DNA of 34,927 bases from positions 910,457 to 945,383 of the forward strand of contig BCKQ01000006.1 of the NCBI GenBank assembly GCA_001600695.1. Reading direction: 5' to 3'. A program made the position numbers and the translations under genes. The notes beneath the pieces were generated by a model. It did not search any database, was not told the DNA's origin, and worked only from the letters and a program-made list of their open reading frames with translations. This document shows positions 1 through 34,927 of the stretch, in pieces. Each line of letters starts with the position of its first letter. Positions within the stretch are counted from its first letter, which is position 1. Source of the stretch: Ascoidea asiatica JCM 7603. Taxonomy: Eukaryota; Fungi; Ascomycota.

Positions 1-10
1 CAAATAGAGT

Positions 11-76
11 GTTCTAGAAAGTTCTGTTTCTACAATGTTTCAAAAAGTTCTAGAATGTTCTAGAAAGTTCTAGAAA
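11..76. promoter_or_regulatory. Heat-shock-element-like array (alternating nGAAn/nTTCn), also a 10-bp GTTCTAGAAW tandem repeat
   Basis: 47-76 reads gTTCt-aGAAt-gTTCt-aGAAa-gTTCt-aGAAa (six perfect alternating pentamers); 11-25 is a second three-unit copy. Matches the Hsf1 HSE consensus; target gene unknown and may lie outside the window. Confidence 0.5.
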
Positions 77-165
77 AACCTAAACAGCAACTTTTGATAA
101 AATGAACAGAAAAAGCTTTTAAAGCATAAAGATGATGGACAAGAAAGATTAAGCAACTTAATGTT

Positions 166-235
166 AGATAAGGTAAGATAAGGTAAGATAAAGCAAGATA
201 AGGTGAGATAAAGTAAGATAAGGTGAGATAAAGTA
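166..235 (+). repeat. 10-bp tandem repeat (AGATAARGYR) x7 carrying seven GATAA motifs
   Basis: GATAA at 167, 177, 187, 197, 207, 217, 227, seen directly. Confidence 0.85.
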
Positions 236-1000
236 ACAACAAAGTAAATTATGATTTGATAACATAATTCATTAGTAAACTGTTGGGATTCTTAAGACAT
301 AATGGAATAAATTAGGTTGTTTTAGTTTAAAAATTATCAAACATATTGAAAAAGGAAGTCAATATTATAAATTTATTAATACTAAATATTATGTATTAAT
401 ATATGTAAAATAGTAAATATAAAACTTGACAATTTTAAAACTATATAAAATTAAAAAAAGGGTAAAAAAACAGACATATTTATATAGGTTTGTGTATGTA
501 GGACAATTAATCTTCTTCATCACTTGAAATGTCAATTACTCTTAATTTTTTCTTTTTATTTTTAGTCCCGCTGTAGCCACGGCGTAAATACTCAGCGCAA
601 TAAATAAAATTATAGCTCGCTAACAGCCAAGCCCAATTTTTAAAGGATAAACCAGTCGGATTATTCCTTAATAGTTTGGTGATCAATTTTGTATTTGTTG
701 AGTCTTATTTTTGATACAAAAATGCTTTTTCACAGCATTTTTAAAGAAAGTTTTTTAGTTTCTTTTTCATTTGAACTGGTAAATTAGCTGCACTTTTTAC
801 GCAACGTTGTGGAATTAATGCTTTCTTCGTAATTGATTTGTCCAATTGGCTACCAACCAGTAAGATATTAAAGGCAAATTCAACATTTTTTGGCTGAAAA
901 TAAGTAGGTGGAGGTTCCATTTTTAATTAAAGTAATTTCAGTAATATTAGTGACTGAAGGGACAGAAAATAAAATAAGAAAAAGGTTAACTCAAATATTT

Positions 1001-1050
1001 TTGACAACGAGTGACAACGAGCAACAACAACTGACAACAACTGACAGCAC
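1001..1050 (+). repeat. Degenerate 10-bp tandem repeat (NTGACAACRA) x5
   Basis: ttgacaacga gtgacaacga gcaacaacaa ctgacaacaa ctgacagcac. Confidence 0.7.
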
Positions 1051-1558
1051 ATACATTGAACATCCAACATTCAATATAAAAAAATAAGGCACCTGACATA
1101 GTTGAAATATATTTGAATTAAACTTAAAAGAAATAAAAATAAAGAAATAATAATTGCCTGTAAAAGCACAAAAAAAGAAAAAGTAAAATAAATGAAAACA
1201 ATTTTAACATAAACTTTAGCTTTATCTACAAATTGGCTCCAGGAATAAGGATAGCTATTTCTAGCTATTGATTGATATTATAAATATCCTGGATTGTAAC
1301 CATGAAATAGTTTATTTTATCAAGATTTTCAAAATTTCTTTTTTTTTAACTAAAATTTGTACAATATCTCCCTTTTTTTTGAAAATCATATTCGTTTCCC
1401 TTTTGAAAAAAAAGAATATCATCTAGTCTCGTAAATTTAACTAATAAGTTTTTGCTTAATCATTTAAATTCTTTTTTTTGTCAGCTCATAAATCAAAAAA
1501 TTAGCTTTTCTAAAATTTCTATAGCAAATTCTTAATATAAGCACATTAACTTACTAAA

Positions 1559-3046
1559 ATGTTTAGAAATAACGTTAAGTTTTCAGATGAATGTGGAATT
1601 AAATCTTTTAAAATTTTGAATAACATTTTTTATGATTTAAAATTCATCTCAATTCCAGAATTTTCAAGAGAAACATATATGAACAAAAAAAAAGGAAACT
1701 TTCCAATAAGAAAATTAAAACCAACTACAAAAATTTCTTTATCAATTTATCAAAATGATAAGATTTCTAATAATCAATTAAACATTTCTTCATTTAGCTT
1801 AGACACTTTTTATATTGAACCAAAACTTGTTTTCAATAATATAATTAATCAAAGTTATAGTAATAAGAAAAATAATTATAACAATGATAATGATAATGAA
1901 ATCGATGATTATGATTATGATCTTAATTTGAATCTAAATATGATTCTGAATCTGGTTTTGAATAATTTCCAAAATAATGCAGATGAATATTTAATAGGTA
2001 AAAAAGTTATAACTGGTCAATATAATGTAAAAAAAAAACATTTTGAATTTAATTTTGAAAAATTAGCAATATCAAAAAAAGGTGACTATCAATTAATTTT
2101 TTCACTTTATAAAATTTCAAATTTATCATTTTCAAAATTTGAGATAGTTTATATTAAGTCAATTATTACAAATAAAGTTTCTGTTAAAAGTTGTAAAGAT
2201 TTTTATGAACGTAAAAAAAATTTTGATCTGAATAACTTAAAGCTCGTTTCATTGAATAAAAATATAACTAATAAAGTAAGTATAAATAATAATAAAAAAG
2301 CTGAATTTTATAATTGGAACAAAAATATCTTAAAGAACAATAAAAAAAAGATAACTAAAAATAAAATATATATAGCAGAAAATGCTGTTAAAAAAAAAGC
2401 TAATTTTAAAAATCTTAATGATACTAATAGTTTCTTAGAAGGACAAAATAATAAGAACAATGTAAATGAAAGTATCCATAATAAAGAAATAGGTAACCAT
2501 AACAATAAAACAGAAGAGAAGTTAAACTTTATAAAAATGAATGGAATCCCATTTCTTGAAAGTAATGATATTGAAAATATTGAGAATACTGATCATAATA
2601 CAAATATTGAGAATATTGATAAAATAAATTGTAATAACTTTAAAAGTAAATTTGATCAGTGCATTTCAATTGAACCACAAAGATTAATTGCATCAAATAA
2701 CAATTATTTCATGGGAAAAAAAAATATTGAGATAAAAAAAGAAAGTTTTGCAACTCAAGCTAGAGGAAAATCAACAAACTCTCAAGCTTTAAGAAAACAA
2801 CTTCAATACAAAAAAAGTATTGAATATGAAAACAAAAGCTTTGGTATCCCCTGTAATTCTACAATATACCCTTCTAATCAGATAGATAAAATGTTTAATT
2901 GTGATGCAACAATTCAAATGGAAGATCAAAACGATTTTTTCAATTCCCAGAGAGTTTCTTCAATGAAAAATGATATAAATAGTTACCGGGAAGATTCAAT
3001 TGACGAAGAAAATAATTTCGATTCAAATTTTTATAAAATTCTTTAG
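1559..3046 (+). CDS. Divergent velvet-domain protein (VeA/VelB/VosA-like N-terminal domain) with Asn/Lys-rich C-terminal tail
   Basis: 495-aa ORF. Residues ~25-215 follow the velvet motif order: YDLKFISIPEFSR..RKLKPTTKISLSI (cf. YxLxxxQQPxxAR..RxxDPPPxxxLxI), FYIEPKL, YLIGKKV (cf. NLxGxxV), FEFNFEKLAISKKGDYQLIFSLYKI (cf. FxFxDLSVRxEGxYRLxFxLxxI), ITNKVSVKSCKDF (cf. VxSxxFxVYSAKxF). Confidence 0.65.
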   Translation: MFRNNVKFSDECGIKSFKILNNIFYDLKFISIPEFSRETYMNKKKGNFPIRKLKPTTKISLSIYQNDKISNNQLNISSFSLDTFYIEPKLVFNNIINQSYSNKKNNYNNDNDNEIDDYDYDLNLNLNMILNLVLNNFQNNADEYLIGKKVITGQYNVKKKHFEFNFEKLAISKKGDYQLIFSLYKISNLSFSKFEIVYIKSIITNKVSVKSCKDFYERKKNFDLNNLKLVSLNKNITNKVSINNNKKAEFYNWNKNILKNNKKKITKNKIYIAENAVKKKANFKNLNDTNSFLEGQNNKNNVNESIHNKEIGNHNNKTEEKLNFIKMNGIPFLESNDIENIENTDHNTNIENIDKINCNNFKSKFDQCISIEPQRLIASNNNYFMGKKNIEIKKESFATQARGKSTNSQALRKQLQYKKSIEYENKSFGIPCNSTIYPSNQIDKMFNCDATIQMEDQNDFFNSQRVSSMKNDINSYREDSIDEENNFDSNFYKIL

Positions 3047-3068
3047 ATATATATATATATATATATAT
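3047..3068. repeat. (AT)11 microsatellite directly after the stop codon; probable TATATA 3'-end efficiency element
   Basis: AT dinucleotide run starts immediately after TAG 3044-3046. Confidence 0.75.
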
Positions 3069-5295
3069 GTATGTCCTTTTTTTTGAAAACCTTTATTTTT
3101 ACCAACACCATAGTCAGATTCTTTTTTTATTTTCTAAATTACTTCATTTTTAGTAGTGGTTATAGAGTTTTATATTTTCATTCAAGCTTAATAAAATTTG
3201 TACTTTTTTAAGTTAAGTTATTCTAAGATGGTATTCGCGTTGCCCTGCATTATTTAGATGCTTTTTTGGCTGTGATTTGAAAACAAATACTGACAAACCA
3301 CGATTGAGTTTCTAGTCATGTGCTTAAGAAGAAGCAATAGTTAATGAAGATATCTCCGGGATTAACCAGCCACAACTAAACTGTCTTAAACGGCTAAAAA
3401 TATGTTTTGTACATAGTTTACGCTTTTTTCCTACTTTGGATATCAAGTAACTGTTCTGGATTCAATCCCGTGATCAGCGGAGAAAGTGCAGTGCGCAAGC
3501 GCTCTTGTGCAATTGGTAGAGGGGAATGCAGCAAAGCTCCACTCAGATTTTTCCATAAAAGGGGGAATACGTGACTTCTATGTGACCTCCTTATATTTTC
3601 CGGTGGCGGTTTCATATTTTTTGTGCCTGTGTTGAAGATAAGACCCCATGGTTTTTATTTTTAGCACGTGAATGTGCTGCTGGCTCATGGATAAATATAT
3701 TTTACATACTAATAAGACATCACATTATCAAAAGTACCATACTTTGCCATCGCTAACTCTGATAATCATAATCAACATTATAATCATAATACTAACGATA
3801 ATAGTATCACTTACTGTTCGAGAAATTCTTTGAATGCTCTTTTGATATTGATATTGAAATTGGTGTTAATATATTAACTAATTTGACAATTCGAGTATAT
3901 CTCAAATACAGTTCAAACCAAAAACAATCTCTGCAAACTCCAACAATTATAATAAATCCACTGTCGTCAATCACAATAATTATAATATTCGAAATCATAA
4001 CAACAATCTCCAAGATCTACTTTATACCTAACACTAAAGAAAATATATTCCCAACAAATCAAAAGTCACTCCTCCTCAATTCTATTTATTACAATCTCCT
4101 ATTCAATCTCTCCCTTTTGATAAAAATTTTATGAGAATTGTTGTCATTTCAATCTTTTCATAAAATACTTATAATATTTATCTTTTCCTATTAACTTATT
4201 CCAATTTTATTCATTCAAACTTTACGGAAATATTTAAAAGTAAAAAGCAAGTTATTTATCTATCGATAATCCTTCATACATACAAAATATAATTTCCTTT
4301 TTTATTTCCATCTACAGTTTATTTTGAATTTACAGTTCAAATTTAAATTTGTTTTCTTATTGGATTTACTCATTTCAACTTGAGAAAATATTTTCAAATA
4401 TTAATAATATTCTTTGTTCAGAGTATTTTCTAATATTAGTATTCTTTGTTCAGAGTAAATTTCCTTTTACAAATTCTCTAAAATAATTTTCATTCAACAT
4501 ACATACCTTTAAATTATAAGACAATATCGAAAGACCTCTTTCCAATTAGAATCCTTATATTCAATCAAATAATAAAGATAACTAATAGCTAATAACTTAT
4601 TAAAAATATTATAAAATCAATTTAAAACTTTTAAAATTATTATTTTAATAACCTGCCCATACTAATAGTTATCTTGTACTATTTTACAGAAACTTTATAT
4701 TAAAATCATTCAATTTTGATTCCTTTAAATATATTCTATTATCTAATACTGGGGTTTACTGTATATCAATATTAGTTAATTATAAAACAAATTTTGTATC
4801 CCCTTACTTCAAATTATTCAAATACTTATAATAATCAAAAATATTATTTGTGGATTATATAATTAAATTATAGTATTGACTTATACTTTAATTCAAAAAA
4901 ACTTCGGTTGATTATTCATCAAACTTATACATCAATAATATTTTATTCCAAGTTTTATTAAATTATCTTAAAGTTCACCTAAAAAGATAGTATTACTTGA
5001 TTCAAGTTTAATTAAAAGAATTTTTTTTAAATTATTCAATTTTTTAATCTTTGAATTATTCCTTTTAAATTTTTAAACAAACATTAAACAATTTTCAAAC
5101 AAATTCAAATTATTTAGAATTTTTTCACAAATTTCTACTAAACTTCTCTTAAACTTATTTCAATTATTTTAATAACTTTTTTAAAATTTCTTCTAAATTG
5201 CGTTTAATTTCTTTAAAAATTATTTTCAATCTCCTCGAAGTTTTAATTACGAAATTTACCTTATTTTCTTAAAAGAAATATTTTACTAATCAAAA

Positions 5296-6930
5296 ATGGA
5301 AAGATCAAAATCTTCTATAATCTTAGATGATGAACAACAGTTTAGTAATAATTTAAATCCAGCTAGTATTATCTCAAATAGTAATAACAATAGTAATAAT
5401 AATAGTAGTAATAATCTGAATAATATCGTGAAGGATAATGATTTAATAATGACTGATGCTTCTGATTTATCCCCGAATAATACTTTAGTAAATAATAACG
5501 ATAATAACGATAATAACAATAATCATCATCATAGTCATCATCATCATATGAATTCAGTAGATCCTGGAATAAACAACGGTAATATAAATCAAAATAATAT
5601 TTTTATAGATCCAAGAAATCCAAATATTGTTTCTAAAAATCCTTTAAAACCTTTATCTTCTCTAGCTAATTCTCTTGTTTTAAATTCATCAAATTCCAAT
5701 CAACCACTTGATTCAATCGATCAAACCTTTTCAATCGATCAAAATTCAGATTCAATGACTACTTCTAATAATTTTCTTAATGCTAATAATTCTGATAGTA
5801 ATAATATCAATAATAATAATATCACTTATACTAATAGTTATACCTCAAATGAAAACTCAAATCAAATGTCAACACCAAGCAACAATAAAACTCCAGACCC
5901 AAATAATTTAAATTCTGCTATTCATTCTTTGAATGCTGATCTTTCAAATATTGATATAACCAATAGTCTTCAATCTACTCAAGGCTTGACTCAAAAACAA
6001 ATTCAAAAACATATTCCATTGAGTTCTTCTCAAGATCAAATTCAATCGGATTCTCAATCTAACCCAAAATCTCAAACAGAAACTCGAGAGCAATCTCCAG
6101 TTGAAGAAATCAGTGTTCCTACTAAATTTGAATGGATTCAAGAAGGGAATGAAGTACATGTTTTTGGGTCTTTCACTAGATGGGCAAGGATGATAAAATT
6201 ATATAAAGACCCTTCAATTGATGGATTTTCTGTATACATTAACTTACCTCCTGGCTCATATCGTTTTAAATTTTTAGTTGATGGTGAAGTTAAAACCAGT
6301 GATTATTCATTAAGTGCAACTGATCAATCAGGCCATTTATTCAATTTTGTAGAAGTTTTCCCTCCTTCAAATTTACATCAGCAGCAACATAAAGCAACAG
6401 AGTCTTTAAAACTTGAAAACGAAAGAATCAAACAGTTGTTAAGAGATAAAGAAAAATTGAAAAATAAAAATGATCAATTTAAATCGGGAAAATCATCTGT
6501 GTTTTTAGGTTTAACCCAAGATGATGATGATATGGGTAATGGTTATTCAAGATTTCATGATGGTGAAGAAACTTCTTTAGTTAAAAAGAAAATAATTTAC
6601 ACTCAACTGATCCCTCCTGTTTTTACAGATCAAAAAATAATGGAGCAATACTATAGAACTTTAGATCAATCACATCGTCATGGGAATAATTCTAATGTCC
6701 AATGGTTAATTCCTCCTCAGTTACCACCTCATCTTGAACATGTGATATTGAATAGCTATAGTCATAGAGAAAACAATAGAGAAAATGCATCTGGTTCTCT
6801 ACCAATTCCAAATCATGTAATTTTGAATCATTTGGCTACAACTAGTATCAAACAAAATACCTTGGCAGTAGCGAGTACTGTAAGATATGAAAATAAGTAT
6901 TTAACTCAAATTTTATATGCTCCTCTTTAA
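5296..6930 (+). CDS. GAL83: SNF1/AMPK kinase complex beta subunit (Gal83/Sip2 family)
   Basis: Glycogen-binding CBM48 domain (VPTKFEWIQEGNEVHVFGSFTRW..LPPGSYRFKFLVDG..ATDQSG) and C-terminal ASC domain (WLIPPQLPPHLEHVILN..SGSLPIPNHVILNHLATTSIKQNTLAVASTVRYENKYLTQILYAPL); Asn-rich N-terminus with no MG myristoylation signal. Confidence 0.93.
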   Translation: MERSKSSIILDDEQQFSNNLNPASIISNSNNNSNNNSSNNLNNIVKDNDLIMTDASDLSPNNTLVNNNDNNDNNNNHHHSHHHHMNSVDPGINNGNINQNNIFIDPRNPNIVSKNPLKPLSSLANSLVLNSSNSNQPLDSIDQTFSIDQNSDSMTTSNNFLNANNSDSNNINNNNITYTNSYTSNENSNQMSTPSNNKTPDPNNLNSAIHSLNADLSNIDITNSLQSTQGLTQKQIQKHIPLSSSQDQIQSDSQSNPKSQTETREQSPVEEISVPTKFEWIQEGNEVHVFGSFTRWARMIKLYKDPSIDGFSVYINLPPGSYRFKFLVDGEVKTSDYSLSATDQSGHLFNFVEVFPPSNLHQQQHKATESLKLENERIKQLLRDKEKLKNKNDQFKSGKSSVFLGLTQDDDDMGNGYSRFHDGEETSLVKKKIIYTQLIPPVFTDQKIMEQYYRTLDQSHRHGNNSNVQWLIPPQLPPHLEHVILNSYSHRENNRENASGSLPIPNHVILNHLATTSIKQNTLAVASTVRYENKYLTQILYAPL

Positions 6931-7563
6931 AACATATCTAAAATACTTTATACATGTATTATTTTCTTAAAATTATTTTTAAATATTAATTAAAGATTGA
7001 AGAATCACCACAGATTTTTTATGTTTTAAACATTGCTTTTTTCTATTTCGATGTTTTTCTTTCTCTATTCAACGAATTCTTGGCAAAAAACTTCTTTTTT
7101 TTCTTTTGATTTTGTTACTATTTATAATTTACTACTTTCAACTTTTCATTTTTCCGTTTTTTATTTTTCTATTTCTTACTTTTTATCTATTTTTTTATTT
7201 GTAATTTTTTTCAAAACACTTTTTTTCAATAAACTTTTTTTTAATCAAATTCAATTTCTGTTTTTTCAAATCTTAGTCTCTGGTATTTTGATATGTCCTT
7301 TTTCTCCTACTTATATATAAAAAAAAAAAAAAAAAAAAATTATATACTATATAATTCTTTGACTAATAAATAAGAAAAATCTGCTGTATCAAAAAATTTG
7401 AAATATTGCTAACAAACGTATTTATAAATGTATTTGAGTGTGTAGATTAGTGTAAAAATTGATCATAAAGTCAGCTAAATTTTTGAAGAATATTAATATA
7501 AAATATTAATCTAGTTATTGTACCATAAAAACGTATGGTTCAGGTTGAAAGATTATTAGATTA

Positions 7564-9657
7564 TCATATATGTTTGATATCTGTGTGACCTAAATATCCA
7601 ATATTACCTTTTAAAGGAGGCACCATAATTTCATAATCCTGAGTTTCAGCATTTATATCTTCTTTATTTTTTTCAACATGAATTGTTATACCCAAACCAT
7701 CTGGATCTACAGGATATGCAAAATTTCTTTTTAGAGGATCTAAAATATTTACTTGATCTAGATAAGGTAGTCTAGTTATAGAATCCACAGAGGTGGGGAC
7801 TTTTGATTTTCCTATAAGATAATAATTAGAATTATTTTCTACAGGTATTATAGAACAATAGTTTCTTTTATTATTAAAACAAGAATTGGGATAAGCTCTG
7901 TTTGTTTTATTTGTATCATAAGCAAAAATTGGAATCATGTCTTCTTCAGTTTCAGTACCAAATTTATGAATACTTTTATTTTGAGAAAATAAAGTTTGAG
8001 CAACGAAATTTGGAGGAGGTTCATTTACGATTGCAGAAGAAATAATATTTAACATAAATCTTGGATCATAAGAAGGATTTAAAACAATTTGAGGATCAGT
8101 TGATTGAAATCTACCAATTGTAGCTAAATGAACATCACCAGATAAAATTGTTATTCTTATACCAGAAACAGCTTGAAAAGATTGTAATTTTTTCATGAAT
8201 AAGTTTCTTTCTTTTTTATGATTTGCAGAACACCAATGATCATTTAAATCATCTAAAAGATCAATATCACCATCAAAATTTTGAACTAAACCTGGAGCAA
8301 GATTATTATTTTTTAAAAATTTTGAAAAAGTTTGAGTTACAGTATTTGATAATAAACCTTCAAGGAATACTAATCTTGGATACATTATAGGCACACCGAT
8401 TAAAATTAATAAATGTTTGATTTCATTATTTGATTTATAAATTTCTTTTGTAATTCTTTGAAATAAAAGATCATAAGTTGAAGGATAAATAATTTGATTT
8501 AAAGTTCTTTCAGTTCTACAATCAATAGCTAATAAGGCAATTTTTTTACCTAATCTTGTAAAAATTGAATGAGAAAATTGATTAATATAAGGACCAACTT
8601 TAGAACCTAATAACCAAGAAGGTTCATTTAAAATTTGTTCATTTGGAGAAGTATGATGTTGAAAAATCAAATAATATTTATAAGCACTTTGACCTAAACA
8701 TTTAAACATTGTTGAAGAATTTGTTTCATGAATATAAGAGCCATAACCATCAATAATATCATGATCATCAAAAATATTTATTGAAGGTATAGTTGATAAA
8801 ACTTTTGGATATAATCTTAATAAAGTATAACATTTATCACCAACTAAAGAACCTTTACCAAACCAATCAATATAATGATTTAAATAAAAATTATTAAAAG
8901 ATTGAATATCATCATGAGAAGCAATTTCTTTTCTTCTTGTTTCAATATTTTCTTGTAAATAAGATTTATAAAGATGATTTTGAGATTGAACAGCATCACA
9001 ATAAATTTGATCACCACCACCAATCATGACATGAAATGGAATTATTTCATGTTTTTTTAAAACATCAAACCATAAATTACCCTTAAAATTTGTTGAATCA
9101 GAAGGTGGACAAAATCCATTACAAGAATAAGATAAAATATTCATTGATTGAGAATTTGAAGGTAAGAAAAATTGATATTCAGGACAATGAGTTGAATTTA
9201 TTGAATATTTAACTTTTTGTTGAATATTTGATAAAATTAAATTAATTTCAAATCTCCAAAATAATAAATTTTTTTCTTTATAAAATAAAATTCCAGGAAA
9301 ATTACCATTTAAAATTTGTATATTATTTGAAAAAGAATCTAATTGATTTGGATATAAAGGACCTAATTGATAACTTATAATTGGAATTGAAGATGAATAA
9401 CCTGAAGAAGTTGTGAATTCGGTTGAAGTTATAATTAACATTGAAGCTCTATAATTATTTGAATTATTTTCTAAAGTACCTAATAGTCTTAGTATTGGAC
9501 CACATCTTATATCTAATTGGGGTTGACCAATTGCTTTAATTTGAAAATTTGGTTTAACTTTAAAAGAATTTGACTTTGCAATTGATGTATAATATTTTAA
9601 TGTAGAACCAGATTCAAACCACTGATTCTTTGAATTTTGAGAAGGATAAACTTGCAT
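7564..9657 (-). CDS. PhoD-like metallophosphatase-domain protein (fungal YGR266W-like family)
   Basis: 697-aa ORF with CGPILR, FHVMIGGGDQIYCD, DDHDIIDGYGSY, DCRTERT, LLDDLNDHW and LSGDVHLA motifs; no signal peptide visible. Confidence 0.85.
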   Translation of the reverse strand: MQVYPSQNSKNQWFESGSTLKYYTSIAKSNSFKVKPNFQIKAIGQPQLDIRCGPILRLLGTLENNSNNYRASMLIITSTEFTTSSGYSSSIPIISYQLGPLYPNQLDSFSNNIQILNGNFPGILFYKEKNLLFWRFEINLILSNIQQKVKYSINSTHCPEYQFFLPSNSQSMNILSYSCNGFCPPSDSTNFKGNLWFDVLKKHEIIPFHVMIGGGDQIYCDAVQSQNHLYKSYLQENIETRRKEIASHDDIQSFNNFYLNHYIDWFGKGSLVGDKCYTLLRLYPKVLSTIPSINIFDDHDIIDGYGSYIHETNSSTMFKCLGQSAYKYYLIFQHHTSPNEQILNEPSWLLGSKVGPYINQFSHSIFTRLGKKIALLAIDCRTERTLNQIIYPSTYDLLFQRITKEIYKSNNEIKHLLILIGVPIMYPRLVFLEGLLSNTVTQTFSKFLKNNNLAPGLVQNFDGDIDLLDDLNDHWCSANHKKERNLFMKKLQSFQAVSGIRITILSGDVHLATIGRFQSTDPQIVLNPSYDPRFMLNIISSAIVNEPPPNFVAQTLFSQNKSIHKFGTETEEDMIPIFAYDTNKTNRAYPNSCFNNKRNYCSIIPVENNSNYYLIGKSKVPTSVDSITRLPYLDQVNILDPLKRNFAYPVDPDGLGITIHVEKNKEDINAETQDYEIMVPPLKGNIGYLGHTDIKHI

Positions 9658-10236
9658 TTTGACTTGTTTAATTTTAAATAAAAAGGAAAGAAGTTTTTGA
9701 GAAAAAAGAACGAAAAAAGGTTATAAGAAAATCAAAAAAAAAAGATAGATCAAAAAGAAAAAAAGGAAAAAAAAGAATAATATATATAAAACAATAGGTG
9801 AAACCTAAAAACATAATTAGAATAGAATATAGCCAAATCTTAGATCTTGATTTACGGTACCGTACATAGGGTTTTATAACTCTACTCAGATTTGAGCATT
9901 TGAGAATATCAGAACCAGTCGAGGATCTCGTAAAGGATAAAGATTAGAACAGAGAACTATGGATCAAGGGTAATACTGATCATGTGATGAGAAGCCGCTG
10001 GGGTTATCGTACCAGAACAGAGCAGAGCACAGTGACGTGATTTGAAAGTTTGGTGCATTGGATCCACTTCTGTGGAGTATCCTCATCATTTAACAGGTTA
10101 CGTAATCATAAAAACAAGGCTAACCGTTTTATTAGAGCCCTTGATGGCTTCAGTTATGTCCAGGACAGAGGTATAGAGGCAGGGTGACCCTGATTGAGTA
10201 AAATTACTGTGGACAGATTTGGGAATTCTGATGCTT

Positions 10237-10243
10237 TATAAAT
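10237..10243 (+). promoter_or_regulatory. Candidate TATA element for the snoRNA host transcript
   Basis: TATAAAT at the downstream edge of a GC-richer island (~9840-10220), ~140 bp before the GTATGT donor. Confidence 0.35.
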
Positions 10244-10382
10244 CTTCAAATTATTTATTTCCCAGGAAGAGTTTAAAGAACAGAAAAAAATTTGCTAATT
10301 ATAATTTATGGTTATGGTTATCAATATTGCAATTTCAATTGCAATTGCTTCAAAGATTTATTCCTTGATGCTTTTTTGAAAG

Positions 10383-10695
10383 GTATGTCTCAAAGTTATC
10401 TCTCGCTGGTTGATTACTGAAATTATTTTTCTCAATAGAAGTATAAAGGTTTTAAACCTCAAGTGCTGGACAAAGGCTTTTAGGAAATGGATTTGATTTT
10501 ATTATGATGAATTACTTCTCTGCGTTATCGATTTGAAAAGGTTTCTTTACGAAGTTATCTAAAGGAAAAAAAAAAGTTTTGCTTTTCTGATATTAACTAT
10601 CCTATTGTAATTTCCCAATTCCTTTGGTTAAATAAAAAATATCAATTAATCCATAAGCTAATTTTCAATTACTAACAATTTATCTTTATTTATAG
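10383..10695 (+). other. Spliceosomal intron (313 nt) of an apparently non-coding snoRNA host transcript
   Basis: Perfect yeast signals in correct order and spacing: AG|GTATGT 10383-10388, TACTAAC 10670-10676, T-rich tract, TAG 10693-10695. Flanking exons give no continuous ORF. Confidence 0.8.
10500..10594 (+). ncRNA. SNR68: Box C/D snoRNA, snR68 orthologue (predicted guide for 25S rRNA Am2640)
   Basis: C box ATGATGA 10504-10510; guide TCTGCGTTATCG 10519-10530 complementary to 25S CGAUAACGCAGA (S. cerevisiae ~2638-2649, recalled sequence); D' TTGA 10533-10536; D box CTGA 10587-10590. The fifth base upstream of D' (T10528) pairs with A2640, the known snR68 target. Confidence 0.82.
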
Positions 10696-10984
10696 TTTTT
10701 AATAGATTTCTAATAAATTTTTAATAAATTTTTTCTTTTTTTCAAATTATGTTTTTGTTTATGTAGTTGGAAAATCAGAACGAGTTCTTTTTCCTTTTTT
10801 CTTTCAATTTGAACCGATTGCCTTTGAAAATGATAATTATTTTTCTTGTTGAATTTATTAAAAAGGATTTCTATTTATAATAGATTGTATTAGATAAATA
10901 ATACTGACAACAACTATTTACCTGTAATTATAAAACAAAATAGAATAAACTAAATTAAAATGAGAAAATAAATATATATTATCT

Positions 10985-11719
10985 TTAATCTTGTTCAGCA
11001 ATTGAAATTAAACGCTCTTCAATTTGTTCAGGTGTTAATATAAAAAAATCATCTTTAATTCCAACACCAATTTCAACATCATTTTTTTTTAATTCTGTAC
11101 CTAAAATATTTGAAAATATTATAATTGTTTCATCAACAACTTTAATCCAATCTCCTTTAATAAATTCTTTTTTCTTTAATTTTTTCTCTAAAACTGTAGT
11201 GGCTTCATCTTGTTTTGGTCCAATTGCTGTTGCTTTTGATCCAATAAAATATCCTGCTGGATCACATTTATATAATAATGGTCCCTTTTCATCATCAAAT
11301 GATCCAAATGTTAATGTAACTCCTAAAGGTCTCATATATGCTCTTTGTGTATAAATTTGTGATAAATTTGCCATTCTTTTTGATAAAATATCACATGGAA
11401 TTTCATATCCATATTTATAACGAAATTCTGCTGCTTCTGATTTAGCTCTTAAGGCTTGTGATCTACCATCTGCAATTGATCCTGTTGCAATCATTCCAAT
11501 CAATGGAGTTATTTTAAATAAATAACTTACTGTACTTGGATCTAATAACTTATCTGGTACTTTTTTCTGAGAAATTAAAACAACTGAATCTTCTCCACAT
11601 ATACCTAATGCATTGATATTTGCTGCAGTTATAGCCTTAAATGCATATTCAACTTGATATAATCTACCTTCTGGTGAAAATATAGTAATATGTCTATCAA
11701 ATCCAGCTGATCTTGACAT
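10985..11719 (-). CDS. SCL1: 20S proteasome subunit alpha-1
   Basis: N-terminal signature [63 protein letters not shown]-terminal [11 protein letters not shown]. Confidence 0.97.
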
Positions 11720-11957
11720 TTTTTTACTTTTTTGTTTTATTCAATTGAAATGATATTGTAATAAAAAATAATAAAGAATTGCTACTCTTTTCTCTTGAAT
11801 ATTCTTTTTATATATATTTCTATAAAATATATTTATATCTACAATGATCCTTGGATATTTTCAATTCTGATTCTGCTTTCAGTATTCAATAATGGAATTG
11901 ATAATCTTTCTACTTCATAATTTCATAACTTCGCAGCTTTACCGTACAACTTCACAT

Positions 11958-11966
11958 AGTGGCAAA
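11958..11966 (+). promoter_or_regulatory. PACE / Rpn4-binding element
   Basis: AGTGGCAAA ~240 bp upstream of the SCL1 start codon; a known variant of GGTGGCAAA found at yeast proteasome genes. Confidence 0.7.
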
Positions 11967-12371
11967 AGTGCTGAGCTACAATACTTAGAATTCCTAATGC
12001 TCCCGTGCAAATTATTCAAACCAAAACTGCTTGTAATGTTTCTCAGAAGCACCGTATATCTGGCTTTACTTTACTAAATAGCATTATTAAATAAAACCTG
12101 ATATTTATTTAAAAATATGATAATTAAAAATTACATTTGGAAATTATATCATTATACGATATTATTATATAAAAAAAAATTTTATGAAAATATCTATGCT
12201 ACAATGCACTATATATATCTCAATTCCATTTGTTTCTGCTATCATTCAAAGGTTAATTTACTGCTTCTTCTAGCCCAAAGAACCTACAGCTAATTTCCCT
12301 AGATTTATAATTTCAAGCTATCAATCATCTGAAAGTTTATTTGAAATTTTAAAAGATTTTCATTATTACTC

Positions 12372-15300
12372 TTATATTGGTTTCTTTCGATTCATCCATT
12401 TACCTTGTGGTAGTTCTGATAGTGGTTTTTTTATGAATTTAGAGCTCTTCTTTATTTGACCATTATTAATATTAACACCAGTATCACTATTCTTATTGAA
12501 AGAGTTTATATCACTATTATTGTTATTTTTATTAAGATGATTATCGCTACTACTATTATTATCAGAATTTATAAAAAAATTATTTTCTCGGTTATTATCA
12601 GGGTATGAAATCCCAAAACTTGCATTTCTTATTAGCGTTGGATCATAAACATTCACTTTTTGACTAGAATTAAAATTATTAATTATTCCAAAGTCATTAA
12701 TATCGATAGTTAAATGTTCATTTGGAATAATGAAACTATTTGCACTTTGAACACTACCTCCATTTTTAATATTGAAATTATTATTTTGCGATGCTTGAAT
12801 TCTTAGTCTTCTTTCTTGAACTGTTTCACTCATTTCTGATGATGATATTGAATTTCTAAAATTCGTCACTTCAATCTTAGGAGCTCTGAAAGCTGAATTA
12901 TTATTATCTGTATCAGTTTGCTCTTCAATGATAGGGACTTTTTTTGATATAATACTAGGTTTATTTCTATCCAATATAAAAGGAAGGATGGCATTAATTG
13001 TTTCCGTTCTTGGAATAAGAATATCAGTATCAGAAGGATTCACCAATGAAATAATTCTATCATCATCATCATCATCCTCTTCACTATTTTTTTTATTGAT
13101 TTCACTATTTCTGTAAGTATTTCCATTTTTGTGAATGATTTTCTTAATTTTATTCTTTTGGAGTTCATTTTCGCTCATTTGGCTTTTATCCTCTTTTTTG
13201 ATTAAATTTGAATTAGACTTATCGATTTCCAATGTGGTTGTGAGATTATTTTTAGCTTTTGAAATAATTGATTCTCGGTCTCCAAAGGAAACTATTTTAT
13301 TTTTTTTTTCGTTAAGGCTTTCTGTTCCGATTTCTTCAACGTTAACAAGTTTCAAAATTCCTTTTTTAGGCTTAAATGTTTTGACATTTATTTCATTTAG
13401 GTTAATTTTCTTCATCGGTTCAATACTAGTTTCCTGACTTTTAGTTATTGGGTTAATCTTTGATTCAACAGCTTCCGGAGAAATTCTTTTAGGCTGATAT
13501 GTTTTTTGGGTAGTCGCAAAGATTTGATCACCAGGAGCTTTTCGAGGGGAATGAATGAGTTTATTTTCAGAACTTTTCTGTTTTTCCTTAGTAGCATCAA
13601 TTTTATCATTTTGATTTTGATTTTGATTTGGAATTAAATTTTGGTTTTCAATTTTACTATTTGAATCCTTAGAGTTCGCTGTTAGTGGATTTACCAAAGT
13701 AATTGAAGGTGATGAAGGTATATTAGATTTTATGACATTATTTTCGTATAAATCTGGTACTATTTTTTGAGGTTTTACGTAATTATTTGTATGATTATCA
13801 AGAGGATTGTCTATCCCTTTGATTTTAATTTTAGGATCAATTTTTTGTTCTAAACTGGAAATCATGCTTTCTTCAGTTAAAATCAGTTGATTACCAGATA
13901 ATAAAACTTTTGTATTTGATTTATATATAACACTTTTATTGCCATTGATATTCGAATTTACAGGTATATTTTCATTGTTATTACCATTCTCATTTATGCC
14001 TAAATCATTAGGTTCCGTTATAATTTGTTTTGTAGTTTGTTTATGATTTGAAGGAAATTTTTTAAACAAAGAAAAATATTCTTTTGGAGGAATATCTTTA
14101 AATAAAAATCTTGCAGCTTTAAATTTTTTATCATAGGAACAAATTAAATTAATAAAATAATCTGCATTATCAATTAGAATTTTTAAAATATGAATTTCAC
14201 TTGAAAGAACATAAAAGTTTTTTTTTGATTGATCATTATTAAAAAAATATTGATGAAAAATTTTCGATATGATATAAGAATTTAAACTTGTGATTTCAAA
14301 AATCTCTTTAAATCTATTTAGGTCACTATAATTTTTGAAGAAATCTAAAAGATAAATCAATAGATGTAAATTATATACACTATAATTATTTAATAATAAA
14401 GTATTTGCAGTGAAATTTATAAGGGAAGTAATTTCTAATTTTATAATATCATCATCGATTGTTTTATTTTTCTTATCTATTGAAAACAAGATTGAATCTA
14501 GATGATTATTTTTTGAATTTAAAAATGAATCAAATTTTGGACAATTATCTAATTTCGGATTTGAAAGAAAATTTACCAATATGGATGAAATATTTGAGGA
14601 TATTATTGAATCAGGTAATTCTTGAAGGTAAGATTTCATTAATGCTGAAATATCATAAGGAGATATAATGAAATGAGTCATAGATTCTAAAGGTTCAATT
14701 GAATCTATACTTGAAGAATGTATAAGAGGTCGCTGATTTGAATTATCATTATTATTATTATGATTATTATTATGATTATTATTATGATTATTATTATGAT
14801 TATTATTGTGATTATTATTGTGATTATTATTGTGATTATTATTGTGGTTATTATTATTAATAATAGGTATGGAACTGTTAATAAAATCATTTGATTTATT
14901 TCTTTTAGTAAAGATTAAGGAAGACCTTCTGATTTTAGATAAAAGAGAATGTGATCGCTGAGGTGCTTCTGTTATTGGAGAAGTTGGGTTAGATTTAGAT
15001 TTAAATTTTGAATTTTGAGTTGAATTATTGGAATTGATTGAATTTATGGGAGAAAAAGATCCATTGGTGATATCAGAAGAAAAAGAAGAATTTTTTTTAG
15101 GAGTTCCTATTACATTATATTGATTGAAAATTTTCATATTTCTTGAAGGATGATCGTTGATTAAATTTTTTAAAAAATCAATATTTTGTTTATTCCCAGT
15201 TTTATTTTTTTCATTATTAATGAATAAAGAATCAATATTCAAATAATCATTTTTTTTGAAAAAATTAACAATTGAGATTATAATGTAAGGTAATTTTAAA

Positions 15301-15515
15301 CCTATCAAAACTATAGGTTGTTTTGATTGATCGCCATAATAATAATGCAAAGGTGGTAAGGGTATTAAAGGTTCAATTACATAATAATTTGATCCATTAA
15401 TTTTAAATACTTCTTCCAAAGATAAACCAAAAACAGAACGATGCTTACTGCCTGTTGGCAATGAAGATATTGTCAAAATTTCCAAAGGCAGTTTTGAAGA
15501 TTGGTAATATGACAT
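12372..15515 (-). CDS. RhoGAP-fold protein (Sac7/Bag7-like, divergent) with long low-complexity C-terminus
   Basis: 1047-aa ORF; SVFGLSLEE, LPYIIISIVNFF, YDISALMKSYLQELPDSII, NLHLLIYLLDFF and NSYIISKIF match the RhoGAP helix motifs in order. Confidence 0.7.
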   Translation of the reverse strand: MSYYQSSKLPLEILTISSLPTGSKHRSVFGLSLEEVFKINGSNYYVIEPLIPLPPLHYYYGDQSKQPIVLIGLKLPYIIISIVNFFKKNDYLNIDSLFINNEKNKTGNKQNIDFLKNLINDHPSRNMKIFNQYNVIGTPKKNSSFSSDITNGSFSPINSINSNNSTQNSKFKSKSNPTSPITEAPQRSHSLLSKIRRSSLIFTKRNKSNDFINSSIPIINNNNHNNNHNNNHNNNHNNNHNNNHNNNHNNNHNNNNDNSNQRPLIHSSSIDSIEPLESMTHFIISPYDISALMKSYLQELPDSIISSNISSILVNFLSNPKLDNCPKFDSFLNSKNNHLDSILFSIDKKNKTIDDDIIKLEITSLINFTANTLLLNNYSVYNLHLLIYLLDFFKNYSDLNRFKEIFEITSLNSYIISKIFHQYFFNNDQSKKNFYVLSSEIHILKILIDNADYFINLICSYDKKFKAARFLFKDIPPKEYFSLFKKFPSNHKQTTKQIITEPNDLGINENGNNNENIPVNSNINGNKSVIYKSNTKVLLSGNQLILTEESMISSLEQKIDPKIKIKGIDNPLDNHTNNYVKPQKIVPDLYENNVIKSNIPSSPSITLVNPLTANSKDSNSKIENQNLIPNQNQNQNDKIDATKEKQKSSENKLIHSPRKAPGDQIFATTQKTYQPKRISPEAVESKINPITKSQETSIEPMKKINLNEINVKTFKPKKGILKLVNVEEIGTESLNEKKNKIVSFGDRESIISKAKNNLTTTLEIDKSNSNLIKKEDKSQMSENELQKNKIKKIIHKNGNTYRNSEINKKNSEEDDDDDDRIISLVNPSDTDILIPRTETINAILPFILDRNKPSIISKKVPIIEEQTDTDNNNSAFRAPKIEVTNFRNSISSSEMSETVQERRLRIQASQNNNFNIKNGGSVQSANSFIIPNEHLTIDINDFGIINNFNSSQKVNVYDPTLIRNASFGISYPDNNRENNFFINSDNNSSSDNHLNKNNNNSDINSFNKNSDTGVNINNGQIKKSSKFIKKPLSELPQGKWMNRKKPI
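14749..14858 (-). repeat. 12-bp coding tandem repeat encoding (NNNH)n, ~8 units
   Basis: tgattattatta / tgattattattg units on the + strand; NNNNHNNNH... in the translation. Confidence 0.9.
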
Positions 15516-15674
15516 TTAGGAAACTTAAATATAATTTATATAAAGTTTAGATATAATTGAAATCTCTAGAACCGTGAAAATCTGAAAAAGGGTAACTAAT
15601 GAAATAAGGATATAATTAACAAAAAATAAGTAAGGAGTTTTGAATAAATTTGAATGAATTCGATTGATTTTAAA

Positions 15675-15714
15675 TGATTCTATGATTCTATGATTCTATG
15701 ATTCTATGATTCTA
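15675..15714. repeat. 8-bp tandem repeat (ATGATTCT) x5
   Basis: atgattct repeated five times upstream of the RhoGAP-like gene. Confidence 0.8.
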
Positions 15715-16486
15715 TTATTTTACGATTTAAAATTGTTTTACCAAGCCAAAAAGAATTTAAGTTCCTATACTGTAAACGGATATGGCTAATTATTGTAATT
15801 CTTGCCACAATGCATTCGTCAAATGGGGAGTAAAAGCATTTATTGTATCAGAGTTATCTTTAAAATGAGCTAGAAGGTCTTTCTTTTTTCCAATTCAGAT
15901 ATTATTTCTGGACTTTGTTTTGGTAACAATACTGATATAAATAGGAATATAAAAATATAGAAACAAATATTGGAATAGGAATAGGAATATAAAAATAGGT
16001 TTTTTGGTATCAGTTAACTTGCAAGCATTTTATCTCTGCGTAACACTGATGCCAGTAGCATGCCATATTTAGATTCGCCTTTTCCGCGGAGATTTGGTCT
16101 GTTTGGCATTACACCGGCGTTAAGCAAGTCTTGACTTACCCTGTTGGGTAGAATGCAAAGAAAATACCTTTGGGACAGCCGACCGGTAATTTGAATGATT
16201 TGCACCATAAAGTTTCATTGTCCCTGACCCATAATAATGGCTTTTTATTCTAAAATGTGGATTTTCATATCCGCGGTCTGGAAAGTAGGAAACCAAACTA
16301 CCGGAATCTGTTTCGGAAAAAAAAAAAAATATTTTTTTTCAAAACTTTCTAAAGAAAGAGTGATAAAAAAATATGGAAATGAAAAAAAAAGTTTTTAATA
16401 TAATTAGTTAAAAAATACGGATTTATTATATTTTTCCATTTATTCTTTCACTTATTTTTATTCCTTTTCTAAATCAACTCATAATT

Positions 16487-18193
16487 ATGACAATGGAATT
16501 AGCTAGAATTAGCAAAGAAGAAAGTAAAAGGCTTTTGAAAGACAAAAATCTTCTAAGTCAAGAAGTTATAGACAAATATCGTTTAGCAGGTCAAATAACT
16601 CAAACATGTTTGAATTATTTAATCTCTTTAATTAGAGATTCTTATCACTTAGGTAAAATAAATAAGCTTTCTTCCACTGAACTCTGTATTCTTGGTGACT
16701 CTTATTTATCTTCTACTATTTCAAATGTTTTTAAATCTAAGAAATCAAAACCTATTGAAAAAGGTATTTCCCAACCAGTTACTATTCAAGTTGATCAATC
16801 ATTAGCTAATTGCTCTCCGGAAATTGATAATGATAATTCTAAATTCAATTTAGTTTTCAATCCTGGTGATATTGTCAAAATTTCCTTTGGTGTTCATATC
16901 GATGGTTATACTTCCTCTGTCTCACACACTATAGTTATTTATCCTCCACATACTGAATCATCAACAGACATAAATAAAAATTTAAATGGGAATATTGAAG
17001 AATATATACCATCTGGTCCTTTGTTAGGACCCAAGGCTGATGCTATTTGTGCTGCTTATATAGCCACTGAAGCGGTTGTTTCTCTATTAGGTCTTGCTGT
17101 ATTTCCGGAGAAAATGCCTTTGAATTTAAAAAATGAAACTACTGGTCATAATCAAATAAATGGTATAATAATTAGAAATATTGTTGATAGAATATCTTCT
17201 TTATTCAATTGTGCCGTTGTACCAGGTTCAAAAGTTAGAAGAATTAAAAGATTTTTAGCTGGTCAAAATGAAGGTATTGTATTAGAAAAAGATTTCAAAG
17301 GTGTAATCTGGACTGAAGCAAATCAAGAACTAAACATTTTATCAAAATCTTCTTTGAAAAATGCTACAAATATTAATCTTAATAAAAATAATTGTAATAA
17401 AAGAGATGAAGAATTTATTGTTAAAGCTGGTGAAGTTTATTGTGTTGATATTTCGATGTCTCCTTTATCTGAGTTTAATGAAGTTGGCTTAATTTCATTA
17501 CAAGAAATAAGTGATTTAATTGTTCAAAGACCATCAATATTTATTAGAGATTTTGCCTATTCTCATTCATTACGCTTACAAGCTGCAAGAAAAACTTTAA
17601 ATAAAATAGATAAAACTTGTTCAGTTTATCCTTTCAAAATTTCATATTTATCAGATAACTTTCCAATTGATCCAAAAGGTGATTTGGTTGACCAAATAAA
17701 TAAAATTAAAAATGATATCAAATCTATTAAATTAGGTTTAAGTGAAATTGTTAATCATAAATTAGTTATTGAAAAGCCAATTATTCAAGCTAAATTTATT
17801 CCATTAAACGAAATTTTAAAAACTGCAAATCCAACAGGTCAAAGTAATATAAGTGAAAATAATTCAGATCTTTTAGACATAGCATTACCTAAATTAGGTA
17901 TAACATCATTAAAATTAAAAACATTATTAAAGTTTGGTAAAGATATACCAGTTGCAACCGAAAATACAACTATCATATTAATTGAAAATGGTAATAATTT
18001 TACAAGTGGAGGTAAAGGAGAAGTTTTAAGATTATCTGGAGGATCAAAAATTGGTAAGCCAAATTGGGTTCATAGTAAATATAGCTTAAAAGGAGATGGT
18101 GTTGAAGATATTGTAAATTTAATCAAATTGGGACAAGATGAAAGATTTGGTATAAGAATTAAAGAATGTCAGCCGATCAAAATGAGAATTTAG
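16487..18193 (+). CDS. ARX1: Pre-60S ribosome export factor, inactive M24 (MetAP-fold) peptidase
   Basis: LLKDKNLL..KYRLAGQITQT..DSYH, GDIVKISFGVHIDGYTSSVSHTIVIYP, GPLLGPKADAI, VPGSKVRRIKRFLAGQNEGIV, LRLSGG..PNWVHS, ECQP all match Arx1. Confidence 0.95.
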   Translation: MTMELARISKEESKRLLKDKNLLSQEVIDKYRLAGQITQTCLNYLISLIRDSYHLGKINKLSSTELCILGDSYLSSTISNVFKSKKSKPIEKGISQPVTIQVDQSLANCSPEIDNDNSKFNLVFNPGDIVKISFGVHIDGYTSSVSHTIVIYPPHTESSTDINKNLNGNIEEYIPSGPLLGPKADAICAAYIATEAVVSLLGLAVFPEKMPLNLKNETTGHNQINGIIIRNIVDRISSLFNCAVVPGSKVRRIKRFLAGQNEGIVLEKDFKGVIWTEANQELNILSKSSLKNATNINLNKNNCNKRDEEFIVKAGEVYCVDISMSPLSEFNEVGLISLQEISDLIVQRPSIFIRDFAYSHSLRLQAARKTLNKIDKTCSVYPFKISYLSDNFPIDPKGDLVDQINKIKNDIKSIKLGLSEIVNHKLVIEKPIIQAKFIPLNEILKTANPTGQSNISENNSDLLDIALPKLGITSLKLKTLLKFGKDIPVATENTTIILIENGNNFTSGGKGEVLRLSGGSKIGKPNWVHSKYSLKGDGVEDIVNLIKLGQDERFGIRIKECQPIKMRI

Positions 18194-19749
18194 ATATTTT
18201 CAATATAATCATTTACAGTATATATTAAAACTCAAATAAATATGTCAAATTAAAAGTGGAATAACAAATTAGAGAAACTTTCATTGAATAAAAAATTTCA
18301 TAACTGTTATATTATCAAATAAATAAAATAGTCTACCCTTCTAAGTGCAACTTATCTTCTTACTGTGGTCTATGATATGGATCAATTTGAATTGAAAAAT
18401 AATGAAGATTTTAAAATAATAAAGCTTAGTTGTAGCTCGGTGCTTTTAATATAAAAAACTGATGAAAGGAAATCCGATTTACGGGTCAGGTCGGAACTCA
18501 GTCTTGGGAATTCAAAGGAAAATATCTTTGATCTTGTAGGATAACTTTTTGAAATAAAAAGTAATAACTATCCTGCTCTTTTATGCTTTATTGCACGGCT
18601 AAAAATGCGCGCTCTATTGAAATCACAAAAGTGGTACGCAAAAATCTTAGAAAATTATGCGCACAAAAAGATCAAGCTATCTGAGCTATAGTTTTGTGTA
18701 GTGGCTGGTAAATCAGTGAAAAAGGCATTCGATACACAAATTGGTTTAAAATCTGTGTTTATATGTGCACGTCGGTTGAGCCGTTGCAGTTTGTTCACGT
18801 TGAAGCAGTCGCTCGTAAGTTTTCAGCTGAGGTGTGGGAAATTGTGTTGACAATTGTTTATTTCAGCCAATAAAATTACCATAATGAATGGTTTACACTA
18901 CGTAAAAGTCCTTGGCTTCATACAAATTCCAAACTACTGAAATCTGATTATTCTTGTCCTAAATTGATCTCAGATCAACACATTTTATCATAAGAATAGA
19001 TAATAGTAGAAAATAGTTAAAAATTCTTACCAGACTATCTATGATTACGCTTTTATCTGTTCTCAAAGTATCCTCTTTTTTTATCGTGTTTGGCATTGCA
19101 TTTTTTGATAATTTCTATGACAAGTTTCATAAAGTCAGAGGCCCAGTGTAAATACTGAAATTTCTTTCCCTCATTTAAACAACATTCAGATTAGAGGCTA
19201 TTTGATACTTATAAATTATTAGTTTCAGAAACTTTTTTGTATTTCTAATAGTTTTAATATTTTTCTCTATTAATATTTCTTTTACAAATTATCCATAGTA
19301 TTTTATTTTTTTTTTAAATAGAGTAATAATAGTTTTATAATTTTTTCAACTATTTTTTCAAAAAGAGTGCCTTTCAAATACTAAATTACTAAACTATAAT
19401 CTTCAAGGTCTAGAATCTTTTTTCAAATAAAAAAGGAAAATATCAATATTCTGCAATAAGGTAATTTCCAAATTAATATATTAAAAGTCAAAATTATCAT
19501 TCGCTTACAAAAATTAAATTTTTGACTTTTTTGTTTTCACATATTTTTTTTTTCTCATAATAATTTCATAGTATATCTTCATTTAATCGAATAATTTTTT
19601 TGGTTTCTACTTTTTGCTCTTATTTTTGGTTTATTTTGCTATCATATTGTCAAGATTTTGTTCAAATTTTGCTAACTTTTTTCCCACATTTATTTCAATG
19701 AATATTGAAACTTGAAAATTAAAAGTAATTAAAAATTAACATCATAAAA

Positions 19750-21093
19750 ATGAAAGGAATAATATTTCAACTTTTATTACCTTTATTTATAACTTTAAGA
19801 TATGTTATATCAGATACTATAAGTTGTGATGCTGATAATTTATGCCCAGAAGACACACCATGTTGTTCTCAATATGGTGTTTGTGGGGTAGGAGCATATT
19901 GTTTAGGTACTTGCGATCCAAGATATTCATATAATCTTACAGCATGTATGCCAGTGCCAATTTGTAAAGATGTTTCAACTAAATTTACTTCGAAGGATCA
20001 AGTGTTATCTGTAGATGATTATTATGGTGGTTCAAATGAAAGTGATTGGATATATGATGGTACTTTATTAGATTATGACGATTCCATTATATTAGCAATG
20101 CCAGCAGATTCTTCAGGCACGGTTCTTTCTTCAACAAGATATCTTTGGTATGGTAAAGTATCTGTTACAATGAAAACTTCAAGAGGTGGAGGAGTTATTT
20201 CTGCATTCATTTTATTCTCTAATGTTCAAGATGAAATTGATTTTGAAAATGTTGGAGCAGATCTTTATAAGTATCAAAGTAATTTCTATTATCAAGGAGC
20301 TTTAAATTATTCAAATTCAATTAATATCACAACTAATGATAGTGTATTCGAGGAATATCACACTTTAACGGTTGATTGGACAGAAGAGAAATTAACTTGG
20401 TCACTTGATGGAGAAGTTGGAAGAATTCTAGAAAAAGAAGATACATGGAATGATACTAGTGAAACTTATCATTATCCAGCAACACCATCAAGAGTTCAAA
20501 TTTCTTTATGGCCTGGTGGAGATTCATCAAATTCAGCAGGTACTATTGCTTGGGCAGGAGGAGCAATTGATTGGAATTCAACTGATATTCAAAACTATGG
20601 ATATGATTATTTAATTTTACAAGAAATTGAAATTGAATGCTATGATCCACCTTCTGGATTTATAACTAGTGGTAATGTAAGTTATAGATACAATTCCACA
20701 GATAAACCAGAAGATGGAATTATGATAACAAATGATAGAACTTATTTAGCAAGTTTAGAGAATACTGGATTTAATTCAGATGAGGAAGATGATAGTGATG
20801 ATGACGATGATGATAGCAGTAGCAGCAGTAGCACTTCCAATTCATCTTCTGGAACATCAAGTAAGAAAAGTACTTCAACTAAAACAGGAAGTACAGATTC
20901 TACAGCAGCTACAATTAATACTAAAATTTCCAAAGCAGCAACAGCAACAACATATACTTATACAGGATTTTTGCAAGATGGCACAATGCCACCTTCATCA
21001 TCAGCATCTGGATTTGCTGGGAAATATTCAGTATCTAATTCATTTTTGTTTTCAGGAAGCATACTAAGTTTAATTTCATCATTCTTTTTGTGA
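19750..21093 (+). CDS. UTR2: GH16 chitin transglycosylase with N-terminal chitin-binding module, GPI-anchored
   Basis: Signal peptide; CPEDTPCCSQYGVCGVGAYCLGTCDPRYS module typical of Utr2/Crh2; catalytic DEIDFE; YPATPSRVQISLWPGG..GTIAWAGG; Ser/Thr-rich stalk; hydrophobic C-terminus. Confidence 0.92.
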   Translation: MKGIIFQLLLPLFITLRYVISDTISCDADNLCPEDTPCCSQYGVCGVGAYCLGTCDPRYSYNLTACMPVPICKDVSTKFTSKDQVLSVDDYYGGSNESDWIYDGTLLDYDDSIILAMPADSSGTVLSSTRYLWYGKVSVTMKTSRGGGVISAFILFSNVQDEIDFENVGADLYKYQSNFYYQGALNYSNSINITTNDSVFEEYHTLTVDWTEEKLTWSLDGEVGRILEKEDTWNDTSETYHYPATPSRVQISLWPGGDSSNSAGTIAWAGGAIDWNSTDIQNYGYDYLILQEIEIECYDPPSGFITSGNVSYRYNSTDKPEDGIMITNDRTYLASLENTGFNSDEEDDSDDDDDDSSSSSSTSNSSSGTSSKKSTSTKTGSTDSTAATINTKISKAATATTYTYTGFLQDGTMPPSSSASGFAGKYSVSNSFLFSGSILSLISSFFL

Positions 21094-21706
21094 TGAAATA
21101 AAAAAACAACAAAGCAAATTCACACTCAAATAAACCTTTGTATTTTTTCTCAGCAATATCAGTATTTAAAATATGTAATATCAATTTTTTTTTCTCTTCT
21201 ACAACCAAGCTGCAATATCATAAATAGGGTAGATTTTATATTTGTTTCTCCCTAAGCTTTTTGATGTTTTTTAGTTCCTTGGATGCGCTGGTCCACTTTT
21301 TTTTAATATTTTTCAATATTTTTCTCTTATTTCATATTTTTGTTTGCTTTAACTGGAATTTTCAATAATAATTGAATACAATAATATAATAATTTGTCCT
21401 ACAACAATTGTCTGTTTCTAATACAGTAAACGTTACTTCTTTTGATGATTCTGCTGCATTATTATTAGCCTTTAATAACTTTAAATCGGATAATCATAAT
21501 CCGATTGTCCGCAGAGTTCTTTCATAAGGATTTGGTTTTCTTTTTTATCGACTTTTCCATTGCACGTGGCAAATTGAAAAAAATTACGGATATCAAACTT
21601 TTGTTCATATTACGTAACTATAAAATAATCTCGTGCACTTACATAACAGCTAGATATAAAGTAACCGGCAAGGAGAGCCGTTATTGTGGCGCCAGTGTGC
21701 CTGCAA

Positions 21707-21714
21707 TTACCCGG
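21707..21714 (+). promoter_or_regulatory. Reb1-like site in the ATP1 promoter
   Basis: TTACCCGG within a GC-rich island ~360 bp upstream of the ATP1 ATG; CACGTG at 21563-21568 nearby. Confidence 0.4.
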
Positions 21715-22066
21715 AACACACCCGTCTGAAGCCAGCGAATGAGAGCTCAGCATTCAGTCTGCGCTTCTCCCAGCAAATCAAATCCAATTCTATAAGCGCT
21801 AAGGCCAACCCTCAGTTCTTCTTCGTGCTCTATGGATGGTGCTAAGTGCTCTCTGCATCTGTTCAATTTTCACTCTCTAATTCGTGATTTCAATCCCAAT
21901 CCTCATATTCAATTACTTCAAATAAAAACGCATTCAGTTCCTATTAATCTCCAGATTCTTCCAGTTATTTTACTTTTCTTATATATATAATATTTATATA
22001 TTTATTTCATATCCATCTTGAAGTGCAATTTCACTAACATAGATAATTAATTTAATAATATTCAAC

Positions 22067-24344
22067 ATGCTTGCTTCTCGTGGATCTCGTTCTCTTTTAA
22101 GAGTAGCTGCTCGTTCTACTCGTTCCGTATTAGCTACTTCTGTTTCTCGTTCAATGCAACACATTGTAAGTTTTTCATAATTAATTTATTCATCCAAATG
22201 AAGTTAGATTGAATTTAATTCAATCTCAAATCTAAATTGAGTTTCAAAAACCAAATTTATAGACCTTTGGGACAGTACGATTAAAATTGTTCAGGTAACA
22301 TTTAATTGGTTTTTCTGAAATCTTGAATCTGAAAAATTTTCATTTCCTAAATCCGTCAGATATCAATTAATGTGATTTAAATTATTGAATATATTTAATG
22401 GAGTTTCATCTAAACTAAGAATAAAATTTGTACTGATAACAACGGTAATATATTAAATACCGATTTCAAAACAAAAAAAATTGGAACAGAAACTTAATGA
22501 AAAAGTTCAGTAATAATGTTAACTGAGAATTATTAAGATGGCCTAAATCATTTTTATTATAAAAATATTTTCAAATTTCATCTTTCAATATTTAAACAAC
22601 CTTATGGATTAAACAATTCAATGATCATTAGAGTCTATCATAGAAATCATTTAATGATTATTTTTTCTCTATTGATATACTCTATTTTAGATTTAGCAAG
22701 TTTATTTTTTCAATCTGTTTAAAGACACAGAATACTAACTAATATTTCAATTAATTTTTTTTTTACAATTTAAAGGCTCGTCCAGCGTTAGTAGTTTCTG
22801 GTCGTCGTTTTGCTTCAACTAAACCACAACCAACTGAAGTTTCTTCAATTCTTGAAAGCCGTATTAGAGGTGTTTCTGAAGAAGCTAATTTAGACGAAAC
22901 TGGAAGAGTTTTATCCGTCGGTGATGGTATTGCTCGTGTTTTCGGTCTTAATAACTGTCAAGCTGAAGAATTAGTTGAATTCGCTTCTGGTGTTAAAGGT
23001 ATGGCTCTTAATTTAGAAGCTGGTCAAGTTGGTATCGTTTTATTCGGTTCTGATAGATTAGTTAAAGAAGGTGAAACTGTTAAACGTACTGGAAAAATTG
23101 TTGATGTTCCTGTTGGACCTGCTTTATTAGGTCGTGTTGTTGATGCTTTAGGTAATCCAATTGATGGTAAAGGACCTGTTGAATCAGTTGGTTTCTCAAG
23201 AGCTCAATTAAAAGCTCCTGGTATTTTACCAAGACAATCTGTTTTTGAACCAATGCAAACTGGTTTAAAATCTGTTGATGCTTTAGTCCCAATTGGTAGA
23301 GGTCAAAGAGAATTAATTATTGGTGATCGTCAAACTGGTAAAACTGCCGTTGCTTTAGATACTATTTTAAATCAAAAAAGATGGAATAATGGTACTGATG
23401 AAACAAAAAAATTATATTGTGTTTATGTTGCCGTTGGACAAAAACGTTCAACTGTTGCTCAATTAGTTCAAACTTTAGAACAACATGATGCTCTTAAATA
23501 TTCTATTATTGTTGCTGCTACTGCCTCTGAAGCTGCTCCATTACAATATTTAGCTCCATTTACTGCTTGTGCTATTGGTGAATGGTTTAGAGATAATGGT
23601 AAACATGCTTTAATTGTCTATGATGATTTATCAAAACAAGCTGTTGCATACCGTCAATTATCTTTACTTTTACGTCGTCCACCAGGAAGAGAAGCTTATC
23701 CAGGTGATGTCTTTTATTTACATTCTCGTTTATTAGAAAGAGCTGCTAAAATGTCTGATAAATTAGGTGGTGGTTCATTAACTGCTTTACCTGTTATTGA
23801 AACTCAAGGTGGTGATGTCTCCGCTTATATTCCAACTAATGTTATTTCTATTACAGATGGTCAAATTTTCTTAGAAGCTGAATTATTTTACAAAGGTATC
23901 AGACCTGCCATTAATGTTGGTTTATCTGTTTCTCGTGTCGGTTCTGCTGCTCAAGTTAAAGCTATGAAGCAAGTTGCTGGTTCTTTAAAACTTTTCTTAG
24001 CTCAATATAGAGAAGTTGCTGCTTTTGCTCAATTTGGTTCTGATTTAGATGCTTCTACTAGACAAACTTTAGCTAGAGGTGAAAGATTAACTCAATTATT
24101 AAAACAAAAACAATATAGTCCATTAGCTGCTGAAGAACAAGTACCATTAATTTACGCTGGTGTTAATGGTTTCTTAGATAAAGTTCCAATTCAACAAATT
24201 GGTAAATTTGAAGAAGAATTCTTAGCATACTTAAAAGCTAATGAAACTGAAGTTTTAGATGCTATTAGAGAAAAAGGTAAATTATCTGATGAATTATTAG
24301 CCAAATTAAAATCTGCAACTGAATCTTTTATTGCTACTTTTTAA
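22067..24344 (+). CDS. ATP1: Mitochondrial F1 ATP synthase alpha subunit; join(22067..22165,22776..24344), 555 aa
   Basis: Exon 1 encodes an Arg/Ser-rich presequence [33 protein letters not shown]; exon 2 resumes [42 protein letters not shown] and runs in frame into ORF 23001-24344 (GDRQTGKT P-loop, [24 protein letters not shown]). Confidence 0.97.
22166..22775 (+). other. ATP1 phase-0 spliceosomal intron (610 nt) with AAG acceptor
   Basis: Donor GTAAGT 22166, branch point TACTAAC 22733-22739, T tract, first downstream AG is AAG 22773-22775 and it restores the frame. Confidence 0.85.
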
Positions 24345-25439
24345 GTGAATTAGCTTAAGTATTATTTATTGTAATTAGATATCCTGCTTGGGAGATAAAG
24401 ATAAAATAGTACTTAATATTGTTTATTTATTCAGTCTTGACTATATACTTATATTTAGAATAATTGTGTGTTTTTTTACTCGTTTATAATTTATCTGAAA
24501 TCGCATTCATATTCCGCTTTGAAAAAAATTGTTAAAATAACTAATGAAAATTTTATGAAAAACTAATTAAGTAGAAAAACATCAAACGAATATATTAGGA
24601 TATTAAAAACACGACAAACTAGGTATTCTTGTATAATTCCTTATTGTTTTTCTTTCTCTCGAAAACTAGTTTTATGTCTACTCTCATGTTTAAATAGAAG
24701 CTGAAGTAGTATTAGTATTCCAATAAAAATATAATGTTATTTGTAAGGACTTTAAGTATGGGAACTTTTCTGAACTCAGCCTTTTTTCATCTCCTGCTGA
24801 ACAATTTTAAGCGCGGTATCGAAGTAGAGCTTACCAGATAATTGTATTCTTGCAAATCAAATGAAGTCGATAAATCAAACTAATTTCAATTGAATTAGTG
24901 GAATCAAATGACTTTATTATCATAAATTCATTTATTGAGAACTACTTATTGTAAAAGAAGAATAAGTTTTGTTGTAAATAACTAATAGAGTATTTGAATG
25001 GATCAAGGGGCTAAAACTATTATTAAATCGTGAAAATATCAAATATTCACTTGGTATGGAATCTTTAGGAATGAATGATGATAGTGAATATGAAATTTGA
25101 TATCAAAAAGTAATAAGAGAGATATTTTTATTTATATAGCTTCTACAAACGTACCGCAAAAAAAAAAATTAATGAAATTTGATCATAAATAATATATTAT
25201 ATCAGGGTTATTAAATACACCTATTTTGAAACAATTAAGATAATATTTTCGAAGAATTTGAATGCAGGATATTAAAAATTATAAAAAAAACAAACGAATC
25301 AGATAATGATTCAAAGAACAAAAGAATCTCTGTATAAGACAAAAGATGTTAAGAAGAAAGTCAAAAAATAAAAGAGTTAAAACATTAAACTAATTGCACA
25401 GACAATATGGTATCAAATATATGAATTATTTCTAATAAT

Positions 25440-26915
25440 TTAAAAGAAAAATAAACCTAAAACACCTGCAACAAAGGTTAATAAACCTGAAGCAGCCATA
25501 TTATTACCGGCATTACTGTAAGCTTCAATAGTTGAAACACCACTAGTAGCAGCAGCAGTGGCAGTTGATAAAGTAACAGCAGCACTAGAAGCAGCAGTAG
25601 TACCAGTAGTTGCAGCTAAGGTAGAAGTAACTGGAACAACAGTTGTAAGAACAGTAGAAGTAGCAACAGTAGTTACAACTGTTTTTTCACTACAAACATC
25701 AGAAGTACATTGAGTGACAACAGTTGTAGCAGTAGAAGAAATTGGAGAAGTGTAAACAACAGTACTTGATCCAGTTACAACAGAACCAGTTTCAGTTGAA
25801 AGAGGACAAGTAGTGGTGTAAACAGTTGCAACAGATGTTGTGGAAACTGATGTTACTACTGAACAAGTGGTATGATCACAAGAGGTAATAGTAAGAGTTG
25901 TTTCAACTGGAACAGAAGTGCTTACAACAGAAGTAGTGAGAGCAGTAGATGAAGTTGAAAGAGGACAAGTTGTAGTATAGACAGTTTCAACAGAGGTGGT
26001 TGAAACTGAAGTAATAACAGAACAGGCATTATCTTTGCATGAAGTAATAGTAACAGTAGTTTCAACTGGAACAGAAGTACTAACAACAGATGTAGTCATC
26101 TCTTCAGTAGTAGAAAGAGGACAAGTTGTAGTATAAATAGTTTCAACAGAAGTAGTTCCAACAGATGTTACTTCTGAACAAGCATTATCTTTACAAGAAG
26201 TAATAGTAACAGTGGTTTCAACTGGAGCAGAAGTGGTAACAACAGTAAAAGAAGTACCAGTAGATTTAGTTAAATCACTAAGAGGACAAGTTGTAGTGTA
26301 AACAGTTGTAGTATAATGAGTTGTAAGAGTGCTTGCTTCAGTACATGAAAGAGTACCACAATCAGTAACAACAACAGTTTCAACATCAGCAACAGTTGCA
26401 GTTGTAACAAAAGTAGTTAATCCAGAAGCAGTTGAAGTAACAGTTGAAGAAGCACCAGAAGAAGCACCAGAAGAAGATGATGATAATGAAACTTCAATAT
26501 TTAAACCAATAGAATCAGCTCTTTTTAATAATGTAGCAGCAGTATAATTACCACCACTAGATATATCATAACCACCATTATCATTTGGGGTTGCAATAAA
26601 AGATAAAGAACCACCATAGTATAAAAATGGACTTGAAGCACCAGAAGGAGTTCTAACATCCCAGTTTGTATCTTTGGTTGCAGAACAAATAAAAGATGAA
26701 CCGGATTTAGCTAAATAAGTACCATCACCACAAGTAACATAATTGTCAGTAAAATCTGGAGAGAAAGCTGAACCATCATTAATAGTCATATGATCATGAT
26801 AACTAACTGGAGAACCTTCAATGGCAGTACCTGGATGACGAGCAGTAAGACCCATAGTTGCAGCTGTTGCAAATGAAATGCAAGATGCAATAGTTATTAA
26901 AGACTGATATAACAT
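25440..26915 (-). CDS. GPI-anchored cell-wall glycoprotein / adhesin-like: Cwp1-like N-terminal domain plus flocculin type-3 repeats
   Basis: Signal peptide, ~125-aa beta-rich head, Thr/Ser/Val-rich repeats TVTITSCKDNACS..YTTTCPLS, omega region YSNAGN followed by a hydrophobic tail. Confidence 0.85.
   Translation of the reverse strand: MLYQSLITIASCISFATAATMGLTARHPGTAIEGSPVSYHDHMTINDGSAFSPDFTDNYVTCGDGTYLAKSGSSFICSATKDTNWDVRTPSGASSPFLYYGGSLSFIATPNDNGGYDISSGGNYTAATLLKRADSIGLNIEVSLSSSSSGASSGASSTVTSTASGLTTFVTTATVADVETVVVTDCGTLSCTEASTLTTHYTTTVYTTTCPLSDLTKSTGTSFTVVTTSAPVETTVTITSCKDNACSEVTSVGTTSVETIYTTTCPLSTTEEMTTSVVSTSVPVETTVTITSCKDNACSVITSVSTTSVETVYTTTCPLSTSSTALTTSVVSTSVPVETTLTITSCDHTTCSVVTSVSTTSVATVYTTTCPLSTETGSVVTGSSTVVYTSPISSTATTVVTQCTSDVCSEKTVVTTVATSTVLTTVVPVTSTLAATTGTTAASSAAVTLSTATAAATSGVSTIEAYSNAGNNMAASGLLTFVAGVLGLFFF
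25790..26400 (-). repeat. Intragenic tandem repeats, four units of 156-165 bp (52-55 aa)
   Basis: Anchor agaggacaag (TCPL) at 25801, 25960, 26116 and 26281. Confidence 0.85.
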
Positions 26916-27775
26916 TTTTATATTATTATTATATGGTTAATTTTTAAATTATTATTATTATTATTATTATTATTAAAGTGATTATAATTAAAATTGATAT
27001 TAAATTAAATTAAAGTGAATTAAATTAAAGTATATTGGATTTATATTATAGAATAAAGATATTGAATTTAAATATTTTTAAAGCGAATGTGAAATAATTT
27101 ATTTTCTTTAATTATGTTTAAATATAATAAAAAATAGAAGAATAAAGAAAAATAAAAGAATTCAAATACAAATAATTATTAGAGAAATTGGCTTAGATTT
27201 ATATTGAAATTTTTAATTATTGATTTCAATTGAAATGAGTAAAAAAGAAGGCAAAAAAAAAAAAGAGAGAAGGATACAAGGACAAAGAGATAAATGGATA
27301 GATAGTGAATAAAATTCAAAATTATGAGAATAAAGACAAAAATTCCAATTTTGTAATTTCAACCACTCACATAATTAACAATCGTTAAGTAATTGTTTAG
27401 TGAAACTATTATTACAGTACAGTAGTGGGTGAAATTAATAGGTGAAATTATAAAATTAAAAGATTATGAAATTATAAATTATTTGAAAACTTTAAGTTTA
27501 TTAATTCATCTATTCAATAATTTATTTCAATTATCTTGAATTTTCTTATTAATATAATAAAAGAATAATAGATTAAAAGTATAAAAGAGTTAATTCGCAT
27601 ATAGAAAATAATGAATCATCAATTGAGCATTATATTTTTATAAATATTAAAAGTTTAATTATGTTAATTTTGACCAAAACTTTGTAAATATTTACAAATA
27701 TTTATGTTCAATTATGTTTAAAAAGTTTTAAATTTTAAGACATTTTGAATAAACATGAATAATTATGATTACTCA

Positions 27776-27812
27776 TGAATAATGTTGAATAATGTTGAAT
27801 AATGTTGAATAA
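27776..27812. repeat. 10-bp tandem repeat (AATGTTGAAT) x3
   Basis: aatgttgaat at 27781, 27791, 27801. Confidence 0.75.
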
Positions 27813-29989
27813 ATAAGGTTAAACAACTAAAACTCTTAACTAGACTAGAAAAATATTTTAATTTTTTTACATTAAAATTTCAATTAAGCCAATAAGAAAA
27901 AAAATGGATTATCAGTTACTATAGTTTTGTAATCCAGTTCATGAAAAGAGGTAATAGTCATATAGAAAAAGGACCTATTTTTTTCAAAATAGGTAAAAAA
28001 AAGCAATGTAGCAATCTCTAAAGGGGATATTGGATTATAATTGGATAGTCAATAGAAATGTTCAAAAATACTGGAGAGTGAGTGAAAAAGAAATACTTCA
28101 AGGCTAGTGATTGAAAACAGCAGGCACTAAAGGATCGTCTCTTATTACAAGGAAGTAAAAAAAATACTAAATTTGAAGGTATTGAAAATATTTAAAGTAT
28201 TCAATATTTTGAAGATCTTTGAGAAAAACGAAAATATTAAGAATATTGAGAATAATCCAAATTCGGTGCAAATGCCTTGATGCAGCATACAATTTTGTGT
28301 AGTGGTTATAAGTGAACAGTGAACAGTGAACAGTAAGTAGTAAATGAGACTAAGAGTACTGAACACAGCGAACACTGAAATCATAGGCAGGGGCTGGTTG
28401 AAGAGCGTCCGCTCATCTCGGGTAGATTCACGGGCCACTACTTGGGCTGTTATTTCCGTTTTAGGTGGTTTGACAAGCAAAGTGGATAATGCCATACACC
28501 AGGTTCCGTGCGGTGTAGACCGTGTACTGCACCGGGTACCGGGCGTGGGTTTTGGTGTTGCAGCTGGTGCCGTTTTGTGTGGAAGGTTGCTTCTTTGCGT
28601 TTTTGGGATGGCTGCACCGAATGCATCACCTCTGCAGCCGGCTTGTCGGAGGCGGGCTTGTCTCTGGCAATGAAGCTGGCTGCCTAAAATGAAACTGGAG
28701 TAACCCTCTTTCAAATACCCTTGTAATTGGGATGAATTTAGTTAGATTATATTTTTGAACCCAGTTTTTAGCTAGGCACACATGTGTGAACGTGCTCTTT
28801 TTTCTGGAAGGGTTTTTGGGTGAAGTAATACTTTGTGTGCTTTAGTTTATATTCGGAACCTGTTAAACATGAATATTCCAATATTCCAATATTCTTTCAA
28901 TATTATCCTCCCCCCCTGTTTTTCAAAATTTACTCGTATTCCAAAAATAGGAATTTCTTCTGAAATTGATAAATTTCATAAAAATACAATTATTGCACTA
29001 TGACTTAGAGAACAAACAAAAAAAACCGAATATACCATGAAATTTGCAAAATTTCGGAAAATAGTTTTTGCAAAGGTTTTTCAATTAATTGTATTATTTC
29101 AAATTTTTAGAACAGTTATGAAATTTATAAATTTGTTCAAAAATATATAAAGAGAAATGAAACCGAATGTATTTCTTAGTAAGAAAATGTTAATATCTGT
29201 AAAGTTTATGAACATAAAAATGTAAAATTTTTGATAAAATTTTTCTATTGTAATTCAAATGTTGTTTGAAATTATTCCATTTTTGATAATTATTAATACT
29301 TATTGGAGGATTATGATTTAATTCATTTAAATCATTTGAGATCATTTGAAACTACGATACAATTTTTGATAATTATTTATTAGCAATAAAGATATTATTA
29401 ATATAAATATTAATTAATTATCCGAGTTTCAAAAAACTGGTGACTGAATTCAAATTAGTTGAATTTTGACTCAATTATTTTATTTTTGTATTTTGTTGTT
29501 AAGATTAAATGAAATACATTTATGATTTATAATCTACGGAATGATTTGTAATTCATTAATAATAATTAAATTGAATTGAATTGTAAATTATTAAGGTTTA
29601 GGATAATAAAAGTTTTTGATGCAGGGGTAAATTATAGATTTGGTTGGTTTTTCCGAAAGAAAGAACAATTGAATGTTAGACACCGTTGATTATGTAATAT
29701 TTCTTATTAACATATGGTGGAGTTAATACTAAAGAAGTAATCATGAAGTAGAATTTGTAGTGTATTTAGATAAGTCAAGGAAAGAGAAAGCCCGAATGGA
29801 ATAAAGGATTGATTGAAAAGGGGTTTGAATAAATAGAATAGAATAAATTATACTATATAGAATAAGTTTAATTTATTCTATATAGTATGTAAAGTTTTAT
29901 AGAAAAGTTAAAGAAAGAAGAAAATATTCAAATATATACTGGATACTGTGTATAAGTTTTAGGTTAATAATAATACCTTAGGATTAAAA

Positions 29990-30949
29990 ATGGATAACCA
30001 TCAAAAAGCAGTTGAAGCAAATCAAAATAGTTTTAATAAAGAAAGGGTTAATATTTATGATAAAAGAAATGTTGAATTAAATTTAATGAATAATATTCTT
30101 TTAAGACTATTATTAAATTTCAATCCAAATAAATTTGAAATTAAATTAAATAGTAATAAAAAAGAAACTAAAACTATTGGAGAATTAAATAAGAAAGTAT
30201 TTGGATTTAATGATAAAAATTTTTTTTTACCAAAAGAGGATACAATTTTATTTAAAATCAAAAATAATAAGAATGAAGGGTTGAAAGTATTAGATTTTGC
30301 GTGTGGAACAGGAATGGTTTCAGAAGGATTAATTGAATATGGAAATGTCAAAGAATTAATTGGAATTGATATATCTGATAATGCATTAAAATTATTTGAA
30401 GAAAAAAGTAAAAAATTTAATGAAGAAAATAAAGAAATTAATGGAAAACAAATGAAATTTGAAAAAATAGATATACTCAAAGAAGAATTTAAAGTTAATG
30501 ATTTTGATGTTGTTATTTGTACATTAGGTTATCATCATTTTGAAGATATAAATAAAATTACAAAAAAATTATCAAGCTTTTTAAAAAAAAATGGATGGAT
30601 AATTATTATTGATATACATTCAGAAGATTTAGATAAATTAACATTAAAAGATTTAATTACCGAAGATTTTGTTTCAAAAAACAATCAATCAGTTCGTCAT
30701 GTTGGTGGATTACCAAAAATTTTAATTGAAGAAGGATTTAAAAATTGTAAAAATTTAAAAAATTTCAAAATTTCATTATCAAAATATAATTATTTTCATT
30801 GGGGAATACCAAGATTTTTATTAAATCATAGTTCTAAAGATACACTTGAAAAACTAAAAAATGGTGAATTAAAAGAATGTCAATTTGATGGAGAAACCAA
30901 TTATCTTATTGAACAAGGATTTATCATCGCAGCAGCTCAAAAGATTTGA
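29990..30949 (+). CDS. Class I SAM-dependent methyltransferase, substrate unknown
   Basis: Motif I VLDFACGTG, post-I LIGIDIS, motif II FDVVICTLGYHHF, motif III LKKNGWIIIID. Confidence 0.88.
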   Translation: MDNHQKAVEANQNSFNKERVNIYDKRNVELNLMNNILLRLLLNFNPNKFEIKLNSNKKETKTIGELNKKVFGFNDKNFFLPKEDTILFKIKNNKNEGLKVLDFACGTGMVSEGLIEYGNVKELIGIDISDNALKLFEEKSKKFNEENKEINGKQMKFEKIDILKEEFKVNDFDVVICTLGYHHFEDINKITKKLSSFLKKNGWIIIIDIHSEDLDKLTLKDLITEDFVSKNNQSVRHVGGLPKILIEEGFKNCKNLKNFKISLSKYNYFHWGIPRFLLNHSSKDTLEKLKNGELKECQFDGETNYLIEQGFIIAAAQKI

Positions 30950-31913
30950 ATTTATTACGAGAAATAAATTAAATACCTTTCAATCTACCATTTTATACAT
31001 TATTGCCTGGTGTGGGTAAAAATATTATTATTTGTCGCCGATAACGCGATAAGTTAAGATAGCATATTACCCTACTTTACACGGGACTAACGCGTTTTTG
31101 CATCACGGAGCACAAAACAGAAAACAGGCACGCAGAACACAAAAGAGAAAAAGAGAAAGAAAGAAAAAGGAGGTGTCACGGGTTCCTAGAAGTTCATGTG
31201 ACTTACATACTTTGTGGCAAGCCGTGCGAGACTTTTCTCTTACCCTCCCCTGAGCGCGTACACTGGGCGTTGCGAGGAAACGACAAGTATCTGCTAAGGA
31301 ATCTGCTACGGAAACTGATATGGAAAGAGCTAATGTGCCACGGTAGAGGTAATTGAGCACGGATATCCGTGAGTCTGGGCCAGTGAAGTAGATTAATACC
31401 GGTGCAATAGTGTATCAATATCAATTGTAGTAGATTAGTGATTAGTGATTAGTGGATGGTGGCATTATGCTAAGACCTGAGGTTCTTCCTCCTCTTGCAA
31501 TATCCAATATTCAATATCTAATATCTAATATCTAAATCTAATCATCTTACTTTCACATATGCGATTTTCTATCAATCTATTCAACAGGAATCAAAAGGAA
31601 TAATATTTAGCTACAATATAATAATCATCTAGAATATAATCAAGAAGAACATAACTAAATATAATCCACGAAGAATATAATCAAAAATAATACCCATCCA
31701 TTTACATTGATTCAATTTCATAAATATTCTAAAATTCACTAATCTTATTATCTCTTATAACTATAATACATTTATCTATCTTATTATATAATATTCATAT
31801 TCTTGTCTATAATATTTATATATATATATACAAACAAACAAACGTTAAAATATTCCAAATTTCTCCTATATTTCATCCTATAAATTAATTCAATTAATTA
31901 ATTATCTATAAAA

Positions 31914-32576
31914 ATGTCCGATAATATGACTGATGATTATTCTTATGATTATGAATACCTTTTTAAAATTGTATTAATTGGTGATTCTGGTGTAGGTAAA
32001 TCAAATTTATTATCTCGTTTTACAAGAAATGAATTCAATTTAGAGTCAAGATCAACTATTGGTGTTGAATTTGCAACAAGAACTGTTGAAATAGATGGTA
32101 AAAGAGTTAAAGCTCAAATTTGGGATACAGCTGGTCAAGAACGTTATAGAGCTATTACTTCTGCTTATTATAGAGGTGCTGTTGGTGCTTTAGTTGTTTA
32201 TGATATATCAAAAGCTGAATCTTATGAATCTGTTGCAAGATGGTTAAAAGAATTAAAAGAACATGCTGATGCTAATATTGTAATTGAATTAGTTGGTAAT
32301 AAATCCGATTTAGATCATTTAAGATCTGTACCAACTGATGAAGCTAAAAGTTTTGCTGCTGAAAATCAATTATTATTTACTGAAGCTTCTGCTTTAAATG
32401 CTGAAAATGTTGATTTATCTTTTCATCAATTATTAAAATCAATTTATGATATGGTTTCAAAACATCAATTTGATATGTCCGAATATCCTGGTCAAGCTCC
32501 AAGTAAAGGTCCAACCGTTGATTTAACTCCAAAACAAACTAATAATGAAAAATCTTCAAACTCAAATTGTTGTTAA
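31914..32576 (+). CDS. YPT31: Rab11-family GTPase Ypt31/Ypt32
   Basis: [65 protein letters not shown]-terminal CC prenylation motif. Confidence 0.97.
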
Positions 32577-33479
32577 TTAAATTAATCAAAATCAAAATAA
32601 GTTTATATGATCAACAAATAATCAAAAAAAAAAAAACACAAATAAAAAATTAAAAAAAAAAAGATTATGATTAATTTTATTGAAAAAAAAAAAATTGAAA
32701 AAAATATCCTTATTATGTTCTTTTTTTCATTTATTCCTTTCATTTTTTAGTTTTTACTTCTCAGATTTTCATATTTTCTTTTTTCTTTTTTCTTTTTTTC
32801 TTTTCTTGTTCATGTGTTTTTTTTTCAATGACACTTAGCTTCTAACATCATGATTTACCCTTATTCAAATTTTTCATTCATTTTCATTGCCTTTTCCTTT
32901 ACCATTATCTATCACCTATTTTTGTTATTTCCTTATTCTTATTCTTATTTTGTTTTTGTTTTATTTTGTTAATTTTTGTTTTATTTCAATTTATCAATCT
33001 ATTCTATTTTAATCTAATTTTTATCTACTATTTTATTATTTTATTATTTTATTTATTTTCCAAACTGATTACATTAAACTGAAATGTATATATTACAATT
33101 TACATTTCTTAAATTTTTCATAAATTAACTTTTATTCCTTATTATCTTCGATCTGTATAAATATTTTTGAATTTCTATTTATATCTATTTATATTTATTC
33201 ATCGTTATATATATAAATATATATATAAAAATAATAATATATAATAATACATATAATAATATCAATATAATAATAATTTTGATATAAGCTAAAAGAATTC
33301 AATTTATAAAACAATAATATACCATATATAAGAAATATAAATATAAAAAAAAAGAACAGGAAGAAAAAAAAGTAAATAAATTTTCAATTTTAAAGAAATA
33401 AAAGAAATAAAAGTTATAAAAATACATAATGATATAATAAATTAAAAGAATAATTAACAAAATAATAAATGAAATATTA

Positions 33480-34271
33480 TTAGGATTCAGTAGATGGTTT
33501 AAAATCTTCATCATCATCTTCATCATCAAGATTAACAAAATTTTTTGAATCTGGATTTAATTTTTCTGCAGTTTTAGCAAAATCAATTACTTTACCTCTT
33601 GTTCTTGAACCTTGAATAATATTTGAAGGATCAATTTCAATTAAATCATCTTCTAAATCATTATTATCATCATCATTATCTTCATTGGCCATTAATTTAT
33701 CAAGTTCATCATCATTTAAATTATCTTCATCATTTCCATCATTATCTTCATTATCATTTTCATTTAATAAATCATCATTATAAGTTCTTCTACGATGATG
33801 ACGATGAGATTTATGTTTATGAGGTTTACTTTCACTTGATTTTTCATTTGATTTTTCAACTGGCTTTTCAACTGGCTTTTCACTTGGTTTTTCAATTGGT
33901 TTTTCATTTTCATTTTCTTTTGATTCAGAAACTTCTTTTTTTCCCTTATTTTCTAATTCATCAGGTTTTTTAGAATCCCCATTTGATTGAATATCTTTAG
34001 TATCATTACTAGTTTTTAATTTTTTTTCAGAAGGAGCACCAATTGAATTTTCAGTAATTTCTTCAATTGAAGGATCATTTTCTAATTTTCTTTTTTTTTC
34101 AGTACCATCAGATTCAATTGTAATTGTTGAAGAGTCTTTGATTTCATCATTAACTTCTAAAACCTTAGAAATTGATTCTTTTGAATTTTTATTACCTTCA
34201 GAATCAATTGTGGTTGTAGTATTTGAAACTTCAATAATAGAAATTGAATCTTCTTCTGGATTAATTGACAT
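33480..34271 (-). CDS. CHZ1: Histone H2A.Z chaperone Chz1
   Basis: Acidic low-complexity protein with HRRRTYND and the CHZ motif DDLIEIDPSNIIQGSRTRGKVIDFAKTAEKL; convergent with YPT31 as in S. cerevisiae. Confidence 0.9.
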   Translation of the reverse strand: MSINPEEDSISIIEVSNTTTTIDSEGNKNSKESISKVLEVNDEIKDSSTITIESDGTEKKRKLENDPSIEEITENSIGAPSEKKLKTSNDTKDIQSNGDSKKPDELENKGKKEVSESKENENEKPIEKPSEKPVEKPVEKSNEKSSESKPHKHKSHRHHRRRTYNDDLLNENDNEDNDGNDEDNLNDDELDKLMANEDNDDDNNDLEDDLIEIDPSNIIQGSRTRGKVIDFAKTAEKLNPDSKNFVNLDDEDDDEDFKPSTES

Positions 34272-34644
34272 TTTTAAAAATAATTTTTTAGTAGAATAAT
34301 AATATAATTGAAATTGATTGATAAACTTGAATGATAAAATTGTAATAATTGAACAATAAAAATGAAATAAGTTATGAAATATAGAAGAAACTAAGTGATA
34401 TAAATAAAATAAAATAAAAAGAAGTTAATTCAATTGAAATTTGAAATAAATACAAATTTCAGAGCATAGTGAAATAGAGGAAGATGTCGAGAAGTGTTTA
34501 AGTTTGAAATTTAGTTGCTCATCTAATTGGTAAGTTACTTCGAAACACAGATTTATTATTATTATTATTATTAATATTATTATTACTTTTGCTATTACTG
34601 TATTAGTTATTATATATTATTATTTGTTTGTTACTTTTCTACTC

Positions 34645-34722
34645 ACGCGTCAATCCCATTTCAAGGCCATTTGAAATTGCTCCATTTTTAGTTTCCAGAT
34701 TTGGTCGTGTTCCGTTTCGCGT
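34645..34722. promoter_or_regulatory. MCB (ACGCGT) and SCB-like (CGCGAAA) G1/S elements
   Basis: ACGCGT 34645-34650 and TTTCGCGT 34715-34722 upstream of CHZ1 (may serve a divergent gene beyond the window). Confidence 0.45.
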
Positions 34723-34927
34723 TCGTCATGAGGAGAAATACTAAGTGAAGTCACATCATCTCTATTTGCAGACACAACATCTCTATTTGCAGATATTTTC
34801 AGCCGCATAACGGCACATATTTACTTGATTGGGAAATATAAGGCGTAACAACTTTTGAACAAAAATTATATTGACATTTAGCTATTTATCCGTACCATGG
34901 AATATATCCTCTCCAAAATCCATTTTC

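Follow-up and report, generated by a model that had tools for sequence, protein, structure and literature searches.

Between a PhoD-like gene and the proteasome gene SCL1 of Ascoidea asiatica lies a gap of 1327 nt in which an earlier note had listed, in order on the plus strand, a TATA-like motif, a splice donor, the boxes and guide of a box C/D snoRNA, a branch site and an acceptor. The question raised by this locus is whether these motifs belong together, as a non-coding gene whose intron carries a snoRNA of the snR68 type, or have to be explained otherwise. The gap was analysed as part of the whole stretch of 34,927 nt under study, here called the window (26.7% GC), and searches were extended to the A. 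asiatica genome assembly (20.3 Mb in 71 contigs). Direct reading and a script both recovered every motif of the list at its given place. The gap is flanked by the following genes:

7564-9657, minus strand: PhoD-like gene (PhoD_2 family), left neighbour
10985-11719, minus strand: SCL1, proteasome alpha subunit, right neighbour

The SCL1 protein shows 88% identity to SCL1 of Ascoidea rubescens DSM 1968, the nearest genome available, and the PhoD-like protein shows 57% identity to its orthologue there; these values point to a budding yeast of the Ascoidea type at a considerable distance from A. rubescens. SCL1 of A. asiatica is a single uninterrupted ORF of 244 codons (ATGTCAAGATCAGCT...) with its start at 11719. 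The A. rubescens gene (L003 6001-6833) carries an intron of 98 nt directly after ATGTCGA (GTATGT at L003 6008, GACTAAC, TAG), and this intron is thus present in one relative and absent in the other. The snoRNA unit is located within the gap on the plus strand, and its elements and those of its putative host are:

10237-10243, plus strand: TATAAAT, candidate TATA box of the host, read from the sequence; no aligned motif in A. rubescens
10244-10382, plus strand: putative exon 1 of the host, holding a 23-codon short ORF (sORF, 10308-10379) with its stop before the donor
10383-10695, plus strand: putative intron of 313 nt with donor GTATGT (10383-10388), TACTAAC (10670-10676, branch A 10675) and acceptor TAG (10693-10695)
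10498-10596, plus strand: predicted box C/D snoRNA of snR68 type, about 95 nt, its ends placed by the conserved TTTTATT preceding the C box and TATT following the D box
10504-10510, plus strand: C box AUGAUGA, read from the sequence and aligned to the Rfam snR68 C box with high posterior probability
10519-10530, plus strand: 12-nt antisense guide TCTGCGTTATCG, complementary to 25S CGAUAACGCAGA
10533-10536, plus strand: D′ box UUGA, identical in A. rubescens, with Uuga in the corresponding place of the Rfam snR68 consensus
10587-10590, plus strand: D box CUGA, read from the sequence
10696-10800, plus strand: putative short exon 2, with AATAAA at 10713 and 10726, convergent towards the SCL1 3′ end

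The unit shows the boxes and the guide by which box C/D snoRNAs are recognized. An RUGAUGA motif and a CUGA motif lie close to the 5′ and the 3′ end, respectively, both boxes being identical in A. rubescens, and the rRNA complement of at least 10 nt that is looked for beside D or D′ is a perfect 12-nt one here, at positions 3-14 upstream of D′. A terminal stem was judged by eye to be possible between UUAUUA (before UGAUGA) and UAUUAA (after CUGA), with 5 of the 6 positions paired, all A-U, and one U.U; a similar stem, likewise judged by eye, is possible in A. rubescens. The minimum free energy fold of the snoRNA did not contain the terminal stem, and the single-sequence fold was no better than the folds of shuffled sequences (z +1.75). 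Directly after D′ an internal hairpin is found in both species, built from different sequence. Since conservation is lacking upstream of the D box, the unit appears to have one conserved guide, as does snR68 of Saccharomyces cerevisiae.

For the identification of the rRNA target, the position was read from metagenomic eukaryotic LSU sequences; the 25S rRNA of A. asiatica is absent from the assembly, in which nuclear rDNA was not found with a 12-mer, a 23-mer with 3 mismatches, a sarcin-ricin-loop pattern or the 5.8S model. T10528 is the fifth nucleotide before D′ and pairs with the 25S A at position 2640, as counted from the conserved 5′ end of the metagenomic LSU sequence L019. The 19-mer holding the target occurs in 15 metagenomic contigs; three were checked and proved to be complete eukaryotic LSU rRNA genes. 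In S. cerevisiae, Am2640 of the 25S rRNA has been assigned to snR68 (PMC5699541). The guide upstream of D′ therefore selects, on L019 numbering, the A2640 that defines the snR68 family, and the earlier reasoning from the D′+5 position to this target was correct. No other place in the assembly matches the guide's reverse complement, which makes the unit the only candidate guide for the A2640 site. Taken as sequence evidence, these results support the assignment of the predicted snoRNA as an rRNA-methylation guide of the snR68 type. The single LSU near-match in the assembly, AGTACGAGAGGGACAG on contig 34 (G000:C34:59293-59308), looks like mitochondrial LSU.

Covariance model searches were less favourable. 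At the gathering score, Rfam gave no match in the whole window. In a relaxed scan snR68 (RF01235) appeared, as one among other weak matches, with 16.7 bits (E 5.3) against a gathering score of 80, so that the snR68 match predicted for 10480-10620 fell below the threshold. Only the C box, the guide and D′ are aligned in this match, with high posterior probability; the model comprises 137 positions and the RNA described here about 95 nt. When the whole A. asiatica genome was scanned with RF01235, no match was obtained. The top score of the relaxed scan (19.5 bits, E 1.5) belonged to snR79 at 10361-10458 on the plus strand and includes a 12-nt identity to the model consensus, UUUCUCAAUAGA. Because it runs across the donor and lacks a proper C box (UGAUGC) as well as a D box, this match was rejected as chance.

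The comparison with A. rubescens was performed by shared-word anchoring and local alignment of the snoRNA, as a global MAFFT alignment was misaligned because of the differing segment lengths. The A. rubescens guide is located about 470 nt downstream of the SCL1 stop codon on the opposite strand, in the same position and orientation as in A. asiatica; beyond SCL1, both species have a RhoGAP-like gene. A. asiatica and A. rubescens share three identical blocks: TTTTATTATGATGA (14 nt, 5′ flank and C box), TCTGCGTTATCGATTTGA (18 nt, guide and D′) and CTGATATT (8 nt, D box and 3′ flank). The A. rubescens region contains one GTATGT (L003 7372) and one TACTAAY (TACTAAT, L003 7139), which flank the snoRNA in the same order. 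The intron segments differ in length, with 121 nt in A. asiatica versus 42 nt in A. rubescens on the donor side and 79 versus 104 nt from the D box to the branch site. The downstream segment of A. rubescens holds an (ATT)n run, and the remaining intron and exon sequence cannot be aligned. The branch site there is TACTAAT, not TACTAAC, and the acceptor could be either of two AGs. No snR68 guide is present around SCL1 in Saccharomycopsis crataegensis, Candida metapsilosis, Cyberlindnera fabianii and Wickerhamomyces ciferrii; the SCL1-linked synteny is thus not common to these four other yeasts.

Donor, branch-site and acceptor motifs flank the snoRNA on its own strand. GTATGT and TACTAAC each occur once on the plus strand of the gap, on either side of the snoRNA and in the right order; the donor at 10383 is preceded by AAG, and GTATGT also serves as donor in the annotated intron of A. 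rubescens SCL1 (ATGTCGA/GTATGT...GACTAAC...TAG). In simulated sequence of the composition of the gap, a bracket consisting of GTATGT at most 200 nt upstream and TACTAA[CT] at most 200 nt downstream arose in 0.07% of the trials. The distance of about 80 nt between D box and branch site, which the earlier note had called typical of intronic C/D snoRNAs, is accurate at 79 nt, but the word typical is soft in view of the 104 nt in A. rubescens; the argument also adds little because the range of 32-120 nt at other bracket loci, into which the 79 nt fall, is partly set by the search pattern. Elsewhere in the window, GTATGT...TACTAAC...YAG is found only at 3069-3804 on the plus strand (GTATGT at 3069, TACTAAC at 3790, YAG ending at 3804), and this could be a candidate intron of 736 nt in a long ATG-free stretch.

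The same arrangement recurs in the A. asiatica genome. The pattern TGATGA-N55-110-CTGA-N30-150-TACTAAC gave 44 genome matches versus 9 in a reversed control, and GTATGT-N20-160-TGATGA-N55-110-CTGA gave 85 versus 16, with about 12 loci present in both lists. Four bracket loci were sampled, and three of them match Rfam snoRNA families inside the bracket, two above the gathering cutoff and one just below:

G000:C14:60385-60898 (L027), second unit: U14/SNORD14, 67.8 bits, above the cutoff
G000:C2:582456-582544, minus strand: snoR38/snR38, 60.2 bits, above the cutoff, in a donor/branch-site bracket
G000:C9:535813-535906, minus strand: snR13, 44.7 bits (E 4e-6), just under the cutoff of 47, in a bracket

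snR13 is not known to be intronic in S. cerevisiae. The region G000:C14:60385-60898 contains two consecutive GTATGT-C-D-TACTAAC units about 290 nt apart, and judged by its motifs it looks like a two-intron host, possibly of snR190 plus U14. Identical or near-identical pairs of C..D..TACTAAC units were also noticed, namely C15:260289-260442 (minus) with C15:363376-363528 (plus) and C49:4915-5111 (minus) with C56:1351-1547 (plus); these may go back to duplication of snoRNA-like units or to duplication in the assembly.

With its conserved signals, its genome-wide recurrence and the lack of a reading frame across the junction described below, the interpretation of the bracket as the intron of a non-coding host is supported. 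Going by the sequence alone, we consider it quite probable that the locus is a small RNA polymerase II gene on the plus strand whose only conserved content is a snR68-type box C/D snoRNA within the 313-nt intron. We infer the following course of events. The host would be transcribed by RNA polymerase II from an AT-rich promoter near 10237, and the core snoRNP proteins Snu13, Nop56, Nop58 and Nop1 would gather on the C/D kink-turn while the intron is still nascent. Splicing would release the intron as a lariat, which would then be debranched. Exonucleases would shorten the debranched intron until only the protected RNA of about 95 nt is left, and the exons, both short, would remain as a non-coding by-product. 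In the mature snoRNP, the 12-nt guide would pair with 25S rRNA and Nop1 would methylate the 2′-O of the A2640 equivalent.

A real snoRNA could instead be produced from a transcription unit of its own, GTATGT and TACTAAC then being unused relics or coincidences. This is known for snR68 of S. cerevisiae, where an independent transcript serves as the precursor and is processed by Rnt1 (PMC5934358), and a TATAAAG at 10442-10448, inside the putative intron and about 55 nt upstream of the C box, would suit such a unit. In A. rubescens, however, the 42 nt between GTATGT and the C box hold no TATA, and both splice-type motifs have been kept in the two species amid diverged surroundings. The chance probability of the bracket calculated above also speaks against coincidence, as does the fact that the same bracket surrounds the U14, snoR38 and snR13 matches and is about 5-fold enriched over the control. 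An independent unit is accordingly regarded as unlikely.

For the evaluation of the intron-hosted arrangement, the coding capacity of the host exons was analysed exon by exon. In none of the three phases does a frame opened by ATG extend as far as the donor, and stop codons follow the acceptor within 8 codons in all three phases; as no ATG frame crosses the junction, the host is considered to be non-coding. Further downstream on the plus strand there is only the antisense of SCL1, and the intron is therefore not a 5′-UTR intron of a coding gene. The exons cannot be aligned with A. rubescens and hold no conserved ORF: in place of the 23-codon sORF, A. rubescens has only ATG frames of 4 and 13 codons with unrelated sequence.

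These observations bear on the possibility that the host transcript does more than carry the snoRNA, either through the sORF, which would encode a hydrophobic peptide, or through convergent antisense transcription modulating SCL1. The sORF is intact and A. rubescens has the same convergent orientation towards SCL1, but the sORF is not conserved there, the exons are unalignable, short ORFs are expected by chance in sequence as AT-rich as this, and the synteny may simply reflect shared ancestry. Such a function of the host is quite improbable, and it is still more doubtful that the convergent pairing of snR68 host and SCL1, conserved in the two diverged species, is functional or that the exon-1 micropeptide is made. 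If either were the case, the host would be more than a disposable carrier, and a functional pairing would mean that host transcription or termination into the SCL1 3′ end couples expression of a proteasome subunit to the transcription of ribosome biogenesis genes. That the locus is a pseudogene in decay, or a set of motifs brought together by chance, and yields no functional snoRNA, as the subthreshold Rfam score, the weak terminal stem and the missing thermodynamic signal might suggest, is extremely unlikely given that the identical 14-, 18- and 8-nt blocks fall exactly on the boxes and the guide although the PhoD-like proteins are only 57% identical, that no other candidate guide for A2640 exists in the genome, and that the internal hairpin is found at the same place in A. 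rubescens from different sequence.

The candidate TATA box of the host at 10237 lies just downstream of a GC-rich island (9850-10250, 40-46% GC versus 26.7% in the window) that is single-copy in the genome. The island gave no Rfam match, no ORF of at least 50 aa and no fold signal on either strand, and with this result and the A. rubescens comparison its reading as an exonic non-coding RNA of the host was rejected. In A. rubescens the PhoD-like orthologue lies elsewhere in the genome, away from the snR68 host, and has an unrelated GC-rich island (49-52% GC, L024 3300-3550) upstream of it; none is present upstream of the snR68 host. The island is for this reason assigned to the PhoD-like side and probably belongs to the promoter or 5′ region of that gene.

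Comparable arrangements are known from other yeasts. In a supplementary table (supplement file 3) of Donovan et al. 2016, snR68 is listed in a non-genic intron in Candida parapsilosis, Candida orthopsilosis, Lodderomyces elongisporus and Candida albicans (PMC5033589). Most C. albicans C/D snoRNAs are intronic according to these authors, who cite Mitrovich et al. (PMC5033589), and their snoRNA table builds on Mitrovich et al. 2010, Science 330:838 (PMC5033589). Compared by the tabulated data, the Candida-clade snR68 genes carry the same family name, span 91-110 nt by their coordinates versus about 95 nt here, and reside, as predicted for the A. asiatica unit, in the intron of a host without a protein-coding gene. 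They differ in belonging to the CTG clade and not to an Ascoidea-like lineage, and the SCL1 neighbourhood of C. metapsilosis lacks the guide. Because snR68 had already been placed in non-genic introns of these four species, only the lineage is new. The proposal of an intron-bearing host is supported, and its novelty is limited to the Ascoidea lineage and the SCL1-linked locus.

The S. cerevisiae counterpart (RF01235) resembles the unit described here in the order of C box, guide and D′ (UUGA), in the guide core CUGCGUUAUCG and in the same predicted target. It is longer, about 137 nt versus about 95 nt, and it is an independent unit whose 5′ extension is cut by Rnt1 (PMC5934358), whereas the A. 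asiatica unit is bracketed by intron signals. The intronic snoRNAs of S. cerevisiae in this comparison (for example U18 in EFB1, U24 in ASC1, snR38 in TEF4) have protein-coding hosts, in contrast to the A. asiatica host without a junction-crossing frame. Intronic snoRNAs mature by splicing, lariat debranching and exonucleolytic trimming (PMC5033589), and the route followed by those of S. cerevisiae is the same as that expected for the A. asiatica unit.

In the non-coding snoRNA hosts of vertebrates (the UHG, GAS5 and SNHG class), only the intron-encoded snoRNA is conserved, and the exons are short, non-coding and fast-evolving. The putative A. asiatica host resembles them in its conserved intronic snoRNA and its short, fast-evolving non-coding exons. 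It differs from them in having a single intron, a single snoRNA and splice signals of the yeast type.

With this locus, the annotation of Ascoidea-type yeasts gains a previously unannotated snoRNA gene and, by extension, about a dozen others like it. The finding suggests that the Ascoidea lineage keeps intron-hosted C/D snoRNAs, including U14, likely snR13, and snR68, that are not intronic in S. cerevisiae. It would thereby provide one more data point for the published progressive loss of snoRNA introns across budding yeasts, and no concept is changed. Its practical value lies in genome annotation and in the choice of loci for tests of snoRNA processing in a yeast of 27% GC.
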